A program made the translations under genes and the position numbers. The notes under the pieces are model-generated. The model saw nothing but the letters and a program-made list of their open reading frames with translations. It made no database searches and had not been told where the DNA came from. Positions 1 through 64,000 of a stretch of 64,000 bases of DNA are shown piece by piece (positions within the stretch are counted from its first letter, which is position 1; every line of letters begins with the position of its first letter). The stretch lies in the IMG/VR virus record IMGVR_UViG_3300035492_000225. One strand, written 5' to 3'. The DNA is from a virus.

Positions 1-26
1 GCGTAGTTCGTTCAATTGGTAGACAG

Positions 27-58
27 CATATACGGGAGGCGTTGACCTCCCGTATATG
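27..58. repeat. Palindromic hairpin, variant of the CATAGAGAGG family
   Basis: catatacgggagg-cgttga-cctcccgtatatg, preceded by GACAG like other copies; abuts the stop of 62..355. Confidence 0.75.
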
Positions 59-61
59 TCG

Positions 62-355
62 TTATGACCTGCTGACAGCCATCTGATAGAATTCTTTATT
101 GATCTCGATGAGATCGTCAACACTGCTGGCGCTAGTCAGTGAATCGAGAAACACTCCAGCACTAGCCTGACAATGAGTAATCAAATGCTTAGCTGACTCG
201 AATTCATCGCCGCTAAGTATAGTTGGGTTGCTTCGTTTAATGAGTTGGAGAAACACATTCAAGTGCGATGCTGTGATGCGCGCGGCTACCCAGCGTTCAC
301 GATTATCCATGTGACCTGCAAATCCACCTGTCGCAGGTTTTACGATAGTGAGCAT
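62..355 (-). CDS. Hypothetical protein (97 aa)
   Basis: ORF on the dominant strand with GAGG upstream; ends at a hairpin. Confidence 0.6.
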   Translation of the reverse strand: MLTIVKPATGGFAGHMDNRERWVAARITASHLNVFLQLIKRSNPTILSGDEFESAKHLITHCQASAGVFLDSLTSASSVDDLIEINKEFYQMAVSRS

Positions 356-604
356 ACTGACCTCAGAGTCTTATAAATACACAGTATCGGCAAAAAAAGA
401 AAGGTGGCTACGGATTCTGATCCACGACTCACTATTCGATAACCCATTTGTTATCAGTGGCCGTGCTCAGAATCCGTTTTCCTAGTGCGTTGCGTCACTG
501 GTGCCTTTTGCCGAACCTAATCGGTCTCCGTCTTTATTTTCGCATAATAGATAAGGTATCTGTTTTCGATAAAATGTCGATAGATACCCTTGATGTGCCA
601 TCAC

Positions 605-1621
605 TTATACCAGGTCAGACAGATGATCTACCAGGATCGCACTCCAGGCTTCGAACTTGGTGGCGTTTTCACGGATTTGTTCGGCTGTCTGCCACCCGAT
701 GGTGGTGTAGTTCGAGTCACTCACCACAAAGTCAACATCATCGGGTACTTCACAGGTCGCCACCACACAGAAATGGGTATTACCGACATGACCTTTCTTT
801 TCAGGAAGGTAGTCGGACAGGAACCCTTTCGGAACAATAACGAACTCAATATCGTTATCGACTTCATTGGTGATCGGTGCCTTACCGAAAAGATCGGTGT
901 AGAGTGTGGCAGCACTGATAATGACTTCAGATGCTGTATACACTACACCCCGTTCACTGTTTTCGGGATCACGCACCAGCAGGTACTTATCGCCCTTCAG
1001 ACAGGCTTTTTCACGCAGCGCTTCAAACGCAGCCTCGTCCTCCAGTCGAGTCGAATCGATGTTGTTCATACCCAGTTCTTTGGCCACGGCATTACAGATG
1101 TCGTCGAACTCCATCTCACGCTCTTCCTGACCGATGAACTTCACTTCCTCGAACAGTTCCCGGTAAGCGCTACGCAATGTCGAATAGTACGATGATGGAC
1201 ATTCGTTGAACTGCTTCAGGATACGGTCGTCTTCAGCGCAGTTAGCGTGACAGGACAGGTCAACTACCTCGACATGTCCACCGAAGCCAATGGAGAAACT
1301 ACCCTGAAGATTCGGGTCAGAGCCAGCAGAACGCTGGTAGACGCCATAGACAGTCTGACCATCAATCTTCTTGTACAAGACGGTGTACATGATCAATTGG
1401 CGGACGGATTCGGTTGCGTCTATGGTGCTACGACGCAATCCAGTGAAACCAGCATCCATGTCCATCATGTGTTGGAAGATTTCTTCCAACGAATACGCCT
1501 TGAAACTACCGGACATATCCGGGACGATATCCTGTTTGATCTGCGCGGGGAGATAGCCGAAGGTCATTTCACCGCGTTTCTTCTTTTCGAAATGGATCTT
1601 GGCGCTCATATTGTCTTTCAT
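605..1621 (-). CDS. NUDIX-family phosphoesterase-like protein
   Basis: VRQLIMY...YQR...SIGFGGH motif and NUDIX-box-like RSAYRELFEEV. Confidence 0.75.
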   Translation of the reverse strand: MKDNMSAKIHFEKKKRGEMTFGYLPAQIKQDIVPDMSGSFKAYSLEEIFQHMMDMDAGFTGLRRSTIDATESVRQLIMYTVLYKKIDGQTVYGVYQRSAGSDPNLQGSFSIGFGGHVEVVDLSCHANCAEDDRILKQFNECPSSYYSTLRSAYRELFEEVKFIGQEEREMEFDDICNAVAKELGMNNIDSTRLEDEAAFEALREKACLKGDKYLLVRDPENSERGVVYTASEVIISAATLYTDLFGKAPITNEVDNDIEFVIVPKGFLSDYLPEKKGHVGNTHFCVVATCEVPDDVDFVVSDSNYTTIGWQTAEQIRENATKFEAWSAILVDHLSDLV

Positions 1622-1695
1622 GCACTGCTCCTTACTGGGGGGGTGGAATAGGACTGGTTATTACCGAGTCGATTACACATAATCCACCTATTGGG

Positions 1696-2391
1696 TTAAA
1701 ATGAAACTACTTTCTCACGGATACTGACTTCGCATTGGAAGTCTTTGACGTAATCGGGTTTGATAGCTGTTACGATGTTCTGTGAACGGATCACCCATTC
1801 ACCACTATCGTCTTCGAGCCCTACTACGATGGTACCGCGCACAGCTTCTTTACGAAATACCGTACGTAATGCCGGCGGTGCATCGTGACGATTGAACTGG
1901 AGGTTATATGTAATGGCACCGTTCTTAAGAGAAGAGGTCCTCAGAATCTTCTCCCAGACCAGTGCTTTTTCGTCACCCATCACCGGATGACGCATTGTTA
2001 CTGTCACGTAGTGATCAGGTCGACGGTGACGTTTGACTTCACGGGGTCCTTTGAGATGCCGGTTCATCATGAGTGAATAGAACGCATGACTCACGGCATT
2101 TTTGGGTATGTGTCCTCGCCACTCACGCAGCCATTGTGGGATGATATCACCGTCACCACGTCGTACGGTGGAATTGACCATATTCTCCGCTTTGAAGTCG
2201 GTATCAGTCGACAGTAGAATACCACGACATGCATCCAACACCTCCTCGGTAATGTGGTCTGGGTGTGGTGCGATGATGGTCTCAGTACCCAGTTTCTTCA
2301 GCTCTTCCGGCATCTCTCCCATCAGTTCCAGGACATCTGGATGGTCCTCGGCATAGGTACGCAGCTTTTCAAACCACTCTACATAATTCAT
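1696..2391 (-). CDS. Hypothetical protein
   Basis: ORF; start moved to ATG 2391 behind AAGGA. Confidence 0.65.
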   Translation of the reverse strand: MNYVEWFEKLRTYAEDHPDVLELMGEMPEELKKLGTETIIAPHPDHITEEVLDACRGILLSTDTDFKAENMVNSTVRRGDGDIIPQWLREWRGHIPKNAVSHAFYSLMMNRHLKGPREVKRHRRPDHYVTVTMRHPVMGDEKALVWEKILRTSSLKNGAITYNLQFNRHDAPPALRTVFRKEAVRGTIVVGLEDDSGEWVIRSQNIVTAIKPDYVKDFQCEVSIREKVVSF

Positions 2392-2488
2392 GTATATTTC
2401 CTTATAGTCTTGACAAAGAGTTATGGTACTGGGGGTATTATTAACAGACGGCATATGAGGAGGCTGAATGCCTCCTCATTATGACGAC

Positions 2489-3013
2489 TCAGCGATAAGA
2501 GGCATAACGATGGTTGTTGTAATCGGGTTTGAAACGACGCATCCAACCTATCAGTTCGTTGCGATCTGATTTAGAGAGTAAGTTGATAGAAAACCGTGCG
2601 AGTTTCAACGGAGTGATATCGCCTGGTTTCTCAAACAAGAACCATGGATTGATCTGAGGGGCCCTGAACGCCCCAGGAAGGGTATTATCGATATAACCTT
2701 GAATCAAAGCTGCTTCGACATCGGTAATGAGGTCCAGTCGATCGCCAGTCACTACGTCCAATTCACGTAACTTCACTGGAATAGACGACATCTTGCCATT
2801 AGCGACAAATCCTTCAGCAATCTTAATTTCACGCTGGGACAGACCACGTTCCATCGAGAGCTTGGCCAGAACGACATTCTGACCCTTGGGGACATCGCCT
2901 TTCACGACATACATCTCGCTGCCCGGACTTCCCATAATGACAGGGACTACGTATTTACCTCTTGACATTTTCATAACCTTAGATGTGAGTAATGCGTCAT
3001 TATGCTCAGACAT
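2489..3013 (-). CDS. Hypothetical protein (174 aa)
   Basis: ORF in co-oriented run. Confidence 0.65.
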   Translation of the reverse strand: MSEHNDALLTSKVMKMSRGKYVVPVIMGSPGSEMYVVKGDVPKGQNVVLAKLSMERGLSQREIKIAEGFVANGKMSSIPVKLRELDVVTGDRLDLITDVEAALIQGYIDNTLPGAFRAPQINPWFLFEKPGDITPLKLARFSINLLSKSDRNELIGWMRRFKPDYNNHRYASYR

Positions 3014-3065
3014 ACTCTAAATGGTGCATATCTGCTTCATAAAGAATATGTCTGAGTCACATGAA

Positions 3066-3515
3066 TTACTTCACATCCTTGGGTGTGATGAGTTTCATCT
3101 GATGTTCATCAGCAGGGCGAAGTCGAGTGAGGACAGCCCCTGTCACCATCTCACTGTCATCCAGGATAAGAAGACAGAGGTATTCCGTCGGATATTCTGG
3201 CACCTGTTGAAATACATGGACTGGGTAGACATCCATGTGTCCGATCAATGTATCGACTTGATCACAGCGAACAAAATCGGTTTTACCCAATCCATTGCCA
3301 ACGGGCTCATAAAGCAACTGAGCCATCCCGAGGGTAACGCCCAGTGCGTAACGGAAATCCTCCGATTCCTTACTGGCCAACAGGATCATTGCACGTACCA
3401 CATCCATTGACAATGTTTGCACACCCCAGTCAAGAGCATTGTCTGGATTTGGCAATGCCGACATTACGTCGGCAATGGATTGAGCGGGGGTTTTACTAGC
3501 TACGAATTTTGACAT
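3066..3515 (-). CDS. Hypothetical protein (149 aa)
   Basis: ORF with AGGAG RBS. Confidence 0.7.
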   Translation of the reverse strand: MSKFVASKTPAQSIADVMSALPNPDNALDWGVQTLSMDVVRAMILLASKESEDFRYALGVTLGMAQLLYEPVGNGLGKTDFVRCDQVDTLIGHMDVYPVHVFQQVPEYPTEYLCLLILDDSEMVTGAVLTRLRPADEHQMKLITPKDVK

Positions 3516-3524
3516 AATACACTC

Positions 3525-5480
3525 CTAGAAATAACTGACTTGGGTGATTCCTAATGCTTTGGCCTTCTTCAGCTTGTCCGGTCCAGCACCAGCACCGACA
3601 TAGATGACATCAGTATTCTTACTGACAGATTTGCTCAACTTAGCACCGCGCGCCTGGACCCATTCCTCCATTTCTTTACGGGAACGTCCTTCAAATACAG
3701 ATCCAGTTACCACCACAGTCATTCCAGCCAAGTCTTGCTGTTCTGCTTTGGGACGCTTAGTTTCTACATAGGTCAGCGTCTTATCCAGATTGGTCAGATC
3801 ACCGGCTTGCAGGTCATCCAACGTCATGATGCTGGAGACAACTGCTGGACCAATGTCTGCGATGGATGTGATGTCTTCTTCGGAAGCCGACATAAGTTCG
3901 ACGAAAGAATGGAACTTCTCTGCCAAAGACCGTGCAGTTGAATCACCGATCTCAGGTAGACCCACTGCCCGAAGTACTTTGAAGAACGGAATGGTTTTTA
4001 CCTTACTGATGTTGTCCAGTATCTTGGCGGTCATAGCGCTACCGACACCAGCTTGATAAAAATCATCTTCATTCAGATAGAACAAACTATTGAAAGAACC
4101 CAGAGAACCGGAGACAATCAGCGCCTCTACCACTGCTGGTCCCATGTACTTGACATCGATACCATCTCGACTCACGAAATGAGCCATGCGGTTGATCAAC
4201 TGTGCAGGACACGTTACCTTGTTGGTGCAAAGTAATTCGATACCGGTCGCTGATCGTGTCGTAGGCTCTCCACAGGAGGGGCAGGTATCCGGTGTCCCTA
4301 TGACACCATGTTCATCTTCCCTCAGTGCTACTACCACTGATTCGATCTTAGGGATAACATCTCCTCGGCGAGATACCACTACCGTATCCGATAGTCTCAA
4401 ATCCAGGCGCTCAATCTCGGTCAAATTATGCAAGGTCACGCTACTGACGGTGACGCCACATACAACGACCGGATCAATTTTTGCTACTGGAGTAATGACT
4501 CCTGTACGCCCCACCTGAAACTCTACAGCTCTAAGGATGCTAGTTGCCGTCTGTGCTTGAAACTTATACGCAGTAGCCCAACGCGGTGTGGTGGACTTGG
4601 AACCAAGTTTCTTTCGCTCAGATGATGACAATACCTTGATGACCATCCCATCGATATCGTAGCCGATATCAGCACGCCCTTCCATAGATCGATTGATAGC
4701 ATCCATCAACTCATCGTTTCGATCAGATACACCCACCCAAGGCCGCTCGACTAAGATAAAGTCATCCATATCCTCTTCATACGCGTAGACGTCAGTGTTC
4801 TCCCATTCCCCGTCTTTGGTTTTCTGAATATACAGGTCATATGCAATAAAAGTCACTTTACCCAGATGACTAGGGTCGGCATCCAGGCTACGTAGAAGAC
4901 CCGCTACGGCGTTCCTGGGATTGGCATACACAGTCTTGCCAGATGCTTGACGTGCCGTGTTGAGACTATGGAATACGTCATTCTTGATGATGACTTCACC
5001 ACGGACGATGATGCTGTGGAGTCCTTTCAATGAAGATTGTAGGTCGAATGGAATACCTCTGAAGTAACAGGCGTTCTCAGTAACATCATCACCCACCTCG
5101 CCATCACCGCGAGTAGAGGCGACAAAGAGCTTGTTGTTACGGTAGACCAGTTCCAGACTGGCTCCATCAAGCTTATACTCGAGGCCAATGGTAGTCTCCA
5201 CTGGCAGCGTGGATAGCCACTGGATCACTTCGCCTTCATCGAAGACGTTATCGAGTGACAACATCGGTACTGGGTGGGTGAATTTATCGAACCCACCATT
5301 ACTCGGAGCACCAACTTGGTTGATGGGAGACAGCGGATCTGTACTCCCTGGCTCCAGCGCAGTCAGTTCTGCCTTGAGGGAATCGTATACCTCATCGGAT
5401 ACAGACGATTCCCCTTTATTGTAATACTCATCGTTCAGTTGCGCGATGAGTTTACGTAATTCTTTAACCCGTTTCTTCAT
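3525..5480 (-). CDS. ligA: NAD-dependent DNA ligase
   Basis: EYKLDG adenylation motif, STRGDG, RWATAYKF, OB fold, Cys4 Zn finger (CPSCG..C..C), HhH and C-terminal BRCT. Confidence 0.97.
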   Translation of the reverse strand: MKKRVKELRKLIAQLNDEYYNKGESSVSDEVYDSLKAELTALEPGSTDPLSPINQVGAPSNGGFDKFTHPVPMLSLDNVFDEGEVIQWLSTLPVETTIGLEYKLDGASLELVYRNNKLFVASTRGDGEVGDDVTENACYFRGIPFDLQSSLKGLHSIIVRGEVIIKNDVFHSLNTARQASGKTVYANPRNAVAGLLRSLDADPSHLGKVTFIAYDLYIQKTKDGEWENTDVYAYEEDMDDFILVERPWVGVSDRNDELMDAINRSMEGRADIGYDIDGMVIKVLSSSERKKLGSKSTTPRWATAYKFQAQTATSILRAVEFQVGRTGVITPVAKIDPVVVCGVTVSSVTLHNLTEIERLDLRLSDTVVVSRRGDVIPKIESVVVALREDEHGVIGTPDTCPSCGEPTTRSATGIELLCTNKVTCPAQLINRMAHFVSRDGIDVKYMGPAVVEALIVSGSLGSFNSLFYLNEDDFYQAGVGSAMTAKILDNISKVKTIPFFKVLRAVGLPEIGDSTARSLAEKFHSFVELMSASEEDITSIADIGPAVVSSIMTLDDLQAGDLTNLDKTLTYVETKRPKAEQQDLAGMTVVVTGSVFEGRSRKEMEEWVQARGAKLSKSVSKNTDVIYVGAGAGPDKLKKAKALGITQVSYF

Positions 5481-5854
5481 GAGGATGTCCCTCGACGTTT
5501 ACGCTTGGGTTTGACATGATTGAGAGTAAGATAACTGCGTTCAGGATCATTGATCAATTCATCAACACCCTTATCTATCTTGGTTTTTGATTTGACAGCA
5601 TACTCATAAACCACGATCACATTATCTTTCTCGTAAAGGATGTTGAGGAGTTTACAAGGATGAGTACCCTTACTGAGCATGATCAGTTGCTTATCGACGA
5701 CCTTACTGACATCATCAGCTTTGTCGACGTAATAACGACCTGTTGCCTCATGTTCAAGGCAAAAGTATCCTGATTTAGTCGATGTAGATCGTTTACTACG
5801 TCCTGATGACGAATGAAGCCACCGAGTGACTACAGCTACCGCACCCATACTCAC
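5477..5854 (-). CDS. Degenerate GIY-YIG-like protein
   Basis: SGYFCLEHEATGRYYV...L..GTHPCKLL resembles the GIY-YIG N-terminal strands, but motifs are altered. Confidence 0.5.
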   Translation of the reverse strand: MSMGAVAVVTRWLHSSSGRSKRSTSTKSGYFCLEHEATGRYYVDKADDVSKVVDKQLIMLSKGTHPCKLLNILYEKDNVIVVYEYAVKSKTKIDKGVDELINDPERSYLTLNHVKPKRKRRGTSS

Positions 5855-5879
5855 CTCACGATTTATACTCTTTCCTATA

Positions 5880-5904
5880 ATGTACCGTCATGATTTTTTT
5901 GAAT
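5880..5904 (-). promoter_or_regulatory. Putative phage promoter, ATTCAAA-N13-TACAT
   Basis: Same spacing as five other intergenic copies. Confidence 0.55.
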
Positions 5905-5911
5905 ACATGAG

Positions 5912-5951
5912 AAAAAAAAAATAAAGGCAGGAGGACATTGTCCTCCTGCCT
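5912..5951 (-). terminator. Intrinsic terminator
   Basis: 12-bp stem aggcaggaggac/gtcctcctgcct followed by a U-run on the minus strand. Confidence 0.85.
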
Positions 5952-5953
5952 CA

Positions 5954-6331
5954 TCACCGATACCCGATCTCAGCAAAGGGATTGGAACGTTCTTCATCGT
6001 CAACATGAATTTGCACTGGGGTAGGTTTCGATGATTTCTCTTCCATCGACTTACTTTTCAGTATTTTACGCATCCAGTCGATGTTATAGCCTGAAAACTC
6101 GATGTGTTTGTCACAGGACATCAGCCCTCGTTTGACATTGAATGCATCCATGAGCTCACGCATTTTGGCAAGGTTATCTACCACTGCCCACATCACCGGT
6201 TCATCATCGGTATGAAAAGAATCTGCAATAGTACTGAGGTGCATTATCTTCTCAACACCCAGTAACTCGGCAAGTCGATATACCTCTGATTCTGAATCGG
6301 CAAAAATGACACTCAGTTTACTATCACGCAT
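5954..6331 (-). CDS. Hypothetical protein (125 aa)
   Basis: ORF with AAGGAG RBS. Confidence 0.7.
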   Translation of the reverse strand: MRDSKLSVIFADSESEVYRLAELLGVEKIMHLSTIADSFHTDDEPVMWAVVDNLAKMRELMDAFNVKRGLMSCDKHIEFSGYNIDWMRKILKSKSMEEKSSKPTPVQIHVDDEERSNPFAEIGYR

Positions 6332-6345
6332 AACAGACTCCTTGT

Positions 6346-6966
6346 TTACTCTATGGTTTCACCTGGTAATGTGAAGTTCCAGGTCATTGTTTCCAGGCCC
6401 GTTCTATCACTGTTGTTGAACATGTCGTACAGCTGTCTTTCAAGTGCATGTCTCTGTGCTGTAAGATGCGCCATGGCTGGTGCAAATAACGCATCATTCT
6501 CTAACACCCTTTGCTTTAGATGACCTAATCCACCAGGTACACCTACACCGTCACGAGCATTGCTTAGATCATAGAGAAAAGGACATACGTCCCTTGGAAT
6601 GTCTTCGATGCTCGATCCAGGGTTTGCCTCCAACCATTCATCAATAGCCTTGGCTTCCTGCAGCTGAACAGTCCATGTAATAGCTTCTGATAACGGGTAG
6701 GTTGATTTTAGGTCCTGGATGATATTCTCATAATCCAAGTTGAGTTCTCCTGTACGAAGCAGGAGAAGATCAAAAAGACCCATCTTTTCTACCGGAGTAC
6801 TTGGTGGTATCGTGACAGGTTTACCATTGGCTAAGTTGGAAAGACTATATCCATTTTCTAGATCAGCAATGATCTGGTTGTATTCTTCATCGGTTACAGC
6901 CACACCATCCTGCCAAAGGTTGTGTGTCTGATTGAAGACCTTGTTCCGTTTGGAGAAATACCACAT
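6346..6966 (-). CDS. Putative tail-fibre assembly/chaperone-like protein
   Basis: N-terminus MWYFSK..VF...EYNQIIADLENG...GKPV resembles Tfa-type proteins; lies in the fibre island. Confidence 0.5.
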   Translation of the reverse strand: MWYFSKRNKVFNQTHNLWQDGVAVTDEEYNQIIADLENGYSLSNLANGKPVTIPPSTPVEKMGLFDLLLLRTGELNLDYENIIQDLKSTYPLSEAITWTVQLQEAKAIDEWLEANPGSSIEDIPRDVCPFLYDLSNARDGVGVPGGLGHLKQRVLENDALFAPAMAHLTAQRHALERQLYDMFNNSDRTGLETMTWNFTLPGETIE

Positions 6967-6978
6967 GCATCATCCCCT

Positions 6979-7368
6979 TTAATATCCGGTGACCTTTACC
7001 ATAACTGTAACACTACCTGCCAACACCACCGACTCACCTCGTAGAAAAAATGATGTCCCTTTAACTACAGAACCTGTCATTGATGTCAATGATACTGAGT
7101 TGATGGTAGCCATTACTTGTTCTTCGGCGGCCTGCGAACTGGAGATTGCCTGAGGACTGACGTGTAGAATCTCACTAAATCCTGCGTTCGAGTAGTTAAA
7201 TGTATAAGTCCCATTAACTGAAGTGACCGCACCGTACCATTCTTTCAAAGGTCTATTTATCTCACCCGATGATGATGATACGGTTCTCCATTTTCGTTTC
7301 AGTTCTTTGTTTACACTCTCTGTAAGTCGAGAGATGCTTTTTGCAAGTGCTGAAATATTTCCTGCCAT
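6979..7368 (-). CDS. Putative tail-fibre-associated protein
   Basis: S/T/G-rich beta-type sequence (WYGAVTSVNGTYTFNYSNAGF); genomic context. Confidence 0.45.
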   Translation of the reverse strand: MAGNISALAKSISRLTESVNKELKRKWRTVSSSSGEINRPLKEWYGAVTSVNGTYTFNYSNAGFSEILHVSPQAISSSQAAEEQVMATINSVSLTSMTGSVVKGTSFFLRGESVVLAGSVTVMVKVTGY

Positions 7369-7402
7369 ATTTCACCTGTACGTCACGCGGTCGGCATAAT
7401 AG

Positions 7403-7433
7403 ACCTGACTGAGAGAATGACTCTCAGTCAGGT
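7403..7433. terminator. 13-bp hairpin
   Basis: acctgactgagag-aatga-ctctcagtcaggt; no long U-run. Confidence 0.6.
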
Positions 7434-7437
7434 GGAG

Positions 7438-7548
7438 TAGCACAGGCGCCGTGGGTACATACGACGTCTCTCGACATTGCTAATTACCCTGAGAGGAAAG
7501 AGTGGACTGGATCACCCCCTTACGAGTAGACTGAGTCTACCTGTGCTA
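7438..7548 (-). ncRNA. Candidate structured ncRNA/leader
   Basis: Closing stem tagcacagg/cctgtgcta; internal gggta/taccc, ctctc/gagag and gtagac/gtctac pairings; strand assumed from neighbours. Confidence 0.5.
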
Positions 7549-7587
7549 TAGGATAGGTGATATCATTGCCATCATGTATCAACGAGT

Positions 7588-8040
7588 TTATTTCCAGTAG
7601 AACCCACCGAATACTCGAACGCCCAAGAAGAAGATACCTGCTCTCCAGCGAGCGATACCCTCACTGCGCAGTGCACGGTAGAAGATCTCATCGGCCTTTT
7701 TGCGATCGATGTTTTGGTCGGAAGTGCCTTTGTTCACATACAGGTAGTCGTGAACAGTGGCTGAGCGATCACCGTAACCAGCCAGAAGTGCATACAGACC
7801 GAAAAGCAAGACGTTCTTCAGAGCACCGATGGTAGCGAAGTCCGTTTTGAACTCTTTAGGTACGACGATTGGACCGAATTCTTCATCGAAGTACGTAAAG
7901 TCACGCAGGAGCTTACGTTCATTGCGATCGATGTACGATACTTCGAAGGAAGTAAAGCTGGTATTGGACTCATGTCCGTTATATTTAGGTAAAATATCCA
8001 CAGTGTATTTCTCTACGTTGTTAGGACATAGAATCGGCAT
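7588..8040 (-). CDS. DUF1353-like protein
   Basis: IVVPKEFKTDFATI...SATVHDYLY...RKKADEIFYRAL...G pattern; start codon uncertain (ATG lies in a hairpin). Confidence 0.8.
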   Translation of the reverse strand: MPILCPNNVEKYTVDILPKYNGHESNTSFTSFEVSYIDRNERKLLRDFTYFDEEFGPIVVPKEFKTDFATIGALKNVLLFGLYALLAGYGDRSATVHDYLYVNKGTSDQNIDRKKADEIFYRALRSEGIARWRAGIFFLGVRVFGGFYWK

Positions 8041-8065
8041 AGAGAGGAGGGGTGTCCCTCCTCTC
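8037..8065. repeat. CATAGAGAGG-family hairpin (truncated right arm)
   Basis: gcatagagaggaggg-gtgt-ccctcctctc. Confidence 0.75.
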
Positions 8066-8071
8066 CTTTAT

Positions 8072-8851
8072 TCACCGACGCTTGAGTAGTGCTATCATCC
8101 AAGCAGCTGTATCGAATTCCCACCACTTTTCCTTGATCGACTGACGACCTGGGTATCTGTGGTGGTTGTTGTGCCAACCTGCGCAACCAAAGCTGAACAG
8201 ATGCATCCAGATGGAATTCTGCGATTTATCCATCGTAACGAAATTTCGATAGGTAAAGGGCAACTTGACATGAAGACCGATGTTCTGGATAGTGGACATA
8301 ATAGGTGCCAGAGCCCACGGGAGAATAACGGCGAAGAAAGCGCCATTGACTCCAAATGGAATCGCCCACATCAGGAACCAGGCAACCATCCAAAGCACGT
8401 AGTACTTGTGCAGTGACCGATGCAGTGGATCTGCTAACAGACCTCTGGAACTGTGCAATGTACCGATGTTGGGATAACGCCACAGGAGCATATCGAGTAC
8501 AGAACTGTGATGTGGACTATGTGGGTCTAGAGGACTGTCGACATGGACGTGATGTGCCTTATGGAGAGCCGCCCAGCCGGCCGTTGAGCCTGTTCCCGGT
8601 ACGACGCTAGCCAGAATAGCCAACGTGTATTCTACGGGCTTATAGAGCTCGTACGTACGATGTGCGCACCAGCGATGAAGGTAGGCTTCGATCAGTACCA
8701 CATTGAAGACGACTACGATCGCCAACGTGACCCAAAGCCACTGCCAATCGAGGTCAGTGGTGAAAGGCAGTACGATAAGTGCAATAAGGCCGACCAGCAT
8801 CTGCCCGACCATGAACTCACCTCGAGAGCGGGTGATCTCCCAGAATGTCAT
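8072..8851 (-). CDS. Membrane fatty-acid desaturase (delta-9/DesC-OLE1-like), copy 2
   Basis: Three His boxes HRWCAH, HKAHH, HNNHH plus hydrophobic TM segments; start at 8851 behind AAGGAG. Confidence 0.9.
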   Translation of the reverse strand: MTFWEITRSRGEFMVGQMLVGLIALIVLPFTTDLDWQWLWVTLAIVVVFNVVLIEAYLHRWCAHRTYELYKPVEYTLAILASVVPGTGSTAGWAALHKAHHVHVDSPLDPHSPHHSSVLDMLLWRYPNIGTLHSSRGLLADPLHRSLHKYYVLWMVAWFLMWAIPFGVNGAFFAVILPWALAPIMSTIQNIGLHVKLPFTYRNFVTMDKSQNSIWMHLFSFGCAGWHNNHHRYPGRQSIKEKWWEFDTAAWMIALLKRR

Positions 8852-8856
8852 ATCAA

Positions 8857-9609
8857 CTACTCCTTGATTTTGATTAGACGAATAAACCAAGCAACGGGAT
8901 CGAGTTCCCACTTGGAATTACTTAGATTCCAACGACCAGGGTATTTGTGATGGGTGTTGTGTAGTCCTTCACCACCAAACAGAATTGCCAACAACTTAGA
9001 GTTGGTTGATTTGTCGCCGGTGTCATACGTTTGGTATCCGAACCAATGAATGGCTTTGATGCCGATGAACAACCGTGCCCATTGGACAGCAATAACGGGG
9101 ATCGCCCATACATACACCAGTAGATCAAAGTCAATCAACGCCAGAATAGACATGTACCCAAGTGGATAAAGCAATCCGTACTTCGATGCTCGTTTGGAAT
9201 ACGGATCCTTGGCCAGCTGTCGCAACTGCGCTCGAGTCAACTGACTGCCCTTATAACGGGTGGTGAACGAAAACAGTTGTTTACCATAGTGAAACAGATA
9301 AGGGTCTTTCTCTGTATCCGAGTACTTGTGATGTGCTTGATGGAGAAAGGTATACAGACCCGGATTGTTCATCACCGAACACATGGTCACAGTAAACAAG
9401 ACTTCTTCCCAGAAACGGGTGGTCTTGAACGAGCGATGACAGAAGTACCGATGCAAAGCCGCTGAGAATCCGATGCACCAATAGACCTCAAATGCAACGA
9501 AGCTAGCGATCAGCATCATGGGCTGGAAGTCAGTAATAACGGAATAAAGCGTCAGACTGACTGCAAACCACGTCAGAACTCTTAACGCTCTAGAATTCAT
9601 ATCCCACAT
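8857..9609 (-). CDS. Membrane fatty-acid desaturase (delta-9/DesC-OLE1-like), copy 1
   Basis: His boxes HRYFCH, HQAHH, GEGLHNTHH and terminal WELDP; TGATG coupling to the upstream gene. Confidence 0.92.
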   Translation of the reverse strand: MWDMNSRALRVLTWFAVSLTLYSVITDFQPMMLIASFVAFEVYWCIGFSAALHRYFCHRSFKTTRFWEEVLFTVTMCSVMNNPGLYTFLHQAHHKYSDTEKDPYLFHYGKQLFSFTTRYKGSQLTRAQLRQLAKDPYSKRASKYGLLYPLGYMSILALIDFDLLVYVWAIPVIAVQWARLFIGIKAIHWFGYQTYDTGDKSTNSKLLAILFGGEGLHNTHHKYPGRWNLSNSKWELDPVAWFIRLIKIKE

Positions 9610-10574
9610 CAATATTCTCCTAACTCGCTCAGCAGGTACTCGCAGGTACGTTCTGCAATGAACTCTGGATTTTCGATGGCCTGGTTGAGTTGAATGCGAA
9701 GCACTGCGCGGTCTGGATAGGTGCCCAGTTGAGCACGACCCAACTGACTCATGTCAAGGAACTGTACATGGCCGACGCCAGTGTAATTGGCTTCACCTAC
9801 TGGGAACGAGCTAACAAAGGCATTGCCATTACTCGAACCGGTACCGAATCGCATCATGAGGCGTGAATAATTCTCATGACTGCAGTCGATCTTGTAGAAC
9901 CCATTTTCATCCAGAGAACCACACCCGTAGAGTGAGTAATGACCAAAATGATCTTCGAACCCTGGAATGATTTTGGTCGTCAGGATGTTAGGGTTTCCCA
10001 GTGCTCGACCAAATGCAGTGGCCAGTAATTCCTGAACCCGAATACCATACTTCTTGGCATGGTTTTTAACGATATCGAAATCGATATCAAAAGAAAAATC
10101 GACTGACCGTCCACGAATACCGACAAACGGCTTCACCCGTAGTGTATCTGGGCCTGTTGGTCTGACCTTTGGTGCGGGGTAACCACATTTGTATTCATCG
10201 CGCAGGCTTCCACCCTCAGCCAGCCGCATGATTTCAGTCATCACAAACTTCCATGACCACCCATCGATGAGGTCATGAGAGAACACCAGGTTATAACCAT
10301 CGTCATTTTCGATGATCTTACCGCAGGTAGGTGCCATAATGAAATCTTCTACCTTACCCTTACCCACAGTAACCTTATCAGCATAAATGATCTTGCCCCG
10401 GCGAATAGTTCCTCGCATAAGAGGTATCCGCTGAGAGAGTTCTTGAGCGACTTCGCCCACTTCAGCAAGTGAGGTATGAAACTTGGGAATGACAACGCTA
10501 CCCGATGTCATATCAAGTCCCTTTCCATAGAACGCTTGCTGCATCAATGTTGGTTTTTCTTGTAACGTTGCCAT
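9609..10574 (-). CDS. Stand-alone condensation-domain/CoA-dependent acyltransferase-like protein
   Basis: PTLMQQAFY (C1-like), RIPLMRGTI (C2-like), FSHDLIDGWSW (HHxxxDG-like C3). Confidence 0.7.
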   Translation of the reverse strand: MATLQEKPTLMQQAFYGKGLDMTSGSVVIPKFHTSLAEVGEVAQELSQRIPLMRGTIRRGKIIYADKVTVGKGKVEDFIMAPTCGKIIENDDGYNLVFSHDLIDGWSWKFVMTEIMRLAEGGSLRDEYKCGYPAPKVRPTGPDTLRVKPFVGIRGRSVDFSFDIDFDIVKNHAKKYGIRVQELLATAFGRALGNPNILTTKIIPGFEDHFGHYSLYGCGSLDENGFYKIDCSHENYSRLMMRFGTGSSNGNAFVSSFPVGEANYTGVGHVQFLDMSQLGRAQLGTYPDRAVLRIQLNQAIENPEFIAERTCEYLLSELGEY

Positions 10575-10595
10575 ATTTGCTCCTTGGGTTATAAA

Positions 10596-10621
10596 TCAGG
10601 GTAGGGTTTCCCCTACCCTGA
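10596..10621. terminator. Hairpin
   Basis: tcagggtaggg-tttc-ccctaccctga between 10574 and 10631. Confidence 0.6.
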
Positions 10622-10630
10622 CATACTTAC

Positions 10631-11296
10631 TTAGGTCCAGAACTCAGGTGAGAAGATCGGGATGAGGTCATAACGTTCACGGGCGATGGAGGGCTCACCC
10701 GCTTCTGCAATGAATTCGTCAACACCAACCTGATACATGTACATGACAAACGCATCTTCGGTGGTATTGTTGGTGATAACATAGTCAATCGGTTGAGTAA
10801 GACTCAAGTGTTGGAAAAGATTGTAGTCGTTACTACCAATGGTGATACCACCTTCAACAACAAACAGATGACGCTGCATTCCTGGTCGATCGTGGGTGAT
10901 GGTTATTGATTCACCGGGTGCCAGTGGGTAGTTGGTTTGCAGGAAAATACCTTCAGATGGATCTCGCAGAGTCACGCACCAGAACTCATTATACTCATCC
11001 AGACCCTTGAAACCAGCTCCACCTTCAGTTGCCCAACGTACCGGTGTCATCTGCTCCCCACGTTCACGGGTGAATGGGGCGTTGCCATGGGGGGTGATTT
11101 CGATATGACCTCTGACAAAGGCATTGGCCCTGTACGTATTGAAACCGAGTTTGTCATTGGGAGCTGGCAATCGACAAATGGGTGGTACGTTGGTCGGAGT
11201 GTTGTTGAATTCATTCTGACCGAGTACCAGACGAGTGACAATGAATTTGGATGCGACGAGTTTAACTGTCCATGGGTTTTCTTTGAATATATTCAT
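10631..11296 (-). CDS. Hypothetical protein, possibly cupin-like beta fold
   Basis: RHLFVVEGGITIG-type beta strands; fold is inference. Confidence 0.6.
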   Translation of the reverse strand: MNIFKENPWTVKLVASKFIVTRLVLGQNEFNNTPTNVPPICRLPAPNDKLGFNTYRANAFVRGHIEITPHGNAPFTRERGEQMTPVRWATEGGAGFKGLDEYNEFWCVTLRDPSEGIFLQTNYPLAPGESITITHDRPGMQRHLFVVEGGITIGSNDYNLFQHLSLTQPIDYVITNNTTEDAFVMYMYQVGVDEFIAEAGEPSIARERYDLIPIFSPEFWT

Positions 11297-11826
11297 CAGA
11301 TGAATCCTATTGTTCTGGTGTTACCTGCTGCGAGACTGGTGTAGACACCTGAAATGGTGGCAGTACCCAGTACGTAAGTATTACCCGATTTATCAGTCGT
11401 CACCGAGAACGTCATACTGTACTCGGTGCCATTATAAACAACTTTAGTCCAGCCTGGAGTCGTCGTCCCGTTTAGATAAACCCTGAGAGAATTCTGGAAT
11501 GTTGAAGTAGACACCACTTTACGAATTGTCCGGCCGTTATAGCTATTATTGCTGATCGAACCATACGAACCTGTTGTTAGCGCGTTGTCATCTGTGACAA
11601 TCCCGTCGCTAAAACCACGTATAGTTGCATAAACGCCGGATGCTTGTGCCGAGGTAATGGTTCGAGTGCTGAAGGCACTCTTATTGCGTAGATCGGTGAG
11701 TTTGATTGGACCTGAAGCGATACCTGCCAGAGAACGGACCAAGGGATCCGTCAATTTGAAACGACCAGTTATCCCAAGCTCTGTGGCGACATCGCTCATT
11801 TTGATGGCACCGGTTGGAGTCGTCAT
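11296..11826 (-). CDS. Putative tail-tip/adhesin-associated protein
   Basis: N-terminal TPTGAIKMSDVATELG...VRSLAG..SGPIKLTDL motif of the kind seen next to S74-capped fibres; S/T/G-rich body. Confidence 0.55.
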   Translation of the reverse strand: MTTPTGAIKMSDVATELGITGRFKLTDPLVRSLAGIASGPIKLTDLRNKSAFSTRTITSAQASGVYATIRGFSDGIVTDDNALTTGSYGSISNNSYNGRTIRKVVSTSTFQNSLRVYLNGTTTPGWTKVVYNGTEYSMTFSVTTDKSGNTYVLGTATISGVYTSLAAGNTRTIGFI

Positions 11827-11828
11827 GA

Positions 11829-12050
11829 TCAGATCTCCTCACTGTCACCAATGCCGATGACGGGTTGTGCATTGGTCAACCCAGTGAGACGTGCATGAGC
11901 AACACCAGCCAGGAAGGCGTGTGCATTGCTTTCAAATGAATCGATGTTGTCAGGCAGCTCGCAGTTCTGAGTGGCGATCTCGTTCTCACCATAGGTAACG
12001 ACAAAGCGACCATCTGGTAGGATGGTCTGTACTTCTTTGATAAATGCCAT
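11829..12050 (-). CDS. Small hypothetical protein (73 aa)
   Basis: ATG 12050 behind GAGG; the longer ORF-track start runs into a terminator. Confidence 0.6.
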   Translation of the reverse strand: MAFIKEVQTILPDGRFVVTYGENEIATQNCELPDNIDSFESNAHAFLAGVAHARLTGLTNAQPVIGIGDSEEI

Positions 12051-12094
12051 GATTGGATCCTCGTCTATTTCATAGGGTACTGGCGAGTGGTATG

Positions 12095-12123
12095 AAAAAA
12101 CTAGGGAGGGGATGTCCCCTCCC
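12095..12123 (-). terminator. Intrinsic terminator after the tail fibre gene
   Basis: gggagggga-tg-tcccctccc followed by U6 on the minus strand. Confidence 0.75.
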
Positions 12124-12135
12124 ATTTATGCTGAA

Positions 12136-15100
12136 TTACTTAGTGATGAGGGCTCGGAGTTCAGCCATTTCGCCACGAAGTGCATTGAGTTCGACTCGAA
12201 GATCATCGATCTCTTTGTCCTTCTCTGATTTCAGTTCTTTCAGCGCCTCTACCAACAGAGGTACAACTCGACCCAGGTTGAACGTCAGGTAATTCTCACC
12301 AGAGATGGAATTACCGTTTTCATCACGATCGAAACCAGCAATACTGACTGCTTCAGGCAATACCTTCTGAACGTCTTGAGCCGACAGAGATACCACACGG
12401 GCGTCGGTATCAAAACCTGCCATTGCAACAGCTTCAGGTGTCCAGCTATAGACAAAGCCATTCAACTGCATGACCTTAGACAGAGCATCATCCAGGTAGA
12501 CGATGTCTTTCTTCAGTCGCATGTCAGAAGCACCAGCCTCTACGTCGGTAGTCGCGAAGAGATTGGTAACATACAGATCACCATCGTAGTTAAGGCGAGT
12601 GGTGTTCGACGGAGCAGTAGTACCACCATACATCTTACCAGCGACCTTGGTGGTGCCGTTATACTTAATGGCACCTGCTGTAGTAGAACCAGCCGCGATG
12701 TCGGTAATAGACACGCCACTGGTATCAGCAGTAATACCGACGTTACCAGAAACGCTGAAGGTAGTACCACTCAAACCGATGCCAGCTCCAGCCGAATAAG
12801 TGGTGTTGGTGTCAGTGGCATTGATAGTCAGGTTGGGGTACGTGCCACTGATTGACACGTTAGTGCCACCAGTCAGACTGACGTTACTCAATCCATCTAG
12901 CTTCGACTTGTCTGACGCAGTCAATACACCTGCCAGCGATGTGGTAGCAGCTGGTAGGGTGGCATTGGTACCGGTAGAGCTAACAACAGTCAAAGTGCTC
13001 GCAGCAGTGCTAACAGACAAGTTAGTTGCTACGTTTACCTGAGCGCCAGCTGCGATGCCATCGAGCTTGGTTTTATCAGCAGAAGTCAGTACCCCGGCGA
13101 GGGAAGTAGTCGCAGCCGGAAGAGCCACGTTACTACCAGTAGAACTGGTCACTGTTACTGCGGTGGTGGTGCGACTTACACCCAGGTTGGTAGCGACGTT
13201 TACCTGCGCACCAGTTTCGATACCATTCAGTTTCGTCAAAAGAGCGGTAGTGAACTCCTCACCAGATAGACTGAACGCAGTGCCAGACAGACTCAAACCG
13301 GTGCCTGCGGTGTACGTAGTGTTAGTATCTGTCGAGTTGATAGTGATGCTCTGACCTGATTGACTGATACTGACATTGCTACCAGCCAACAGAGTGACAT
13401 CACCACTGACATAACTACCTGCTGCCGTACCACGGAGACGATTGGCGGTCGCTCCAGTAGCAACACCATCAAGCTTGGTTTTATCAGCAGACGACATCAC
13501 ACCAGCAAGCGAGGTAGTCGCTGCTGCCAGCGCAATATTGCTTCCGGTGGAGCTGTTGACTGTTACAGTACCTGTCGCATAGGTGGCCGACAAGTCGGTC
13601 GCTACGTTCACCTGTGCGCCAGCGGCGATACCGTCGAGTTTGCTCTTGTCTGAACTGGTCATCAATCCAGCTAGAGTTGTGGTTGCAGCTGCAAGTGAAG
13701 TATTAGAACCTGTACTGGATGTGATAGAATAAGTAGTCGATGTCCGGCTACTACCCAAGTTAGTTGCAACGTTGACTTGCGCCCCGGCTTCAATACCGTT
13801 CAATTTGTTCAGATGTGTGGTCGTGAACGATTCGCCAGTCAGACTGAACTCACCGGCGAGCAGCGTGATGCCAGACCCAGCAGTATAGACACCACCAGTA
13901 CTGGCTGAAATAGTAAGATTTGGATAAGTCCCAGAAATGGTGACGTTTGGACCGGCTACGAGGTTGACGTTACTCAGACCATTCAACCTCTCATTGGCTA
14001 CCGACCCACTCCACCAAGCTTCTGTAGCCTGGCGTACTCGGAGAGACGACCACTTGCGGTCAGTGGTAGCTACACCGGCTTCAGCCTCAGTTTGAGATAC
14101 ACTGGACGCATTCCATTGCCGAGAATCGGTCAATCGAGTATCACTGCCTTTTACCACTTGAGAAGTGGTAGCATTGCCAGTAGAAGCAACATCCAGCAAT
14201 GCGGCAGTACCTAGATCAGCAGAGTTTGCTTTCTGCCCGATCTGAGTCATCATGTTATTGATGACATCCGGGTCGTTGTTCAGCGCCGCTGCCAATTCAT
14301 ACACGGTATCGAGAGCTGCTGGCGCTGTACCAACCAATTCCGATACTTTATTGTCGGTATAATTCTGCCACTGAGTCTGAAGGTCAGTAATATGCTGGCC
14401 GTCAATAAGGTCAGCATTCAATCCACTGGCTGGACCGTCGACCGTTAGGATCTTGGTCAGGATTTCTGCAGCAGTGTCATTGACTTGCGCACCGGCTTCA
14501 ATACCGTTCAGCTTGACCTTGTCTGCGGCCGTCATGACACCAGCTAAGGTTGTTGTCGCAGCCGACAAAGTTGCATTGGTTCCAGTGGAACTATTGACAG
14601 TCAGTGTCGAAGCAGCGGTACTGGTGGTCAGGTTAGTTGCCACGTTAGCCTGAGCGCCAGATGCAATACCGTCCAACTTAGCCTTATCCGCTGCAGTCAT
14701 GACACCAGCCAGAGTCTGGGTCGCTGCTGCCATAGTGGCATCGGTTCCGGTGGAACTATTAATCGCTACAGTCGAAGCGGCTGGCACTGTGGTGATGTTA
14801 GTGCCGACGTTCACTTGCGCGCCAGCTTCGATACCATCGAGTTTGGTTTTGTCACTTGCAGTGAGTACACCAGCCTGCGTGGTAGTTACTGCCGGAATGA
14901 CAGCGTCAGTACCAGTAGAACTGGCTACTGTCACCTCAGATGCACTGAGCGATACACTGAGATCAGCTGCTACGTTGACTTGAGCACCTGTCTCGATACC
15001 AGCGAGTTTGGTCTGTTCAGCAGCTGAATACGATACTCCACTCAGCGAGAACTCACTCCCGGTCAAACTGAGACCGGTACCTGCGGTGTACGTGGTGTTA

Positions 15101-16680
15101 GTATCTGTAGCCGAGATTTCCAGGTTGGGGAAAGTACCGGAGATAGTGATGTTAGTGCCTGCAGCGAGGTTAACATTCTCCAGACTATCCAACTTGGTTT
15201 TGTCTGTAGTTCCAGCCCACCATGCAGCGATGGCTTGTCGTACGCGTTGAGCAGTCCATTTACGAGCGGTGGTAGCAGTACCCGCCTCCGCTTCAGTCTG
15301 AGATACAATCGAAGCATTCCAATCACGGGTGTTGGTCAGACGACTATCATCACCCATGACTACCTGCGCAGTAGTCGCGTTAATGCCGGTGCCGGGCACA
15401 TCTTTATAAGCCGCACTACCGAGGTCGCCAGGCTGCACTGCACTGACTGCCAGAGTACCTTGAGCAGAGGTGGCAAAGGAAGATGCGTGCATACCGTCGA
15501 GCAAATCAGCATTCAGTCCAGAGCCAGGTCCGTCAACAGTGAGTAACTTCTGAAGCACATCGGCAGCGGTGTAGCTACCACTGTCCAGTTTCTGACCCAG
15601 TTGAGTCAGGATATTGTTGATCACATCCGGGTCGTTGTTCAGCGCCGTAGCGATCTCATTGATGGTGTCCAGAGTTTCAGGTGCTGTACCGATAAGATCG
15701 CTGATAGCGCTATCGGTGTATGCTTGCCACAATGCCTGAATGGCGGCCAATTGCTGGCCATCGAGCGTATCTGCATCAAGCCCAGAACCAGGACCATCCA
15801 CTGTCTTGATCTTGGTCAGGAGTTGCGCTGCAGTGTCATTGACCTGAGCGCCGCTGGAGATACTGTCGAGTTTTTCTTTATCGACCGCAGCCATCAGACC
15901 CGCTAGAAAGACAGTCGCTGAAGCGATGTCGATGCTGGTGCCAGTGCTGCTGGCGATGGTCATCTTGACATTGTTGTTGGCTGAAATGCTAAGATCAGTA
16001 CCCACGTTGACTTGCGCACCGGCTTCGATCCCAGTCAGTTTAGTCTTCTCAGCAGAGGTGTAATCGTTGCTGGACAACCCTTTACCGACCTCTACATTGA
16101 CTTTACCATCTTGCAACAATTTACCTTGAGCGGCAGTCAGCGCCTGGGTAGTGCTGGTACTGGTCAGTGTATTGTTGAGTTGGAGCAGACCTGTCTGAGT
16201 TGTACTACCAGCACGGATAGCCACCGTGCTGACTGATGTGATTCGACCTTTACTGTCGACATTCAACACCGGTACGGTGATATTGCTGCCATAACTACCA
16301 GCTGTAGCACCGGAATTAGGGAAGCGTGCCAGAGAGAATTCACCAGCACCGATCTTACTGGCATTCAGCGATGGGATGTCGGACTCAACAAGAGTACCAG
16401 TACCGATGATCTGACCACCTGCATTGTATTGTACTTTGGTGGCCCAGCCTGTACCTACGCCAGTTGGTGTCAGTGTGACTGGGATGGTAACGTCAGCACT
16501 ACCATCGATATCCACATTACCTGTCAAAGGACCGGTCAAACTGATGTTGAACGTATCGTTCAAACGAGATGCGCTCTCGGCATTCTCAGTTCTACCCAAC
16601 TTACCGTCTATTTTAGTAGACAATAAACTGAAAAGCTGATCGAGTTTATCTTTCAGCGCATTGATTTTCTGTAATGACAT
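12136..16680 (-). CDS. Long tail fibre protein with C-terminal S74-type intramolecular chaperone
   Basis: T/A/S/G-rich repeats (DKTKLDGIEAGAQVNVATNL...), GLDADTLDG motifs, SDMRLKKDI...LNGFVYSW domain and terminal coiled coil. Confidence 0.9.
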   Translation of the reverse strand: MSLQKINALKDKLDQLFSLLSTKIDGKLGRTENAESASRLNDTFNISLTGPLTGNVDIDGSADVTIPVTLTPTGVGTGWATKVQYNAGGQIIGTGTLVESDIPSLNASKIGAGEFSLARFPNSGATAGSYGSNITVPVLNVDSKGRITSVSTVAIRAGSTTQTGLLQLNNTLTSTSTTQALTAAQGKLLQDGKVNVEVGKGLSSNDYTSAEKTKLTGIEAGAQVNVGTDLSISANNNVKMTIASSTGTSIDIASATVFLAGLMAAVDKEKLDSISSGAQVNDTAAQLLTKIKTVDGPGSGLDADTLDGQQLAAIQALWQAYTDSAISDLIGTAPETLDTINEIATALNNDPDVINNILTQLGQKLDSGSYTAADVLQKLLTVDGPGSGLNADLLDGMHASSFATSAQGTLAVSAVQPGDLGSAAYKDVPGTGINATTAQVVMGDDSRLTNTRDWNASIVSQTEAEAGTATTARKWTAQRVRQAIAAWWAGTTDKTKLDSLENVNLAAGTNITISGTFPNLEISATDTNTTYTAGTGLSLTGSEFSLSGVSYSAAEQTKLAGIETGAQVNVAADLSVSLSASEVTVASSTGTDAVIPAVTTTQAGVLTASDKTKLDGIEAGAQVNVGTNITTVPAASTVAINSSTGTDATMAAATQTLAGVMTAADKAKLDGIASGAQANVATNLTTSTAASTLTVNSSTGTNATLSAATTTLAGVMTAADKVKLNGIEAGAQVNDTAAEILTKILTVDGPASGLNADLIDGQHITDLQTQWQNYTDNKVSELVGTAPAALDTVYELAAALNNDPDVINNMMTQIGQKANSADLGTAALLDVASTGNATTSQVVKGSDTRLTDSRQWNASSVSQTEAEAGVATTDRKWSSLRVRQATEAWWSGSVANERLNGLSNVNLVAGPNVTISGTYPNLTISASTGGVYTAGSGITLLAGEFSLTGESFTTTHLNKLNGIEAGAQVNVATNLGSSRTSTTYSITSSTGSNTSLAAATTTLAGLMTSSDKSKLDGIAAGAQVNVATDLSATYATGTVTVNSSTGSNIALAAATTSLAGVMSSADKTKLDGVATGATANRLRGTAAGSYVSGDVTLLAGSNVSISQSGQSITINSTDTNTTYTAGTGLSLSGTAFSLSGEEFTTALLTKLNGIETGAQVNVATNLGVSRTTTAVTVTSSTGSNVALPAATTSLAGVLTSADKTKLDGIAAGAQVNVATNLSVSTAASTLTVVSSTGTNATLPAATTSLAGVLTASDKSKLDGLSNVSLTGGTNVSISGTYPNLTINATDTNTTYSAGAGIGLSGTTFSVSGNVGITADTSGVSITDIAAGSTTAGAIKYNGTTKVAGKMYGGTTAPSNTTRLNYDGDLYVTNLFATTDVEAGASDMRLKKDIVYLDDALSKVMQLNGFVYSWTPEAVAMAGFDTDARVVSLSAQDVQKVLPEAVSIAGFDRDENGNSISGENYLTFNLGRVVPLLVEALKELKSEKDKEIDDLRVELNALRGEMAELRALITK
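13860..15850 (-). repeat. Internal duplications in the tail fibre gene (two large blocks plus ~50-aa units)
   Basis: catccgggtcgttgttcagcgccg occurs near 14265 and 15625; AQVNV...AATTTLAGV..AADK unit recurs many times; bounds approximate. Confidence 0.8.
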
Positions 16681-16723
16681 GACTACATCCTTTTATGGGA
16701 CACTTTAAATTAGAAACTGACTA

Positions 16724-17218
16724 TCAGATATAACACTGTCTAACAGAGATCTTAGCAGTGGCGGTAGCCGGACAACCATACGCCACTGCCTGATAGAACT
16801 GCCAGGCTAGATGTACAGCACTCGTGCCGCTCTTAACGACCCCGTCATTTTTATAATCGTTAGGGTTTACCGCGTTGGCGTTGTATACCCCTACCTCGGT
16901 GAAATCTTCTGGCGCAGGGGCAGGTGTGTTGTATACCCCTTCATTAGTACCGTACCAACAAGGACCTGTACCCATCGCCACTACATTCCGATATAGGTTA
17001 TTCCCAACGACATACTGTCCCTTATACCCACGCACACCGACAGCGTTGTTGACTCGATTATAGGAAGAGCTACGTTCTTCGACACTTGAATCAGGGACAA
17101 AGACTGCTTTATCCCGATCGTTGAACACTTTAATGAATCTACTGGCAAGTGGTCTGAATTCAACACCACCTGGACCAATGTCCATAATCAAATTGGCACC
17201 GGGTTCAATTCTAGCCAT
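16724..17218 (-). CDS. Hypothetical, probably tail-associated protein
   Basis: ORF directly upstream of the fibre gene; TGATG overlap with the upstream gene. Confidence 0.65.
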   Translation of the reverse strand: MARIEPGANLIMDIGPGGVEFRPLASRFIKVFNDRDKAVFVPDSSVEERSSSYNRVNNAVGVRGYKGQYVVGNNLYRNVVAMGTGPCWYGTNEGVYNTPAPAPEDFTEVGVYNANAVNPNDYKNDGVVKSGTSAVHLAWQFYQAVAYGCPATATAKISVRQCYI

Positions 17219-17598
17219 CACACACTCCTGTAACCATCAGAGACAGAGATTGAATCATTGATGTTGTTCTGGAGCCAGTCTTTGAATGAATCGACCATAG
17301 CTTGGATGGTGTCAGGATAGCCTAGACCTTCCCACACCCTGACACCGTACTTAAAGCAGACGACCGAAGGCATCACTGGTGGAGCAAATAATGGAATCTT
17401 GTCGTCTATAACGAGTTCGTACAATTCGGCAACAGCTTCCAGTTGGGACAGGATGTCTTCAGCGAGAATGGCTTTTTTAAGAAGTTCACAGTGATGGCAT
17501 CCCTCAAGATTCATGATGACTAATCTAGGAGTATCATCTTTATCACTGAAGGCATTATCCATGATTTCCTGAAGTTCAGTCAATGTAACTTGTTTCAT
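17218..17598 (-). CDS. Thioredoxin-fold protein
   Basis: EGCHHCELLK CxxC motif, VMPSVVCFKYG cis-Pro-like segment. Confidence 0.75.
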   Translation of the reverse strand: MKQVTLTELQEIMDNAFSDKDDTPRLVIMNLEGCHHCELLKKAILAEDILSQLEAVAELYELVIDDKIPLFAPPVMPSVVCFKYGVRVWEGLGYPDTIQAMVDSFKDWLQNNINDSISVSDGYRSV

Positions 17599-17608
17599 GA
17601 CTCACTCC

Positions 17609-18181
17609 TCAGGTATTGTACAGGTAATTATCAGCGAATACTTCACCATTCACTGTGATGTCACCAGTGACGACGCCACCTGTCAGCGGCAGATAAGATT
17701 CGGTCAAGGCAATGGTAATTTCGCTTCCGTTTTGAGTAATGGAAATACCCTGACCTGCGACAAGGGTTATATCACCGTTTAGATAGACTGAACCAGATCC
17801 ACCACGTAGACGAGTAGATTGACCAGCTGCTGCCAATGCATCGGTCAGACCCGTGATCTTACTTTGCGGCAACTGTGGGATATCATTGGCAACCAACAGT
17901 GTTGCTCCAGTAACTCGACCCTTGGCGTCATAGGTCAATTTGGTGCCAGTTCCAGCAGTAACCACATTCTTCAACCCGATGTCCAGCGTCACATCCTGGT
18001 CACCATAAAACGGGATAGTCGATGCATTGACATCACCCGATAAAAGGATGTTAGGTTCTCCTGAAAGGCGCTGGGCGGCGACAGCGGTTTCATTGCGACC
18101 TAGTTTGGTATTTACTTTGTCGCTGATGGAGTCCAATAACTCCATGAATTTTATTTTGAGTTGCTCGATACTTAGTTCCAT
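17609..18181 (-). CDS. Short tail-fibre paralogue (190 aa)
   Basis: Shares the N-terminal KLGR.E.A..A.RL, DVT...TK..Y.A.G...DIP.L..SKI and RLRG...GD.TL.AG modules with 12136..16680. Confidence 0.75.
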   Translation of the reverse strand: MELSIEQLKIKFMELLDSISDKVNTKLGRNETAVAAQRLSGEPNILLSGDVNASTIPFYGDQDVTLDIGLKNVVTAGTGTKLTYDAKGRVTGATLLVANDIPQLPQSKITGLTDALAAAGQSTRLRGGSGSVYLNGDITLVAGQGISITQNGSEITIALTESYLPLTGGVVTGDITVNGEVFADNYLYNT

Positions 18182-18306
18182 GTCACCAACCCGTTGTATG
18201 TGCTTAAGGGTGTTATAGCCAAGGACTGGCTAGCATTAGAGTACATAGAAATAGTTCATTTTTAACTGATCAGACAAAGAAAAAATAAGATGGATTACAT
18301 GATGAC

Positions 18307-18344
18307 GACATAGAGAGGATGGTCTAGACCATCCTCTCTATGTC
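18307..18344. repeat. Perfect 38-bp palindrome, CATAGAGAGG family
   Basis: gacatagagaggatggtc-ta-gaccatcctctctatgtc. Confidence 0.9.
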
Positions 18345-18347
18345 TTG

Positions 18348-18662
18348 TTAGTCAATACATGCTTCTTTCCACAGGAAGATGGCACCACGTTCATACATCT
18401 TACCGCGATCACTGCGCATCACAGGTTTTGGGAACGGTGGCTTTCTTGATGGGACTTTACCGTTCTTATATCGTGCCAGTGTATTGGTGCTGATATTGAG
18501 TAGATCGCAGACCTCACGCGTTGACATATAGAGATCGGTATCCTCAGTAAACCCATTGACTGCCTTCAACATATAGAGTTGTTTCTTCATCAACTCCAGC
18601 TGCGTTTCCATCTTCTCAATGCTGTCGGTGAGTACATTTATTGCGGTATTGATAGTGTTCAT
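18348..18662 (-). CDS. AlpA/Xis/MerR-like HTH DNA-binding protein
   Basis: YMSTREVCDLLNISTNTLARY...PFPKP...W motif after an N-terminal coiled coil. Confidence 0.75.
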   Translation of the reverse strand: MNTINTAINVLTDSIEKMETQLELMKKQLYMLKAVNGFTEDTDLYMSTREVCDLLNISTNTLARYKNGKVPSRKPPFPKPVMRSDRGKMYERGAIFLWKEACID

Positions 18663-18671
18663 GACACCTCC

Positions 18672-18974
18672 CTACAGATTGATGACATCCCCCAACTGCG
18701 AGAACTGTACCATGTTTGGGGTGGTCTCCCCATCCACATCGATCATAGTTCCATAGGCCGCTTTTTGCCGACTCAAAGGATGCGGGCCTATTTCGGCCAC
18801 GTAAAACACAGCCGACCCATTACCCACCAGACGATAAACCTTTCCTGGATAAATGGTCCTTTCTGGTTTCTTCAGATCTGCGAGGAACTTCCTCGCCTGA
18901 TCCTTCAATCTCAACTGTGAAGAGCGCATGAGTAACTGAGGGTCTACCTCGTAATGTCCTACTTGTTCAGTCAT
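18672..18974 (-). CDS. Hypothetical protein (100 aa)
   Basis: ORF with GGGG RBS-like sequence. Confidence 0.65.
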   Translation of the reverse strand: MTEQVGHYEVDPQLLMRSSQLRLKDQARKFLADLKKPERTIYPGKVYRLVGNGSAVFYVAEIGPHPLSRQKAAYGTMIDVDGETTPNMVQFSQLGDVINL

Positions 18975-18989
18975 TTCAGCATCCCCTTG

Positions 18990-19616
18990 TCATTTTAGTT
19001 TAGCTCTATCGATAGCCTGGTCAAGTGTAAGCAAATTACCATAGATATCGCCTTTGACATACTGTTCTGCAATCTTGTCATGGATCGCAGGTGGTGGTAG
19101 AGGAGTGTGTCCCAATTCCGCCAGTAGGTGATTCAACCAATATTGTTTATCGGGGTTCCATACTGTCTCCACATCCATGTAAAATACAGTACCTTTCACT
19201 TCGATATCACCATAACTGACATTACTGTAATGGTACATGCGGACAGTCACTTCATCACGCCACACGCCATATTCGAGTGTAAATGTCTTCTCAATGGCCT
19301 TAGGGTAAAAAGCGCCGGTAATCCTTTTGATATCGTGGTCGCTGAAGTGTTTCGTCTGTTTTGGATACTTCCTGGAAAAATCAATCGATCGACCACCCAG
19401 ATGTTTGATGAGATACACCATCTGTTGTTGAAGTGGATGGGTTCCTTCAGTATACTGGATATCTTCCGAATAATCTCTAGACATCTCACCTGATCCGATG
19501 GACAGACCAGCGGTTTGCAAGTGTATCCCTACAACGGGCATCCCATCGCCGCTGATTCGATGACCTGCCTCAGAAATAAGATTACCTATTGGGGAGGGAG
19601 TTTTTCCTTTGAACAT
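18990..19616 (-). CDS. Hypothetical protein (208 aa)
   Basis: ORF with AAGGAG RBS. Confidence 0.7.
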   Translation of the reverse strand: MFKGKTPSPIGNLISEAGHRISGDGMPVVGIHLQTAGLSIGSGEMSRDYSEDIQYTEGTHPLQQQMVYLIKHLGGRSIDFSRKYPKQTKHFSDHDIKRITGAFYPKAIEKTFTLEYGVWRDEVTVRMYHYSNVSYGDIEVKGTVFYMDVETVWNPDKQYWLNHLLAELGHTPLPPPAIHDKIAEQYVKGDIYGNLLTLDQAIDRAKLK

Positions 19617-19689
19617 TTTAGACGACTCCTTTTGACAAGATGGATGTCACATTGTTGTCTTTCATAAACCATCCTAAACTAGTTATGTG

Positions 19690-19725
19690 GCATAGAGACA
19701 CGGTTCCAGCCCGTGTCTCTATGTC
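19690..19725. repeat. CATAGAG-family hairpin
   Basis: catagagacacgg-ttccagc-ccgtgtctctatg. Confidence 0.8.
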
Positions 19726-19746
19726 GTTATATTTTTGGATGTAATG

Positions 19747-20208
19747 CTAGTGGGACTTTATTTGTTCAATGGCTTTTTCGAGAACAGCGATCCAGTCCTC
19801 GGGAGTGGTCCCAAATGGAATATTCCATGATAAGATGAGTGCTTTCCACCACTGATCTTCCTCAGGTAAACCTTGATGTTTTCTGAAGGTATGGCTCAGT
19901 CGCCATAGGTGCGGATAATTCGAAAGTTTATCGGTATCGCAAGATACATTAAACAATGCCTCGAGAAGATTATCGAATAACTCCCGATTATCGGTAGCGA
20001 ACATGATGTATCCGCTACATTTATTACCCTTTCGTTTTTCTAGATGTCCTTGACAACTCCAAACAGGGGCCACCCCAGGATACTTGGATAGCGCTGTCAG
20101 AGCAGGAACCAGTAACGGATCGAGTGCCTCAACAGAGTTAGCAAGTGTATGTTCCCAGCGCTGCTTAAAATAACTTAACTGTGATTCGGTTGCTATATGC
20201 ATGGTCAC
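19747..20208 (-). CDS. Hypothetical protein with SCQGH motif (TYW3-like)
   Basis: LDPLLVPALTALSKYPGVAPVWSCQGH resembles the ID..I..L...G..T..SC.GH motif. Confidence 0.55.
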   Translation of the reverse strand: MTMHIATESQLSYFKQRWEHTLANSVEALDPLLVPALTALSKYPGVAPVWSCQGHLEKRKGNKCSGYIMFATDNRELFDNLLEALFNVSCDTDKLSNYPHLWRLSHTFRKHQGLPEEDQWWKALILSWNIPFGTTPEDWIAVLEKAIEQIKSH

Positions 20209-20222
20209 TGTCCTCCTACAAC

Positions 20223-20519
20223 CTACACTGCTACCGGCATGCTGATATGTGGATGACTAACATAGTCAACCAACTCGAAATCTTCGTACGTAAACCCGAA
20301 GATATCCCTGACATCGGGATTGATTTTCATGGTAGGTAGTGGATGGGGTTCGCGAGTCAGTTGGAGATCAATCTGCTCCAGGTGATTGCTGTAGATATGA
20401 CAATCGCCACCAGTCCAAATGAACTCACCAGGGACCATATTTACCACCTGAGCCACCATCATGGTCAACAATGCATAGGAGGCGATATTGAACGGAACTC
20501 CCAGACCGCTATCTGCACT
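20223..20519 (-). CDS. thyA: Thymidylate synthase, exon 2
   Basis: [15 protein letters not shown]...GDCHIYSNH...PVAV; joins exon 1 to give LYQRSAD. Confidence 0.95.
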
Positions 20520-21322
20520 CATTATATTCGGCTAGGGTCGTTAATCCTAACCCGCCCATCATTGATAGGCAGCTGCATGTCACCATGCAGATTAGACTAT
20601 ATCACACTCCACTTCCGTGTGGAGTCCTCCCATTTCGGGTCCACTAGGACCCTACTCTACTCGGTTCACCTTGATCTTCACTGAGGTGCCTTTCGATAGT
20701 CGTTGAACGTCACTCTTTAGGACTAAATGTCCATCCTCGATGTTTAACTATCTTACCTTTAAGGCAAGCAGAGATAGTGCCTTGTGTAAGACCATGCTCT
20801 TTAGCAAAACTGGATTGATTCAGCACGTCGAATATCCTACCGTCTGGCGCAGTGGCTATAAACGGAGTCATTTGTTTCGGCTTTACTGAATTATTTTTCT
20901 CGAGGCTAACGAATACACACGTATCTGGCGAATATACTTTATTGTTTGGATCTAAAGTATCTTTGTCTAGATGTAACTTACCATCTAATAAAAGCCCCTC
21001 ATCGAATCCAGGTAATCTCCTGGCATCGTCTAGGAACTGTTCTTTATCTTTCCAGCGTTCATCTACAGTAACACCATTGCCGCCGTAATCATCGAATCTC
21101 GGGTGAGATTCATCGTGACAACGGGACATCATGTTATACCAACGCTTAGATAAATTTCGCCTTACTTTCGAATCTGGTCGTGTTGGTTTCATGCCACCTC
21201 CTCTGAATAGAGATAGCGTATATTCGTTATTGAGTTTTCGCTGCTGATTGTCTCAGTGAGATGTCCCAGCAATTAGAGAGGTTGTTCAATGTAGCTTACG
21301 CTACAAGGGCGCAGTAATGTTT
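20520..21322 (-). mobile_element. Group I intron (803 nt) in thyA
   Basis: 5' splice after U (cagcgU/aaac), terminal G (auaauG/agu); P (aauugcuggg), Q (aaucagcag), R (ucaacgacua) and S (gauauagucu) elements and a P9 hairpin are present. Confidence 0.93.
20710..21192 (-). CDS. Intron-encoded HNH-type homing endonuclease with C-terminal HTH
   Basis: WYNMMSRC...YGGNG..V.ERW...LDKD....N..YSP.TC.F; C-terminal NUMOD1-like HTH; lies between Q and R. Confidence 0.85.
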   Translation of the reverse strand: MKPTRPDSKVRRNLSKRWYNMMSRCHDESHPRFDDYGGNGVTVDERWKDKEQFLDDARRLPGFDEGLLLDGKLHLDKDTLDPNNKVYSPDTCVFVSLEKNNSVKPKQMTPFIATAPDGRIFDVLNQSSFAKEHGLTQGTISACLKGKIVKHRGWTFSPKE

Positions 21323-22180
21323 ACGCTGATAGAGCTGACATGAAAGTTTACGAGTAGGGACACCTGTAGCAGCCAGGAGCTCTTCGATGTCACTTTGCAT
21401 GTATATACCACCTTCATCATCCAGACCGATACCTTCAAACCCACCGACCAGATCAAGACGTTCCTGATAGGAGAGTGGTGCGGTGTAGAACTGGAATAAC
21501 GTGTGACATGGTGGGAGAGCCATCTGATCGACTTCTGCAGGGTTCCAGGCTGAGACGATGAGACGACGGCTGTCCGGATTGGTCTTCAATGTATTGATCA
21601 GATTAGAGATCTGATCGATCGAACCACCGTCTGGAGTCGGCCAAGAACGCCACTGAGAACCATACACAGGTCCGAGTTCACCACCGATGAGTTTCATCGG
21701 CTTATGTCCGATGATGTCCTCATACGCTCTGGAATACGATGCATCTGATCCGTATTCGAATACCACGTGTTTGCCATCATCTTCATCACGAAGTAGTTGA
21801 TAACCGTCAGTACCTACCAGCTCGTCCGAAAGAACGGGACAGAAATCGGTGCACTCAAACCACTTGATGAGTTCAGCACGGATCTCGTTGGGTGTCAGTT
21901 CTTGGTACTCTTCAGTTCCTTTCAACAACCACTCATCCCAGATACTGACGCCGTTCTCCTTGAGGTAGCGAATATTGGTCTCGCCTTTAAGGAACCACAG
22001 CAGTTCATGGATGATGGACTTCAGATGGGTCTTCTTGGTAGTGACAAGAGGGAATTTACCGGCACTAAGATCAAATCTCATCTGTCGTCCAAAAACACTA
22101 TAGGTACCTGTTCCTGTCCGATCAGATTTAAAGACGCCGTGTTCGCGGATGTGACGCAGCATATCGAGATATTGTTTCAT
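21323..22180 (-). CDS. thyA: Thymidylate synthase, exon 1
   Basis: [30 protein letters not shown] catalytic motif, KLSCQLYQR. Confidence 0.96.
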
Positions 22181-22256
22181 CGTTGATCCTTATTTGGTTG
22201 AATTTCGTATAACGGTCTAGTACCGAAATGTCTAAATTAATGCCCTTAGTTTTGAT

Positions 22257-22553
22257 TCACTGAGAGTTCTTCCTGTAATACTCAACCTCTGCGAGTGTCA
22301 CCGGATCACCCAACCCAGCTAATATAACCTTATCCCACACACGTCGTATGACCAACTCGTCTTCTTGTCCTATCAACAGCAATACAGCATCGAGTTGGTC
22401 CTGAATAGTTTGCCTAGCCCGTTTAAGACCAATGGACATGCAATACGGACATTGTGGCAACTGAGATGAATTAACAGGATGACCTGGGAGTTTGGCAAAG
22501 CGATGTCCGAAATCACAGGTATCGATGACAGGTGCTGGTATATCATTATCCAT
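22257..22553 (-). CDS. Small protein with CxxGH...CPYC putative Zn ribbon
   Basis: CDFGH and QCPYC motifs; ATG 22553 overlaps the upstream stop. Confidence 0.6.
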   Translation of the reverse strand: MDNDIPAPVIDTCDFGHRFAKLPGHPVNSSQLPQCPYCMSIGLKRARQTIQDQLDAVLLLIGQEDELVIRRVWDKVILAGLGDPVTLAEVEYYRKNSQ

Positions 22554-22875
22554 CTGACACACTCCCTTTATCCGGATAAATAGTGCTGAACACATTGAGG
22601 TTGCGCCCAAATACCTCAGTCCTGAAATGAAACAAGCTACTGGGCAGCATCTTAAACCCATGCTCGATGCAGAACTGTTCCAGGGGTTTTGGGTCACCCC
22701 GGTGTTTCAAATCCACCAGCGGCCTGATCGCATCTTTCAACTGTGCGTAGAAGATTCGCCTTACTGTTTCGAGTTCATCATTGGGTTTGATCTCATAGAC
22801 AGCGCGATCATCCTCATGAGCTCGTTTAACGAGTGGATTTTCTTGCCAGTTGTGTAGCAGGTCGTCGTTATTCAT
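22546..22875 (-). CDS. Hypothetical protein
   Basis: ATGA overlap with 22872..23051 fixes the start at 22875. Confidence 0.65.
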   Translation of the reverse strand: MNNDDLLHNWQENPLVKRAHEDDRAVYEIKPNDELETVRRIFYAQLKDAIRPLVDLKHRGDPKPLEQFCIEHGFKMLPSSLFHFRTEVFGRNLNVFSTIYPDKGSVSDG

Positions 22876-23051
22876 ACCCACCCCCAAATTGTTAGTACTT
22901 TCTCCACTACGAGATAGTACGCATATGGGAAGAAGAGGATAGAGAAGGTTACGCTCCAGAATCCTTTAGCCAGGACAATACCTGCCAACCACGGAGTGAC
23001 AATAAACACCACTGTGAGTAGACCACTTAGATCAGAGATAAATCGACGCAT
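22872..23051 (-). CDS. Small membrane protein (59 aa), missed by the ORF track
   Basis: Hand translation MRRFISDLSGLLTVVFIVTPWLAGIVLAKGFWSVTFSILFFPYAYYLVVEKVLTIWGWV; fills the gap exactly. Confidence 0.75.
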   Translation of the reverse strand: MRRFISDLSGLLTVVFIVTPWLAGIVLAKGFWSVTFSILFFPYAYYLVVEKVLTIWGWV

Positions 23052-23063
23052 GATGCATCCACC

Positions 23064-23537
23064 CTAAACCAGTTTGAGGTGAGATCGATCTCGTTTCTGA
23101 TCGTTCGATCCAGTACTTGGTTTGTCGAGATCAGTGGGTGGTTCTTGAACAACTACTTCAGGTTTAACGAGTACCGGTACCTGTACCACACCTTTATCAG
23201 TCTGAATGTGACTGATTCCTGTCGCCGCTAACTCGAACAACAAACCCGAAGCACTACCACCATCAACGATGTATAATACGTCGCTATACGGGATATCCAA
23301 GTACGTATCCATACCAGCAAGACGGCAGTTGAAAGAGAAGCTATTGTCACCATAGACCCAGTTACGTACCGCATTGGGTCCAACTGACAACCGGATGACC
23401 CCATCTTTAACGTGTGACCTGACATGGGGAAGATTCGCGGGTACAGCCGAACCATTCACGATGATGTGACACACACCGCCGTTGTGTTCACTGACATAAT
23501 TGATGAAAGTGTGGAGTAGATGAGCAAACAAATTCAT
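23064..23537 (-). CDS. sspB: SspB-like ClpXP adaptor, copy 1
   Basis: HVKDGVIRLSVGPNAVRN...FSFNCRLAG...IPYSDVLYI and C-terminal RSHLKLV resembling the ClpX-binding tail. Confidence 0.85.
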   Translation of the reverse strand: MNLFAHLLHTFINYVSEHNGGVCHIIVNGSAVPANLPHVRSHVKDGVIRLSVGPNAVRNWVYGDNSFSFNCRLAGMDTYLDIPYSDVLYIVDGGSASGLLFELAATGISHIQTDKGVVQVPVLVKPEVVVQEPPTDLDKPSTGSNDQKRDRSHLKLV

Positions 23538-23603
23538 ATTTCTTTCCTTAGTTAACGGTATCTCATCAGATACCGGTAGTTGGTTTGTTTTTACATCGAG
23601 ACA

Positions 23604-23639
23604 GCATAGAGAGGAGAGGTAACCCTCTCCTCTCTATGC
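23604..23639. repeat. CATAGAGAGG-family hairpin
   Basis: gcatagagaggagagg-taac-cctctcctctctatgc. Confidence 0.9.
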
Positions 23640-23640
23640 G

Positions 23641-24303
23641 TTATTTACGAATTGTCGCATAATCGGGTTTGAGTTTGCCAAGCCAGCGGACAAAATTTAC
23701 CTGTGAGTAGAAAGGAACGTTTTCGTGCATGTTCTTGGTAGATTCCACACAATGCACAGGTTTGGTAAATCGCGTGAATTCAAACGCAGTCAGGGATAAT
23801 TGCTGCGCTATCGAAAGACTTCGATAGGAAATAGGTACCGGTGTATTAGGCATCAGACCGAGTGCCAAATCGATTGCTGGATCACACTCTGTACCACACT
23901 TAAGTGATTCAAGAAAATACAGTTCACGACAACTCAGTGTCTGAGTAGTGCGATGACGACGCAAGGCAGATGCGATGTCATGAGAGTCCAGTAGAGATAC
24001 GAACATCAAATCAGTCGCATTGCCATACTGACCTCTGTCACGCGCCTCCACCACTCCAGCCAAATGACGGAATACCGTATTCCAGCTACCACTGGGACGT
24101 AGTCTGATCAGCGTCACCTTTTTACCACCAGTGTTTTGCTCATTCAGAGATCGTTTACCGGCATTATTCGCCAGGACGACAAACTCCTTACACTTGCTGT
24201 TTCTGATCACCTGTTCAGCCTGTGCATAATCATCCACATACACCAGTGGGTGACTGATCAATGCGTTTTCAGTGATGAGGTTCTCTACAGTCTTGTGTTC
24301 CAT
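23641..24303 (-). CDS. Hypothetical protein (220 aa)
   Basis: ORF with AAGGGG RBS-like sequence. Confidence 0.7.
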   Translation of the reverse strand: MEHKTVENLITENALISHPLVYVDDYAQAEQVIRNSKCKEFVVLANNAGKRSLNEQNTGGKKVTLIRLRPSGSWNTVFRHLAGVVEARDRGQYGNATDLMFVSLLDSHDIASALRRHRTTQTLSCRELYFLESLKCGTECDPAIDLALGLMPNTPVPISYRSLSIAQQLSLTAFEFTRFTKPVHCVESTKNMHENVPFYSQVNFVRWLGKLKPDYATIRK

Positions 24304-24326
24304 GTTATCCCCTTATGTTACATGGT

Positions 24327-24641
24327 TTACTTGGTTGCTACTTCTTCAGATTCTGGGACGTATGAGCATGAGAACCCAATACGCCCCATAAATTCGATGG
24401 CTTGTTTCTTGGTCATTGTTAAAATTGGAAATTCCGTCAACTGCATCGCACTGTGTCTATTCCGCAAGTTGGTTAGAATATCGTCACTCAGACCAGTAAC
24501 GTATTTAACTCGAATGGACTCCATCATCTGCCACAAAGGAGCTATCTCGGAATACGACCCTTTACCGAAATGTTTCTCAACAGCGGTAGTGAATGAATCT
24601 AGTTGATTGTACGTTTTCAACCACACTTCAGAAATTTCCAT
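24327..24641 (-). CDS. Hypothetical protein (104 aa)
   Basis: ORF. Confidence 0.65.
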   Translation of the reverse strand: MEISEVWLKTYNQLDSFTTAVEKHFGKGSYSEIAPLWQMMESIRVKYVTGLSDDILTNLRNRHSAMQLTEFPILTMTKKQAIEFMGRIGFSCSYVPESEEVATK

Positions 24642-24649
24642 ACTACACC

Positions 24650-25147
24650 TTAACGACTTCGTCGGATCAGTTGAAGATCCTGTTGTTCTGGCTGGATCTC
24701 TTTTGGAGGCTCGATAGTTGTGACTTCACTAGAAACAACGCCATCACGTTTCGGTTTATTCGCCCGTCTTTGTGCCCCAGGGGCACGGATGGGAGGTGGT
24801 ACTTCGATGATGTTCATATGACCTTCGTCTGTTAATACACCACCGCTACCAGCTGCCAATACGGCTCTGATGGCTTCGTAGGGTATCTCGAGACGGTGCG
24901 TGAAGGCAGAGAACTTCACGGTCACTTCCATTGAGAAGTCATCAAGGTCTAACTGAGTAGCATACCCAGGCGCAACACAAATGATGAATTCATGGTAATC
25001 CTTACTCGAGTGCATGGACTCTAACACACCGTCTTTGAGTATGCTATTATCCACCAGAATACAGGCCAGTACTTTACGTTCTATAAAGTAGTCAATGGCT
25101 GCTTTCACGAGAAAACGTTGCCACAACGGATGTTTGGTGTCGTTCAT
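24650..25147 (-). CDS. SspB-like protein, copy 2 (divergent)
   Basis: FLVKAAIDYF..ACILVD..FIICVAPGYATQLDL..VTVKFSA...LEIPYEAIRAVLA follows the SspB fold pattern; tail LQLIRRSR. Confidence 0.7.
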   Translation of the reverse strand: MNDTKHPLWQRFLVKAAIDYFIERKVLACILVDNSILKDGVLESMHSSKDYHEFIICVAPGYATQLDLDDFSMEVTVKFSAFTHRLEIPYEAIRAVLAAGSGGVLTDEGHMNIIEVPPPIRAPGAQRRANKPKRDGVVSSEVTTIEPPKEIQPEQQDLQLIRRSR

Positions 25148-25200
25148 GATACCCTCGTTGTGATAAGGGGTAGATGTCAGTACATCATAACATCCCCTGT

Positions 25201-25659
25201 TTATGATTTATACTCCACTTCAAATGACAGTGATCCATCCTCTGGATAATACCGGACAGTGAAGATCTGGACATCTGTCTTATTGATGGTGGACCCGATG
25301 ACATTACTTGCCAACGACACAGCCAGAGTGACCAAATCAACAATGGTCTTTTCGTTGTGAGTGAAAACAAGAAAAGCATCTCCGCGTGAAACTGTGCGGT
25401 AATTGACATCGTTGAATTTCACTTGGAAATCATGTTCAGCAGTATGATGTATTTCCATGAGGAACTTCAATTCATCAACACTGAACTCACCCAGACCCAG
25501 TAGTTCTTCAGTGAGTAGGGAGGTGTAATGAAATGGATCCTCTTTGACCTCCAGTTCTTTCTCACTCACCCAAACCAGTCCAGGTATCTCAGCACCGCAG
25601 TTGGCTAACTCACACAGGAGATACTTCGCCGATTCTTCAAGATCGGGTAATTGCTCCAT
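25201..25659 (-). CDS. Hypothetical protein
   Basis: ATG 25659 behind AAGGAG; overlaps the upstream gene end. Confidence 0.65.
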   Translation of the reverse strand: MEQLPDLEESAKYLLCELANCGAEIPGLVWVSEKELEVKEDPFHYTSLLTEELLGLGEFSVDELKFLMEIHHTAEHDFQVKFNDVNYRTVSRGDAFLVFTHNEKTIVDLVTLAVSLASNVIGSTINKTDVQIFTVRYYPEDGSLSFEVEYKS

Positions 25660-26185
25660 CGACAATCTCCTTAGATACATCTGAGAGGAAGATATCCCCA
25701 TCCTTTAATTGCTGTTCTGTTATACCGCCCAGGAGCGATCCAAACTTCGACAGATGGTGATTGATGGCATGGATATTATCACCCTGAAACTTCAGGAAGA
25801 AAACGGCTTTATTACCCACCCATAACGGCATCGCCACTGCCGAGATAAGCTGTGCATCACTGTCGCGATTGACCCATGTGATAAATCTCCCCATCGAACT
25901 GCGATTGAGTGACATGATTTCGGTATCATCCTGGGCAATGAAATCATCGTCCGTGATGGGGATGACGCGGAATATATCCACATCATCCACTTTACCAAAT
26001 CCATAGAACAACTTACCGACGTCTACCTCGGTATAGGGTACGATATAGACGGAAACCAAATCATACCCCTCAACAGCTTCATCAGATACGGTAAGGTGAT
26101 CAAGAATGATGTTGTCAAACTCGTCACCGTGAACCCGAATCAACTCAGAGACATCGGTGCCTTTCTTAATAAACAAAAGTCTCAT
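25637..26185 (-). CDS. Hypothetical protein (182 aa)
   Basis: ORF, ATGA overlap upstream. Confidence 0.7.
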   Translation of the reverse strand: MRLLFIKKGTDVSELIRVHGDEFDNIILDHLTVSDEAVEGYDLVSVYIVPYTEVDVGKLFYGFGKVDDVDIFRVIPITDDDFIAQDDTEIMSLNRSSMGRFITWVNRDSDAQLISAVAMPLWVGNKAVFFLKFQGDNIHAINHHLSKFGSLLGGITEQQLKDGDIFLSDVSKEIVDGAITRS

Positions 26186-26751
26186 TCTTTCACCTTCTTG
26201 TAGATGTCCTGACCTGCCTCTGCCTTTACGTGATCCTCAGTCAGAGGTACGTACTTGATGTTAATGATGCGAGGTACACCACTAAAACCGAAATGGGGGA
26301 ACAGAACGATCTTACTGTAGAACGATTTGATCTGATTCTCCACCATGTATTCACGAGCGATTTCATGCTGGATGTTGATCTCGTCCTGCTCATCCCATGG
26401 ATCTTCAGGACGGAGCCAGTTAGGGCGGGTGTCAAGCTTAATCGGGTAGATCACATCATCGGGGAGCATGATCATACCGTGGTGACCGGATTCAACCAGG
26501 TCTTGCATGACGATGGCACAATCATGAATGACCGTAGTAAACCGCAAGATCGTTTCCTTGGGGTTCTTAGCCATCCAGACATCGTTGAGCATCTTCTTCT
26601 GGATGTTGGTTAGATCAGGCAACTCACGCAACAGACGTAGAGCGAGCTTACCTACCTTCTTTGGATTCATTTTGTCCACATCGACAAAATGGGTCAGGAT
26701 GTCCGCTTCTTGGCCCAGTGAACCCTTACGGCTGATTTCATTGTTGGTCAT
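26182..26751 (-). CDS. Hypothetical protein (189 aa)
   Basis: ORF. Confidence 0.7.
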   Translation of the reverse strand: MTNNEISRKGSLGQEADILTHFVDVDKMNPKKVGKLALRLLRELPDLTNIQKKMLNDVWMAKNPKETILRFTTVIHDCAIVMQDLVESGHHGMIMLPDDVIYPIKLDTRPNWLRPEDPWDEQDEINIQHEIAREYMVENQIKSFYSKIVLFPHFGFSGVPRIINIKYVPLTEDHVKAEAGQDIYKKVKE

Positions 26752-26758
26752 AATAGTC

Positions 26759-26893
26759 TTACCGATCGAAAGAGAAGATGTTGGGAATAGTTGGTTGTGG
26801 CAAAGGGGTAGGTGGTTCTACCTGACGGTACTCCAATTGTGGTGATGGATCGTAAGAACCACGCGGATACAACTGAGACTGATTCTCCTGCAT
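26759..26893 (-). CDS. Possible Pro-rich small protein (44 aa)
   Basis: Hand translation MQENQSQLYPRGSYDPSPQLEYRQVEPPTPLPQPTIPNIFSFDR fills the gap. Confidence 0.4.
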   Translation of the reverse strand: MQENQSQLYPRGSYDPSPQLEYRQVEPPTPLPQPTIPNIFSFDR

Positions 26894-26924
26894 AGACTTG
26901 TACAGCTCAGTAAAATCGATCTCT

Positions 26925-27329
26925 TTAGAACGGATTCTTCAGATACGCCTCAATGACCGCTTCTGCTTCAGTGGGAGTGAGTTTCGAGTTCATGAACTCA
27001 CGCAGGGTGCGGACAGCTGCTACGCGTTTCCCAATCGCAGCCAGTTGTCGCCAGTCATAAATGACATCGGAGTTCTGTTCAGTGTCCATGATCCAGCGGA
27101 TATCGGCGATGAGCTTCAGGCGCTTGGATACCCGGTTCATCATCGCTGTCAACACGACCCCAGCCTCGTGGACGTTCCCTTCATTGATGGTGGTGAAGTC
27201 AACGAAATTAACTTCGTACTCCCCCGCCATGATTGCTTCGATGTGTTCTTCTACCTGACGAATGTTCTGCTCGATATCGACCAGAGTCTTAGACAGTGCC
27301 GCAGCGAAGTTGTCTTGAATTTCCGGCAT
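26925..27329 (-). CDS. Hypothetical coiled-coil protein (134 aa)
   Basis: ORF with AAGGAG RBS. Confidence 0.75.
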   Translation of the reverse strand: MPEIQDNFAAALSKTLVDIEQNIRQVEEHIEAIMAGEYEVNFVDFTTINEGNVHEAGVVLTAMMNRVSKRLKLIADIRWIMDTEQNSDVIYDWRQLAAIGKRVAAVRTLREFMNSKLTPTEAEAVIEAYLKNPF

Positions 27330-27414
27330 GGTATTTCTCCTTAGTTAACGGTGTGTCCCAGTGCTTCGAGTGTAAACAGATCGTTGAGTTGACGCATGTA
27401 GACACCATTGAAAT

Positions 27415-27441
27415 AAAAAAGTGGCGGGGAAACCCGCCACT
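27415..27441 (-). terminator. Intrinsic terminator
   Basis: agtggcggg-4nt-cccgccact followed by a U-run on the minus strand. Confidence 0.85.
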
Positions 27442-27445
27442 ATGA

Positions 27446-28123
27446 TCAGAATGATCCTGGTTCAGGACGTTTACGCAGATGTGCCTCGATATACATCAGA
27501 TGACGGATAACCTGGGCACATACCTGTTCGAATGGTTCCTCGCCATTGACGATCAGATAACGTTCGGGATACTTTTCAGCAAACTCTTTGTACAGTGCTC
27601 GTGATCTGTGATGGAAAGCGAGTTCTGCTGTATCAAAATGGTTTACATTACCTTCGTCGCGAGAAGCTGCGATCCTGGCACGAAATAACTCTGGAGAACC
27701 ATCTATGACGATCGTCAGATCCGGGTAGGTCTTACCGAAACTTAGTTCATGGACTTGGCGGAGTTTTTCAATATCCAGTCCACGTCCAGCACCCTGATAA
27801 CAAAATGTGCTATCACAGAAACGATCGGTGATAACCAGTTCGCCATTCAACAACTTGGGTCGGATAAGATTATTGAGGTGAATTGCGCGAGCTGCCATGA
27901 AGATGTGTGTTTCAGCAACCGGATCAATTGGCTCTACGGACTCAGTCAGGACAATCGAACGTAACGTCTCTGCCAATGGAGTGCCGCCCGGTTCACGTGT
28001 CATTACCGGAGTAATACCCTGAGCAGTGAACCATTCCTCAAGCCATTTCGACAATGTACTCTTACCACTTCCGTCGATACCTTCCAAACAGAGGAAGAAT
28101 CCCTTATGTTTTCCTTGAATCAT
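27446..28123 (-). CDS. tmk: Thymidylate kinase
   Basis: LEGIDGSGKST P-loop, TREPGGT, DRFCDST..YQG.GRG, PDLT. Confidence 0.96.
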   Translation of the reverse strand: MIQGKHKGFFLCLEGIDGSGKSTLSKWLEEWFTAQGITPVMTREPGGTPLAETLRSIVLTESVEPIDPVAETHIFMAARAIHLNNLIRPKLLNGELVITDRFCDSTFCYQGAGRGLDIEKLRQVHELSFGKTYPDLTIVIDGSPELFRARIAASRDEGNVNHFDTAELAFHHRSRALYKEFAEKYPERYLIVNGEEPFEQVCAQVIRHLMYIEAHLRKRPEPGSF

Positions 28124-28145
28124 GGGAACTCCAGGTCAGTTGATT

Positions 28146-28712
28146 CTAGTTAGCCAAGGTCTCGCGTAATCCGCACAGATCCGGCGGAGAGAGGTCCATG
28201 GTGGTGATCAGTCCAGCGTAGTGTTTGATCTTGTCGTAATGAACCACTTCAAACGGGATACCGATGAACTGGTTATACAGAAGCGCTTTCAGACTCTGAC
28301 TATCGACGACATCGTCGACATGGTTTGGATCGATACGGTTGCGTAAGGTGATAGGGATATGGAGAGACCCATCAAATGTGACGCTATCACCACTGATTGC
28401 GTCGACGATCAATCGGACGTGTCCTGGAAGGGCGGGTACGGTTGGGACTGATTCCCAACTCAACGTGGATTCTACCAGTACTTTGTTAACACCCAGATAG
28501 ACGTTATCCATCCACCAGATGAGGAAGTTATCGTTCTCCGGGCTTTCGGGGTCATCTACTTCGACGAATCCCGATGATGTGGAGTCCAGTCGATAGAGTA
28601 CACCGATATCCAGAACCCGGTAAAGATGTTCGTGGTCCAGTTTATTGGACAACCAGGCCAGTTCAAGATGTTCACGACTTTCATAAACAACGACTGGTTT
28701 ATAATTGGACAT
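28146..28712 (-). CDS. Hypothetical protein (188 aa)
   Basis: ORF with AAGGAG RBS. Confidence 0.7.
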   Translation of the reverse strand: MSNYKPVVVYESREHLELAWLSNKLDHEHLYRVLDIGVLYRLDSTSSGFVEVDDPESPENDNFLIWWMDNVYLGVNKVLVESTLSWESVPTVPALPGHVRLIVDAISGDSVTFDGSLHIPITLRNRIDPNHVDDVVDSQSLKALLYNQFIGIPFEVVHYDKIKHYAGLITTMDLSPPDLCGLRETLAN

Positions 28713-28777
28713 TACATTAACTCCTTATTGGTATACAAACGATTGCGTAAAGCGATAAGTTTTTACCTACCGACTCA

Positions 28778-28808
28778 GCATAGAGAGGGCATTAGCCCTC
28801 TCTATGTC
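28778..28808. repeat. CATAGAGAGG-family hairpin
   Basis: gcatagagagggc-atta-gccctctctatg. Confidence 0.9.
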
Positions 28809-28812
28809 GTTA

Positions 28813-29088
28813 TCACTCTACCAGATGATAGAACTTCTTGAACTTGGCCAGCGTCATGCTGGAACTGTGAGCGTCGTCTGGATGATCCTTGTAGATGATC
28901 TGATCCTTCTTCTGCTCCAGAGCGTAGATGTCTTTGGTGACATTGTTACGCACCGTGCGATAACGACCTGGAAGAGGACCATCGAACTGAGTGTCAATCG
29001 GGGTTGGTTCTGGTTTGTGGATAATCTTATCGCCAGTACGGCGTTCGCGATCATTGATCATGGTGCGCAGTTGGTTCAGCGAACTCAT
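28813..29088 (-). CDS. Hypothetical protein
   Basis: ATG 29088 behind AAAGGAAAG. Confidence 0.6.
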   Translation of the reverse strand: MSSLNQLRTMINDRERRTGDKIIHKPEPTPIDTQFDGPLPGRYRTVRNNVTKDIYALEQKKDQIIYKDHPDDAHSSSMTLAKFKKFYHLVE

Positions 29089-29773
29089 TGTCTTTCCTTT
29101 TTTCTTTGTCAACGATTAATTTGAACGGATTGTTTCCGTATTCTGGATTAGGGGTTATTTCCACAGTAGCAACCAAAACGTTGATCTCAGGTAAAGTCAA
29201 TGACAGGTCGGATTGTAACGCCATCCGGATACGTTCATTGTCTTCTTCGTTGATCAACGTGTGTCTATGGTCTGATAACATAACCAATCGGATGACACCT
29301 AGGGTATCGCCTTTAATATCAATTAGATTAGCTACAACTGTGAAAGGAGCATCGACATCCATCAATAGCGTCAATAGATGTTCCTGATGATTGATGACTG
29401 AGAATGACGATGTTGTATAACGGTGAATGACTTTATCTTCCCAGAACATCTCTGGGTTGATACTGAATTTATATTCTTCAAGCAACCTTTTGGAGGGTCG
29501 GCCCACCACACCCATATCTACACTAACTTCATTACCTACGTGCAGAAGACGTTTATCCGTCAGATGCTCAATGAACGCAGGCAAGACATTCTCCGTGAAG
29601 ATGGAGCGTGATCGTCGATCTAACTGACCACAAAACTCAGCCAGTTCTTTACTCAGGTCAATATCGTGTAACGCTACTACAGTAACATGTCGGGGAGTCC
29701 GATCTTTATACGTAAAGGTAAGTATTTCTCCTGCCTTGACATTAATCCTCCCCAGTGTATGTCGATTCAGCAT
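29051..29773 (-). CDS. Hypothetical protein (240 aa)
   Basis: ORF. Confidence 0.7.
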   Translation of the reverse strand: MLNRHTLGRINVKAGEILTFTYKDRTPRHVTVVALHDIDLSKELAEFCGQLDRRSRSIFTENVLPAFIEHLTDKRLLHVGNEVSVDMGVVGRPSKRLLEEYKFSINPEMFWEDKVIHRYTTSSFSVINHQEHLLTLLMDVDAPFTVVANLIDIKGDTLGVIRLVMLSDHRHTLINEEDNERIRMALQSDLSLTLPEINVLVATVEITPNPEYGNNPFKLIVDKEKRKDNEFAEPTAHHDQ

Positions 29774-29838
29774 ACCTGGATCTCCGTTTTACAGGGGGAT
29801 ATCAGTTAGATAATGTATTATCAAATAAAAATGGGTTG

Positions 29839-29878
29839 AGACAGATCACACTTGTCATATAGCAGGTGTGATCTGTCT
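29839..29878 (-). terminator. Long hairpin/terminator
   Basis: agacagatcacacttg-8nt-caggtgtgatctgtct with a nearby U-rich tract. Confidence 0.7.
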
Positions 29879-29886
29879 TTATTTAC

Positions 29887-31260
29887 TTAACCCACATCGT
29901 CCATGAACATCTGGTACGTGGGTGTCAATCTGTCCACTGCGACAATAACCTCGGCAGATTGTTGCATGAGAGTTTGCTGAGGTCCTTGCCCCACCTGCGA
30001 TGCGTACGCATGCACATGGATCACGGTACCGTTAATCGTACGCGGTACATTGTTTTCCAGATAGATGACCTCACATTGCAAACCAGGTGTCAATAAATCA
30101 TGGTCACAATTCTCCCACACCATCACGATATAAGCGGTACTCCGTTCCACTAACTTAGATGCTTCATGAAACGCATTGGTCTGAGATAGATTCTCATTAA
30201 CACGGCTCATAGACGCACCACGTCGTCGTACACCTGTGTACTCGTTAACGTTATTGGAACGCTTGGCAATGGCTTTATTACCACCTGTCTCAACAAACCC
30301 ATCCATCAATGAAGCTGGGTCAGCAAAGCGAACACCGTTACCTTCATTCAACAACCTGACCTCACTACCATCTATACGATTGACACCACCTGTAACGAAG
30401 ACAGTGAGATGTTCATCGACCAGACGATACGTTTTATCTACACCCATGAAACGCTTACCTGGAGCTATGATAAACGACGCTGTCTTGTTGGCAGTGTCGA
30501 AGCGTTTGGTGTTGTAGAGCGACCAGATATAGAATACATCGCGTTGTAAATAGAACCCGATCCCTGTGTTGTAGATACCACCAAACTGGGATTGAAGTTT
30601 ATCTGCAACCTGGATGAGAGGTGTTCCATGAGGGATAATGATGTTGTTGCGACTTGCATTGTTGTCAGGCGCTGTTGCTACGATACCTGATACACGGTAT
30701 TCATCTTCCACATCGAGGGCATTGATACTGGATTGAACGATGCTCATCAGTACATCAAATGGTCTAGAATTGCGGAATGAACCACCCACCATCTCAGTCC
30801 TTAAGATAGCACCAGCCACCGTCTGTAACTGTACTGTTACTTTACGTATACCGACAAGGTTAGAGACTTCGCGATTGACAAGATCAGGTCTTGCGGCCAG
30901 AGTAGATTCTTCTGACTCCAACATAATCGATGCATCGAAGGTGGCTTCGATGATCTCATCGATGATCGGCTGACCAGTGGCTGTGATGGGTGTCCTTGTC
31001 AACGTCAGGCGAAGATTCTCTTTAAACGGGACGATGAGGGTGTTGTAATCACCCCACTGCATAGCCATCTCGACCATGATAGTATCCATCGCCGCTTTCT
31101 GATAATCACGCTTCCATTCGACACTGACCACCTTCATCACATCCACTTCACCATTCTCAGTGACAAATACAGCACTATAGGTGTAATACTTGGGTTGACG
31201 AGATTCGCTAATTAATCGATACTCATCAGCCAGTGTGCTTTTCAAGAAGTCCATGACCAT
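29887..31260 (-). CDS. Putative virion structural (baseplate/hub-like) protein, phiKZ gp101-like position
   Basis: 457-aa ORF ending the structural block; orthology inferred from recalled gene order. Confidence 0.55.
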   Translation of the reverse strand: MVMDFLKSTLADEYRLISESRQPKYYTYSAVFVTENGEVDVMKVVSVEWKRDYQKAAMDTIMVEMAMQWGDYNTLIVPFKENLRLTLTRTPITATGQPIIDEIIEATFDASIMLESEESTLAARPDLVNREVSNLVGIRKVTVQLQTVAGAILRTEMVGGSFRNSRPFDVLMSIVQSSINALDVEDEYRVSGIVATAPDNNASRNNIIIPHGTPLIQVADKLQSQFGGIYNTGIGFYLQRDVFYIWSLYNTKRFDTANKTASFIIAPGKRFMGVDKTYRLVDEHLTVFVTGGVNRIDGSEVRLLNEGNGVRFADPASLMDGFVETGGNKAIAKRSNNVNEYTGVRRRGASMSRVNENLSQTNAFHEASKLVERSTAYIVMVWENCDHDLLTPGLQCEVIYLENNVPRTINGTVIHVHAYASQVGQGPQQTLMQQSAEVIVAVDRLTPTYQMFMDDVG

Positions 31261-31269
31261 GCCCCTGTA

Positions 31270-31845
31270 TTATTTACTACCGTGTCTGTCAGCCAAGAGC
31301 TTCTCAAGCCGATCCACTAGACCACCGGTATTCTGCACGGTAGAACCCACACCTGTTGCATGCATAAGCTTCTCAGCTTCTTGTACGTTCGCACCGAAGA
31401 AGGAGTTGATGAACGTGAGTTTGGGTACATCTTGTACCCGTGGTTTATACCCGATCACGATTGACTTGATACTCTCTGCAAACTCGGCCATCAACGCTAG
31501 TGATTCTAACGGTGCATTTTTCACGTTAGGATCGTTTTGAACATACCCAACCCAGTTGTTCAAATGTGCTGTGAGAACCTCGTAAATCTCAACGAGATCA
31601 GTTTGTTTCTGGAACTTGATCTCAGCACCATTACTGTACAGACGAACGATGTCAGCAATGGTACCACCAATATTCACATACTCGTTCATCAGGTTAGCGT
31701 CTATTTGCCGATTATCCGATGACAGGTGACCTACCTTCTGGTTATACTCCTTAGAATACCGATGGTACGCAGGAATAGCATAGAGGTAAGTGTAGTTGAA
31801 AATATGGTGGTTGATTGTAGTTGGTTTAGTGTCTGGTAAAGGCAT
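31270..31845 (-). CDS. Conserved jumbo-phage hypothetical protein (191 aa)
   Basis: ORF in the structural block. Confidence 0.7.
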   Translation of the reverse strand: MPLPDTKPTTINHHIFNYTYLYAIPAYHRYSKEYNQKVGHLSSDNRQIDANLMNEYVNIGGTIADIVRLYSNGAEIKFQKQTDLVEIYEVLTAHLNNWVGYVQNDPNVKNAPLESLALMAEFAESIKSIVIGYKPRVQDVPKLTFINSFFGANVQEAEKLMHATGVGSTVQNTGGLVDRLEKLLADRHGSK

Positions 31846-31850
31846 GATAC

Positions 31851-33245
31851 TTACATCCTTCGTCGATATACCTTAAGGAGAGTCAACAGGATAGGGGTGT
31901 AGAAGAACCGTTCCACGTTATCCCATTTACGAGATCCGGTACAAAGTTCATCAAGCACCAGCAGATCAATCGGATCACCTTTCAAAGCAGCCATGGTGAG
32001 TGCTTCCAGCTTAGTCAGTCGTTTCGACTGATCATGGCGATAGAAATTCTCACTAAGCACGTAGTAATCATCATAGGTAACTCGATGAATCTGAGAAACG
32101 TTATTCGGATCCGCTGCTTCATAGATCTCCATTGTAGGATCCATAGACAGTTGATTCGACATTAAACGATCCAATTCATTGAAGCGAGCAGAGCCACGGA
32201 CGATGGCGGTGAGGTCCGGATTGATTGGGTTGTGATAACCAGCATCAACATGAGTCGCTGCCATATCTGGGTAAACGACTCGTTGGATCCCACTGTAGTA
32301 AATACTGTTCAGTGTTGGACTACCATTGAAGAACTGTTTACTACTGACCAATCCTGCATTGTAGACACACATCCCCAACATATCGAAATCCATCTCACTC
32401 AGACAATTCCAGAGTGTAAACTCATACATAGCCTGATCACCCACCACGTTATACTCGGTCATTTGCCGAATATAGGGATGGTCTTCTGAATTAAGGATGG
32501 TTTTGATGTACTTCACCAAAAAGGGGTCGTATGTTACCTCTTTCTGATTGGGTACTAATAGGGTTCTGTAGTCACGTGAGAAAAAGTCGTGGAAATACAG
32601 ACTGATCAAACGAGAGTAATGTTCACGCATATTGTTGATCAATTGAGTGGTCTCAACCGTCAACATAGGGTTATCGCCCGTCTCCAGGAAGTCCTTGTGG
32701 AAAACAACCTTCTCCACTGTCTTTCTGGCTAAATCCTCACGGATCTCCTTGGTCGAATACCCGATTAACGCATATTCGATCTCATGTACGGTGGACATGC
32801 GATGAGTCATTCGATTGGTACTGGTCACAGTGAAGATACCTTCACGACCATCCCCGATGTCAGCGAGGAAACAATCGTTCTCCTTGGGTATCAGTACCCC
32901 GTACACCGTGGCATTGCCGCGCAGAGACATATCCTTGGTTTCTGCGTTCTGTGATGGTGTCAATGGGGAGGTGACTTTGAGTTCCATCCCCATGATCTGT
33001 TTATATTGCTGATAGACCGCGTGCGAAGTCAGTTCATACGGACGTGGGTCATCATCTCGACCAATGACACGGGAGAAATAATCCACTGACCAGCTGGCGC
33101 CAGCAATATACTGGGTCAATTGGTCAAATCGAACCATGGTGGTGTCGACTGTCGCACTGACGAAATTTTCAGACTGTGACTTGGCGGGTGCTGGTGGTGC
33201 ACTGGGCGCAAAATTGTCGACGTTCTCGACCTTTGGAACTGGCAT
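31851..33245 (-). CDS. Putative virion structural protein (464 aa)
   Basis: CFLADIGDGREGIF..T....HEIEY pattern typical of phiKZ-like structural proteins (recalled). Confidence 0.6.
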   Translation of the reverse strand: MPVPKVENVDNFAPSAPPAPAKSQSENFVSATVDTTMVRFDQLTQYIAGASWSVDYFSRVIGRDDDPRPYELTSHAVYQQYKQIMGMELKVTSPLTPSQNAETKDMSLRGNATVYGVLIPKENDCFLADIGDGREGIFTVTSTNRMTHRMSTVHEIEYALIGYSTKEIREDLARKTVEKVVFHKDFLETGDNPMLTVETTQLINNMREHYSRLISLYFHDFFSRDYRTLLVPNQKEVTYDPFLVKYIKTILNSEDHPYIRQMTEYNVVGDQAMYEFTLWNCLSEMDFDMLGMCVYNAGLVSSKQFFNGSPTLNSIYYSGIQRVVYPDMAATHVDAGYHNPINPDLTAIVRGSARFNELDRLMSNQLSMDPTMEIYEAADPNNVSQIHRVTYDDYYVLSENFYRHDQSKRLTKLEALTMAALKGDPIDLLVLDELCTGSRKWDNVERFFYTPILLTLLKVYRRRM

Positions 33246-33247
33246 GT

Positions 33248-34876
33248 CTACACCTCGTTACGTGAACCGGCGATGATAGTGAGGTATTGGACATACGGAT
33301 GATCCATCGCGCGATGGAAATCACTGTCGTTGTCAAACCAGCTATCTTCTTCGAATTGATCGTTGTTCAACCCAGATCCGGGTAGTTTAGCGTTACCAAT
33401 ACGTTGATGGTACAACATACTGAAGAATTTCTTGATGAAGGTGATGGAGAGTCGACCTTCTGAATCAAGGTACTCACTAGCGGCGTGCTCCACATCCAGT
33501 CTATTGACCACAGTCTGGAATAAGTAGAGTGCGACTACACCGTTAAGGTGCAAGTCGTTCAATGCTGCGTCAGTATACCTGGCGATGTTAGTGCAGAAAC
33601 TCAACCTGATGTGATAGGTCTTACGTAAATCAACGGGTTGCTTGGTTCTGATTTCGAAAGCTCGTTCCGTTGGAATGAACTCCAGAGCACCATCTTCAAC
33701 AGGTTCATCATTGCGAAACAACCCAATGTGAAGCGCACACCGACCGAGTGACAACATATTCGGGCCATTCTGCTTCATATACGTCAGGACGTCCGCTAGG
33801 AAGCCCGTATCGAGGATATCTTCCTCTCCGAGGGCCAATGCACGGTCTTCGGGACTAAACGCCACCAGCCACGTTATAAGCGACGTGGTGTAGGGTAATA
33901 CGTTAGCCGGTATCCATTCGTCGTAGTCTGGAATGTGGAGACCACCCAGAGGACTCTGAGCTACCCTGGCAGCATAATCGAAATGATCCAGTGCAAACCG
34001 ATAGGAACTCTTATACGTCGGCAACTGCAACGGGTCTTCAATCTTCGGTTTAACAGTCAGGAAGTCAGGGGAGAGAAGCTGGTTGTGAATCACTTGTGGG
34101 TAGACCACATTGAATTCGACTGGCTTCATGTAACTGAACTGATAGTTAAACTGAATCAGGTAACTGGGACCATCTTCGTTCTTTTCTTCTTCCGGTGGGA
34201 TATCGAAATCAAACCACCCCTGAATCCCAAGTTGCTTCTCTGCTACGACTAGCAGGGTGTTGTCGATATCACCCGCCTGATTGGAAAGCAGACCAGCTCG
34301 CTTGGTGTAGAACCGTTTCAGATATTCGCCTAATGTATCGCCATACCCAGCTACATTCTCACGAAGAGAATGAATGTGCATCAGTAGTCGCGAACAGAAT
34401 ACCGGAATCGGTAGATGGTACTCGGCTTCATGGAGATGTGACTGACGGTTATCTGCCATCCGTACTTTGACATCGTCTCGCCAGGCCAGGGCTTCTTGTT
34501 TACTCTTGGCACGGTAGACAAAGTTCAACTCCATATTGGTGTTGCTGTAGATCGGTTTGATCAGGACACCTGTATTGAGGTCATGGAACACGGGCTGGGC
34601 ATACGGGTGTCTTACTTCAGAGTTGATAATCTCCGAATCGACATAGGTCTCACGAAACGATACAATGACGCGTCCGTCATGTTCGAACCGGTTTACTAAT
34701 TCGGTGTCGGTGATTTCAGATCCAGGTTGTACAGCTTTCTGGTTCTCACCACGGATCTCTACACGAGCCCGCTTATCCATAGATGAAATATCGATTACTT
34801 TGTCGATGATCGATTTGGCAACTCGGCGACTAATCGCATCCTGGGTATGTGGGATGGGAATCAAAAGGTTGGGCAT
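33248..34876 (-). CDS. Putative virion structural protein
   Basis: Large ORF; start moved to MPNLLIPIP because the ORF-track extension crosses a terminator. Confidence 0.6.
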   Translation of the reverse strand: MPNLLIPIPHTQDAISRRVAKSIIDKVIDISSMDKRARVEIRGENQKAVQPGSEITDTELVNRFEHDGRVIVSFRETYVDSEIINSEVRHPYAQPVFHDLNTGVLIKPIYSNTNMELNFVYRAKSKQEALAWRDDVKVRMADNRQSHLHEAEYHLPIPVFCSRLLMHIHSLRENVAGYGDTLGEYLKRFYTKRAGLLSNQAGDIDNTLLVVAEKQLGIQGWFDFDIPPEEEKNEDGPSYLIQFNYQFSYMKPVEFNVVYPQVIHNQLLSPDFLTVKPKIEDPLQLPTYKSSYRFALDHFDYAARVAQSPLGGLHIPDYDEWIPANVLPYTTSLITWLVAFSPEDRALALGEEDILDTGFLADVLTYMKQNGPNMLSLGRCALHIGLFRNDEPVEDGALEFIPTERAFEIRTKQPVDLRKTYHIRLSFCTNIARYTDAALNDLHLNGVVALYLFQTVVNRLDVEHAASEYLDSEGRLSITFIKKFFSMLYHQRIGNAKLPGSGLNNDQFEEDSWFDNDSDFHRAMDHPYVQYLTIIAGSRNEV

Positions 34877-34921
34877 TGTCAACACCACTTGGAGAGTTTG
34901 GTCATAAAATCCGTAGTAATA

Positions 34922-34975
34922 CAAAAGAAAAGAAAAAAAAAGAAAGGGATGAGCAGGGGACATCCCCTGCTCATC
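34922..34975 (-). terminator. Intrinsic terminator
   Basis: gatgagcagggga-ca-tcccctgctcatc followed by a long U-rich tract on the minus strand. Confidence 0.85.
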
Positions 34976-34981
34976 AGATTG

Positions 34982-35242
34982 TTACTTATGACCCATGTGC
35001 GCCGCAATGGCGATCATGATCTCTTTACATTGGCTAGTGTTGAGAAGATCACTAACCTTCTCATAAATAAATTTACCATCTTCGGCTACATGACGCATGT
35101 AGCCGTTGTTGATAATATCTTTTATAGCGACAGAGTCGCTATACGAGGAGTCGTAACGGGCCAGCCGCCAGTGGATACTGGAAGCGTTCTCATTACGGAT
35201 AAAAAACTTACCAGATGCATCGTGGGTAACTTGCTTGGTCAT
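34982..35242 (-). CDS. Small hypothetical protein (86 aa), own transcription unit
   Basis: AGGAG RBS; flanked by the promoter cassette and a terminator. Confidence 0.75.
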   Translation of the reverse strand: MTKQVTHDASGKFFIRNENASSIHWRLARYDSSYSDSVAIKDIINNGYMRHVAEDGKFIYEKVSDLLNTSQCKEIMIAIAAHMGHK

Positions 35243-35285
35243 AATTTAGTTCTCCTATAGAACTTAAAGGTTAAAGGAAGATAGC

Positions 35286-35378
35286 TCTTCCTATTCACTC
35301 GTACTATGTATTGTTGAAATAGTTTCGAATAGACTTTCCAGTCGACATAGAGAGGAGGGATGGTCCCTCCTCTCTATG
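35286..35378 (-). promoter_or_regulatory. Hairpin plus promoter cassette, copy A (motif at 35306-35330, palindrome at 35346-35378)
   Basis: Near-identical to 56108..56198. Confidence 0.8.
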
Positions 35379-35381
35379 CTG

Positions 35382-36788
35382 TCAGCGGTTGATCTTGGCG
35401 TAAGCCTTACCGTTCTCTTCCACCACGAAGAGCAGGGCATCCATCAGACGATACGCAGGCATCTGCATATTGACTGTCTCATAGTAGGCGGCATCCAGGA
35501 AACGGAACATGGCCGTTGCACTGATATCGATAGCTCGCCAGAGCTCTTGGCTGATGTGCGGGAACGAGAGGCTGTTGACCATGGTCACCAGACGATCCCA
35601 GGTCATGCTGGCTTCACGCCATGCACCGTAGAGCTCATTCCAGTAGCTATCATCCTGCACAGGGGCGCTTTCGAACAAATCACTGCATTCATCCAGCAGA
35701 CGATGAAGTGTTTCCAGCTCCAATGCCTGAGAACTGTAGTTGATGCCTTGACGCAGAGAGAACTTCAGGTAGTTGGGAGACATGACGTCCACCAGCTCCA
35801 TGATCCATGCTACGTCACGGTAACGACTATGATAACCCTTGCTACCATCAAAGTAGGTTACACCGCCGACTTCCTTCTCGAACTTGATCAGTGACGGAGT
35901 CAGCCAGGGAGTAGAGACTTCCTTGTACATGGCCTTGAGTTTCTGTTCCATGTCGACTTCATTACGCATGACCATGATACTGGCCAGGTTATCGGCAATC
36001 ACCGTGGAACGTTTGATGGCATCTTCCACCAATTTGTACGACGGGTTGAATTGTTCGATGACCTGTTTGACAGCTGCTTTGAGAGGAGCTTCTTCAAACG
36101 AGACGATACCCTTGTCAAAACCAAGACCAGCAATGCCCTTTGGAGGATAGCGTACCATACCAGCCGGGATGCCGTATTCTGCCGGCATGCTATTCAGTCG
36201 CTCACGCGCTGACTGAATGCGTTTCTGCAGACTGGCTTTGTATACCGAACCACGACGGAAGAACATTACCATGTTATCGTACTTCTCTTTGATGAAGTTA
36301 CGAATCTTGGTCAGGATCTTCTTGATGAAATCACCCAGGCTTTCCAGAGAGACAGTGGTGAACTTACCATCCTCGGCGACCAGTTCAGGAGCGTCTTCAT
36401 CGACCAGTCTGGCCACCTGGCGTACAGTCTCATTGGCCAGTGTGGTGGTGGTATTATCCACGTCTTCCATGGATGTCAGCAGACGCAGGGATTCCATGGA
36501 GGTGGTGGCGGCACTGATAGTATCGCGCATCAGTGTCATTTCTTTTTCCAGGCGCTGGTGCTCACCTTCATGGGCTTCCAGGTATGCCTGCATTTGTTCA
36601 CGCAGTTCTTCATCATCAGCTTCATGTTGATTGATAGCGGTGATGATTTCATCTTTGTCGGCATTGGGGTCGACCGCCTCGAAGGCTTCAACAGGACCCA
36701 ACCCTGCTACCAGGATGTCACGCTGTTCATTCAATGATTTCAGATCTTCGAGAGATTCCTGAAATACAGATTGGAGTAGTGTGTTCAT
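35382..36788 (-). CDS. Putative internal head protein (phiKZ gp93-97-like family)
   Basis: Acidic N-terminal region with SLE/SME motifs (SLED, SMES, SMED, SLES). Confidence 0.7.
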   Translation of the reverse strand: MNTLLQSVFQESLEDLKSLNEQRDILVAGLGPVEAFEAVDPNADKDEIITAINQHEADDEELREQMQAYLEAHEGEHQRLEKEMTLMRDTISAATTSMESLRLLTSMEDVDNTTTTLANETVRQVARLVDEDAPELVAEDGKFTTVSLESLGDFIKKILTKIRNFIKEKYDNMVMFFRRGSVYKASLQKRIQSARERLNSMPAEYGIPAGMVRYPPKGIAGLGFDKGIVSFEEAPLKAAVKQVIEQFNPSYKLVEDAIKRSTVIADNLASIMVMRNEVDMEQKLKAMYKEVSTPWLTPSLIKFEKEVGGVTYFDGSKGYHSRYRDVAWIMELVDVMSPNYLKFSLRQGINYSSQALELETLHRLLDECSDLFESAPVQDDSYWNELYGAWREASMTWDRLVTMVNSLSFPHISQELWRAIDISATAMFRFLDAAYYETVNMQMPAYRLMDALLFVVEENGKAYAKINR

Positions 36789-36803
36789 TTTATCAGTTCC
36801 AAC

Positions 36804-38045
36804 TCAGACGTTAAGGGATTTTCGACCATAAGTCAAAAGATTGCGGGAGATCACCAACATGTTACTGGTCATAGTGTCAATTGGACCATATGACCAGCTG
36901 GCGTAACTGCGTGCAAAGCGCAATACACTTTCATCGTAGGTACTCTGACCATCAGAGCTGGAACGATAACGATCAGCGCTCTTCAACAATGACTTGACTT
37001 GCATCTCGATACGATTGATTGGCATCGAAGATTCCTGCTTGTCAATCAGATCCAGGATGTCGATGACCTTCCTAGCAATGGTCTGGACTTGAAGACCACC
37101 AGCAGTGTTGACCACAGCATTGTTGATTTGATTGACACTGTTGTTGGTCAACGCAAAACGAATACCGGTGGTACGTAATGCTGCTGCGTAGACCAGAGGA
37201 TCGGTCTCGATCTTGGCCTGCATATCGGGTTCCAGCATCAGGAAATACAAGTTCCATCCACCCAGCAGTGGTGGAGCTGCCATGGTCATGCGACGACCAA
37301 ATCGTGAATCGCGATAGACCACAGCACGGGTCTTACTGGCAATCTCAGCGACGGGTAATTTGTCAAAGATCTTACAGGTATCAATCAGAGTTTGAGTACC
37401 ACCTGAGTTCTTATTCAGCACCTGTTCGAACTGTTTACCGATATCGAGCATCCGTGGGATGTATAGATCGGTCAGGGCCTTATACTGATCGAGCATACTC
37501 GAGATAGCCCTGGCGATACTGTCTGGATCGGTGAGTAGACGACCACCCTGATAGAAAGAACGTGCTTCTGCACCAAGTTCCAAGTGAGGTGTCTTGGGAT
37601 TCACCATACCGCGTGCAGAAGCTCTCTTCAGTAATGATTCGGCACCATGACGCAGTACTGCCCGGTAACTGAACATCCGTGAGAAGAAGTTACGGATATA
37701 TTTCATCACGTTAATGATTGCCGCTACCAGTCTTTTCCAAAGATCATTAAGACGCGTGGTCAGTGATTCGGTAGATACTGTACCTTGACTGAACCCTTCC
37801 AAACTAGGAACGATGTCAGTGGCAGTGAAACCACTACCAGCACTCAGGTTCTCAAGACTCATCACCAGACTATGGTGGTGTGCTTGGTCGACGATACCGT
37901 GTTGATCAAGATGGTTCTTAATTGCTTCCAATGAGTCAGTGACAGACAACAACCCTTCCAGTTCAGCTTTAGCCGATTCCATGGATTGCGTTGCCTCAAG
38001 AACGTCGACATACTGCCGTAGTTCCTCAGTATATTCGTCTTGCAT
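36804..38045 (-). CDS. Putative internal head protein paralogue
   Basis: SMES, SLEN, SLEG, STES motifs followed by an amphipathic LWKRLVAAI helix. Confidence 0.7.
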   Translation of the reverse strand: MQDEYTEELRQYVDVLEATQSMESAKAELEGLLSVTDSLEAIKNHLDQHGIVDQAHHHSLVMSLENLSAGSGFTATDIVPSLEGFSQGTVSTESLTTRLNDLWKRLVAAIINVMKYIRNFFSRMFSYRAVLRHGAESLLKRASARGMVNPKTPHLELGAEARSFYQGGRLLTDPDSIARAISSMLDQYKALTDLYIPRMLDIGKQFEQVLNKNSGGTQTLIDTCKIFDKLPVAEIASKTRAVVYRDSRFGRRMTMAAPPLLGGWNLYFLMLEPDMQAKIETDPLVYAAALRTTGIRFALTNNSVNQINNAVVNTAGGLQVQTIARKVIDILDLIDKQESSMPINRIEMQVKSLLKSADRYRSSSDGQSTYDESVLRFARSYASWSYGPIDTMTSNMLVISRNLLTYGRKSLNV

Positions 38046-38114
38046 AGCAGGTATGCTCTTGTTGGGAAATGGGTTGGTAATTACATACCATTCCGTGCTG
38101 ACGGAATAAATGAA

Positions 38115-38142
38115 ACTACAGGGGCCCGAAGGCCCCTGTAGT
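38115..38142 (-). terminator. Hairpin with UUCG loop
   Basis: actacaggggcc-(ttcg on minus)-ggcccctgtagt after a strongly biased gene. Confidence 0.8.
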
Positions 38143-38163
38143 CAGACCGGCGAAAGTACTGGA

Positions 38164-39435
38164 TCAGGAATACTGAGCCAGAGCCTTCTGACCGAAGCCG
38201 AATGCTGCTTTGGCAGTCTTGGCAGCGTAGCCCATGTATTCCGGACCAACGGAACGAGCCAGGCCGGTGATCTTCTTGAAGTCTTTCAGGCTTTCACGAA
38301 CAGCCTTCTTGGCATCGCCTTCTTTGTAGGTGAAACCTTTGATGGCCTTGTCGCCTTCCATATCGATCTTCTTCACCAGCGCATCTTGCTTGGCGATGAA
38401 GTCTTTGGTTTCCTTCTCCAGCTTCTTGAAGTACTTGTTGTCGAATTCACCGATCATCGCGGCAACGTTGGCGATTTCAACGGCGATGGAAACGATCTCG
38501 TTGACGGCCGGAACCGCGATCTCGACCTTTTCAGCCTTCAGTTTGGTCTTGACGACGATCTTCGGCATGCCTTGATCGTTTTCTTCAACCACGCGACCAC
38601 CAGGCATGTTGCCCTGCGGCATGGCGTTTTTGATGGCATTGAACGCATCCAGGTTTTCCTGGGTGTTGGCGCTACCAGAGGCAACGGCACCAGCCAGTTT
38701 CTGGATTTCTTTGGCGGCGACATCGGACGCAGCGGAAATCTTCTTACCGTTGCTGATGACCACTTTCAGACCGGCACCGACGCTGGCCTTCATTTCGCCA
38801 TCAACGTGGAGCAGGTTGGCGATAGCGGTAGCATCGACCTTCTTGCCCTTGGCGTCTTTGCTCTTGGCTTCGCCGGCTTTCTGCTTCAGCAGGGCTGCAG
38901 CACGCTTCAGAGCGGCAGAGGAAGTACCCAGGGTCTTGACGAAGTTGGTGACGGCGTTGAAGGCGTTGATCACGGCGGTCTTGATCGCGTTCCAGATCTT
39001 GGCCAGGGTAGCCTTGGCACCTTCCAGAGCTTCTTGGCTGGCGACCAGCTTGTCACCGGTACCGCCGAAGGATTCAACAGATACGGTAGCCGGGAAGGCT
39101 TCAGCCGGCATGCGGCGCAGAGCGATACCCATGGAGCGGCTGTACAGGTCAGCGGCTTGCGGGTTCATGCCACCATCGGCAATGGCGGATTCCATGGAGG
39201 CGATCAGGGACTCCATGCTTTCGGCAGCTTCTTCCAGGTCTTCAACCACTTCGTCGTGTTCTTCGACGTTGGCGGCTTGTTCCTGTACTTCGTTCAGTAC
39301 TTCGTCCACTTCAACGACAGTGGCTTCAGTAACCGGGTTCAGTTCTTGGTTTTCCAGCGGATCGGCCGATTCCAGGGAAATGTTCAGAGCATTGGCCAGG
39401 ATAGAACTACGCATAGAGGTAAACTCCGTTTGCAA
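38164..39435 (-). CDS. Abundant internal head protein (phiKZ gp93-like)
   Basis: ISLES, SMES x2, SVES motifs; KIWNAIK helix; strongly biased codon use suggests high expression. Confidence 0.75.
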   Translation of the reverse strand: MQTEFTSMRSSILANALNISLESADPLENQELNPVTEATVVEVDEVLNEVQEQAANVEEHDEVVEDLEEAAESMESLIASMESAIADGGMNPQAADLYSRSMGIALRRMPAEAFPATVSVESFGGTGDKLVASQEALEGAKATLAKIWNAIKTAVINAFNAVTNFVKTLGTSSAALKRAAALLKQKAGEAKSKDAKGKKVDATAIANLLHVDGEMKASVGAGLKVVISNGKKISAASDVAAKEIQKLAGAVASGSANTQENLDAFNAIKNAMPQGNMPGGRVVEENDQGMPKIVVKTKLKAEKVEIAVPAVNEIVSIAVEIANVAAMIGEFDNKYFKKLEKETKDFIAKQDALVKKIDMEGDKAIKGFTYKEGDAKKAVRESLKDFKKITGLARSVGPEYMGYAAKTAKAAFGFGQKALAQYS

Positions 39436-39519
39436 ACGTAAATGAAATCAGAAGTGTAGACTGACCTAGGAGCCTACACCTCCGCACACCATACCAGGTG
39501 TTTTGTTGTCAGAAACGTA

Positions 39520-40047
39520 TTACTTATTCGCTTCTGAGGATTCGTGCCAGTGTTCCGGGAGGGGACCACCGACTAACTGCAATGTCATGACCAAATCAGT
39601 CAGACCATCTTCCTTACTGAGCCAGGTACTGATGATCTCCTGAGGTTTACTCTGGACGATCCAACCGTGTTCAGCTGGGTTGATGGCTGCTTCTGCAGTC
39701 TTGGTCAGAAATTGCTTGGGATGGAAGACCATCAAATCACGGTAGTTCTCTAAAGCGAGTTTACGTTCGTGACCATTCAGGAAATCCAAAGTAGAGCGGG
39801 CGAAAGACAGTACCCATAATGAACCACCAACACGTAGTTGTTGGTACAGGATAAACCGACCCTTATCATCGAAGAGCACTTCCTTGGCTACCTTAATGAC
39901 CTTCTCAATAAAGTCGTAGTCATCTTGGAAGTTATGGTTCGTCTCTACATGATGGTACAAGGTCTGTACATCAGGATAGTCCATATAATGGACAGGGCCT
40001 GAGCCGTCTGACACCAGAAAACCACGATGTGTCAGTACTTTCTTCAT
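39520..40047 (-). CDS. Conserved jumbo-phage hypothetical protein (175 aa)
   Basis: ORF, ATGA overlap upstream. Confidence 0.75.
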   Translation of the reverse strand: MKKVLTHRGFLVSDGSGPVHYMDYPDVQTLYHHVETNHNFQDDYDFIEKVIKVAKEVLFDDKGRFILYQQLRVGGSLWVLSFARSTLDFLNGHERKLALENYRDLMVFHPKQFLTKTAEAAINPAEHGWIVQSKPQEIISTWLSKEDGLTDLVMTLQLVGGPLPEHWHESSEANK

Positions 40048-40940
40048 GACAGGTACTTCTCCTCCAGTTTCGCCAATTTCTCAGACTTCTGATTGAGATA
40101 CGATTCGTACGTGGCGATGGTGTGTTCCAACTGGGCATCGTTGCGACCATCTTGTTGAAGACGAAGTTGCTCGATACGCAATTGGATCGAACGGACTTCT
40201 TCTTTCAGACGGTCATAGCGTGCTACCTGGATATGTGCCCACCAGATACCAATATTCAGTGACAGTGTCGAGATACCCGGAATGAAATTGTTCTTCAGAG
40301 GATCCAGTTTCAGAGCACCGACCTGCGGCACAATGACTTTATCGTCATCTTCACCGATGGTGATATCCGGGATATTCTCCAGCAGCTTGGCGATGTCACG
40401 ACTTGGTTTGGAGAAGGTATTCAGAAGAGTGAAGAATGCTTTCTGATTTTCCTTCAGATACCGGAGTTCTGGCTGTGGGCGCTCTTTACCTTCCGCGTGC
40501 TCTTTGGAAGTCACAGAAGCTTCAGCAACCAGAATGTAATGCAGTAATTGGACCGCGTACGTGACGACAAAATCCATGTACCCGATGGTGCGGAGGAGTT
40601 CTGCACGGCGATAAGTGATACCTTCGACTACGATATCATTACCGTAGTTCTTATCGACCAGTCCAGATACCAATTCCACCGTCATGGCCATATTGGTCAG
40701 GACTTGTCGAATATACGCCATGGGCGTCAGTCGGGGCGGCACACGAACCATTTTACTGAAATCCGTCTGGAACTGCTTACCTGCTTTGGACTTCAGAGTC
40801 TGGGTGACCTCTTCAGAGTTGGAGAAAGTGCTGATCGCTTTCTCCAGGGCCTGAGTGAGGATACGGATACTTTGTTTGAGTTCGTCTTTGGTGAAGGACG
40901 CCTTCAGACGACTCAGGAAGGTCTTAATGGACATGGACAA
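40044..40940 (-). CDS. Putative virion/head protein (298 aa)
   Basis: ORF in the head block with a C-terminal coiled coil. Confidence 0.65.
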   Translation of the reverse strand: MSMSIKTFLSRLKASFTKDELKQSIRILTQALEKAISTFSNSEEVTQTLKSKAGKQFQTDFSKMVRVPPRLTPMAYIRQVLTNMAMTVELVSGLVDKNYGNDIVVEGITYRRAELLRTIGYMDFVVTYAVQLLHYILVAEASVTSKEHAEGKERPQPELRYLKENQKAFFTLLNTFSKPSRDIAKLLENIPDITIGEDDDKVIVPQVGALKLDPLKNNFIPGISTLSLNIGIWWAHIQVARYDRLKEEVRSIQLRIEQLRLQQDGRNDAQLEHTIATYESYLNQKSEKLAKLEEKYLS

Positions 40941-40964
40941 GTTTCCCTTAGTGATAATGAGTGA

Positions 40965-41606
40965 TCAGAAACGACCGGAGGGGATTCTCTGGTAATTAGG
41001 GTAATTCGGTGAAATGCAGCGATAGCGAACCAGACCTTTATCACCTATCCCTAGCTTCTCACTGGCTTCTACAGCATTGCTATATTCGACGCCATCGATA
41101 ACAACTCGATACTTGGTCCGCGAATTGGATATCCTCGTCCGTGTCTCATCAGAAACGTCGTGACCCATAAGAGTCTGCGACCTGCGGCGCCTAGTCTCTT
41201 CCGACACAAACTTTCCTCGATGAGATTCGGCTATCTTAGCCTTGGATTCTTTAGAGTGTTTGGCGCCTGACATAGGACAATTAGGATCTAGGGAGATATT
41301 CATAAGCTTCCCTTCTGACGCGTACAGCGCAATAAGTTCAGCTTCTTTCTCTCGAATGTCATCCAACCCACCCTCTACAGGGATAAAATCAAGGATGACT
41401 TCCCCTCCGGAATTGAATACCCTACGAAGATTCTCATTGAAATGATTGGTCCTTGCCCCATGTCGATGTTGAATCATACGGCGATGTAAGTCTACTGTAC
41501 TACCTACATAAACTCTATCATCGGCGGACATCGTATAAACACCCTGCTCTTTACGTTTACACGATGTTCTGTATCCGCCAATTGGATCGACGGCGTCTTT
41601 TTTCAT
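40965..41606 (-). CDS. Free-standing GIY-YIG homing endonuclease with NUMOD3 repeats
   Basis: GVYTM..DDRVYVGST.DLHRRM.QHR, then HSKESKAKI / SEETRRR / SDETRTRIS repeats. Confidence 0.9.
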   Translation of the reverse strand: MKKDAVDPIGGYRTSCKRKEQGVYTMSADDRVYVGSTVDLHRRMIQHRHGARTNHFNENLRRVFNSGGEVILDFIPVEGGLDDIREKEAELIALYASEGKLMNISLDPNCPMSGAKHSKESKAKIAESHRGKFVSEETRRRRSQTLMGHDVSDETRTRISNSRTKYRVVIDGVEYSNAVEASEKLGIGDKGLVRYRCISPNYPNYQRIPSGRF

Positions 41607-41609
41607 ATC

Positions 41610-43052
41610 TTAAAATCTTCCTGGTGCTTTACCCAAGGAATAGCTCTTGAGAATGTCCATCAGTTCTTTACTGTCGGACTTACCGGCGGTACGGATATCA
41701 CGAGCGGTCAACTTCGTCGGCATGTCGATACCACGAGTATAGATGGTAACCGATTCCCAATCCGGATCAACCACTGCCATCAACATGGAGAACGTATGGC
41801 CGAAGATGGCTTGACGGGTCTTGAAGTCTTCCAGGCGACCATTAATCTTGCGTTCCAGTTCAGTGGCGGTTTTGCTATCCAGGACCAGAATGGCAGATGC
41901 AGTGGAAATGGACGGACCGTCTTTGAGGATAGCAGAGACGAGCTTATTGCTCTGATCACGAGCATAGACGGTTTTGTAATAACCTGTCTCATCCTTCATC
42001 ATCGCTGCTCGGTGAGCATCGACACGGTCCATCTGCAGGACGAAGTCAGACCAGAACTTGATTTCACGAGCACGCCATGCACGGTAACGGCTACCGAACG
42101 TAACATCCTTTCCACCAACTGCCAGGGTCTGTGTCATGACACTGGACGGCATGCTGGCAACCCGCAGACGGATGGTGACCGGTACGACGGCCTGCTTACC
42201 ATCTTCACTGATGGTGACATCGATCACATTACCAACACCGAGGTTGGTTACTTTCTCGACATACTGAGCAGCATTCTTGACACCCATGGAATGGTTTTCC
42301 TGGTAGTCCTTGCGCCATTGCTCAACGACTTGCTGAGCCATTTCATACGCTTTGACACCCACTTCCTTTTCCATATTGAGGATGTCTTGGGTGAGTTTAT
42401 CCTTGAGTTTCTGATCTTTTATCCCACTCACTTTGGCTTTGGCCTCAGCGATGCGTTCAGCACGGGTCTTCTTGTTGGCGTTATGTTCCTTCATAGCCTC
42501 CAGAACGACAGCCGTAATCTGGTCCAGAGTCTCGTCGTCCAATCCACCCGCTTCCATGGAAACCCGTTCTTCCAGAATCTCTTTAACGAACGGCATACCG
42601 AACGATGTGAGAGATTCGGTGGAAATCATGTTGCCTATTGCCATGGATTTACCAGCTTCGAGTAAATCACGATCAGTAGCAAACTTATCCAGGCGGCGAC
42701 CGATACTGACGTTATTGATCTTGGTGTCCAAGCTGATCGCCAGCAACCAGTACCCGGTAAACATGTTGTACATGGTGTGGACCACATCTTGGATGAAAGG
42801 TGTGGTCAGGGCACGGTTGTCCATGAGAAGAATCGGTTCAACTCGTGCAGATTGTGTGAATCGTACCAGGTCCTTTGGTGCAGTGCTATTGCCAATCAGA
42901 TCCTTGGCAACCTCGATAGCTTTGCCAGCGGCACTAGCATCGCGCTTGGCATCGATCATACTTTTCACCATCGGAGCATATGTGGCGAGCAGACCACCGA
43001 TGGCAATGGCACCGGTCAACAGGGCACTTTCCTGAGAGACTTGTTTATTCAT
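41610..43052 (-). CDS. Putative virion head protein (480 aa)
   Basis: SQES, STES, SMEA motifs; position in the structural block. Confidence 0.65.
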   Translation of the reverse strand: MNKQVSQESALLTGAIAIGGLLATYAPMVKSMIDAKRDASAAGKAIEVAKDLIGNSTAPKDLVRFTQSARVEPILLMDNRALTTPFIQDVVHTMYNMFTGYWLLAISLDTKINNVSIGRRLDKFATDRDLLEAGKSMAIGNMISTESLTSFGMPFVKEILEERVSMEAGGLDDETLDQITAVVLEAMKEHNANKKTRAERIAEAKAKVSGIKDQKLKDKLTQDILNMEKEVGVKAYEMAQQVVEQWRKDYQENHSMGVKNAAQYVEKVTNLGVGNVIDVTISEDGKQAVVPVTIRLRVASMPSSVMTQTLAVGGKDVTFGSRYRAWRAREIKFWSDFVLQMDRVDAHRAAMMKDETGYYKTVYARDQSNKLVSAILKDGPSISTASAILVLDSKTATELERKINGRLEDFKTRQAIFGHTFSMLMAVVDPDWESVTIYTRGIDMPTKLTARDIRTAGKSDSKELMDILKSYSLGKAPGRF

Positions 43053-43078
43053 GAATCATTCTTCCTTCATTAAAAGGC

Positions 43079-44386
43079 GTGGTTGAGATGATCGACAGTT
43101 ATAGTAACGAGCACAAGTTGATGAAAAGCGTACTTGACACAATTGCCAAGTACGGTGGATTCGATAGCGACGATGCCATGATGCGCAGCATCACACGAGA
43201 ACAAGGTAGTGGTGCCATTGAAGCCCGCTTCCATGATCTGCTAGGTGGATACAACCGTGCCCAGCAGGGCATTGCAGTTCCATCCAACACAGACATGCAA
43301 GGTCTCACCTTTTTCACACGCCCAAATCTGAACTTGTCATACGATAACATCATGGCGTATCGACAATTGTCTGTATTGGGTAGTACTGACCCCTATTCAT
43401 ACAACCGGATAATTCGTCGGATGCTCTGGCCGGATAGTCGTATACCGGTACAGAGAGGGTCTGGATTTGACACTGATCTAGCCAACGACAACGCCATATT
43501 CGACAACCGCCAAGCCTTCATGCCCATTCTTTCCAATGCTCTGGTTAATATGTCAGGTTGGCCAGATCTAACGCTGCACGCACAATCCAGTAACGAAGGT
43601 ATCGCCAAAGAACAATGGATGATGAACGACTCCATTGCCGAAGTAAACGGTCGATTCGATCTGGACTGTACCTTTGAGAACATGTTAGGTGACCCTATAT
43701 CATTGACACTGTTTTCTTGGCTTCTTTATATTGGCGGTGTGTATCTGGGTACCAAGATCCAACCTGCTGGTTACAGTATCATGCAAAATGAGATCGATTA
43801 CCAAACCCGTATCTATCGGTTTGTGATGGATTGGTCTGGTCGATATATTCAAAAGTGGGCTAACTGCGGTGCCGCATTCCCAGTCGGGTTGTCAATCGGG
43901 ACATCGTTTAATTATTCTCGTGACACACCTTATAACGAAAATAATAAACAGATCCAGGCGTCATTTGCCTGCACCATTGCCGAGTATAACGATCCGATCA
44001 CCCTCTGGGAGTTTAATAAACTAGTCGTCATGTTCAACCCTGACATGGGTGAAGATGTTCGATATACCAGAATGATCCGAGTTGACCCTGGTGCTGCCAG
44101 TGATAAGACCGCCATGGAATATATCACCAAACTGGGCATCGATCCCAAAGAGTTCGAGAAGATGGCCACTGTTCGGAAGTTCAACTTCAAGGGCTTCCCA
44201 TTCATTGACCTTAAGCATTATAATGAATTGCAGTGGTGGGTTTATCCCGATGACTTTGTCAAGATTGCTCGTGGGAGTATGGCAAAGGCTGTAGACGGTA
44301 ATCAGACTGTTGCCAGAGAATCTATCACCAGTGATGTTTCAGATATTGATGCAGTGGGTTTTGGTAACACTGACATCATCGTTTAA
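43079..44386 (+). CDS. Putative virion structural protein (435 aa)
   Basis: GLTFFTRPNLNLSYDNI pattern; one of a plus-strand pair as recalled for phiKZ gp88/gp87. Confidence 0.65.
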   Translation: MVEMIDSYSNEHKLMKSVLDTIAKYGGFDSDDAMMRSITREQGSGAIEARFHDLLGGYNRAQQGIAVPSNTDMQGLTFFTRPNLNLSYDNIMAYRQLSVLGSTDPYSYNRIIRRMLWPDSRIPVQRGSGFDTDLANDNAIFDNRQAFMPILSNALVNMSGWPDLTLHAQSSNEGIAKEQWMMNDSIAEVNGRFDLDCTFENMLGDPISLTLFSWLLYIGGVYLGTKIQPAGYSIMQNEIDYQTRIYRFVMDWSGRYIQKWANCGAAFPVGLSIGTSFNYSRDTPYNENNKQIQASFACTIAEYNDPITLWEFNKLVVMFNPDMGEDVRYTRMIRVDPGAASDKTAMEYITKLGIDPKEFEKMATVRKFNFKGFPFIDLKHYNELQWWVYPDDFVKIARGSMAKAVDGNQTVARESITSDVSDIDAVGFGNTDIIV

Positions 44387-47316
44387 TGGAGTTCTTTATG
44401 TCCCGTTCTGAATTGGACAGCATGATCAGTGCTGCCACCACCAACCCCATGGCTGTACAACGTGCCGGTATCGAATATCTGGAGCGCGTAAGTAACGGTG
44501 AGGTAGAGATTGTCGACCCCAGTAACGCTTTCGTATATTTGATGGAATTTGCCAGTACCCTGTTTACCAACCAGCGTCGTAAAGACGAGTTGATCAACAT
44601 GAGACAGTATCCTGAACTGGCCAATAGTCGCAAAGACCTCTATCATCACATGAGTGACATCGATTATCTGGATGTCTTCTCAAAACCTGCAGAAGCATCG
44701 TTAATGCTGATCATGGATTTAGAAGAGATTAAATCCAAGGCCATCGATACAGGTATCAATGGAATCCGTAAACTGGTAATTCCTCGCTACACCAAAATCA
44801 AAGCAGGGGATATCAATTTCCTACTCCAGTACCCAATTGAAATCCGGGTACTGAGCTACGGTGGTATTCAGGTCGTTTATGACAATCGACTCATTTCACC
44901 ATTACAATCGCTGGAATCCAATCAAATTAATTGGGTAATCAACAATTACAATAGCGATCGTACCGAGTTTATCAACCTGGATATCCCACTCCAGCAACTG
45001 GATATGAAGACGTATACTGCTCCTATGTCGGCAGCCAAGACGTTTTCAAAGACGTATAGCTACTCTGACCTGTACCATTACTGCCGGGTATACATGAAAA
45101 ACGGTGATGGTACCTGGACCGAAATGAAGACCACGCACAGTGACTTGGTTTATAATCCGAGCACACCCACAGCGGTACTGAGTGTACTCGAGGATAACAA
45201 ACTCAATGTCAGTATCCCTCAGGTGTACTTCTCGACTGGGTTAGCTAACCGGACCATTCGGGTCGATATCTTCACCACCAAAGGTCCATTGGAACTAGCG
45301 ATTAACGAGTATGCAGTCGAGATGTTCTCGGTTGAATTCAACACCATCGACAATGATGATCACGGTGTCTACACAGAACCAACACCTAAGTTAAACACAG
45401 TGGTTGCTTTGGGTAGCAGTAAAGTATCAGGTGGATCTAGTTCTCTTGGTTTCGCTAAGTTGAAGGAAAGGGTGATTTTCAACTCACTAACCAACGTTGA
45501 GTTACCAATAACCAATGTCCAGTTGAAATCTCAACTGGATCGGATTACTGATATGGGTTTCTCCATTGAGACCGACATCGATAACGTAACCAACCGTTTG
45601 ATCGCAGTCAGTCGTGAAATGCCGATCCCCGAGATCCGAGAGATCAGTACCGGTATGGGGTCGAATGTAGTGACATTGAGTCGTTCCGTCAACCACATCC
45701 TGGCCAACGCTGATGTCGTAGATAATGGTCCGCGTATCACTGTTCTTCCGTCCACACTGTACCGTGATGAGGGTGGTTATCTATCCATCATCCCGAGTGA
45801 AGAGCGTGACAGTATCCTCTCCATGCCACCTGATCTACTGACAACCACTGTCAACAACAACCAATACTTCTACACGCCGTTTCATTATGTCTACGATCTG
45901 ACTGACAATGTCTTCAGAGTACGGCCGTACTATTTCGGCGACCCCACCATCACACGGAAATATTTCGTGGGCGATAATGGTGTCCTGGGTGTAGGTATCA
46001 CCACGAACACACATTCCGTGGTTCGTGATGGTGATGAATGGGTCATTCAGGTAATGACAGGTAGTACCGACAATCTGAAAGAGCTGGATGATGAGGCTGT
46101 GATGGCCCAACTGGCCTTTATCCCTCAGGGTGAGATTGGTCGGGTCTATCTAAACGGTTCTTTACTTGGTCGTGATCCGGTTAGTAAGGAGTGGATCTTC
46201 GAGTTCCGGTTTGGTACTACCTGGGATATCGATAAGAACCATCGCTTACATGTAGTCGGTTTCGAGTCAGAAGGTGTCGCTCCACACAGCTACCCTACGT
46301 CTCTGGATACTGTATTTGATATATTCTACGTAGTCAGAGAGAGTGATCTCGATTATGTAGAGACCAGTGATATCGATGCGCTGGTAGGGGATTTCCTTAT
46401 CAATGAATCGGTGATTGGCATGTATCACGAACAACTGACGATTGGTCTGGGATCATCTCTGGAAGGACTCTGGTCACGAGCTCGTTCTACCATTGGTGAG
46501 GAGCACTATCTTCGTCACACAGTGGATGTTCCTAAACTCTGGGAAACTAACGTACCGGAATACGACCCTGTGACAGGGGCTGTAGTGTTGGAATATGACG
46601 AAGAGAATCGACCGAGTATTGTCTATGCTCATATGGCTGGTGATCCTGTAATGGACAATGGCGAACCCGTCTATGTAGCTCGTGCTGGCGATCTGGTGTA
46701 TGTCAATGGTGCACCCGTGGTATCTGAACCACGGAATATCCTGCGGCAAGTAGAGATGGTGTTGTTCGATGGAGCGTATTACTTCGTCACCAATGCCACC
46801 GACGCTACCTACAAGGTCGAGGTACCAGAGCAAGTTGTTACGTGGGTTAATCAGACACTGAAACCTGTCCGTGAAAAGTTGCTTGAAAACACTACGTTGT
46901 GGTTCCATCCCAAGAGTAATGTGGGTATGGTGCCGGTGGTCAGTGATGAGGGTCTTCAGGTCACCATACAAGCTGCTCAAAGGCTTCTGGTGGAGATTTA
47001 CGTACCTACCTCCGTATATCGCGATGACGCGCTTAAATCGGAGATTAGACGTACTGTACGTGAGGTGGTGAGCAACCAACTCAAAACCGTGCGAGTGCAG
47101 CGTAGTACCATTATCAATGCACTACGTGAGAACATCGGTGATGAAGTAGTTGAGGTTGCTGTACGTAATCTGGGTGGGTCGGCAGACTACGATGTCGTGA
47201 CCATGGTAGATGAATCTGCCAGGTTGTGTATCGGTAAGAAACTGACGCAGTTGCCAGATGGAACGTATGGTGTCGAAGATGCAATCGACATCATGTTTAC
47301 TCAACACGGTGAGTGA
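44386..47316 (+). CDS. Putative baseplate/structural protein (976 aa)
   Basis: Large plus-strand ORF coupled by TAATG to the upstream gene; DPSNAF..LME..YP.LA pattern. Confidence 0.65.
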   Translation: MEFFMSRSELDSMISAATTNPMAVQRAGIEYLERVSNGEVEIVDPSNAFVYLMEFASTLFTNQRRKDELINMRQYPELANSRKDLYHHMSDIDYLDVFSKPAEASLMLIMDLEEIKSKAIDTGINGIRKLVIPRYTKIKAGDINFLLQYPIEIRVLSYGGIQVVYDNRLISPLQSLESNQINWVINNYNSDRTEFINLDIPLQQLDMKTYTAPMSAAKTFSKTYSYSDLYHYCRVYMKNGDGTWTEMKTTHSDLVYNPSTPTAVLSVLEDNKLNVSIPQVYFSTGLANRTIRVDIFTTKGPLELAINEYAVEMFSVEFNTIDNDDHGVYTEPTPKLNTVVALGSSKVSGGSSSLGFAKLKERVIFNSLTNVELPITNVQLKSQLDRITDMGFSIETDIDNVTNRLIAVSREMPIPEIREISTGMGSNVVTLSRSVNHILANADVVDNGPRITVLPSTLYRDEGGYLSIIPSEERDSILSMPPDLLTTTVNNNQYFYTPFHYVYDLTDNVFRVRPYYFGDPTITRKYFVGDNGVLGVGITTNTHSVVRDGDEWVIQVMTGSTDNLKELDDEAVMAQLAFIPQGEIGRVYLNGSLLGRDPVSKEWIFEFRFGTTWDIDKNHRLHVVGFESEGVAPHSYPTSLDTVFDIFYVVRESDLDYVETSDIDALVGDFLINESVIGMYHEQLTIGLGSSLEGLWSRARSTIGEEHYLRHTVDVPKLWETNVPEYDPVTGAVVLEYDEENRPSIVYAHMAGDPVMDNGEPVYVARAGDLVYVNGAPVVSEPRNILRQVEMVLFDGAYYFVTNATDATYKVEVPEQVVTWVNQTLKPVREKLLENTTLWFHPKSNVGMVPVVSDEGLQVTIQAAQRLLVEIYVPTSVYRDDALKSEIRRTVREVVSNQLKTVRVQRSTIINALRENIGDEVVEVAVRNLGGSADYDVVTMVDESARLCIGKKLTQLPDGTYGVEDAIDIMFTQHGE

Positions 47317-47326
47317 TGTGACTAGA

Positions 47327-47364
47327 CAGCATAGAGAGGAGACCTAGGTCTCCTCTCTATGCTG
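47327..47364. repeat. Perfect 38-bp palindrome, CATAGAGAGG family, between convergent genes
   Basis: cagcatagagaggagacc-ta-ggtctcctctctatgctg. Confidence 0.9.
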
Positions 47365-47377
47365 GATATATGAATTA

Positions 47378-48700
47378 TCACGAACCCATGAATTTTTCGA
47401 TCTCACGTGCTGCGCGTGCCATTGCAAACTGGCAGTTATCGCGAATAGATTTCGCAGTCAATACCACCGATTGAACTTGGTCACGAATGATGACGAGTAT
47501 GTTACGGTATTCCCTTAGGGAATCGATGTTTTTCTCTCTCTTGACCATGTTTTCCAGTTCGTAAGTTTGTTTAGACATTACCTCGACCAGTTTCGCTGTC
47601 ATGTTAGGGTCACCCGCAAAAACCGTCTTCTTATGCTTTTCCAAAGCCAAGCCAAGATCAGCCATCACCATTAAAGGATCCATCTTAACGACGAGGTCAT
47701 GTGTTCTAAATGGGGTACCGAATTTTTTCATGGCTGTGCCATGCATTGAACTCAATGCCCTCTGCACCTTCATGATCTGTTCCTGATCATGATAATTTTC
47801 TATTCGGTAGACAGCGACATCAGCCGGCATCTTCGCAGCACCCATGTTCTCGTAGGTGCTACTTACAACCATGACAAATCTAACATAATCGTGATTTTGC
47901 AGGAAATCGCGGGCAGCATTTTCCAATTCCGTAGCGTGACCTAGACTCTTATCAAAGAAATTTTCCTTGTACATGAGAATCATGGCATCGCTAATGTTCT
48001 TATTGAAACGCGCAACGGACGAATCGACAACTACTTTAACAGCTTTAATAGGTGGTGTCGGTGGGTTAGTTTGCACCGCAGCGACGACTTCCTTGACGAC
48101 CTTAGGTGCATTAACAGGAGGGTTATAACGATTACCGTTATCCGCTGCATCGAATGCTTTGGTTGCTTCTGTTTTGAGGGTTGATTCAGTCACCTTGGGT
48201 TTCGCTTTGATATCTTTGGTGACGGTCTCGACAACAGCTTCAGCCTGTTTATTGTGAATACTTGATTTTTTAACCATACCAAGTAGATTACTCAGCTTTT
48301 CTTTGATCCAGGCGATGATCTTTTTAATAGTCTCTATGACCTTATTTGCCATGTCGGAGACTATATTCTCCATCGATACGTCGAAATTCACCTTCGACGG
48401 TACCTCAGTGAAACTGTTGAGTGGTGGAAGGTTTATACTCATACCTTCCATAGATTCGGTAACGTTGTTGAGTAGGATCACATCATCGCGACAAATACCG
48501 CCAGATGCACGGATCTCGTTCACGATTGAGTTGATGGATTCAAGAGATGGAAAGTAATCTCCCACAGTAAACTCAGAGGAAATAGTTTCCTCCATACTTT
48601 CCAAGGAGGCATTGCTTTCCGCCAGCAATTTAAACAATTCTTTATCGGTAACTTCGTTCAACTGCTCTTGACTTACGGTGTAGTCGGTATCAAGTTCCAT
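47378..48700 (-). CDS. Putative internal head protein (440 aa)
   Basis: SLES, SMEG, SMEN motifs; LNSFTEVPSKVNFDVSMEN shared with the neighbour. Confidence 0.7.
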   Translation of the reverse strand: MELDTDYTVSQEQLNEVTDKELFKLLAESNASLESMEETISSEFTVGDYFPSLESINSIVNEIRASGGICRDDVILLNNVTESMEGMSINLPPLNSFTEVPSKVNFDVSMENIVSDMANKVIETIKKIIAWIKEKLSNLLGMVKKSSIHNKQAEAVVETVTKDIKAKPKVTESTLKTEATKAFDAADNGNRYNPPVNAPKVVKEVVAAVQTNPPTPPIKAVKVVVDSSVARFNKNISDAMILMYKENFFDKSLGHATELENAARDFLQNHDYVRFVMVVSSTYENMGAAKMPADVAVYRIENYHDQEQIMKVQRALSSMHGTAMKKFGTPFRTHDLVVKMDPLMVMADLGLALEKHKKTVFAGDPNMTAKLVEVMSKQTYELENMVKREKNIDSLREYRNILVIIRDQVQSVVLTAKSIRDNCQFAMARAAREIEKFMGS

Positions 48701-48702
48701 GA

Positions 48703-49890
48703 TTATTTCGCCATCTGAAGTTTATACAGCATCTGAGCTACTCGACCGATCTTACCGATGATGTAACCCAGGATGTCATTGATAGACCCCATAATCAAAG
48801 CAGCACCCCACAGGGTCTTTGATCTGGTTTCCAGTTCTTTTATTTCTGTTTCACTACTGACCTGTCGCCGAAGGTCCAGTACCTGCTTATCCAGTTCCTT
48901 GACACGGTCACTGTATTTAGCAATGACAGTGGTGATACGCTCCATTTGCTTGGAGACCATAGTATCACGACCTACATCGATATTCTTAGCCAGAGCACTG
49001 ATAACGGGTGATGCTGTAGCTGGGTCCATGGTCACTGGTTTGTTATTCAACTCAATCATCTTCAGACGCATGTCACGAAGAGAACCCATGACCTCATTGA
49101 CACTACCGGCGACACGATTAGGGTCGATTATCTGATTTACCAGGGCATCCACCTTAGGTAATGTGTTACCGATCTCTGTGAGCGAATTTTCACTCTGCAG
49201 GGCATTGACTACGTTGTCGACAGCAGACATCATGTTACTGATGAGATTCTTTTCAGCGATCAAAACAGAAAGTTCATCCAGTTTCACTTCAGTGTCATCG
49301 GGTAAACGAATGACGTCACCATCGACCACCGCTTTTTTCAGCTTAGTGTCGATATCCTTAGACCGGTAGCTGGAGGATACACGTTTACTCACTTGCTCTA
49401 CTTTCTTTGCCGTCACCACGTTTTTACGAAAGAATCCAACGCTCTTTTGAATAGTGGTCTTGATTGCTAAGATGATCTTCTTGATCGCTTCAATGACATA
49501 TCGTGCAACGTTAGAGAGGACCCCCTCCATCGCTACGTCGTAATTGACTTTCGAGGGTAATTCCGTGAAGCTGATCAGAGGGATGTTTTCAAAGGGATCT
49601 TCCATCCCTTCCATCGAAGAGATGAGTTGGTTGATCGTAGTTACGTCAGAACGAGAGATTGACTCGTTATCACGAATAGCACCGAGGACACCCATCATAG
49701 ACTCGAGCGCAGGTTCCATCTCGAAATCGATGAGCGGGATTTCTTCATCTACCGAATCCAAAGATTCGATAGCTACAGAGATATCTTCCATCAGCGATTC
49801 GAGTGATTGGGATTCGATCAACTCGGCCTGACGGCGTAATGTCTCTTCATCGTACACGATTTCTTCTTGGTCACTGAGAGTATCTGCCAT
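48703..49890 (-). CDS. Putative internal head protein, paralogue of 47378..48700
   Basis: SLES, ALES, SMEG, AMEG; ISFTELPSKVNYDVAMEG; start at 49890 behind GAGG. Confidence 0.7.
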   Translation of the reverse strand: MADTLSDQEEIVYDEETLRRQAELIESQSLESLMEDISVAIESLDSVDEEIPLIDFEMEPALESMMGVLGAIRDNESISRSDVTTINQLISSMEGMEDPFENIPLISFTELPSKVNYDVAMEGVLSNVARYVIEAIKKIILAIKTTIQKSVGFFRKNVVTAKKVEQVSKRVSSSYRSKDIDTKLKKAVVDGDVIRLPDDTEVKLDELSVLIAEKNLISNMMSAVDNVVNALQSENSLTEIGNTLPKVDALVNQIIDPNRVAGSVNEVMGSLRDMRLKMIELNNKPVTMDPATASPVISALAKNIDVGRDTMVSKQMERITTVIAKYSDRVKELDKQVLDLRRQVSSETEIKELETRSKTLWGAALIMGSINDILGYIIGKIGRVAQMLYKLQMAK

Positions 49891-49934
49891 TATCACATCC
49901 TCATAAACGGAGGGGACGAATCCCCTCCGAACAA

Positions 49935-50384
49935 TCACGCACTGGCAGTAAAGAACCGATTAACGAACTCACGCAGTTCATTACGAACCACCTGATCGTA
50001 GCTGCCGCACTTCAGAGCATCCAGATGACGTGGCATCAGAGCTTCTTTGAACTGCGCACCCTCCAGCATGCTGGTGATGGCAGAGGCGTTGAGCTGACCT
50101 GGGCAATGGCAGATCAAGTAGCGTTGACGGTAGACGTCGACGACCAGGTTGTAGGTGGAGGTAACGTTGAAGGGATACATTTCGTTGATTTCACCGATGA
50201 CCCGTTTGACGATTGGAGCATGGAACTGTTCGAAATGGGCAACGATCGAATCGACTTTCTCAGACGGCAGGGCGATGTGATAACCCAGTTCGATAGCCAG
50301 CATGACTTCGAGGTAGGATTTACGCTGCATCGGGTCTTGTACGGTTTCGACCAATTGAAGAAGACGCTGGATATTCATGAACAT
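49935..50384 (-). CDS. Conserved jumbo-phage hypothetical protein (149 aa)
   Basis: ORF in the structural block. Confidence 0.7.
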   Translation of the reverse strand: MFMNIQRLLQLVETVQDPMQRKSYLEVMLAIELGYHIALPSEKVDSIVAHFEQFHAPIVKRVIGEINEMYPFNVTSTYNLVVDVYRQRYLICHCPGQLNASAITSMLEGAQFKEALMPRHLDALKCGSYDQVVRNELREFVNRFFTASA

Positions 50385-51748
50385 TACACCTTATTGGCTT
50401 GGAGGGTATTGGAGACTTCAAAGAGACGGTTGTTGACCAGTTTCTCAATGGATTGTTGGAAGCGTCGCTCACCACGACGACCAGAGAACACATCGTAAAT
50501 CCAGGCGACAGCGCGATCTACACCGAAGTAACTGGCATCAGATAACTTACTCACGACACTGTCGATGATAGCAATCTGATCAATGATTTCTTTCCGTTGA
50601 TTCGGTGTCAGCGTTGGTTCTTTGCTCGATGCAATGAGTTCGCGACGCATGGCATCGTAACGTTTTGGAATGGGGTCATAAATTCCGTCATCAGGGTCCT
50701 TAAAGAGAACCGAGAGCAGCAGAAACGACCCAACCACTAAACCAATGACTCCGAATGAAGCTACAGCCACAGCACCCATATGTACACTAGCTGCTGTGAA
50801 ATTGCCTAATAGAAGACCAGATATCGAAATTGAACCGATTGCAAATGCGGCAGTACAATAACTGAAAAGAGATGCGATTATGTTACCCATTCGACCACGG
50901 TATTCTCGAATGTACTGTGGATATATCTGGTAAATCACATCCATACCTTTAACAAGGTGATGGGCGCCACCGTGGCGGGCTACGAACTGATCTGCGGTAA
51001 ACTCAAAAGCACGACGATCAAAGAACTTGGTGCCGAGTTCAGAACGGATACTGTCTACCATCCCGGCGATAACCATCTGCTGGATAAGCAGTGGGTCAGT
51101 GGATGAATTGATCTCGCCCAGATCACGGATACGCCAACCCGTCTTCTGTTCGACGACCTTGACGACCTCGACCATAGCCTGTTCAGTACCCGATTCCTGT
51201 TGGGTCTTGACGATCTCACGGACCACCAGGTTCGAAATGGTCAACATACCCATGTAACGCAGGAAACCAAAGCCATGACCCATCTCGTGAGCCAAGATGG
51301 CGGCGATGTATTCTGGTTGCATGATGTTGAGTACACGATGGTCATTGAAGAAATCGACACTCATGAAGATGTCGATTGGAATCTGACTGTAGATACCGCT
51401 GACTTTACCAGCTTTGATATCGACAGTACCTTTGAATACCTCTTTCTCACTGAGCTGACGGCGACGCTGTAGATTGGAGTGCTCTACATCAGACCGCATC
51501 GGGTTGGCTGAATTGGCCTGGGGTGGGATGACGAACGCATTAAAACCCTGACCCGCGATAAAATGGAAATTGAAGTGAATGCCGGTCACTTCTTTGGCGA
51601 TTTTGTGGAGTGCTTTACTCACTTTACCAAAGGTTTCTTTCGATGGGTCTTTCTGAGCAGTAGCCAATTGCATGGCCATATCTGCGATCAAACGGGATTG
51701 TCGTTGGAAGTCAATTACCTCGAACGATTCCACAAGAAGCTTGTTCAT
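50384..51748 (-). CDS. Putative virion protein with HExxH metallopeptidase-like motif
   Basis: AAILAHEMGH, E..ADQFVARHG, hydrophobic C-terminal segments; start uncertain. Confidence 0.65.
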   Translation of the reverse strand: MNKLLVESFEVIDFQRQSRLIADMAMQLATAQKDPSKETFGKVSKALHKIAKEVTGIHFNFHFIAGQGFNAFVIPPQANSANPMRSDVEHSNLQRRRQLSEKEVFKGTVDIKAGKVSGIYSQIPIDIFMSVDFFNDHRVLNIMQPEYIAAILAHEMGHGFGFLRYMGMLTISNLVVREIVKTQQESGTEQAMVEVVKVVEQKTGWRIRDLGEINSSTDPLLIQQMVIAGMVDSIRSELGTKFFDRRAFEFTADQFVARHGGAHHLVKGMDVIYQIYPQYIREYRGRMGNIIASLFSYCTAAFAIGSISISGLLLGNFTAASVHMGAVAVASFGVIGLVVGSFLLLSVLFKDPDDGIYDPIPKRYDAMRRELIASSKEPTLTPNQRKEIIDQIAIIDSVVSKLSDASYFGVDRAVAWIYDVFSGRRGERRFQQSIEKLVNNRLFEVSNTLQANKV

Positions 51749-51852
51749 TGGGCGTCTCTCAGTGTACATGAATGAAGAAGAGATGATCATAAGAATTGGC
51801 GTAAATAATAAACCAATGACAGTATCTCTGTGTAGCTAACAGGAGATATGTA

Positions 51853-53583
51853 ATGACTTGGTCCGACTCCAGCAAACCCTATACCAAAGACGATATCATT
51901 GGGTATGAATGCAAACACGCCACATACACAGTGAATCAACTAGAGGGTAGCGAAGATGATCTACTGACTGTAAAGGAGGTCATCCATCTTAAAGATGGTC
52001 GCAAGATCCCTAACCTCAGGTTCTACAAGAACCGTGAACGTCCGTTTGGTGTGACAAAGACGAAGTATCGTAATCATACCGACAAAAAGGAAATTGAAGA
52101 ACTGGATAAGTTGGTTATCCGCACTTCGACAGAACGTAACCTGAATAAAGAGATTGTCAAGCAACTCGGTTTCGGTAACCCTAACCAATCTCTTAAACGA
52201 CTCTGTCGTAACCAGTATATCTACGGTGCGGATATCTCACCAGCCACACTCCTGAAACGCCAATATCAAGAGAAGTGGCCTGGATTATTCCACAGTAACC
52301 AGGTGGCTGTACTCGATACCGAGACAGATATGTGGAACGGTGATGGGAAGGACGTCATCATCTCTACTGTGACGTTCAAGAACAAGGCCATCATCACCAT
52401 TCTTGAGGATTGGATTAAAGACATTCCTAATCCAGAGAAACAGATTCTTAAAGCGTTAGATGAACACCTTGGTCATCTTACCAAACCTCGCGGTATTGAG
52501 TTCGAGATCAAGATTCACAAGAAACGTGGTGATCTGATCAAGACATGTATTGACCGGTGCCACGAATGGAAACCCGATTTCGTTTCCTTCTGGAACATGG
52601 ACTTCGATATGACCGTCATGATCCGGGAACTGGAACGCGATGGTTATAACCTCGCTGATGTATTCAGTGCGCCAGAGGTGCCGCCTGAGTACCGGTGGTT
52701 CAACTACAGACGTGGTCCTGAGATCAAAGTCAAAGCAGATGGCACCAAGGAGAACCTGGCGTGGTACGATCGCTGGCACGTAGTGGAGACTCCGTCCTCT
52801 CATTTCTGGATTGATGCAGCAGCAGTCTACCGCAACATCCGTCGAGCTAAAGGTAAGGAACCTAGTTACTCCCTGGACTCTATCCTCAAGAAGAATCTGG
52901 GTGATAAGTTAGGTAAGCTGTATTTCCCTACAGGTGACTCATCAGCACCAGCGGGTAGTGTCGAATGGCACATGCAGATGCAGAAGTATTACAAGATCAA
53001 TTATGTCGTATACAACGTCTATGACTGTATCGGTTGTGAGCTTCTGGATGATGTCGTTACAGACCTCAACACTCAGATCAGTATTCTGTCTGGTAGTTCT
53101 GAATACACTGTGTTTAACTCCAACCCCAAGCGTAATGTTAATGAGTTCTACTTCGATCAATTGAAGAGAGGATTCATGGCAGGCACACTGTCTGATCAGA
53201 TGGAGACTGAGTTAGACGCTATTCTACCTGGTAAAGATGGTTGGATTGTGACACTCCCCTGTCATAACGTCGAAGCTAATGGGATACCCATGATCAGTGA
53301 TTTGCCTGATCTGCGTAGCTATGTGAGGCTTTATACCTCAGACGAGGATATTGGCTCCACATACCCCAATGGTGAGATCATCATGAACCTCTCCAAGATG
53401 ACTACGATGTATGAAGTAGGTAAGATCGCTGGGGTGACGCGAAGTAAACAGAGACTGATTGGAGTAAACCTGACAGGTGGTACTGTCAACTCTATCGAGA
53501 TTATGATGGAGGCGATGAAAGCACCTAGTCCGTTTGATCTGCTGGATGCATTCAGAGAAGAACTCGAAGCCGAAAGAAGATAA
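51853..53583 (+). CDS. Split family-B DNA polymerase, exonuclease/N-terminal palm subunit (phiKZ gp82-like)
   Basis: ExoI LDTETD, ExoII WNMDFD, ExoIII YNVYD and a motif-A-like DIGSTYP; no motif B/C. Confidence 0.85.
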   Translation: MTWSDSSKPYTKDDIIGYECKHATYTVNQLEGSEDDLLTVKEVIHLKDGRKIPNLRFYKNRERPFGVTKTKYRNHTDKKEIEELDKLVIRTSTERNLNKEIVKQLGFGNPNQSLKRLCRNQYIYGADISPATLLKRQYQEKWPGLFHSNQVAVLDTETDMWNGDGKDVIISTVTFKNKAIITILEDWIKDIPNPEKQILKALDEHLGHLTKPRGIEFEIKIHKKRGDLIKTCIDRCHEWKPDFVSFWNMDFDMTVMIRELERDGYNLADVFSAPEVPPEYRWFNYRRGPEIKVKADGTKENLAWYDRWHVVETPSSHFWIDAAAVYRNIRRAKGKEPSYSLDSILKKNLGDKLGKLYFPTGDSSAPAGSVEWHMQMQKYYKINYVVYNVYDCIGCELLDDVVTDLNTQISILSGSSEYTVFNSNPKRNVNEFYFDQLKRGFMAGTLSDQMETELDAILPGKDGWIVTLPCHNVEANGIPMISDLPDLRSYVRLYTSDEDIGSTYPNGEIIMNLSKMTTMYEVGKIAGVTRSKQRLIGVNLTGGTVNSIEIMMEAMKAPSPFDLLDAFREELEAERR

Positions 53584-53609
53584 AAGAAAAAAAAGAAGTA
53601 AGCACAGTA

Positions 53610-53643
53610 GACCATCACAGAGGTTCTACCCTCTGTGATGGTC
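53610..53643. terminator. 14-bp hairpin between convergent genes
   Basis: gaccatcacagagg-ttctac-cctctgtgatggtc; A-tract at 53582-53594. Confidence 0.8.
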
Positions 53644-53696
53644 ACTATGTTGTTTCTATTAGAACAGAGACCCAACGACCTCCATCCACGACACAT

Positions 53697-54428
53697 TCAG
53701 TCGTAATCCTCATCATCCATGGAATCATTGCGCTCGACTTCACCAAGTTTACCGAGTCGAATGAGGTCGCGTGATTCCTCTTCACTGAACGTGATGTCGA
53801 AACCTTCCATAGTCACCGAGCAGCTGGAAGAACCATCATATCCAGTGGCCACTGGATGACCGTACTGATCGCGCCAATAGATTTCCTTATCGCCGAAAGC
53901 ATAGTCACGAAGTTCATCACGAATGCTATCCCTGAGCATTTGAGTGGCGATCTCGAGATTCATCTCTTGACGAGGCCAGGTGGTGGCTGCCAGCTCCTCT
54001 TCCGTGATTCCATCATAGAAGAACGTGAGGTCATGTGATTTTTCCTTGACCTCGTAGTTCTCATAAAACGCCAGAATACGGGCCTTGGAAACGACACGTA
54101 TGTGTTCGTTGGTCTTAGTGGCGAAGATACGACAGAGACGATCGACGTGATCGTTACTGACCGGCCACACTTTGAGGAACATGACCGTACCGTCGTCACC
54201 TACTTCGATGGTGAGGTTAGGATTGAACCGCCCGTCAAATGGACCCATCTCCAAACTGTCAGTCTCGAAGATCTCAACTAGATCGCCGCAATACTGAATA
54301 TCGGCGACAAATTCCAGACTAGATTCCGTCTTGATCGAACGGAGACGACCGTAGTTGATCTCAGCATCATCGACGGTGACGATCGTCTGATCGTTATTGT
54401 CCAGATAGAATTCGTTATTGTAGATCAT
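53697..54428 (-). CDS. Hypothetical acidic protein (243 aa)
   Basis: ORF. Confidence 0.7.
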   Translation of the reverse strand: MIYNNEFYLDNNDQTIVTVDDAEINYGRLRSIKTESSLEFVADIQYCGDLVEIFETDSLEMGPFDGRFNPNLTIEVGDDGTVMFLKVWPVSNDHVDRLCRIFATKTNEHIRVVSKARILAFYENYEVKEKSHDLTFFYDGITEEELAATTWPRQEMNLEIATQMLRDSIRDELRDYAFGDKEIYWRDQYGHPVATGYDGSSSCSVTMEGFDITFSEEESRDLIRLGKLGEVERNDSMDDEDYD

Positions 54429-54607
54429 TGTGCGTTTCCTTCTACAGTGAATACAATCGGTGCGTCGAGATCTTCGACGCGGGTCTGGGGCAGGTTGGCT
54501 TCACGAGCCAGTTTTGCCAGTTTACACTCCGGCTTCTGTTGCTCGTTGTGACTAAAAACCCCTTCTTTGGTAACACCGTCACGCATTGCCATACGTTCAA
54601 AATTCAT
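54425..54607 (-). CDS. Small hypothetical protein (60 aa)
   Basis: GGAG RBS; ATGA overlap downstream. Confidence 0.6.
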   Translation of the reverse strand: MNFERMAMRDGVTKEGVFSHNEQQKPECKLAKLAREANLPQTRVEDLDAPIVFTVEGNAQ

Positions 54608-54662
54608 TGTTCAGTCTCCACAGAAAAAATAAATGCCCGGTATTTCTACCGGGCTTGTGAAC

Positions 54663-55256
54663 TCACCTGGAGCTGTAGTACTTGTAGATATCCAGATGGA
54701 TACCGCCATGTTCTTCAGCTTCCTTCTTCAAGCCCTCGCACTGAGCCCGACCGCGACGATAGACGCCAGCGTCGTCGCTATAGCTGTAGTACCAGTCAGC
54801 TGTCTTACAGCGGGCCTCGAAGGCGGCCTGTTCTTCGGTCAGGTTGTCGAAAGTCTTAACGACCTTCTGGACCTTGACTTCCTTGCCAGCTGCCTTGACT
54901 TCTGGCAGGCGAAGATCACGACGATCCCCCATGATCTCAAGGCGGGTCTTGATATTCTTGAATGGATAAACATGCACCCCATCCTTCATCTCAACCCCAC
55001 AATGAGTACCCTCTCGAATAATCACTTCGTGACTATACTGAAGGTAGCGGCGACCTTGACTGGTTCTGACGATGTTACCAGTCGCCTCAGCGATGCGGTT
55101 GAACAGGGTGGCGCTCACGTCGACACCTGCAACAACTTTATTGTCCATTACACCGTGGGCAACCAACGACGTTTCGTCATCGAACACCACTGTGTGACTG
55201 ATACCGAAATTTTTAATCTCGGTGTAGATTTCCAGCAAATCGTTTTTACGAATCAT
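54663..55256 (-). CDS. Hypothetical protein with C-terminal DWYYSYSDD motif
   Basis: AAGGAG RBS; motif recurrent in phage proteins (recalled). Confidence 0.75.
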   Translation of the reverse strand: MIRKNDLLEIYTEIKNFGISHTVVFDDETSLVAHGVMDNKVVAGVDVSATLFNRIAEATGNIVRTSQGRRYLQYSHEVIIREGTHCGVEMKDGVHVYPFKNIKTRLEIMGDRRDLRLPEVKAAGKEVKVQKVVKTFDNLTEEQAAFEARCKTADWYYSYSDDAGVYRRGRAQCEGLKKEAEEHGGIHLDIYKYYSSR

Positions 55257-55314
55257 GAGTGATCTCCTTAGATCATGGTTAGTGGTAGATTCATTCTACC
55301 GATTCGTTATTACA

Positions 55315-55339
55315 ATGTACTGCTGAAAATAATTCGAAT
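55315..55339 (-). promoter_or_regulatory. Putative phage promoter ATTCGAA-N13-TACAT
   Basis: Exact motif and spacing. Confidence 0.65.
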
Positions 55340-55340
55340 G

Positions 55341-55396
55341 AAAAAAAAAAGAAAAAAAAAGAATTACGCAGCGGAGAGTGCCCCATGGCACTCTCC
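55341..55396 (-). terminator. Hairpin plus long U tract
   Basis: ggagagtgcc-ccat-ggcactctcc at 55373-55396; A-tract at 55341-55360. Confidence 0.75.
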
Positions 55397-55404
55397 TTTC
55401 ATTC

Positions 55405-55665
55405 TCACCCTCGGGTATATCGAACCCCAAGAATGTCAAGTGCAGCACGGATGTGCTGATTGACATTTCGGTTATCGATCACCAAGTCAACCGGGTGGTA
55501 ACTTCTTACCCAACCGATTGACTCGATGTTGAATTCCCGGTGATGGGTGGTGTAAGGAATTTCTTCCCCACACTCGTCAACATCATAACGAGTCTCCGAC
55601 TTGTCACGATGTTTGACACCCATTGCGGTGAGATCTTTCAGCCTGGCGCGCAGCTGAATACCCAT
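55405..55665 (-). CDS. Hypothetical protein (86 aa)
   Basis: AGGAGG RBS. Confidence 0.7.
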   Translation of the reverse strand: MGIQLRARLKDLTAMGVKHRDKSETRYDVDECGEEIPYTTHHREFNIESIGWVRSYHPVDLVIDNRNVNQHIRAALDILGVRYTRG

Positions 55666-55776
55666 TGTAGCCCTCCTTAGGACCGGTTAAAATCAGGTAG
55701 TCGCCTACCCATGTACAACATATCAAACAGCGGGGATGAAACCCGAGTGCTTGAATACATTGCGCTGTGGATGTTG

Positions 55777-56070
55777 TCAATAGTAATGTTTTGACAACAG
55801 ATCCCAGAGATCTCGTGGGATCGGAATGACTTGATTCAAGTATATCAAGCCTTGGTAGGATTTTACCCTACCATACAGCACTCCAACTTCATAATTGGAG
55901 TACTCCAAGCCCGCTGACTTGATGCGATCGACCTCTTTATAGGTCTCCTCTGGAGTTATACGCTTGCTGGCGCTGCGCCAGCCGCAGAGGAACTCGTCGT
56001 GCTTTGCGTACTGTTGTGCTGTTGCACACAGTTCGCGGTTCAGGGCGGTGTTAATAACTGAAATATTCAT
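55777..56070 (-). CDS. Hypothetical protein (97 aa)
   Basis: AGGAGG RBS, downstream of the promoter cassette. Confidence 0.75.
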   Translation of the reverse strand: MNISVINTALNRELCATAQQYAKHDEFLCGWRSASKRITPEETYKEVDRIKSAGLEYSNYEVGVLYGRVKSYQGLIYLNQVIPIPRDLWDLLSKHYY

Positions 56071-56107
56071 AATGTGTCCTCCTAGGACTTGGTTAATGGA
56101 AGATGAT

Positions 56108-56198
56108 TCTTCCTATTCACACGTACTATGTATTGTTGAAAAATATTCGAATAGACCTTTGAGACGGCATAGAGAGGAGGGTCACCCTCCTCTCTATG
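56108..56198 (-). promoter_or_regulatory. Hairpin plus promoter cassette, copy B (motif at 56128-56152, palindrome at 56168-56198)
   Basis: Near-identical to 35286..35378. Confidence 0.8.
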
Positions 56199-56201
56199 TC
56201 A

Positions 56202-56771
56202 TCACCACTTAAACGAAGCAGGCAATTGCTCAGTTGACACCTCAGGCAATGATGCACCGGCCAACTTGACAATACGCTTGAGGTTCTTTTCTTTTTGTTT
56301 ATCGTCAAAAGGGGTGGTTGAATCCCAGGCCCATTGCAATAGACCTTGCCTTTGCTTGGTATGACATTTTTCATTCGATAGACTGCAACTGGCTTTCACC
56401 TGACCCATGTGCCTGGCCACAAAGCTCTTCCATCGTCCGATCTGCCAATCATCCTCTTTACCCAGACGACGTCCTAAGAAGTATTTGATATACCATTCCC
56501 ACCAACCTAGCGGGGAGTCTCTGGTTGTCCATCCCTTACGCTGCCATTCTTTCAAAGACTGCCTGGATTTAATTCCATAGTGATTTATACTCACGTCAGG
56601 GTCAGACCCTCGCTTGAGCACTTTCTTGTGGTTTTTATATTCGGCAGGAATGTCCTGGATGGCAGAGGTATATATTCCTTCAAATATTCCTTTGTCCAAC
56701 ATCTCCATTGGAGTATACGATGGACAAAAGTCGGGATGCCATTCTTTCTTTGCCGCTTCCATCGAAATCAT
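56202..56771 (-). CDS. Conserved Trp-rich hypothetical protein
   Basis: F.P..TP.EML..G.F.G.Y...YG.K...SL..W...GW...P.GW..WY..Y..GRR..DD.QI.RW pattern. Confidence 0.75.
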   Translation of the reverse strand: MISMEAAKKEWHPDFCPSYTPMEMLDKGIFEGIYTSAIQDIPAEYKNHKKVLKRGSDPDVSINHYGIKSRQSLKEWQRKGWTTRDSPLGWWEWYIKYFLGRRLGKEDDWQIGRWKSFVARHMGQVKASCSLSNEKCHTKQRQGLLQWAWDSTTPFDDKQKEKNLKRIVKLAGASLPEVSTEQLPASFKW

Positions 56772-56782
56772 AGCAATGACCT

Positions 56783-57280
56783 TTATCGTATCTCTTTCAT
56801 TTTAGAGGTAGATCTATGGATGACAACATCCCGACGTTTAGATAACTCGGTGTTTATCTGTGACGCAGGACCTAGTTCTTTGGTGTGTATTGATCTAAGA
56901 TGAGTATCTCCTAGAACGACTGCAATGACCCGACCTTCAAATTCAGTGATGGCTCGTTTTATCATGGTCAGCATATGCGACTCCCTGATTCTGAATTTCT
57001 CACGATCGGTAAGACCACGGTCGACAAAATCAAGATCAATGCCGATTAACTTACACCTTAATCTTTTTCCGATAAGGTAGATGTCTTTATTTATACGTGG
57101 ATCACAGACCCCACCTTCCTTACAGTTGTTCAGTCGAGAATCAATTTGTTCCACGTTGTCACATCTGTCCTCATAAAGAAGTTCGTGAAGTAAGACAGTC
57201 GGAGAGATACGAATAATCTCTTTATTTATCCGATCTATGTCTGAAGGGTCGTGATGAGCTTCGCCAAAAATATGGATCAT
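56783..57280 (-). CDS. Hypothetical protein with GE.H...E...G..H motifs (TraB/TIKI/ChaN-like)
   Basis: IFGEAHH, LLHELL, VVLGDTHLR. Confidence 0.55.
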   Translation of the reverse strand: MIHIFGEAHHDPSDIDRINKEIIRISPTVLLHELLYEDRCDNVEQIDSRLNNCKEGGVCDPRINKDIYLIGKRLRCKLIGIDLDFVDRGLTDREKFRIRESHMLTMIKRAITEFEGRVIAVVLGDTHLRSIHTKELGPASQINTELSKRRDVVIHRSTSKMKEIR

Positions 57281-57323
57281 TGTTCTACCCCATAAACCTA
57301 ATGTAAATACATAAGAATCAGGC

Positions 57324-57368
57324 AAAAAAAGAAGGTGAGATTGAGGACGGGATATCCCGTCCTCAATC
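57324..57368 (-). terminator. Perfect 30-bp palindrome plus U tract
   Basis: gattgaggacgggat/atcccgtcctcaatc at 57339-57368. Confidence 0.8.
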
Positions 57369-57383
57369 CAGTGACTCTATACA

Positions 57384-57776
57384 CTAATCGATATTCCTGA
57401 TCTCTGACGGACTGGTCACTTTCGTGTCACCATCGACCTCGTTATTAATGATATCGGCTCCACGCTGGTCTACATAGGCAAACCAGTCGTCGAATAGCTC
57501 ACCGTCGACAGTAGGGTGTCCCACATAGGTCAAGTGAGGGAACATATCTTCAACGTACATCTTCAGCAAGGCGATGTTGTTTGAACGTATATTGGTGATG
57601 ATATCACCCTCCGAGGGATCGACCCAGATGCCATCGCTTTCGATGGCGATAGGGGTCTTTTTGACATAGGTCTTAATGGTGATAGTATTCTCCAGGAAAG
57701 TAACTGAGTCTGCCGGCCAGATAAACACAGCGTGGATGTCTTTCTTGTTGATAACTTGAAGCTGTTTGTTTTTCAT
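57384..57776 (-). CDS. Hypothetical protein
   Basis: ATG 57776 behind AAGGA. Confidence 0.65.
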   Translation of the reverse strand: MKNKQLQVINKKDIHAVFIWPADSVTFLENTITIKTYVKKTPIAIESDGIWVDPSEGDIITNIRSNNIALLKMYVEDMFPHLTYVGHPTVDGELFDDWFAYVDQRGADIINNEVDGDTKVTSPSEIRNID

Positions 57777-57778
57777 GA

Positions 57779-58012
57779 CTAATTCCTTGGATAGAGGGTA
57801 TTTACCAGGTCGACGCAGTGACCAAACCAAACCGTTTCGATACCGGTAGCATCGACTGACATACATACATCGAAGAACTCTTCGCGTCGGTCAATTAACT
57901 GTTCAGCATTGACGGAGAATTGCTCCAACATACCGTAGGTGAACGCAATAACCACCCCCAGCGCACAGAGAAACTCCAGTGGTTTCACGGTAAGATACAT
58001 AGTTCGCATCAT
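57779..58012 (-). CDS. Small protein with one hydrophobic segment (77 aa)
   Basis: Fills the gap with an overlap to the upstream stop. Confidence 0.55.
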   Translation of the reverse strand: MMRTMYLTVKPLEFLCALGVVIAFTYGMLEQFSVNAEQLIDRREEFFDVCMSVDATGIETVWFGHCVDLVNTLYPRN

Positions 58013-58692
58013 TCGATCACCTCATTTGGGAATAGACGTTTGAAGTACGTCTTGAGTTCTGCTAACGCTGTGGTGTGATGGTACCGAACAACCGCAATGG
58101 AATCTCCTTTGGAGAACACTGCTTTGAACTGCATCTCATCATCGATAGTCGACACAAACGTCCCTTTAAACATATAGCCTTTACCCAACATGAGTAGCTG
58201 CATACATGCAATAGCAAGTGTGAAGTAGTGAGGGAAATCACCACACTCATCCTTCAGGAATGTAGTCTGGGTCGATGGGATGGAATGCGCTACATAGTCG
58301 TGGTCATCGGTATAAAAACTGATTTCGACCACCACTGGCAGAGAACAGTCATCCGGTACAGGTACAATTCCGTCAACGAAAGAATCGGCACCTGGTTTGA
58401 TCAGCTTAAACATCGATAGATTGGAGTGGAATCTGATAAACGGTTCTTCGGCAGGAATATGCGAATAAAATCCTGTCAGGACATACGGGGTGGGTGTGAA
58501 GCTAAGGTCTTCTTTAGAACCCAGACATCTCATGGTATCGCGGTCGTATTGTAGAAAAATCCCATTGATCGCTTCCTGACTGATATCGTCGAAGAAATTG
58601 GAAATGAAACCGATGTTATGGAGACGGATTTCTTCAGTGGTCTGCTTGGAAATCTCTTCTTTCCTGGAAGTGAGGCTCACTACGTTGTCCAT
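58009..58692 (-). CDS. Hypothetical protein (227 aa)
   Basis: CAGGA RBS-like sequence. Confidence 0.7.
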   Translation of the reverse strand: MDNVVSLTSRKEEISKQTTEEIRLHNIGFISNFFDDISQEAINGIFLQYDRDTMRCLGSKEDLSFTPTPYVLTGFYSHIPAEEPFIRFHSNLSMFKLIKPGADSFVDGIVPVPDDCSLPVVVEISFYTDDHDYVAHSIPSTQTTFLKDECGDFPHYFTLAIACMQLLMLGKGYMFKGTFVSTIDDEMQFKAVFSKGDSIAVVRYHHTTALAELKTYFKRLFPNEVIE

Positions 58693-58729
58693 GGATATAT
58701 CCTGTCAGGTTAAATTAGAGTCGGCATAA

Positions 58730-58756
58730 CGCCCTACTGGAGCGACCAGTAGGGCG
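58730..58756. terminator. 11-bp hairpin closing the RNA island
   Basis: cgccctactgg-agcga-ccagtagggcg. Confidence 0.65.
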
Positions 58757-58918
58757 ACAGAGGCTTATTTCGGTTACTGCTTCAACCGTAGTCACGTGCT
58801 GCGGCTAGAACATCGTCCAGATCGTACAACAGTCCATCTGGGGTAGTACACATCGAACACTCTATCGGATGGACCTCGATAAAGGCTAGCTCCACGGATG
58901 TTACTCGGGAGGCGTGTA

Positions 58919-59006
58919 TGGCAGAAGCGGTGAGATTAGAACTCACGGACCCGTTAGAGTCGACGACCTTCAAGGTCGCTCCATTAAACCACTCTGGCAC
59001 GCTTCT
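58919..59006 (-). tRNA. trnS: tRNA-Ser (UGA), CCA encoded
   Basis: AGAAGCG/CGCTTCT acceptor, G73, anticodon loop CT-TGA-AG, long variable arm, T-loop TTCTAAT. Confidence 0.9.
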
Positions 59007-59015
59007 ATATTTAAG

Positions 59016-59128
59016 ATCGATGACCCAAGTTACGGGTAATGGGCACCACCCCTACTGACGTCATTACAAGGTTTTAATCCCCATAACAACCATGTACACA
59101 TTGGCGTCAGTCAAGGCCAGTCATCGAT
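59016..59128 (-). ncRNA. Candidate structured RNA between the tRNAs
   Basis: 9-bp closing stem atcgatgac/gtcatcgat; internal actgacg/cgtcagt. Confidence 0.5.
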
Positions 59129-59133
59129 ACTAC

Positions 59134-59218
59134 TGGTACCCGAAGCCGGACTCGAACCGGCACGCTTTACAGCAGGGAATTTTAAATACCCAACGTCTAC
59201 CAATTTCGTCATTCGGGT
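59134..59218 (-). tRNA. trnL: tRNA-Leu (UAA), CCA encoded
   Basis: ACCCGAA/TTCGGGT acceptor, A73, loop TT-TAA-AA, GGTTCGAGTCC T-arm. Confidence 0.93.
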
Positions 59219-59265
59219 GGAATTCTATTAACAAAATAATAATGGTAGATGGATAATGAAGTACG

Positions 59266-59283
59266 ACCCTCCCGAAGGAGGGT
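59266..59283 (-). terminator. Hairpin with UUCG loop
   Basis: accctcc-(ttcg on minus)-ggagggt. Confidence 0.6.
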
Positions 59284-59341
59284 TATACCCGGCGACGATG
59301 GAGGGCGAGCTCCGCATTCTACCTTTGGTTCATCGCCTACT

Positions 59342-59432
59342 GAACAACTGACTGGATGAGTTCGACCCTTCAATTAAGGGCCTGGCAAGTCCATGCTACC
59401 ATGTGGCCTGAAACGGCCTTTGTCAGTTGTTC
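59342..59432 (-). ncRNA. Candidate multibranch ncRNA
   Basis: 11-bp closing stem gaacaactgac/gtcagttgttc; internal ccctt/aaggg and ggcc/ggcc hairpins. Confidence 0.55.
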
Positions 59433-59554
59433 TTTATGCTCATTATTTCGGATGAGCATAATAATGATGTATCACTTCAGTTTATTTCAGTAAACTTCTC
59501 AAGAGCTCACTGCGGCCTTGGTGTCGATATTCGTGATACACTTCTTAAATAGGC

Positions 59555-59639
59555 GGAGAGCAAACCCAGGTCTCCTGATGTACCCGACGGGAGAGTACGG
59601 AGACAGCGAGTTAGATTAGCACCCTCTGGGGAGCTCTCC
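59555..59639 (-). ncRNA. Candidate rod-like ncRNA
   Basis: Nested ggagagc/gctctcc, cccag/ctggg, gtctcc/ggagac and gtac/gtac. Confidence 0.55.
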
Positions 59640-59643
59640 TGTT

Positions 59644-59768
59644 TGGAACAAGCGGGTGGAGTCAAACCACCACACCGGCGTGGGGCGGGTGTAAGAGATC
59701 ACCCCTTAGACGTCATGGTGTCCAAGGCTAAGTCCGAATTTCACGGTGCATGGTTTCTCAACGCCTGT
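59644..59768 (-). ncRNA. tRNA-like RNA (acceptor stem, T-arm, CCA) with non-canonical interior
   Basis: ACAGGCG/CGCTTGT, U discriminator, CCA; GGTGG-TTTGACT-CCACC T-arm; 125 nt with no standard D or anticodon arm. Confidence 0.6.
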
Positions 59769-59782
59769 ATTCAGTGACCTTG

Positions 59783-60304
59783 TTAATCGAGCAGATATTC
59801 GATATCTTCAACAAAGCCAATTGACACAGTGATACGGGGTTTTTCTTCACTCAGTGCAGATACTGAATGGGGTTCCAGTACTCGAATGGCGTAGACACCA
59901 TCGAGTTCCAATTGGTCCATCAGTTGACACTTGTCAGGATCATAGTAGTCGTATGGGATACCACCGACTGCCGTGAACCGTTTCTCAGGTGGCTCAGTAA
60001 CCTTCCACCATTTGGTGAAAGTACCTTCACAATTGGCAATTGGGAAGTTGATCCTGACCTGCTTGGTGTCGTTATCGACGTGAATGGTATCGTGGGTGAA
60101 CTTGTAATACACGATAGCTAAGAACTCGATGGTCAGATCCAGGGGCTTGAACAGATGTTCCAGTTCAGGGATCTCTTTATATACTTCAGACTTACGCAGG
60201 AACGAGAAGGTCCCTTTGATAAGTTCTGGACGATCTTCGATATACTTCTGCAGTTTCGCAGGGATATCACCGACATCGATTTCGAGTTTCTTATAGTAGT
60301 TCAC
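59783..60304 (-). CDS. Putative 2OG-Fe(II) oxygenase/DSBH protein
   Basis: IHVD...RINFPI...PHSV...PRITVSI: HxD...H...R signature. Confidence 0.7.
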   Translation of the reverse strand: MNYYKKLEIDVGDIPAKLQKYIEDRPELIKGTFSFLRKSEVYKEIPELEHLFKPLDLTIEFLAIVYYKFTHDTIHVDNDTKQVRINFPIANCEGTFTKWWKVTEPPEKRFTAVGGIPYDYYDPDKCQLMDQLELDGVYAIRVLEPHSVSALSEEKPRITVSIGFVEDIEYLLD

Positions 60305-60756
60305 GATACATCTCCTTGTTCGCTATCGTATTCTTTCTTCAACTCAGTGACACGTGCTTGCAGGACTGAATTGAGGCCGCGCATATGCGCCAGCTGGAGC
60401 TGCAACAACGACCGCTGCTTGTTCTTTGCACTGTCTGGGTTTTCCAGATAGGTGGTGAGCTTGATAAGTCGATCATCCAACTCGACTTGTTCGGCTATCA
60501 GTCGCTGAAGAAAATCAGGATATTGACCGATATCACCCAGATGCAGGTGAGTGGGTGTAAATGCATCAGCTGGCGACCAACTGATATATCCTTCGTGATC
60601 CGGGTGGTTCTTGTGATCAGACCCAGGGTACTCAACGAGATATCCTGGGATATCGTCTTCATCCTCAGGCATTGTCCAGCCACGATAGATATTATACTCT
60701 AGCCGACTCATGGGAGTGGCTTTGATGATCTTGCGACCAAGATAATACGCATCCAT
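60301..60756 (-). CDS. Two-module phage protein (GYLVEY/GYISWSP domain plus helical crAss001_48-like domain)
   Basis: YLGRKIIKATPM...GYLVEY...GYISWSP..F, then FLQRLIAEQVELDDRL.KL; start at 60756 behind AGAGG. Confidence 0.7.
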   Translation of the reverse strand: MDAYYLGRKIIKATPMSRLEYNIYRGWTMPEDEDDIPGYLVEYPGSDHKNHPDHEGYISWSPADAFTPTHLHLGDIGQYPDFLQRLIAEQVELDDRLIKLTTYLENPDSAKNKQRSLLQLQLAHMRGLNSVLQARVTELKKEYDSEQGDVS

Positions 60757-61174
60757 TATTACAATCCTCTTCTTGAGGGTGCGGGCAAAATACCTAGCAT
60801 CCACCAATACACTCTTGCTGGCCAGCGAATCACTACCACCATCGATGATGATGGTTACGATAAGAATGTATTGATGGTTACATCGGTTAATTTGTGACGC
60901 AGGTGACTCCCGCGCCGGGTACCAATATAGCTTACGATTTCTGCACCTACCAAGTACACAAGTCGTCGTACGGTTCACCCGAGTGGTAATCGGATTCTAA
61001 GTAGCTTCCTCCAGACTAATAACCCCCGTTACACCGTAAGATACACGGGGAGTCTGGTCGTTCTTATGTATCCCTTCTACAAGGGATACATTTCGATCAG
61101 TCTTGTTTTATGTCGCGGATCATCTTCAGAGCTTACGACAGTTCTTCTCAAACAATATATCGAGTTAGTATTTT

Positions 61175-61606
61175 TTAACATTCCTTGAAATGGATGTATC
61201 TCATTAATGTACAGTAGGTGTGATTATCTATCATACCGTCCTTCACACATGCTGCTGATTTATCATGGACTACTCCGGGATACCCATCCCGGATTGCCAC
61301 ACAAAGAGTAAACGAACGAATCATACCTTGACCACATTGGATGAGAACGGTATTCTCACCCGTGGCCATACAGCGGTTAATGAATTCGTCTACTTGCTTG
61401 GCCATAACTTCTGTAAACACATATTGTTGATCATCGGCTTCGTACAGGAACTTCTCGTCACCTGGATGAAAATGGAGTCTGAGGACATGACGATTCTGTT
61501 CGTTATCCAGCGTCTGATATGGACGAACTGGATCACAGATCGTAATGACCGGGAGAGTGTTGTCAAAGCTGTTTACCTTCTTTTGACTTACGTTGATGAC
61601 TTTCAT
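61175..61606 (-). CDS. Protein-tyrosine/dual-specificity phosphatase-like protein
   Basis: CX5R loop IQCGQGMIRS; VITICDP and LRLHF motifs. Confidence 0.75.
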   Translation of the reverse strand: MKVINVSQKKVNSFDNTLPVITICDPVRPYQTLDNEQNRHVLRLHFHPGDEKFLYEADDQQYVFTEVMAKQVDEFINRCMATGENTVLIQCGQGMIRSFTLCVAIRDGYPGVVHDKSAACVKDGMIDNHTYCTLMRYIHFKEC

Positions 61607-62050
61607 TTAATCCTCTCGATTCAAACAACAAATGAATTTACCCGGTACATAAGGGAATAGGGCTTGATATACGTGCCGTATATCCGTTTCGAAATCAAGG
61701 CCACCATGACCACACCCAAGGGGAGGTAATGCTATCGTCCCCAGTCTGGTGCGTTGGGAGAGAATCGCTAACCGGTTTATATTGTTCACCACGAGTGATC
61801 TCGGCGATGGATCGCACCAATCCAATTTAGTCGGGACTAGCAGATACCGTTTATCATCATGAGTATAAACAATGAACTGCCAAGGCTCTATTTTGGGGTA
61901 CATGGTCTTGTAGTGATTATAGAGACCAGGCACTGTGTCTCTAGCTATTTTAGCTATACCAGCACCCATAGCACCCACAAGATTTATGGTCACCACATAG
62001 GTGTCAGCCTCAACGTCAAATAGACTGGAATTCGTTTCCATATAAGACAT
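61607..62050 (-). CDS. Macrodomain ADP-ribosylhydrolase, DarG/TARG1-like
   Basis: VTINLVGAMGAGIA, PTKLDW.DPS, IALPPLGCGHGGLDF. Confidence 0.85.
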   Translation of the reverse strand: MSYMETNSSLFDVEADTYVVTINLVGAMGAGIAKIARDTVPGLYNHYKTMYPKIEPWQFIVYTHDDKRYLLVPTKLDWCDPSPRSLVVNNINRLAILSQRTRLGTIALPPLGCGHGGLDFETDIRHVYQALFPYVPGKFICCLNRED

Positions 62051-62084
62051 AATCGATCAACTCTGTCGTAGCTGTATCTTAATA

Positions 62085-62109
62085 ATGTATATATTCATGG
62101 TATTTGATT
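62085..62109 (-). promoter_or_regulatory. Putative phage promoter AATCAAA-N13-TACAT
   Basis: Variant motif with identical spacing. Confidence 0.5.
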
Positions 62110-62121
62110 GGTATGTGAAAT

Positions 62122-62185
62122 AAAAAAAGAAAAATAATGGTAATGGTACTAGACACCGTATCTTCACGATACGGTGTCTAGTACC
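62122..62185 (-). terminator. 18-bp hairpin plus U tract
   Basis: ggtactagacaccgtatc-ttcac-gatacggtgtctagtacc at 62145-62185. Confidence 0.8.
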
Positions 62186-62204
62186 TGATGATTATTAATC
62201 ATCA

Positions 62205-62861
62205 TTATCTATCAGTCTTGTTTTTAACGGTCCGTTTCCGCCTAGTCTTTGGTTGGGGGGTTGTCATTACCGATTTGTACTTGGTAGAGACGACAAGTGA
62301 CCCTGGCACATATTCAACGTCTCTAAATTCAAGACCTTGGTCATTTAGATCGATATACGCGACTCCTCCACCAGTATAATCATCAGCTTCGATCGAAGCT
62401 GCAATGGCGCTAGGCGCATCCATACCTAATACACCCATGGCAAATTTAGCAGCGGTTGCGCCGCTACCAATGGCATACGGTGCGGTCACTTCCTTATATC
62501 CGAATGCCGAATCATCAAAGGTTATCTTGTATCCTTTACCATCAGTTACGGCAAGCATACTCACACTCCGAAGGAGTGGACTGGGCTTCATCACAGCACG
62601 AATAGTCTCTTCAGACGCGCCTGTGACAATTAGAGCCGATAATATTCTACAGGTTTCAGAACAACCAGCAAATCCCAGTACGATGGGTTTGTCACCGAAG
62701 ATGTGCTTGGATGGGTTTTTATTGACTGCTAACTTTTTAACCAGTCTATACTGGGTGTTTGACTCTGAGTCACAGTCTTGGCAGTAGATCGGGTTTGTCA
62801 AAGTCCGTGTGGAGAGTCTATCAACAGCCAGTGTCTTACCATCCCATGCTACAGTTGTCAT
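62205..62861 (-). CDS. HslV/proteasome-beta-like Ntn peptidase
   Basis: N-terminal MTTVAWDG..LAVD (Thr nucleophile), KKL, GFAG, AIGSGA, DDYTGG. Confidence 0.8.
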   Translation of the reverse strand: MTTVAWDGKTLAVDRLSTRTLTNPIYCQDCDSESNTQYRLVKKLAVNKNPSKHIFGDKPIVLGFAGCSETCRILSALIVTGASEETIRAVMKPSPLLRSVSMLAVTDGKGYKITFDDSAFGYKEVTAPYAIGSGATAAKFAMGVLGMDAPSAIAASIEADDYTGGGVAYIDLNDQGLEFRDVEYVPGSLVVSTKYKSVMTTPQPKTRRKRTVKNKTDR

Positions 62862-62896
62862 TTCATTCTTCCTTTATGGTTAAATTCAGTTCCATC

Positions 62897-62921
62897 ATGT
62901 ATCGTCTGTTTTATTTCGAAT
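62897..62921 (-). promoter_or_regulatory. Putative phage promoter ATTCGAA-N13-TACAT
   Basis: Exact motif and spacing. Confidence 0.65.
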
Positions 62922-62924
62922 CGA

Positions 62925-62954
62925 AATAAAAAAAAAGGAGGACCGAAGTCCTCC
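62925..62954 (-). terminator. Intrinsic terminator with UUCG loop
   Basis: ggaggac-(ttcg on minus)-gtcctcc followed by a U-run. Confidence 0.85.
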
Positions 62955-62957
62955 CTA

Positions 62958-63353
62958 TCATCGTTTTACTGACCCCTTTCCATCCAGACTATTCATTAGA
63001 CCGTTGACCGCAGCTGACTCTTTCTCATCGAGGCTCTCACACTTACTTATAACCGCCTCAGCTCTATCTCTAGGTAACATGAGGAATTTGTCGTAAGTGA
63101 TCCCAGTATACTTAAGGACGTTAGCTTCCATGTATCTGGTCAACCATACATCGTACGAATCGATCAAGGACATGTCCTCGGTCTCATGCATACAGACGGA
63201 TGCGAAGTTAGACTCTGATTGACTACTGTTACTTAGAATCTCAAAGGTCTCGTCAAAACAGTCGTTAATGATCAACTGCGCCGCGATACTAGGGAATGTC
63301 TTCTCCGTAGTGGAAAGGACCCTGTCCAGCTCTGTCATGTTATCACTGAACAA
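62958..63353 (-). CDS. Conserved jumbo-phage protein, possible tail/baseplate assembly chaperone; true start unclear
   Basis: Frame is open to 63473 with no ATG/GTG before the TTG at 63353; C-terminal GITYDKFLMLPR pattern. Confidence 0.65.
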   Translation of the reverse strand: MFSDNMTELDRVLSTTEKTFPSIAAQLIINDCFDETFEILSNSSQSESNFASVCMHETEDMSLIDSYDVWLTRYMEANVLKYTGITYDKFLMLPRDRAEAVISKCESLDEKESAAVNGLMNSLDGKGSVKR

Positions 63354-63403
63354 CTCACGCAGACCGAACCGTCGGTCTGTGATATGCTGTCCATGTGCTA
63401 AAC

Positions 63404-64000
63404 TTATCGACTTGCCACGTTTTCGATTTGGTTGATCTTCAACGCGGCTAGGGTAAAAAAAACGTACCCTATATCAATCGGGATCAGATAAGGATGGGTC
63501 TTGTCATACGACTCACCTTGACAGGACGGACACTTGATCTTCGGGATAGCGATATACGACACCGCTGTCTTTCGGAAGTAGCTGACGATACTGTCATTCA
63601 GTGACGTGGCCAGTTCGACTGATTCGCTGAGCATTTCCAGCAGGCGGTCTTTACCATCGGCGTTGTCGATGACTTGTGGTTGAGCATCTGGATCTGTCTG
63701 GTATTCGAAATGACGAATCCATTGACTGTACTGTCGCAGGTTAGAGATCGCACCAGAGCGCATGATGTGTCGTGCACGATCCATATCCGACAGTTTCTTA
63801 CCGAATGCTTTATCGGTGGCTGTAGCGATACCATCCACCCACATGTGACCAGCCACAGCCTGCTCATGGAGTGTCGGGATACCCAGTACAGCTGTCAGAC
63901 CATCGCGTACTTTGACGCGCTGCTCGAAGAACGGGAAATCACTCTGATATTTCTCGATCTGCTCCAGTGTACGCTTGGTGCGTCGTGATGCCATGTGGAG
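63404..64000 (-). CDS. C-terminal part of a conserved jumbo-phage protein (continues beyond the window)
   Basis: Ends IAIPKIKCPSCQG...HPYLIPIDIGYVFFTL with CxxC. Confidence 0.7.
   Translation of the reverse strand, partial: LHMASRRTKRTLEQIEKYQSDFPFFEQRVKVRDGLTAVLGIPTLHEQAVAGHMWVDGIATATDKAFGKKLSDMDRARHIMRSGAISNLRQYSQWIRHFEYQTDPDAQPQVIDNADGKDRLLEMLSESVELATSLNDSIVSYFRKTAVSYIAIPKIKCPSCQGESYDKTHPYLIPIDIGYVFFTLAALKINQIENVASR

Follow-up and report, generated by a model that had tools for sequence, protein, structure and literature searches.

Does the 219-nt gap between two minus-strand ORFs of a jumbo phage genome hold an RNA gene, and does its product pair with the ribosome of the host? The question was raised by a sequence-only reading of a 64,000-nt stretch of viral DNA (hereafter the window), which pointed to a candidate ncRNA of about 110 nt carrying a complement of the 3' tail of 16S rRNA. 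The window comes from a phiKZ-like jumbo phage, as indicated by matching internal-head, DNA polymerase and core structural families, and its nearest isolate is the Pseudomonas phage pPa_SNUABM_DT01 (DT01; ligase 55%, polymerase 74%). As DT01 groups with Noxifer and phiKZ (PMC8541153), we infer from this kinship that the host of the window phage is Pseudomonas. The gap is bordered upstream by a 150-aa ORF (7588–8040, minus strand; phrog_1158/DUF1353-like), a mere neighbour that other family members lack, and downstream by a 129-aa ORF of unknown function with its own SD (6979–7368, minus strand), which is a neighbour in the DT01 clade only.

The segment 7438–7548 of the minus strand almost certainly constitutes a genuine ncRNA gene in its own right, one that belongs to phiKZ-like Pseudomonas jumbo phages. 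Through a neighbouring protein the search reached DT01, in which the gap at the syntenic position, located without use of the 16S-tail motif (arm 1), contains a homologous element with the motif intact and 14 nt of arm 1 retained. Patterns built from the ends of the element only, and thus blind to the motif, returned 29 matches, 24 of which carry arm 1, while the interiors of the remaining five are unrelated and look chance-like by eye. Scanning with the motif alone led to contigs of phiPA3, 201phi2-1 and several phages of 240–310 kb, and blastn with the phiPA3 element gave 60 records, phiKZ and PA1C among them; the Noxifer and D6 members were added after this blastn round, and a relaxed pattern, yielding mainly chance matches, contributed three members. 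Direct blastn with the window element gave no match, and the 129-aa downstream protein used as query retrieved no viral contigs. The resulting covariance model (CM) collects 35 matches, 34 of them distinct, from DT01, phiKZ, phiPA3, 201phi2-1, Noxifer, D6 and metagenomes, with a single copy per locus and per complete genome searched; its match in the window spans 7440–7546 with 79–80 bits. The phiKZ homolog is unannotated, lies between genes 203 and 204, and has an 18-mer identical to that of the window. The model found nothing significant in EL, OBP, SPN3US, RAY, PCH45, Totoro, BONAISHI, RSL2, SNUABM_37, Goslar, AR9 or phiR1-37, and among the genomes searched the family is confined to the Pseudomonas-phage branch, EL and OBP being without it. 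An enterobacterial-type 16S-tail pattern, used for a host covariation test, gave 18 matches and no family member. No Rfam 15 family reaches its gathering score at the window, phiKZ or Noxifer loci.

The proposed closed element was borne out by comparison of the 34 homologs, the closing stem being 10 bp long (7548–7539 with 7447–7438). The consensus fold comprises 24 base pairs, 18 of which show two-sided, compensatory changes, and 93% of the alignment cells are paired, as against 27–42% in slid controls; these counts are biased towards the hand structure, because the alignment was fitted to that model. MAFFT followed by RNAalifold under-called the fold because the stems were misaligned, and a hand structure with CM realignment was used in its place. 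The 5' arm of the closing stem P1 (7539–7548, minus strand, as for all elements of the fold) is paired in 99% of cells and covers, in the free RNA, a second 16S complement, arm 2; the four outer pairs covary and the three inner pairs do not. It is followed by P2 (7526–7540), a hairpin of variable length with a UUCG loop in some homologs and compensatory changes at 4/4 pairs, by arm 1, by a variable, pyrimidine-rich linker (7490–7504; 43% identity), and by P3 (7453–7489), a long hairpin with internal loops that ends in a 3-bp stem and a GNRA cap (loop 7472–7469). All three helical segments of P3 show compensatory changes, and the 3-bp stem, which also has such changes, is paired in 100% of cells. 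Arm 1 and the linker are single-stranded in the consensus fold; when sequences are folded singly, part of arm 1 enters weak, non-conserved stems with an opening cost of 5–10 kcal/mol. The H-type pseudoknot suggested by the sequence-only reading, which crossed CTCTC (7495–7491) in the linker with GAGAG (7472–7468), did not survive this comparison: both words are present, but their cross-pairing reaches at most 3 bp in 15 of 34 members, with no pattern of compensation. Indeed, the GAGA is a GNRA-type loop with a free second base, as the loop census indicates (GGGA 12, GAGA 9, GUGA 6, GCGA 2). A conserved small ORF starting from a GUG within the motif was also rejected, since the lengths differ out of frame. 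In many members the junction G-G-C (alignment A5, columns 7–12) can pair with either the P2 3' strand or the P1 3' arm, and this shared triplet is possibly a branch-migration hinge easing the opening of P1. A distant, longer version was observed at L195:2763–2908 (+), where two hairpins replace P3, P1 differs, arm 2 is a perfect 7-nt match and the CM score is 20.5 bits.

Arm 1 (7505–7522, minus strand) is complementary to 16S nucleotides 1525–1542, that is, to the anti-SD and to the 3' strand of the base of helix 45. For the sequence of the 16S 3' end we used 61 loci, mostly Pseudomonas, whose last 45 nucleotides are all identical. The complement had been read as 16 nt with one G-U (7522–7507); the motif is there, and the pairing extends over 18 nt (7522–7505) with two G-U and a duplex energy of −33 kcal/mol, the homologs ranging from −33 to −37 kcal/mol. 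A hand estimate had put the chance of a 15/16 match at 0.001–0.002, and with both strands modelled as an order-3 Markov process the value is 0.003 for 15/16 and 8e-5 for 18 nt if no more than two G-U are allowed, these values being post hoc. The next-best 16S-tail run in the window is 13–14 nt long with several G-U. The 14-nt core of arm 1 is the most conserved stretch of the RNA, with a pairwise identity of 98% over the 34 homologs against 43–51% for the linker, P2 and P3; where the motif itself served to find a member this conservation is circular, which does not apply to DT01 and the motif-blind matches. Within the core a single position varies, G or A opposite U1537 (28/6); next to the core, C or T stands opposite G1526 (29/5), and the position opposite U1541 is mostly A or G. 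In 34/34 homologs no ATG, GTG or TTG occurs within 11 nt after GGRGG, in agreement with the lack of a start codon that the sequence-only reading described for this element. Conservation of the motif, the wobble-compatible nature of its variation and the lack of an ORF strongly support selection of the ncRNA for pairing with the 16S 3' tail, and such pairing very probably takes place in vivo.

Does the RNA engage more than the tail? In cofolds with the terminal 45 nt of 16S, the 5' strand of helix 45 pairs with the 3' arm of P1 and the junction that precedes it. This second arm (7442–7452, minus strand), absent from the initial account, overlaps the 3' arm of P1 and is complementary to 16S nucleotides about 1501–1513, which comprise the 5' strand of helix 45 and the h44–h45 linker. 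When 30 distinct 3' segments were scanned along a 5.6-kb Pseudomonas rRNA operon (about 5,600 windows), 16S 1496–1516 was the best target by mean energy, narrowly ahead of the second-best, which lies near 16S 1040 (−18.2 vs −17.9), and an overlapping one was the best by worst case; the arm-2 window ranks first for phiKZ and phiPA3. Shuffled sequences reach the arm-2 energy at p ≤ 0.06 in every member. The family median of arm-2 energy is −14.2, compared with −9.7 for 86 non-family motif matches, samples that are not independent, and 10% of these controls attain the family median. For naked RNA, median binding energies are −21 kcal/mol with two arms and −13 with arm 1 alone, the median gain is 8, and the two-arm form is favoured in 34 of 35 matches. 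Randomising P1 with its pairing kept abolishes the arm-2 gain in six of the seven members tested; the exception is DT01, whose gain is not above random (8/60). A G/A toggle is found opposite U1506, the A form disrupting one P1 pair. Within the DT01 clade the conservation of arm 2 is in part circular, since the search patterns contained it, and the members are related; cases found by synteny or through arm 1, which are free of this circularity, include the best arm-2 matches (phiKZ, phiPA3, the L145 group and the distant L195, the last with 7 bp). Pairing of arm 2 with helix 45 would account for the complete lack of covariation in the inner P1 pairs and in the 2-bp base of P3. On these grounds the use of both arms seems slightly favoured. 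In the mature 30S, helix 45 packs against h44 and proteins, so arm 2 may fail to reach its target there, the energies being those of naked RNA.

The order of arms 1 and 2 is that of the reverse complement of 16S 1542–1497, with P3 replacing the middle. This arrangement suggests that the RNA began as an antisense copy of the 16S end, captured from an rrn operon, into which P3 was inserted. The RNA might then be a mere relic of that copy, or have a protein or mRNA as its true partner, with no ribosome binding in vivo. We consider this very improbable, given that the linker and P3 have drifted while arm 1 has stayed nearly invariant and that the changes are wobble-compatible, a signature of RNA pairing.

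The strand and the limits of the transcript agree with a separate gene. TATG, which we take to be the phage late promoter motif, is found in most members, its G being the first base of P1, and the others have TATAG or a similar word. The TATAG of the window (7546–7550, minus strand) is a putative late-type promoter or start, as judged also from the promoter rows of the Putzeys 2024 supplement. Downstream, a 12–13-bp hairpin (7432–7404) followed by the tail TATTATGCC (whole element 7393–7432, minus strand) matches the hairpin-plus-TTAT form described as the phiKZ terminator (Putzeys 2024); nearly all members have a hairpin with a TTAT-type tail within 70 nt downstream. A generic U-tract scan missed the terminator of the window, and the transcript probably runs on through it to about 7400. 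In phiKZ, ONT-cappable-seq places a 3' end, T095, at 213001 (+), 30 nt past P1 of the homolog, with no start site or ncRNA called there (Putzeys 2024), and the gene upstream of the homolog points away, which constitutes indirect evidence of expression. Early phiKZ Grad-seq and dRNA-seq work gives other candidates and does not report this one. The minus strand is further indicated by 36 G-U against 16 A-C cells, by the GNRA and UUCG loops and by the side on which the terminator lies. An anti-SD mimic on the plus strand was considered and rejected, as it would read CCCCC and not CCUCC in 28/34 members; a plus-strand RNA is also opposed by the wobble bias, the tetraloops, the terminator and the phiKZ 3' end.

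The genes upstream of family members fall into 18 groups in both orientations and those downstream into 11 unrelated groups with their own SD; since its flanks vary in this way, the ncRNA travels as a gene of its own. A translational switch acting in cis, one of the functions first put forward, is disfavoured by the terminator behind the RNA and by this diversity of downstream genes. A related possibility is modelled on STAB-SD of the Bacillus thuringiensis cry3A mRNA (PMC4113751), an SD-like word without a start codon that holds 30S: a subunit sitting on arm 1 would merely stabilise the RNA or a read-through mRNA, or tune the next gene. The precedent is a real one, and an analogous RNA of phage PAK_P3 heads a tRNA transcript. 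However, STAB-SD is a short cis element of an mRNA, has neither a conserved fold nor helix 45 invasion, and acts against RNase J1 in Firmicutes. Moreover, because a terminator immediately follows the phage RNA and its neighbours vary, it does not lie in the 5' UTR of a protected mRNA; its 5' end is sealed in P1, and helix 45 pairing and arm 2 would be left unexplained. We regard this possibility as improbable.

These elements can be assembled into a trans-acting antisense RNA that would use an SD toehold, unzip helix 45 and park 30S subunits, a mechanism to which we give somewhat better than even chances. A short stand-alone transcript, judging from its flanks, would be made late by the phage polymerase. 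Arm 1 would dock as a toehold on the exposed anti-SD tail, a step to which its conservation strongly points, and, according to the calculations, zip into the base of helix 45 (1525–1529), releasing the 5' strand. The freed strand would then displace P1 and pair with arm 2; P3 and the top of helix 45 would lie on opposite sides of the nested junction that results. More speculatively, without a start codon and with helix 45 open, the 30S could neither initiate nor join 50S and would remain parked, the likely targets being free, inactive-state or newly made subunits. SD sites precede 72% of the genes in the window against a background of 29%, and because phage genes use such sites, blanket blocking would harm the phage too; parking would be feasible only if it came late, stayed sub-stoichiometric or was directed at immature or idle subunits. 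Within these bounds, parking is the simplest reading of the clamp.

The same binding could also protect or store subunits for late translation, the covered 16S end resisting degradation by RNase R and other 3' exonucleases or by nucleases of host defence. An SD oligonucleotide shields 30S from RNase R in vitro (PMC10901742), the phage requires SD-competent ribosomes, and positions 1–2 of arm 1 generally pair with the terminal 16S bases. Yet 8 of the 34 members leave the terminal position unpaired, arm 1 would suffice for protection, opening helix 45 would expose further rRNA, and release from a −21 kcal/mol complex would require a factor; storage is in our view unlikely. In the cofolds the top of helix 45 is looped out between both arms, much as in guide RNAs, which raises another possibility: the arms would bracket the helix-45 loop, where the KsgA and RsmJ sites lie, with P3 presenting the rRNA to a phage enzyme, or they would act on pre-16S and stall 30S biogenesis. 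Conservation of the P3 shape and GNRA cap, with no evident rRNA target, and an arm 1 that in phiKZ reaches one base beyond 1542 are in line with such roles. There is, on the other side, no constant neighbouring enzyme gene and no conserved box C/D or H/ACA motif, and we judge a guide or maturation role, taken together, quite unlikely.

Archaeal and eukaryotic H/ACA and C/D guide RNAs, tmRNA and 6S RNA are trans-acting structured RNAs that engage rRNA or the core machinery. The phage ncRNA shares bipartite pairing with the H/ACA guides and lacks their boxes. It is no tmRNA: ARAGORN gives no hit for the window element, there is neither a T arm nor a tRNA-like domain or tag ORF, and indels do not come in threes. 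Nor does it have the domain IV loop sequences of SRP RNA: there is no Rfam match, and the internal-loop bases by the GNRA loop vary freely. The extended SD of Bacteroidota rpsU (PMC9976891) also pairs with the 16S tail over an unusual length beyond the core anti-SD, with which the arm-1 energies, all below −13 kcal/mol, agree; it is a true bS21 initiation site, whereas no start codon or bS21 ORF follows the phage ncRNA, and a link to bS21 was rejected, as a search of five family phages turned up no bS21 gene. The consensus of the Caulobacter sRNA CC2171 (RF01867) includes the same 16S-tail complement, but size and fold are unlike, only the motif aligns, and the score is 13.3 bits against a gathering threshold of 75. 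A counterpart with the two-arm layout is the PAK_P3 RNA at 85937–86017 (+; L347:238–318), detected as an ncRNA candidate with no function given (Putzeys 2024, Table S7). It is 80 nt long, with a 16-nt arm 1, a hairpin and a 7-nt arm 2 (7 bp with 16S 1504–1510); it belongs to an unrelated phage, lacks P1 and P2 and scores 12 bits on the family model, and is thus probably an analog and not a family member. That a two-armed phage antisense RNA invades and unzips helix 45 by toehold strand exchange, inactivating or remodelling the 30S, and that PAK_P3 arrived independently at the same design, is a proposal that we rate a little short of an even chance.

Complements of the 16S tail were also seen elsewhere. 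The related word at 59697–59708, which the sequence-only reading had connected to this RNA, is weaker (−22.9, with a broken helix), partly buried in a hairpin, and absent from five related genomes at one mismatch; the connection is not supported. It lies in a tRNA-like RNA (59644–59768, minus strand) with a 7-bp acceptor, a T arm, an encoded CCA and an oversized interior, for which neither Rfam nor ARAGORN gives a match. In DT01, unannotated structured, tRNA-like sequence surrounds two tRNA genes (L114:5940–6350 and 6760–7270). A separate repeated element of small contigs (L139:1050–1200; also L122, L151, L162, L187, L225) has the same 16S-tail motif and, downstream, GGCTACCG within a hairpin, with no Rfam match. 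Two recurring phage elements, L128:2970–3110 (also L130, L132, L156, L158, L160) and L120:9760–9900 (also L134, L140, L170, L176, L208), have extended 16S-tail complements with no start codon behind them, look structured and match no Rfam family. In Goslar, an intergenic stretch (87200–87412, minus strand; L253) contains hairpins, a terminator and, between them, a 12-nt SD-type match; its family membership is unproven, since it lacks arm 2 and relatives and is not supported by the CM.

The ncRNA thus represents a real and so far uncatalogued RNA family, and the comparative signature of its pairing with 16S rRNA is strong. The part of the literature covered by our search, outside which lies the 201phi2-1 sRNA set (11 sRNAs, 3 intergenic), gave no description of this RNA and no bacterial or phage small RNA that targets ribosomal RNA itself. 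If the binding is true, ribosomes would be controlled by RNA in a new manner, and helix-45 dynamics could be followed in living cells with a natural probe. The finding bears on the takeover of translation by nucleus-forming jumbo phages, so far studied through proteins (PMC10914614). With phiKZ as a tractable model phage, for which deletion, antisense-knockdown and Grad-seq tools are available, the question can be tested at once.

Follow-up and report, generated by a model that had tools for sequence, protein, structure and literature searches.

The window analysed here, a 64,000-nt stretch of viral DNA (IMG/VR record IMGVR_UViG_3300035492_000225), carries four co-oriented ORFs on its minus strand. 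All four are real genes and encode two desaturases (Des1 and Des2), a condensation-like protein (C) and a predicted bicupin (D) (Table 1). The close packing described in the first-pass annotation is correct: the C stop codon and the Des2 start codon share the sequence TGATG, and the gap between Des2 and Des1 is 5 nt. Its placement of the genes between tail-fibre genes holds for the upstream side, with a 1514-aa S74 fibre and two small fibre-accessory genes; the downstream neighbour is a DUF1353 gene. The operon also reaches beyond the four genes first noted, to a cassette-specific gene of 73 aa (p73). The candidate cassette would comprise p73, an adhesin-like protein (p176 in the window), the putative bicupin D, two or three desaturases and C, directly behind an S74-type fibre.

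Table 1. Genes and hairpins of the desaturase locus and its flanks, by position in the window
Feature	Position	Strand	Description
DUF1353 gene	7588-8040	-	PF07087; TtaP phospholipase A2 family
Hairpin	8042-8065	-	10-bp GC-rich; occupies the Des1-DUF1353 intergenic gap
Des1	8072-8851	-	259 aa; SCD/DesC-type desaturase, divergent clade c
Des2	8857-9609	-	250 aa; SCD/DesC-type di-iron membrane desaturase, clade b
C	9609-10574	-	321 aa; stand-alone miniature condensation-superfamily (CAT-like, two-lobed) protein, predicted fold
Hairpin	10596-10621	-	11-bp GC-rich, GAAA loop, within the 56-nt D-C spacer
D	10631-11296	-	221 aa; soluble protein, predicted bicupin
p176	11296-11826	-	Adhesin- or fibre-tip-like protein
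p73	11829-12050	-	Small acidic protein
Hairpin + T-run	12104-12123	-	GC-rich, terminator-like, directly after the fibre stop codon
Tail fibre	12136-16680	-	1514 aa; repeats and C-terminal Peptidase_S74

Alignment of orthologues places the start of Des1 at the ATG at 8851, not at the GTG at 8911, and that of Des2 at the ATG at 9609. D is translationally coupled to p176 in the window, its start overlapping the p176 stop codon (ATGA). In the D-C spacer the hairpin precedes TTTAT and a ribosome-binding site, AAGGAG. The hairpin in front of the DUF1353 gene has GGAGG in its 5′ arm and, in one wastewater strain, TTTTT inserted beside it, and the one behind the fibre overlaps a spurious 5′ extension of the 98-aa ORF annotated for p73. 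A scan for sigma-70 promoters performed no better than on shuffled sequences; these phages use their own RNA polymerases, which limits the relevance of such a scan. Contigs of a close strain from the wastewater metagenomes of another study bridge the DUF1353-Des1-Des2 and Des2-C-D junctions; the gene arrangement is therefore not an assembly artefact. Between strains, the enzyme genes are conserved, and p73 and p176 are variable.

Judged by sequence, Des1 and Des2 are SCD/DesC-type membrane desaturases. Both exceed the gathering cut-off of Pfam FA_desaturase (PF00487; Des1 36.6 bits and Des2 63.3 bits vs 29.7) and contain all eight His-box histidines, in line with the initial description of two complete three-His-box enzymes. 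The boxes (HRxxxH / HxxHH / HNxHH; HRWCxH and CAGWHNNHH in Des1) are also intact in the relatives, with the eight histidines invariant in 22 cassette desaturases. The desaturase profile matches SCD1 of mouse (E 5e-24) and of human (E 7e-22), and the aligned region takes in all His boxes. With SCD1 (PDB 4YMK, 4ZYO) and the bacterial DesC/DesA-type first desaturases the phage proteins share the three boxes, paired transmembrane hairpins and the signatures "HHxxSDTxxDP" and "GEGxHNNHH". Kyte-Doolittle analysis, a crude method, puts hairpin segments on the flanks of the boxes (Des1 13-56 and 159-188; Des2 31-49 and 150-182), with a weakly hydrophobic TM1 in Des2. Unlike those enzymes, however, the phage proteins are short (250-260 aa) and score below the DesA equivalog cut-off (NCBIfam NF049918: 67 vs 400 bits, covering profile positions 8-232 of 385). 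Desaturases of GenBank phages are only 23-26% identical to them. The 22 sequences fall into three well-supported paralogue clades (100/100, 100/99 and 92/93), of which clade b, that of Des2, occurs in every cassette examined; all three are present in L016 and L017. Des1 and Des2, from two of these clades, would be functionally distinct integral-membrane, O2-dependent di-iron acyl desaturases.

For C, the earlier label "condensation-like" gained substance from an invariant H100-xxx-D104-G105 motif and from the predicted fold, which together support its assignment as a miniature member of the condensation-domain (CAT-like) acyltransferase superfamily. The three motif residues are invariant in 11 members of the family; at the position of the first His of HHxxxDG these proteins carry S, T, R or D, which is also the case in HxxxD-type members. 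The AF2 model (pLDDT 76) consists of two CAT-like lobes arranged as a V-shaped pseudodimer. Foldseek matched it to NRPS C/Cy domains, WS/DGAT and BAHD (E 1e-13 to 1e-10, probability 1.0), and VIA-align superimposed ~300 of the 321 residues on C/Cy domains at Z 19-22, with lipoinitiation starter-C domains and PapA5 (Z 18.6) also among the matches; for the PapA5, WS/DGAT and starter-C proteins Z was 18-19. The Atlas structure search gave TM ~0.8 to stand-alone condensation-superfamily acyltransferases. Pfam yielded no match at E <= 0.1, including PF00668, PF16911, PF03007 and PF02458; in a reverse profile search the C family found NRPS C domains weakly (E 5e-6 to 3e-4), and three of its five weak profile matches were Pfam Condensation domains. 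The likeness to PapA5, WS/DGAT and starter C domains (CDA-C1, RzmA), which acylate hydroxyl or amino acceptors with fatty acyl groups taken from CoA or carrier proteins, lies in the predicted two-lobed CAT-like fold with HxxxDG between the lobes. The phage protein differs in being ~100 aa shorter than known C domains (321 vs about 400-450 aa) and in lacking a Pfam match, the first His and a nearby carrier-protein gene. Its shortness, the missing Pfam match and the replaced His were counted against a role of C in a pathway.

The fourth protein, D, had been described as beta-rich and cupin-like, and its AF2 model (pLDDT 84) specifies this as a predicted bicupin fold with two tandem double-stranded beta-helix barrels. 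Foldseek and VIA-align related the model to BacB, HutD and pirin at Z 10.7-10.8 (10.8 for BacB, 10.7 for HutD and YhhW; 157-171 residues aligned), and the Atlas search agrees. Nine aligned family members have no invariant His and lack the cupin metal-binding His/Glu motif; the invariant residues are Arg, Asn and Tyr. D carries no catalytic signature and is not a canonical metal cupin. Most likely it would bind or isomerise a polar acceptor or product; alternatively, it could have a structural or binding role in association with the fibre. The D family comprises 19 clusters, with the cassette present in every context read. Comparisons with hhalign found no relation of D to the L011 proteins of 185 and 207 aa or to the 221-aa protein adjoining a marine phage desaturase.

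All related loci are metagenome-derived, which was counted against the pathway reading; three complete carrier genomes, G001 (a 108-kb phage), G002 and G003, were analysed. Out of 1.84 billion proteins, about 13 represent the C family, in phage contexts only. Every context of C and D that was read is phage DNA with the same gene set: an S74 tail fibre, a small protein, an adhesin-like protein, D, two or three desaturases and C, with the desaturase/C order varying between loci. Co-conservation of the genes, chosen beforehand as a test on which the proposal could fail, was thus found throughout. Against GenBank phages, neither megablast of positions 7500-12200 nor tblastn of C and D returned a match. 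Viral relatives of C came to light with an alignment-based scan, and none with a single-sequence one. A pattern-based scan detected no member of the C family in 185,579 species genomes, and a JGI metagenome scan returned solely the 108-kb contig. The cassette resides in phiKZ-like jumbo phages and in the complete genome G001, which lacks the one jumbo marker protein tested; G002 and G003 have this marker at 57-58% identity. The trees of C and D agree and place the window with the non-jumbo cassettes of L001, L002 and L018, not with its jumbo relatives (support 97/99 and 100/100). From this congruence and grouping it follows that the cassette moves as a unit. In the nearest cultured relative, a jumbo phage, the fibre is directly followed by DUF1353 and the cassette is absent. 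A link to the early-infection vesicle of phiKZ, suggested in the first-pass annotation, was rejected on account of this absence and of the presence of the cassette in a complete phage without the tested jumbo marker.

Profile searches of the three complete carrier genomes, with positive controls, found no match to PF00550 (ACP/PP-binding) or PF00501 (AMP-ligase) and none to the 2Fe-2S ferredoxin (Fer2) or rubredoxin families; scanning the window for rubredoxin, ferredoxin and ACP motifs, a weak method, also gave nothing. The previous statement that no ACP or fatty acyl-AMP ligase is visible therefore extends to these three genomes, and with the ferredoxin and rubredoxin families missing from them as well, host acyl and electron donors would be needed. 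Condensation-superfamily enzymes normally require a carrier-protein or CoA donor, and that none is encoded by the phage for C was counted against a pathway. Polyyne and alkyne clusters of the JamABC type comprise an acyl-AMP ligase, an ACP and desaturases. The locus resembles them in its tandem membrane desaturases beside an acyl-processing enzyme and differs in that neither the window region nor the three carrier genomes contain a FAAL or ACP. The comparison with polyyne pathways drawn initially fails on these two components, and membership in such clusters was rejected for want of PF00501 and PF00550 matches in the three genomes.

The best, if unproven, reading of these data is a phage pathway for remodelling lipids or for making an unsaturated acyl group to be transferred, and we lean towards a phage-only, horizontally moving cassette for multi-step acyl-chain tailoring instead of a single fluidity gene. 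Such a pathway would be co-expressed with the fibre genes, work on the cytoplasmic side of the host inner membrane and draw acyl chains and electrons from the host. C may be a soluble PapA5/WS-DGAT-type acyltransferase in which the His of HxxxDG catalyses transfer of a thioester-activated acyl chain, donated by host acyl-ACP or acyl-CoA, onto a hydroxyl or amino acceptor, and the product would be a di- or poly-unsaturated acyl lipid or acylated product, presumably to the benefit of the phage.

The genes could also be independent auxiliary functions in a post-fibre cargo region that is swapped as a block, the desaturases raising host phospholipid unsaturation, and hence fluidity, and C, D and p73 having unrelated roles, for example in fibre assembly or binding. 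Single phage desaturases are established: the cyanophage vFADs (Roitman et al. 2018, PMC5776448) occur as single genes, and their Delta9 activity was shown on C16 lipids. These and other single phage FA_desaturase genes share with Des1 and Des2 the phage setting, the three His boxes and the reliance on host acyl substrates and electron donors. Desaturases without cassette partners occur in the marine phages L012-L014, DUF1353 is itself fibre-adjacent cargo without desaturases, and the N-domain of p176 belongs to a general fibre/adhesin module. The coupling of D to p176 in the window and the hairpin that parts it from C point the same way; they too were counted against a pathway, as was the co-location behind fibre genes, which could reflect a cargo hotspot. 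However, one Delta9 desaturase suffices for fluidity in the cyanophage case, whereas here two or three divergent paralogues are retained, locked to the condensation-fold protein, the bicupin and the 73-aa protein behind a fibre. C and D never occur without desaturases in the contexts read, despite internal rearrangements, their trees are congruent, and the predicted acyltransferase fold of C suits lipid chemistry, not fibre assembly. We therefore regard independent genes as unlikely.

The DUF1353 gene scores 58.3 bits against PF07087 (cut-off 22.5), and H97, D98 and D117 are invariant in the aligned proteins. Phage databases name this family "tail assembly chaperone"; PLA2 activity has been proven for its founding member, TtaP, whose catalytic residues are H70, D71 and D85 (PMC11525133). 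The product of the flanking gene, a putative PLA2, resembles TtaP in the PF07087 match and the His-Asp...Asp catalytic pattern; in L001 the spacing of the catalytic residues equals that of TtaP, as mapped by motif and not by direct TtaP alignment. The PLA2 link of the family was made with HHpred (PMC11525133); our DUF1353 profile had no match among PDB sequences, and the link was therefore not reproduced. In the window, L001, L004/6/7/8 and L009, DUF1353 lies immediately beside the cassette, an arrangement that would suit a Lands-cycle-like deacylation/reacylation in which sn-2 acyl chains freed by the PLA2 are edited by the desaturases and then re-esterified by C. We consider this scheme very improbable, as free fatty acids would need host activation before use by C, and as the gene is not cassette-specific: it follows fibres directly in many phages without desaturases, is absent genome-wide from G001, and in L002, L016 and L018 the genes after the cassette are unrelated to DUF1353 by hhalign or blastp. 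Not being cassette-specific, it was rejected as a core member of the cassette, of which it is an optional neighbour.

The 1514-aa fibre contains Peptidase_S74 (PF13884; E 2e-12, residues 1385-1445), an intramolecular-chaperone domain, and sub-threshold Phage_fiber_rpt (23.9 bits vs a cut-off of 27). An S74 fibre precedes the cassette in every locus long enough (L001, L002, L004, L011, L016, L017 and L018). p73 starts at M26 of the 98-aa ORF (orthologues 71-78 aa), ends in a conserved EEI/EEL and, in the sampled viral loci, was detected only where the cassette is present. p176 combines a conserved N-terminal anchor motif (~50 aa) that is widespread in phages, including 26 other viral loci without the cassette, with a variable C-terminal part that differs between strains; its N-domain thus appears to be a general fibre/adhesin module.

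The product of the enzymes could modify the virion adhesin or fibre by lipidation of p176, p73 or the fibre tip, or the enzymes could alter an envelope lipid so that infected cells and debris stop binding phages that use this fibre (receptor masking or superinfection exclusion). This is a doubtful proposal, and we likewise give little credence to its more specific form, a polyunsaturated acyl product functionally tied to the co-transferred fibre and adhesin, either as a lipid on the adhesin, p73 or fibre tip or as a tailored envelope lipid controlling adsorption or superinfection. The S74 fibre, p73 and a p176-type adhesin are present in every long-enough locus, across at least two phage lineages and 25-55% protein identity, fibre genes and enzymes occur together in both lineages, p73 is confined to cassette-bearing loci of the sample, and receptor-blocking genes can adjoin receptor-binding genes, for example T5 llp beside pb5. 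Membrane-buried acyl chains, on the other hand, are poor targets for masking a fibre receptor, and the predicted site of action of the desaturases and C is cytoplasmic-facing. Terminator-like hairpins part the fibre, p73-p176-D and C-Des2-Des1 from each other, p73 has no acceptor signature and no ACP signature (no PF00550 match in G001-G003), and we know of no condensation-superfamily enzyme that acylates a folded protein.

Phage lipid genes have so far been single desaturases, read as membrane-fluidity helpers. New here is the association of two or three desaturases with a phage-only, miniature protein of predicted condensation type and a predicted bicupin, a set that unrelated phage lineages have exchanged as one unit, always along with a particular type of tail fibre. 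The flanking gene puts in question the routine label "tail assembly chaperone" of fibre-adjacent DUF1353 genes, a family with a proven PLA2 member. If the cassette is a pathway, phages would perform multi-step acyl-lipid chemistry in the infected cell, and the cassette would offer a new acyltransferase scaffold of compact size, as well as a connection of lipid chemistry with host recognition that can be tested. Should its product indeed be tied to the fibre, phages would encode a small lipid biosynthetic pathway within a host-recognition module.

The region 8072-11296 is filled by four minus-strand genes, all in the same orientation, which encode two desaturases (Des1 and Des2) and two further proteins, here denoted C and D; true gene starts were set via orthologue alignment. 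The junctions described in the first-pass annotation were borne out: TGATG is an overlap of the C stop with the Des2 start, and the gap between Des2 and Des1 is five bases long. The G+C content of this cassette is similar to that of the remainder of the window. The window DNA is present at full length in tar-pit metagenome runs, from which it probably originates, and wastewater metagenomes from a separate study contain a related strain with mostly 90-99% identity. Because contigs of the wastewater strain span DUF1353-Des1-Des2 and Des2-C-D, the gene arrangement is not an assembly artefact.

Genes and hairpins in and around the desaturase cassette (window positions)
Feature	Coordinates	Strand	Remarks
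129-aa ORF	6979-7368		just downstream of DUF1353
DUF1353 gene	7588-8040	-	
Hairpin between Des1 and DUF1353	8042-8065		GC-rich; GGAGG directly before DUF1353 start codon
Des1	8072-8851	-	259 aa; start is ATG 8851, upstream GTG discarded (orthologue alignment)
Des2	8857-9609	-	250 aa; start from orthologue alignment
C	9609-10574	-	321 aa
Hairpin between D and C	10596-10621		GC-rich
D	10631-11296	-	221 aa
"98-aa" ORF	11829-12125		
Hairpin after fibre	12104-12123		GC-rich
Fibre gene	12136-16680		

Both desaturases passed Pfam FA_desaturase, and neither qualified as a DesA equivalog in NCBIfam. The desaturase profile matched structures of stearoyl-CoA desaturase 1 (E 5e-24) across the entire catalytic core. 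In the alignment both proteins carry the motifs HRxxxH, HxxHH and HNxHH; the SCD/DesC-type signatures HHxxSDTxxDP and GEGxHNNHH are found in the cassette desaturases, and hydropathy indicates two TM hairpins. A tree of 22 desaturases resolved three well-supported clades (a, b and c, with Des2 in b and Des1 in c), and none of the eight His-box histidines varies among the 22 sequences. Clade b is represented in every locus, while a and c are each kept or lost, varying by locus: two loci (L016 and L017) have all three in the order D-a-b-C-c, and the window has D-C-b-c. Single desaturases are already known from phages, and one family has been characterized (PMC5776448). A single-gene state, contrasting with the cassette, was also seen in L012-L014, large, phage-like marine metagenome contigs of 146-311 kb, where short desaturases (244 aa) of a distant clade, ~33% identical to Des2, stand alone next to an SDR-like gene, a glutaredoxin and an unrelated 221-aa ORF.

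Protein C had no match in a Pfam search. Its predicted structure (AF2, pLDDT 76) matches, over nearly the full length, condensation and cyclisation domains of NRPS, starter-C domains, PapA5, WS/DGAT and BAHD (Foldseek E down to 7.5e-13; VIA-align Z 19-22; Atlas TM ~0.8), and H100-xxx-D104-G105 is invariant in the alignment of C relatives. When 1.84 billion representatives were searched exhaustively with a profile, ~13 family members were recovered and, beyond these, only five weak matches, three of which are Pfam Condensation domains of NRPS megasynthases. D is predicted to be a bicupin (model pLDDT 84), with BacB, HutD and pirin as best structural matches (Z 10.7-10.8). The alignment of the D family shows several invariant residues (Arg, Asn and Tyr) but no conserved histidine, so D cannot be classed as a canonical metal cupin.

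All contexts of C and D homologues that we read are phage DNA with a common layout: a Peptidase_S74 fibre, a ~73-aa protein (p73), an adhesin-like protein of ~160-200 aa (p176 type), D, two or three desaturases, and C. Two loci deviate, one being too short for the fibre side (L009) and the other having no detected D homologue (L011). The window matches this layout once its "98-aa" ORF is trimmed to 73 aa. That ORF is probably an over-extension, its orthologues having 71-78 aa; within it, the ATG at 12050 has a GAGGA ahead of it, and the ORF's initial 25 codons overlap a terminator-like hairpin. The order within the cassette varies by locus and the contiguity of the genes is kept. At its N-terminus, p176 carries a general fibre/adhesin module of phages, found also in 26 further viral loci that lack the cassette; in the same sample of viral loci p73, D, C and the desaturases occur only together. 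That these are independent auxiliary genes gathered in a common cargo hotspot is an unlikely explanation.

The window belongs to a phiKZ-like jumbo phage: it encodes internal head proteins and the phrog_3248 virion protein, and its closest GenBank relative is Pseudomonas phage pPa_SNUABM_DT01 (55% protein identity). Two minus-strand phage tRNA genes, tRNA-Ser(TGA) and tRNA-Leu(TAA), lie at 58919-59218. Among three complete phage genomes with the cassette (G001-G003), G001 is a 108-kb phage with terminal repeats that is missing the jumbo marker protein, which is found in G002 and G003 at 57-58% identity. The C and D trees are congruent, and in both the window falls with L001, L002 and L018, which are non-jumbo cassettes, and separately from its jumbo relatives. 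The nearest relative in culture has DUF1353 directly after the fibre and lacks the cassette. Together, carriage by G001, the placement in both trees and the cassette-less relative point to transfer as a unit, and the cassette appears to have been gained and exchanged as a block with its fibre genes. A function coupled to the fibre, such as adhesin lipidation or receptor masking, seems quite improbable.

When the tar-pit strain is compared with those from wastewater, p176 is skipped or replaced over its middle and C-terminal portion (11379-11602) and ~110 nt of p73 (11849-11962) have diverged at equal length, a pattern typical of host-range determinants. Unlike these, Des1, Des2 and C are ~97-99% identical in the contigs listed. 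Several skip/go-back joints lie inside the repetitive fibre gene, over 12995-16124 of the window, in both tar-pit and wastewater contigs, which fits repeat-number variation or assembly collapse of repeats.

Three GC-rich hairpins of 8-11 bp partition the array into fibre, p73-p176-D, C-Des2-Des1 and DUF1353, and the last of them may sequester the DUF1353 ribosome-binding site. The DUF1353 gene is labelled "tail assembly chaperone" in PHROGs and RefSeq. TtaP, the founding characterized member of the family, has proven phospholipase A2 activity, its catalytic residues being H70, D71 and D85 (PMC11525133); H97, D98 and D117 are kept in the window protein and its orthologues. DUF1353 follows the fibre genes in many desaturase-free phages and was not found in the complete genome G001; it is an optional neighbour outside the cassette core. 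An acyl-editing cycle based on PLA2 is weakened by this absence from G001 and is very unlikely. In RefSeq, the chaperone label is given to DUF1353 genes that immediately follow tail-fibre genes, e.g., in NC_022096 (PaBG), NC_041880 (phiPMW) and NC_042091 (nickie), and it may rest on gene position and be wrong in many phages. The 129-aa ORF is a strain-variable gene: wastewater depth drops from ~65 to ~4 in the region 6937-7427, wastewater contigs terminate at 7401 in dissimilar sequence, and small indels are concentrated at 7420-7506.

Our literature search found no paper on this cassette, and C and D occurred in no cultured phage of the collection searched. ACP, AMP-ligase, Fer2 and rubredoxin families had no match in the three complete carriers, with control genomes positive; acyl chains and electrons would thus have to come from host donors. 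Judging from protein families and linkage, the reading with the most support is that the cassette encodes a pathway tailoring acyl chains in several steps, on the cytoplasmic side of the inner membrane. In such a pathway, the separate desaturase paralogues would place different double bonds, C would move a thioester-activated acyl chain onto a hydroxyl or amino acceptor, and D would bind or isomerise the polar partner.

Follow-up and report, generated by a model that had tools for sequence, protein, structure and literature searches.

A conserved array of putative RNA genes around two tRNAs in a phiKZ-like jumbo phage

Results

The stretch of DNA analysed here (the window, 64 kb) is, judging by its proteins and gene order, part of the genome of a phiKZ-like jumbo phage. 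The GenBank entry most closely related to it is Pseudomonas phage pPa_SNUABM_DT01 (DT01), whose counterpart of the 976-aa virion protein displays 55% identity, compared with 34-38% in other phiKZ-like phages, and the gene order around the gap described below is syntenic with DT01. The closest relatives are Logan contigs, which encode P0001 (92%), P0002 (79%) and P0004 (59%), and a search of IMG/VR and JGI metagenomes with the flanking proteins returned no relatives. The gap, of 1.09 kb (58693-59782), is located between the minus-strand ORFs 59783-60304 and 58009-58692, and all of its parts lie on the minus strand. It harbors no credible ORF, the longest reaching at most 72 aa and several overlapping tRNAs, in agreement with the initial annotation, which had seen no credible coding sequence from 58692 to 59783 and had proposed two tRNAs, Leu and Ser, both of which are called by ARAGORN on the minus strand. 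The tRNA-Leu resembles annotated phage tRNA-Leu genes, and the tRNA-Ser shares 76-83% identity with annotated tRNA-Ser genes of other phages. Further ARAGORN calls, obtained with introns or lowered thresholds, were implausible and were rejected, namely a 'tRNA-Trp' across the A1/A2 junction and tRNAs with giant introns. Along the minus strand the features are as follows.

59644-59768, minus strand: A1, a 125-nt putative tRNA mimic (fold, conservation, covariation)
59547-59639, minus strand: A2, an 85-nt RNA (59555-59639) with a tail (59547-59554) (fold, conservation, covariation)
59219-59546, minus strand: lineage-specific stretch (folds only)
59134-59218, minus strand: tRNA-Leu, anticodon UAA (ARAGORN; Rfam RF00005, 46.6 bits)
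59016-59128, minus strand: B, a 113-nt multistem RNA (fold, conservation, covariation)
58919-59006, minus strand: tRNA-Ser, anticodon UGA (ARAGORN)
58730-58917, minus strand: C, an RNA of ~190 nt (nine distinct copies, covariation)
58722-58729, minus strand: UUAUGCCG motif, directly after the terminal hairpin of C

Every element that had been proposed for the gap does fold in the manner and at the place initially described, including 59644-59768 (z = -2.0), where an acceptor stem of 7 bp comes with a T arm of 5 bp and CCA, 59555-59639 (z = -3.0), closed by a stem of 7 bp, and 59016-59128 (z = -2.0), closed by one of 9 bp. In folding energy the island is only modestly better than the coding flanks and does not stand out from them: 25% of 100-nt windows reach z <= -2 in the island versus 13% in flanking coding DNA. 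Long-range inverted repeats of 9 bp occur at ~0.4 per kb over the whole 64-kb window, and long-range repeats with a spacer >40 nt and arms of at least 11 bp are found twice in 64 kb, with ~1.4 expected by chance. Neither the sliding-window z-scores nor the inverted-repeat census clearly separates the island from coding DNA. Rfam returned no match at gathering thresholds over the whole window, and in a cmscan of 58400-60100 at E <= 10 the tRNA-Leu was the sole credible match, those to msr, snoRNA and PhotoRC-I being at chance level. A1, A2, B and C have no match in Rfam 15, as suspected in the initial annotation, which had been unable to assign these RNAs to known families. The parallel that it drew with GOLLD and theta ribozymes was not supported: HDV-like, theta, hammerhead, twister, pistol and hatchet models gave no match in the same cmscan, and no large ornate RNA of the GOLLD, ROOL, HEARO or OLE type was detected, either at gathering thresholds or at E <= 10 on the island.

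It is the comparison with relatives, by revealing conservation and covariation, that makes A1, A2, B and C more than chance folds. Loci used for this comparison are given L-numbers, L001 being DT01. Alignment of the window with its relatives at the DNA level is confined to the tRNAs and modules A, B and C, with 73-86% identity, and the genes flanking the gap (173 and 227 aa) have no counterpart at the relatives' loci. Homologues of A, B and C differ by indels mostly of 1-2 nt, and no open frame through any of these modules common to all homologues was found. In A1 and A2 together, 32 of 62 pairs show compensatory changes and 95.5% are paired, versus 38-48% in slid controls; in C the figures are 13 of 52 pairs and 95% paired. 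For B, with an alignment of only four sequences, nine of 40 pairs are compensatory and 96.9% of cells are paired, versus 31-62% in slid controls. None of 500 shuffles reached these values in any of the three cases. Additionally, the many G-U pairs in the A1+A2 alignment indicate that the strand bearing the structure is that of the tRNAs. These results support selection for structure on four non-tRNA elements, and likewise support the view of the gap as an array of RNA genes and not as spacer. The earlier count of at least four structured RNAs stands, although the set differs from the one first listed. The presumed spacers covary as far as A1, A2, B and C are concerned, whereas 59219-59546 is without detectable counterpart, and none of the relatives found conserves the multibranch RNA of 91 nt, the hairpin of 26 nt or the stems in 59290-59338.

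A different origin for the non-tRNA elements would be the decay of tRNA pseudogenes, leaving neutral and functionless debris of tRNA-cluster turnover. A1 indeed retains only half a tRNA, tRNA content varies among the relatives, which hold further tRNA-like pieces uncalled by ARAGORN, and the middle 330 nt of the island are unconserved. Neutral debris, however, would neither preserve 95-97% of its pairs across 9-32 compensatory changes nor stay 73-86% identical beside neighboring genes that cannot be aligned. We regard this origin as highly improbable; it is possible for 59219-59546 only, and covariation contradicts it for the conserved modules.

A1 is composed of a 7-bp acceptor-like stem (ACAGGCG/CGCUUGU), a 65-nt branched domain at the position of the D arm, a 21-nt hairpin and, directly after it, a T arm (GGUGG-UUUGACU-CCACC, 5 bp with a 7-nt loop) and U-CCA; in the T loop U takes the place of C56. 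It is conserved at 77-82% in L003, L004/L012 and L009, and its 5' two-thirds also in L007, with compensatory changes in the acceptor stem, the T stem, the hairpin preceding the T arm and the basal stem of the large domain. Compared with a canonical tRNA, the acceptor stem and T arm are present and both stems covary, but the D arm is replaced by the 65-nt domain, and the anticodon arm, normally with a loop of 7 nt, by the 21-nt hairpin, which has a 5-nt loop. Accordingly, A1 was not called as a tRNA by ARAGORN under default or relaxed settings and gave no RF00005 match at E <= 10. From this architecture A1 would be a tRNA mimic reduced to the acceptor/T-arm half of the molecule. The encoded CCA is found in the window only, the relatives having UCA or UUA, and the first acceptor pair is not conserved, which weakens the case for an exactly tRNA-like handling. 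A tmRNA identity for A1, alone or with A2, was rejected: the tmRNA mode of ARAGORN and the Rfam tmRNA search were empty, pair 3:70 is A-U, where a tmRNA has G3-U70, and A1 measures only 125 nt.

A2 contains a 7-bp closing stem, a 4-bp stem, the side hairpin GGGU-GCUAAUCUA-ACUC and a long hairpin with the loop UCCCGUC, and is followed by the conserved tail G-CCUAUUU (59547-59554). The initial annotation had described a rod at this position, and while a structured and conserved element is indeed present, its shape is a Y. All five helices have compensatory pairs across seven sequences, the three divergent copies among them having been aligned by the model itself, which favours the structure of the model. 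A2 accompanies A1 in four lineages and occurs without it in DT01 (L001, ~1690-1790), L002 (~6640-6765) and L010 (~3821-3935, minus strand). Its neighbors in DT01 and L002 are a phosphatase gene on one side and the next gene on the other, and in DT01 and L010 a plain long hairpin replaces A1 before A2.

B starts 5 nt after the tRNA-Leu and ends 9 nt before the tRNA-Ser. It comprises a closing stem of 9-10 bp (UCGAUGAC/GUCAUCGA), an inner helix (ACUGACG/CGUCAGU), a side hairpin and an apical hairpin with the conserved loop GUUAUGGGGAUUAA, and is conserved at 73-78% in L003, L004/L012 and L009/L005.

C was compared in nine distinct copies, from the window, DT01 and seven distinct metagenomic versions (ten loci, several of them duplicates), on which model R1 scores 172-212 bits. 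Its 5' end is the invariant ACACG, two nt after the CCA of tRNA-Ser, followed by a hairpin CUCC/GGAG, hairpin H1 (58862-58882, with the invariant loop AGGUCCAUC), a small hairpin and GAUGGAC (58832-58838); in the 3' part come a helix UGUUGU/GCAGCA around a CUGGA hairpin, a hairpin CGGUU/AACCG, GCCUCUG and the terminal hairpin (58730-58756). Compensatory changes affect five of the six pairs in the H1 stem and six of the 11 in the terminal hairpin. The pairing that had been noticed near 58834-58874 is present and falls inside C: GUCCAUC (58868-58874) is complementary to GAUGGAC, and this pairing of the H1 loop would form a candidate H-type pseudoknot. Both pseudoknot words are invariant and show no covariation, and in seven of the nine sequences they were required by the search pattern. 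A pattern free of them gave only two chance matches, L014 and L015, and a first DNA pattern for C, in which one required base is variable, found no match in IMG/VR. C is present in a single copy in the DT01 genome (MW735835), at 172026-172230, with A2 at about 169790-169890 of that record; C is absent from the 250-kb relative behind L002, and in some loci it follows a protein gene or stop codon rather than a tRNA.

The terminal hairpin of C is followed by the UUAUGCCG motif, and a hairpin with (C)U(C/U)UAUGCCG or UAUGCUG recurs between genes elsewhere in the window, at about a dozen sites. After C, GUUAUG(C/U)(C/U) is kept in all eight complete loci, ahead of five unrelated gene families. The last hairpin of C together with UAUGCCG is the generic intergenic module of the phage, probably a terminator and then the promoter of the next gene, and UUAUGCCG would probably be the promoter or start region of the gene whose ATG is at 58692. 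The promoter assignment is based on the TATG motif of phiKZ late promoters. A helix CGUGAC/GUUAUG formerly placed in C was withdrawn, GUUAUGCC being part of the generic intergenic motif. Since the terminal hairpin and UAUGCCG form a generic module and the following genes are unrelated, the end of C is taken as the end of the unit.

The same observations bear on whether C might be the 5' leader of the gene directly downstream, acting as riboswitch, thermometer or translational enhancer. Each of the eight complete loci has an ORF, equipped with a Shine-Dalgarno sequence, that begins ~21-48 nt past the reference end of C, and the fold is complex and may hold a pseudoknot. Nevertheless, the genes downstream belong to five unrelated families in eight loci and not to one, the generic terminal hairpin and UAUGCCG suggest that the downstream gene has its own start, and C is invariably located on the 3' side of the tRNA region, so that a leader is improbable.

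Even less credit is given to self-cleavage, in which one or more modules would be ribozymes cutting the precursor, with C resembling the theta (minimal HDV-like) ribozymes that sit behind phage tRNAs (PMC10879173). The genomic setting is the same, for C, a structured and possibly pseudoknotted RNA with an invariant 5' ACACG, starts just past the 3' end of a tRNA in the window and that of a tRNA-like element in L004. Yet C matches none of the ribozyme models searched at E <= 10, its order of helices differs, its first helix is a local hairpin and not the P1/P2 double pseudoknot of HDV-like ribozymes, it is three times larger than theta ribozymes, and in other loci it follows a stop codon, where there is no tRNA to release.

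The stretch between A2 and the tRNA-Leu includes an AU-rich spacer, the hairpin 59435-59460 (9 bp, 26 nt; z = -6.2), the multibranch fold 59342-59432 (91 nt, three hairpins enclosed by an 11-bp stem; z = -4.85), a stem at 59291-59337, a UUCG hairpin at 59268-59286 and an AU-rich run before the tRNA-Leu. An 11-bp long-range closing stem is rare, the 64 kb holding the two such repeats mentioned above. No similarity to 59219-59546 was detected at any relatives' locus compared, nor any Rfam match, hammerhead families included; the relatives have tRNA-Thr and other stem-closed modules at this position, and by eye the 91-nt multibranch RNA bears no convincing similarity to their module D. As RNA elements these ~330 nt are unsupported by the comparison, and they may represent filler specific to this lineage, or else young modules similar in kind to the others.

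In related phages the non-tRNA elements recur on the tRNA strand, in or beside tRNA clusters, A2 also apart from tRNAs. Module A directly precedes tRNA-Thr in L003 and L004, B adjoins tRNA-Leu or tRNA-Ser, and C lies downstream of same-strand tRNA genes in every locus with enough flank. The order of modules differs between phages, being Leu-B-Ser in the window and B-Leu-Ser in L009, which fits RNA genes that are independent of one another. Searches of phiKZ, LucasX, Psa21, FLC9 and RVTF4 with models R1 and R2 gave no credible match, and the ncRNAs described in transcriptome papers on phiKZ and 201phi2-1 include none of the four families. The array is typical of a small clade of phiKZ-like jumbo phages, of the nucleus-forming type, near DT01.

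Discussion

The closest known system is the tRNA cluster of phage T4, in which tRNA-Arg, rnaD (species 2, 119 nt) and rnaC (species 1, 139 nt) lie back to back. The T4 RNAs are matured together with the tRNAs, and to our knowledge they have no known function. Like the elements described here, they are tRNA-sized, are encoded on the tRNA strand and adjoin the last tRNA of a phage cluster, and a comparison of folds reveals in rnaC, as in A1, a T arm and an acceptor-like closing stem around an expanded interior. In contrast, the sequences are not similar, models R1, R2 and R3 find only weak T-arm matches inside T4 tRNAs, T4 belongs to another phage family with hosts of another clade, and the present array holds four families, one of which (C) is ~190 nt long with a candidate pseudoknot. 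Moreover, expression is proven for the T4 RNAs and predicted for those of the array.

Two further comparisons are of interest. A half-tRNA mimic located directly upstream of another RNA, as A1 is before A2, is also found in MALAT1/NEAT1 mascRNA-type elements and in plant mitochondrial t-elements, and by this analogy A1 could bring in RNase P or RNase Z and in this way set the end of the neighboring RNA. Those systems, however, are eukaryotic or organellar, cleavage at A1 is only predicted, and DT01 and L010 have the plain hairpin where A1 would precede A2. GOLLD and ROOL are likewise unexplained structured RNAs near phage tRNAs, but they are single RNAs of 500-800 nt with Rfam models, whereas four separate modules of 85-190 nt are present here; the conserved units are rearranged independently between phages, and a single RNA of >400 nt was not found.

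Taking these observations together, we favor, as the likelier account, that the gap is an RNA-gene array in which two decoding tRNAs and four stable RNAs of new families would be co-transcribed and cut out by tRNA-maturation enzymes. Transcription of the modules together with the tRNAs is suggested by the layout. Each module would be capped by an acceptor-like closing helix, after which N-CC(A/U/C)-UAUUU usually follows in the relatives, and host tRNA-maturation enzymes would separate the modules, with RNase P acting on the 5' ends of the tRNAs and probably on that of A1, RNase E cutting in the A/U-rich spacers, and 3' exonucleases trimming back to the closing helices. C, with its probable pseudoknot, would end in the terminator hairpin of the unit. 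The occurrence of A2 away from tRNAs and of C after protein genes implies that linkage to tRNA processing is not obligatory. The products would be tRNA-sized RNAs, most likely acting in trans via protein binding, a mode of action also proposed for RNAs C and D of T4.

The same packing could be explained if the modules were only cis-acting scaffolds for processing and stability, that is, folded spacers that prevent misfolding of the tRNAs, position RNase cuts and block exonucleases, with no function of their own once released. The 1-10-nt spacing between modules and tRNA ends, the closing helix in every module and the CC(N)UAUUU tails common to the modules are consistent with such a role. On the other hand, a spacer has no need for invariant loops such as AGGUCCAUC in C, GCUAAUCUA and UCCCGUC in A2 and GUUGUGGGGAUAA in B, and A2 is kept at tRNA-free sites and C after protein genes; a purely scaffolding role therefore seems unlikely, if worth bearing in mind.

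Going beyond the RNA-gene array itself, we may speculate that all four RNAs work in trans as effectors, commandeering the host RNA machinery or acting as decoys for it during infection by a nucleus-forming phage, a proposal that we hold to be doubtful. Within it, A1, as a non-decoding tRNA mimic, could titrate enzymes that bind tRNAs or defence nucleases that target them and, through its conserved (A/G)AGGGGUGAU word, could occupy the anti-Shine-Dalgarno tail of 16S rRNA. The other three, A2, B and C, could form new ribonucleoprotein particles as their dedicated protein-binding RNAs.

The T4-like arrangement now extends to phiKZ-like jumbo phages, where covariation supports the structures of four new RNA families; A1 shares a half-tRNA architecture with rnaC of T4. 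For A2 and C there is a cultured phage-host pair that carries them, pPa_SNUABM_DT01 on P. aeruginosa, in which their production and the phenotype of their loss can be tested directly. For annotation, hairpin + TATGCCG modules mark unit boundaries, and the apparently "empty" kilobases in the tRNA regions of jumbo phages would be RNA genes.

The RNA island and its phage

The 976-aa virion protein is 55% identical to that of Pseudomonas phage pPa_SNUABM_DT01 (MW735835; hereafter DT01) and 34-38% identical to those of the remaining phiKZ-like phages, a similarity that at the level of predicted protein places the window among the phiKZ-like jumbo phages. Two minus-strand ORFs, one of 173 aa (59783-60304) and one of 227 aa (58009-58692), enclose 1,090 nt in which no ORF exceeds 72 aa and several coincide with tRNAs, in agreement with the initial annotation, which had seen no credible CDS there and had described an island of two tRNAs and at least four structured RNAs. 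The observation of an RNA island was confirmed, each of the elements listed folding as described, including a 125-nt RNA at 59644-59768. The tRNAs called by ARAGORN are:

58919-59006, minus strand, tRNA-Ser(UGA)
59134-59218, minus strand, tRNA-Leu(UAA)

Rfam 15 gave no match in the entire window at gathering thresholds, and at E <= 10 the island yielded tRNA-Leu and three chance-level matches, nothing else. Prediction on the island's minus strand gave neither a sigma-70 promoter nor a classical terminator, in line with the phage's use of its own RNA polymerases. Folding energy by itself is weak evidence for the island, with z <= -2 in 25% of its 100-nt windows versus 13% of those in the coding flanks. 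Long-range inverted repeats of 9 bp are frequent across the window; of all long-range repeats, only the 11-bp closing stem of 59342-59432 stands out as rare.

Related loci and conserved blocks

Protein-based searches with the flanking proteins in IMG/VR and JGI metagenomes found no relatives; a DNA pattern built on the window/DT01 alignment retrieved ten loci, nine metagenomic and one from IMG/VR. Five of the ten lie on contigs of 240-260 kb. Upon BLAST comparison of the island with these loci, three conserved blocks were found in addition to the tRNAs.

Conserved blocks of the island (minus strand)
59547-59757, A1+A2, 77-82% identity, in L003, L004/L012 and L009
59016-59127, B, 73-78% identity, in L003, L004, L005/L009 and L012
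58722-58893, C, 79-86% identity, in all BLASTed loci

The stretch 59219-59546 and both flanking genes had no BLAST match in any fetched locus. Covariance models of C and of A1+A2 found no match in phiKZ, LucasX, Psa21, FLC9 or RVTF4, and the families seem confined to a DT01-like clade.

The DT01 locus is syntenic with the window, with macrodomain, phosphatase and crAss001_48-like genes upstream and a 243-aa gene downstream; the macrodomain and dual-specificity-phosphatase-like genes occupy 61175-62050 in the window, and the DT01 annotation gives the counterpart of the latter as a putative protein tyrosine phosphatase. The DT01 island is also largely gene-free, holding one annotated 78-aa CDS, tRNA-Asn and tRNA-Asp. 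Only 58771-58842 aligns between the two islands (83% identity), and the genes 3' of it are unrelated. An unannotated tRNA-like sequence, not called by ARAGORN, begins at the stop codon of the 78-aa CDS (L001:3661-3735, MW735835 about 171764-171838; stem GAGGACG...CGUCCUC, T arm GUGGG-UUCAAUU-CCCAC). ARAGORN also makes no call on two pieces at L009:8310-8480, which lie 5' of tRNA-Thr and are shaped like tRNAs, with odd anticodon regions.

Covariation in the conserved elements

When the non-tRNA elements were checked for covariation on homologous loci, compensatory pairs were found in A1+A2, B and C. A1 (59644-59768, 125 nt) folds with a 7-bp acceptor stem, a T arm and CCA. It was rejected as a tRNA, since the D and anticodon arms are absent and no tool calls it; the encoded CCA is found in the window only, and the first acceptor pair is U-U in relatives. 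Of the 62 pairs in the RNAalifold consensus of the four full copies of A1 and A2 (59555-59639, with a tail to 59547), 10 are compensatory, and the A1+A2 covariance model matches an A1-only copy in L007 and A2-only copies in DT01, L002 and L010. In an eight-sequence alignment 95.5% of cells are paired and 32 of the 62 pairs changed on both sides, figures flattered by the fitting of three divergent copies to the model; none of 500 shuffles reached the real value, and slid controls were 38-48% paired. Compensation is already present in the four BLAST-level copies: C-G becomes U-A in the acceptor stem, G-C becomes U-A in the T stem and C-G becomes A-U in the pre-T hairpin, and every A2 helix has compensatory changes as well. 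Of the modules, A2 has the widest distribution; its copies in DT01 and L002 stand away from tRNAs, with the phosphatase gene on one side and the neighbouring gene on the other, and in DT01 and L010 another conserved long hairpin takes the place of A1 immediately 5' of it (L001:1614-1688; L010:3927-3999, minus strand; AGUCACGC...GCGGCCUCUCACGGCGG...), with a covarying outer stem. A word within A1 at 59696-59707, UAAGGGGUGAUC ((A/G)AGGGGUGAU in relatives), comes close to full complementarity with the 3' tail of 16S rRNA; it is mostly base-paired in the consensus fold, and its pairing partners covary.

B, located in the window 5 nt 3' of tRNA-Leu and 9 nt 5' of tRNA-Ser and in L009 just 5' of tRNA-Leu, is represented by four copies, whose consensus of 40 pairs includes 9 compensatory ones (96.9% of cells paired; 0 of 500 shuffles reach the real value).

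C (58730-58917) is aligned in nine distinct copies; it occurs once in the DT01 genome and is missing from the 250-kb relative that carries L002. Its H1 stem is wholly replaced between lineages (UAUCG/CGAUA, ACCUG/CAGGU, CUACCG/CGGUAG, CCUCCG/CGGAGG, AUCUACG/CGUAGAU) around an invariant 9-nt loop, AGGUCCAUC. An invariant GAUGGAC about 30 nt 3' of this loop is complementary to it, and the paired region of the initial annotation corresponds to this pairing, a candidate H-type pseudoknot with a first loop of 1 nt, no second loop and a third loop of 24 nt. Pair counting gave 95% paired and 13 pairs changed on both sides (5 of 6 in H1, 6 of 11 in the terminal hairpin), a value reached by none of 500 shuffles; slid controls were 30-47% paired. 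The pseudoknot is consistent with the data but unproven, because its words were demanded by the search pattern in seven of the nine sequences and a pattern without them found no new members. A CGUGAC/GUUAUG helix in C was withdrawn.

Every reading frame through A, B or C is interrupted in at least one copy, and indels are mostly of 1-2 nt; these elements are not protein-coding. G-U pairs are frequent and compatible with the minus strand only.

The end of C and intergenic hairpins

In the window, (C)U(C/U)UAUGCCG or UAUGCUG comes after many of the intergenic hairpins, and the terminal hairpin of C, with UUAUGCCGACUC, is one of them. Across eight loci, the ORFs beginning about 21-48 nt past the C reference end fall into five families unrelated to one another. 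From the recurrence of the motif and the unrelated downstream families, the hairpin is taken to mark where the RNA unit stops and UAUGCCG to be a putative start signal for the gene behind it, the latter in view of a TATG late-promoter motif in phiKZ. This module recurs at about a dozen intergenic sites of the window: its hairpin has 10-17 bp, the arms are often CAUAGAGAGGAG...CUCCUCUCUAUG, and the 3' arm continues into UAUGCCG or UAUGCUG.

Examples of the hairpin followed by UAUGCCG or UAUGCUG (minus strand)
56168-56198
47327-47364
35346-35378
28779-28806
23604-23639
19691-19723
18307-18344
8042-8065
2455-2479

The hairpins of a second class precede long U runs (e.g. 5925-5951, 34948-34975, 55373-55396), and the window looks to have two kinds of terminator, one fused to a TATG-type phage promoter. 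An intergenic sequence of about 70 nt, roughly 80% conserved between DT01 (L001:5545-5616) and an IMG/VR relative with two copies (L002:8455-8523, 9935-9995), is partly present in the window at 56128-56152; it could be a promoter or a repeat with a regulatory role.

Layout, proposed processing and known systems

C lies downstream of same-strand tRNA genes in every locus with enough flank, and in L003 and L004 tRNA-Thr directly follows A. The relatives hold two further conserved, stem-closed modules, absent from the window:

L003:1601-1714 and L004:5029-5142, D, about 115 nt, with a covarying 11-bp closing stem
L009:~8558-8690 and L004:~5270-5397, E, tRNA-like, stem ACCGUGU...GCACGGU, loop UUCGAUU, tail ACC(A/C)-UAUUU

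Behind closing helices the sequence N-CC(A/U/C)-UAUUU is common, similar to a tRNA 3' end with an A/U-rich spacer after it. Because of the tRNA-linked layout, the further modules and these tails, we hypothesize that the modules would be co-transcribed with the tRNAs and may be released by host tRNA-processing enzymes. The operon reading proposed in the initial annotation, with release by tRNA processing, is partly supported; one third of the island is left unsupported.

In T4, tRNA-Arg, rnaD and rnaC stand back to back, and rnaC folds with a perfect T arm, a closing stem and an expanded interior, a plan shared with A1; the models gave no sign of homology with these T4 RNAs. According to transcriptome papers, phiKZ and 201phi2-1 make other ncRNAs, including one that lies immediately 5' of a tRNA, and none of the A, B and C families is among them. 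The island holds four new covariation-supported RNA families, of putative function and processing, in an arrangement like that of the T4 tRNAs plus stable RNAs.

What the first reader, a model, noticed from the sequence alone, without database searches (positions are those of the whole stretch)
59644..59768. 125-nt tRNA mimic: acceptor stem, T-arm and encoded CCA, with an SD-like hairpin in place of the anticodon arm
Seen: 7-bp acceptor (one G-U), U73, CCA and a 5-bp T-stem with a 7-nt loop. The ~90-nt interior has no D/anticodon geometry but contains uaagggg-uga-ucucuua and acacc/ggugu hairpins. The UAAGGGGUGAUC word resembles the 16S-tail complement at 7507-7522. Established: tmRNA, Y-like RNAs and viral TLSs use this half-tRNA architecture. 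Inference: a chargeable or unchargeable decoy for synthetases, EF-Tu, RelA or anticodon-nuclease defences, or a ribosome-binding RNA.
Basis: partly seen in the sequence, partly recalled or inferred. Interest (0 to 1): 0.7.

Follow-up and report, generated by a model that had tools for sequence, protein, structure and literature searches.

The report
Phage RNA domain inside tRNA shell
A giant phage keeps, among its tRNA genes, a conserved 125-base RNA whose ends look like a tRNA but whose middle is an uncatalogued folded module that other phages carry without the tRNA ends, so the module is probably the working part and the tRNA look-alike mainly a tag for cutting out and protecting it.

Summary
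Real and conserved. The element lies on the minus strand (59768→59644) in the tRNA island of a phiKZ-like jumbo phage. The acceptor stem, T-arm and CCA are confirmed (0 chance hits in 200 simulated windows); ARAGORN and Rfam miss it. Five more distinct copies occur in related jumbo phages (52-80% identical, with compensatory changes). Its interior holds a ~65-nt three-way-junction domain with a UGNRAUU T-loop of FMN/cobalamin-riboswitch type. Eleven other phage sequences, including cultured Vibrio phage CHOED, carry this domain with no T-arm or acceptor shell, mostly in tRNA arrays. The discriminator base varies (U, C, A), CCA is encoded in 2 of 6 copies, and there is no D-loop or anticodon, so charging or decoding is unlikely. 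Best reading: a stable RNA cut out by tRNA-processing enzymes, where the shell is a handle and the inner domain binds an unknown partner. It resembles T4 RNA C and T5 RNA1/RNA2 in layout but is not homologous. The scan has noted anticodon-less tRNA bodies with inserts on other DNA, but not this family. Expression and function are untested.

The parts
59644..59768 (-). Whole RNA, 125 nt: four-way junction of acceptor stem, cargo arm, variable hairpin P5 and T-arm
   Evidence: Fold; six distinct homologues of 125-165 nt
59762..59768 (-). Acceptor stem, 5' strand (pairs with 59648-59654)
   Evidence: Pair probability 0.94; pairs 2-7 intact in all six copies with changes on one and both sides
59644..59654 (-). 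Acceptor stem 3' strand, discriminator U73 and encoded CCA
   Evidence: Sequence; homologues end C-UCA (four) or A-CCA (one); CUUG in the 3' strand is invariant
59655..59671 (-). T-arm: 5-bp stem, loop UUUGACU
   Evidence: Stem changes on both sides in L028/L050 and L118; loop UUYGAMY in all six
59672..59692 (-). P5, variable hairpin in the anticodon/variable-arm position; no anticodon
   Evidence: ACACC/GGUGU becomes ACAAC/GUUGU in L009; 15 nt in L028, about 62 nt in L118
59695..59759 (-). Cargo domain (three-way junction P1-P2-P3), in the D-arm position; also found standing alone in other phages
   Evidence: Covariance model R2: 17 distinct members at 47-94 bits, chance matches at 28.5 bits or less
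59734..59746 (-). P2: 3-bp stem CCG/CGG capped by a UGNRAUU T-loop
   Evidence: 17 of 17 members (partly selected by the search patterns); matches the FMN/cobalamin T-loop consensus
59728..59733 (-). Junction strand NCUUAG
   Evidence: Invariant in the members, with the same selection caveat
59704..59727 (-). P3: long hairpin stacked on P1; its 3' strand holds most of the SD-like word
   Evidence: Pair probability 0.89; 67 of 68 cells at pairs 1-4 form standard pairs, with C-G, U-A, G-C and A-U exchanges
59697..59708 (-). SD-like word, split between the 3' strands of P3 and P1; probably incidental
59769..59771 (-). Leader AAU just before the acceptor stem, the putative RNase P cut site
   Evidence: AAU in five of six copies, UGU in L118; RNase P preference for U at -1 is from my own knowledge
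59550..59639 (-). Second conserved structured RNA, 4 nt downstream, closed by a 7-bp stem and ending R-CCU-A
   Evidence: z-score -3.3; present near every shelled copy with covarying stems
59134..59218 (-). tRNA-Leu(UAA), same island
   Evidence: ARAGORN, Rfam at 46.6 bits
58919..59006 (-). tRNA-Ser(UGA), same island
   Evidence: ARAGORN

Best explanation
A stable, uncharged phage non-coding RNA built from two modules. (1) It is co-transcribed with the tRNA island (inferred: same strand, 4-nt spacer to the next RNA, no promoter or terminator signal above chance). (2) The 12-bp acceptor-plus-T-arm stack is read by host tRNA-processing enzymes: RNase P cuts at the 5' end, the 3' end is trimmed and CCA is kept or added by the host enzyme (inferred from geometry and from what is known of RNase P; not shown). 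(3) The product is not used in decoding and probably not charged (shown: no anticodon arm, variable discriminator, mostly mismatched 1:72). (4) The working part is the cargo domain, a compact three-way junction in which an FMN/cobalamin-type T-loop docks an adenosine, probably from the neighbouring P3 arm or the junction (domain and T-loop shown by comparison; docking inferred). (5) The folded domain acts in trans by binding a host or phage protein during infection, as a decoy or scaffold (least certain step, about 0.4). The shell is one of several wrappers: other phages close the same domain with a plain stem.
For: Same domain with and without the shell: 6 shelled and 11 unshelled distinct sequences. 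Covariation on the core alignment: 86.3% of cells paired against 73.3 +/- 1.3 shuffled and 34-53% for slid controls; 15 of 22 pairs change on both sides. Element 80% identical to L009 while flanks align at 47-49%. Shell geometry kept while T-stem sequence, P5 length (15 to about 62 nt), discriminator and 3' end vary. Nine of eleven unshelled copies sit next to tRNA genes. T-loop UGNRAUU equals the FMN/cobalamin consensus (YGNRA)NY (10.1101/2022.12.26.521914). Precedent for stable non-tRNA products of phage tRNA clusters: T4 RNA C and D (PMC9697503, PMC3014915) and T5 RNA1/RNA2 (GenBank annotation). A 7-bp acceptor stem as a major RNase P determinant, with CCA addition, is reported for M. smegmatis YrlA (PMC4201824).
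Against: No expression, processing or binding data. No partner gene travels with the domain: Ro60 in 1 of 12 domain-bearing records, Sequestin only in some of the jumbo phages. The acceptor keeps C2-G71, A3-U70, G5-C68 and CUUG in all six copies, which is more than a bare processing tag needs and may mean a protein reads it; the six copies are close kin, however. Four of six copies end in UCA and their complete genomes lack a CCA-adding enzyme, so CCA repair would depend on the host. Invariance of the core is inflated because most members were found with patterns built from it.
Confidence: 0.55

Rival explanations
1. The tRNA shell is the functional part: a decoy for a tRNA-binding factor (synthetase, EF-Tu, RelA, peptidyl-tRNA hydrolase or a tRNA-cutting defence nuclease), with the inner domain only standing in for the D-arm.
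For: Acceptor length and T-loop are kept in six copies; acceptor pairs 2, 3 and 5 are invariant while the T-stem diverges; the mismatched 1:72 pair in five of six recalls initiator tRNA.
Against: The discriminator varies (U, C, A); CCA is encoded in two of six; no D-loop GG is available and position 56 is U in three of six, so the usual elbow contact is not conserved; no anticodon-like loop for anticodon nucleases; the inner domain persists without any shell in eleven sequences.
Confidence: 0.18
2. The inner domain is a small ribozyme or a small-molecule aptamer, for example an RNA sponge for nucleotide signals, and needs no protein partner.
For: Many near-invariant junction bases in about 65 nt, an FMN/cobalamin-type T-loop, portability between contexts, flanking 24-nt direct repeats in phage CHOED, and a Sequestin-family gene within about 1 kb in most shelled loci. 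HDV-like theta ribozymes show that phage tRNA regions hold ribozymes (PMC10879173).
Against: No match to any Rfam ribozyme or riboswitch, even at E up to 5-10; no gene downstream to regulate; self-cleavage inside a tRNA shell would destroy it; Sequestin is missing from the complete genome of L118 and from all unshelled records tested.
Confidence: 0.15
3. A ribosome-binding RNA: the SD-like word opens and pairs with the 16S rRNA 3' tail.
For: Duplex of -17 kcal/mol in the window, L009 and L059, and of -13 to -15 in five unshelled copies, each better than 98% or more of shuffles; GGGU after P3 is near-invariant.
Against: The word is paired in P3 and P1; net binding is -1.6 kcal/mol in the window and 0 to -3.4 in most members; the duplex is no better than shuffles in L028, L050, L044, L052, L054, L064, L065 and L066; covarying changes keep the helix and lose the word; no conserved start codon follows.
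Confidence: 0.07
4. A decayed tRNA gene with an insertion, or a passive leftover.
For: Sits in a tRNA island; absent from the closest cultured relative, DT01; its acceptor 3' strand resembles that of the neighbouring tRNA-Ser.
Against: Interior conserved with covariation at 52-80% overall identity; same domain in unrelated phages; flanks diverge much faster.
Confidence: 0.03

Closest known systems
T4 RNA C (species 1 RNA, 139 nt) and RNA D; T5 RNA1 (144 nt) and RNA2 (125 nt), annotated as tRNA-like stable RNAs of unknown function
   Same: Phage tRNA cluster, 120-145 nt, paired ends plus a T-arm next to the 3' strand, large non-tRNA interior, no known function (PMC9697503; PMC3014915).
   Different: No homology: the core model scores nothing above 7.3 bits in the T4 or T5 tRNA regions with filters off, and finds no match in either genome. 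Here the interior is a defined domain that also occurs on its own.
YrlA bacterial and phage Y RNAs (Rfam RF02553; PMC4201824)
   Same: Two-module RNA: a tRNA-like part joined to a second domain; some are cut by RNase P and given CCA; found in phages.
   Different: YrlA is circularly permuted with a closed acceptor stem and a D-arm, carries a GNCGAAN(0-1)G Ro60 motif and lies next to Ro60. This RNA has an open acceptor end, no D-arm, no such motif in 16 of 17 members, and no Ro60 gene in the complete genomes tested.
tmRNA
   Same: Acceptor stem plus T-arm without an anticodon, with a foreign domain between them.
   Different: One third of the size; no G3-U70 alanine identity pair, no A73 in five of six copies, no conserved tag reading frame; ARAGORN and Rfam find no tmRNA.
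T-loop/receptor module of FMN and cobalamin riboswitches (10.1101/2022.12.26.521914)
   Same: Seven-nucleotide terminal loop of consensus UGNRAUU on a short stem.
   Different: Only the loop is shared. No riboswitch family matches, the UNANA receptor loop is not conserved in P3, and no regulated gene follows.

Membership tests
tRNA (RF00005) | 7-bp acceptor stem, discriminator, CCA | tested here: met
   Met in the window; 1:72 is mismatched in five homologues and CCA is not encoded in four
tRNA (RF00005) | T-arm with 5-bp stem and 7-nt T-loop | tested here: met
   Loop UUUGACU, with U in place of C56; covarying stem
tRNA (RF00005) | D-arm with GG and an anticodon arm with a 7-nt loop and U33 | tested here: not met
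   A 65-nt domain replaces the D-arm; P5 is 15 to about 62 nt long with no conserved loop; ARAGORN and Rfam miss it
tRNA (RF00005) | Aminoacylation | not testable with these tools
   The variable discriminator argues against a conserved identity
tmRNA | G3-U70 and A73 alanine identity, tag reading frame, pseudoknots | tested here: not met
   A3-U70 in all six; no tmRNA call; no conserved reading frame
YrlA / Y RNA | Permuted tRNA-like domain with a closed acceptor stem and a D-arm | tested here: not met
   Open acceptor end, no D-arm
YrlA / Y RNA | GNCGAAN(0-1)G Ro60-binding motif and an adjacent Ro60 gene | tested here: not met
   Motif in 1 of 17 (in the variable arm of L118); TROVE in 1 of 16 records and 0 of 5 complete ones
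T4 RNA C/D and T5 tRNA-like stable RNAs | Sequence or structure homology | tested here: not met
T4 RNA C/D and T5 tRNA-like stable RNAs | Non-tRNA with acceptor-like stem and T-arm in a phage tRNA cluster | tested here: met
T4 RNA C/D and T5 tRNA-like stable RNAs | Accumulates as a stable processed RNA during infection | not testable with these tools
   No expression data
Known self-cleaving ribozymes and riboswitches in Rfam 15 | Match to a family covariance model | tested here: not met
   No hit over the element at gathering score or at E up to 5-10, in the window or in nine homologous loci

The most novel reading that the evidence does not exclude
The inner domain is a new class of portable functional RNA, a ribozyme or an aptamer-like sponge for a host immune signal or defence protein, that phages slot into tRNA-shaped carriers so that host enzymes mass-produce and stabilise it, the natural counterpart of engineered tRNA scaffolds.
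Probability: 0.15. Interest if true: 0.85.

Novelty: new variant of a known kind. Interest (0 to 1): 0.52.

Why it matters
The tRNA-like stable RNAs of T4 and T5 have been known for decades and still have no assigned function. Here the same kind of RNA can be taken apart by comparison: one defined 65-nt domain occurs both inside a tRNA shell and without it. That allows a direct test of whether the tRNA mimicry is the function or only the packaging, and a cultured phage (Vibrio phage CHOED) carries the bare domain. The domain is also an uncatalogued, covariation-supported RNA motif with a riboswitch-type T-loop, found so far only in phages.

Tried and rejected
BLASTN of the element, of two shelled homologues and of one unshelled homologue against 50,697 phage records found nothing beyond 19-20-nt chance words; one unshelled query gave a 23-nt hit that proved real, in CHOED. 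An exact core pattern in 185,579 prokaryote genomes gave six hits, all without the flanking helices; 151 genomes of one class gave one 28.5-bit hit that lacks the motif. So it was not found in the cellular genomes searched, which does not prove absence. Relaxed patterns in IMG/VR added one member among about 50 new loci, so the family looks small in that collection. A class II tRNA-Ser reading with a UGA anticodon was rejected because that stem is not kept in homologues. A likeness of the 5' end to T4 RNA D was rejected. A second T-loop in P3 (elbow-binding double T-loop) was rejected because the loop is not conserved in shelled copies. A TPP-riboswitch-like layout was considered; no Rfam support. 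Ro60, CCA enzyme and Sequestin do not track with the domain. The promoter and terminator scan was at chance level. A homologue search through the flanking 227-aa protein failed. No whole genome is held for this window. Nine literature searches found no description of the motif, but most subscription papers are not covered.

Full report
Setting. The window comes from a phiKZ-like jumbo phage. Its ligase and baseplate-hub proteins are closest to Pseudomonas phage pPa_SNUABM_DT01 (55% and 58% identity). The element lies on the minus strand in a ~1.1-kb stretch without credible genes, upstream of tRNA-Leu(UAA) and tRNA-Ser(UGA). An identical copy is in a Logan contig (L025). The host is not known.

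Observation. The 7-bp acceptor with one G-U, U73, CCA, the 5-bp T-stem with a 7-nt loop and the acacc/ggugu hairpin are all there. A strict scan finds this geometry only here and in tRNA-Leu, and never in 200 simulated windows. ARAGORN and Rfam miss the element. The SD-like hairpin does not form: pair probability 0.000, and a fold 14 kcal/mol worse than the comparative one.

Homologues with the shell. A T-arm pattern found L009, in a 259-kb phage. Synteny plus a sequence-only model found the distant L028. Core patterns added L059, L050 and L118. These six distinct RNAs are 125-165 nt long and 52-80% identical to the window copy where measured, while the flanks align at 47-49%. All keep acceptor pairs 2-7, a T-stem that changes on both sides, and a UUYGAMY loop. 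What varies is informative. Pair 1:72 is A-U once, U-U four times and A-G once. The discriminator is U, C or A. CCA is encoded in two copies and the others end UCA. The hairpin before the T-arm runs from 15 to about 62 nt with no shared loop. This excludes decoding and argues against a conserved charging identity.

The inner domain. Between the acceptor 5' strand and that hairpin lies a ~65-nt arm. A short helix (ACC/GGU) closes a three-way junction made of a strand RUGY, a 3-bp hairpin CCG/CGG with loop UGNRAUU, a strand NCUUAG, and a long variable hairpin P3 that stacks on the closing helix. On a 15-sequence alignment 86.3% of cells pair, against 73.3 +/- 1.3 in shuffles and 34-53% in slid controls, and 15 of 22 pairs change on both sides. 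The structure was drawn from these sequences, so the controls lean in its favour; RNAalifold recovered P2 and most of P3 but not P1 on the same alignment. At the base of P3, 67 of 68 cells in pairs 1-4 are standard pairs of several types. The loop equals the consensus of FMN and cobalamin riboswitch T-loops, which take in an adenosine from a receptor (10.1101/2022.12.26.521914). Caveat: most members were found with patterns drawn from this core, which inflates its invariance. L009 and L028 were found without such patterns and still share it.

The domain without the shell. Eleven further distinct sequences carry the domain closed only by its own stem, with no T-arm. Nine lie beside tRNA genes in phage arrays. 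One is in the cultured Vibrio phage CHOED, in a 1.5-kb non-coding gap between 24-nt direct repeats. Members score 47-94 bits with the model; chance matches reach at most 28.5. Members used to build the model match it by construction; L118 (49.7 bits) did not. The domain was not found in DT01, pVa-21, T4 or T5, nor in the cellular genomes searched. The domain is therefore independent of the shell.

The SD-like word. But it spans the 3' strands of P3 and P1, so net binding is about -1.6 kcal/mol. In eight members the duplex is no better than shuffles, and no conserved start codon follows. The word at 7507-7522 belongs to another RNA (7438-7548), conserved in the four related genomes searched, including DT01, with an invariant stretch complementary to the 16S 3' end. 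That RNA is the better candidate for ribosome binding.

Mechanism. Shown: a conserved two-module RNA gene, no anticodon, variable identity elements, and a portable inner domain. Inferred: co-transcription with the tRNA island; release by RNase P and 3' trimming, with CCA kept or repaired by the host, since the complete genomes with shelled copies lack their own CCA enzyme; folding of the domain through T-loop docking. Guessed: binding to a host or phage protein as a decoy or scaffold. No partner gene tracks with the domain. Ro60 occurs in 1 of 16 records tested. A Sequestin-family gene lies near most shelled copies but is missing from L118's complete genome and from the unshelled records, and is present in DT01, which lacks the RNA. 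The invariant acceptor bases C2-G71, A3-U70 and G5-C68 leave room for a protein that reads the shell.

Comparison with known RNAs. In layout it is like T4 RNA C and T5 RNA1/RNA2, stable tRNA-like RNAs from phage tRNA clusters whose roles are unknown, but it is not homologous to them. It fails the membership tests for tRNA, tmRNA and YrlA and matches no Rfam family. Earlier notes of this scan describe anticodon-less tRNA bodies with variable inserts in other phages (unchecked), but none shares sequence with this family.

Verdict. A real, conserved, apparently undescribed phage RNA family: a new variant of a known but unexplained kind. Interest is moderate because the family is small and its function is untested.

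Noticed in passing
window 7438-7548 (- strand): Separate structured RNA followed by a long hairpin, conserved in the four related genomes searched including cultured DT01 (L096, L098, L099, L100). It has an invariant stretch giving about 16 nt of complementarity to the 16S rRNA 3' end and no conserved start codon; z-score -3.6; no Rfam family. Strong candidate for a ribosome-binding decoy.
   Followed up: partly
window 59550-59639 (- strand): Second conserved RNA 4 nt downstream of the finding, present near all six shelled copies, with covarying stems and an R-CCU-A end; not in Rfam.
   Followed up: partly
window 58718-58893 (- strand): Non-coding element downstream of tRNA-Ser, 81-85% identical in L027, L039, L059 and L118 and partly matched in DT01.
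   Followed up: partly
window 59016-59130 (- strand): Non-coding element between tRNA-Leu and tRNA-Ser, 73-78% identical in L027, L039 and L059.
   Followed up: partly
window 59300-59440 (- strand): Multibranch fold (z-score -3.1) with no BLASTN homologue in the related loci.
   Followed up: partly
window 60301-60756 (- strand): 151-aa protein with PF21825 (labelled Sequestin in one Pfam copy, crAss001_48 in another), a likely counter-defence sponge protein next to the RNA island.
   Followed up: partly
window 8072-9612 (- strand): Two tandem membrane proteins with histidine-box motifs that look like fatty-acid desaturases, among tail-region genes; judged by eye only.
   Followed up: no
L052:4100-5570 (Vibrio phage CHOED, KJ192399.2, about 44220-45710): Unannotated 1.5-kb non-coding gap in a cultured phage with several hairpin-rich and T-arm-like elements; the domain sits between two 24-nt direct repeats.
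   Followed up: partly
L062:1923-3323 (- strand): Ro60-like TROVE protein inside a phage tRNA array, about 3.2 kb from an unshelled copy of the domain.
   Followed up: partly
L023:5940-7270 (DT01, MW735835.1 about 170940-172270): The tRNA island of cultured DT01 holds several unannotated structured RNAs, some visibly shared with L009, and DT01 encodes its own CCA-adding enzyme.
   Followed up: no
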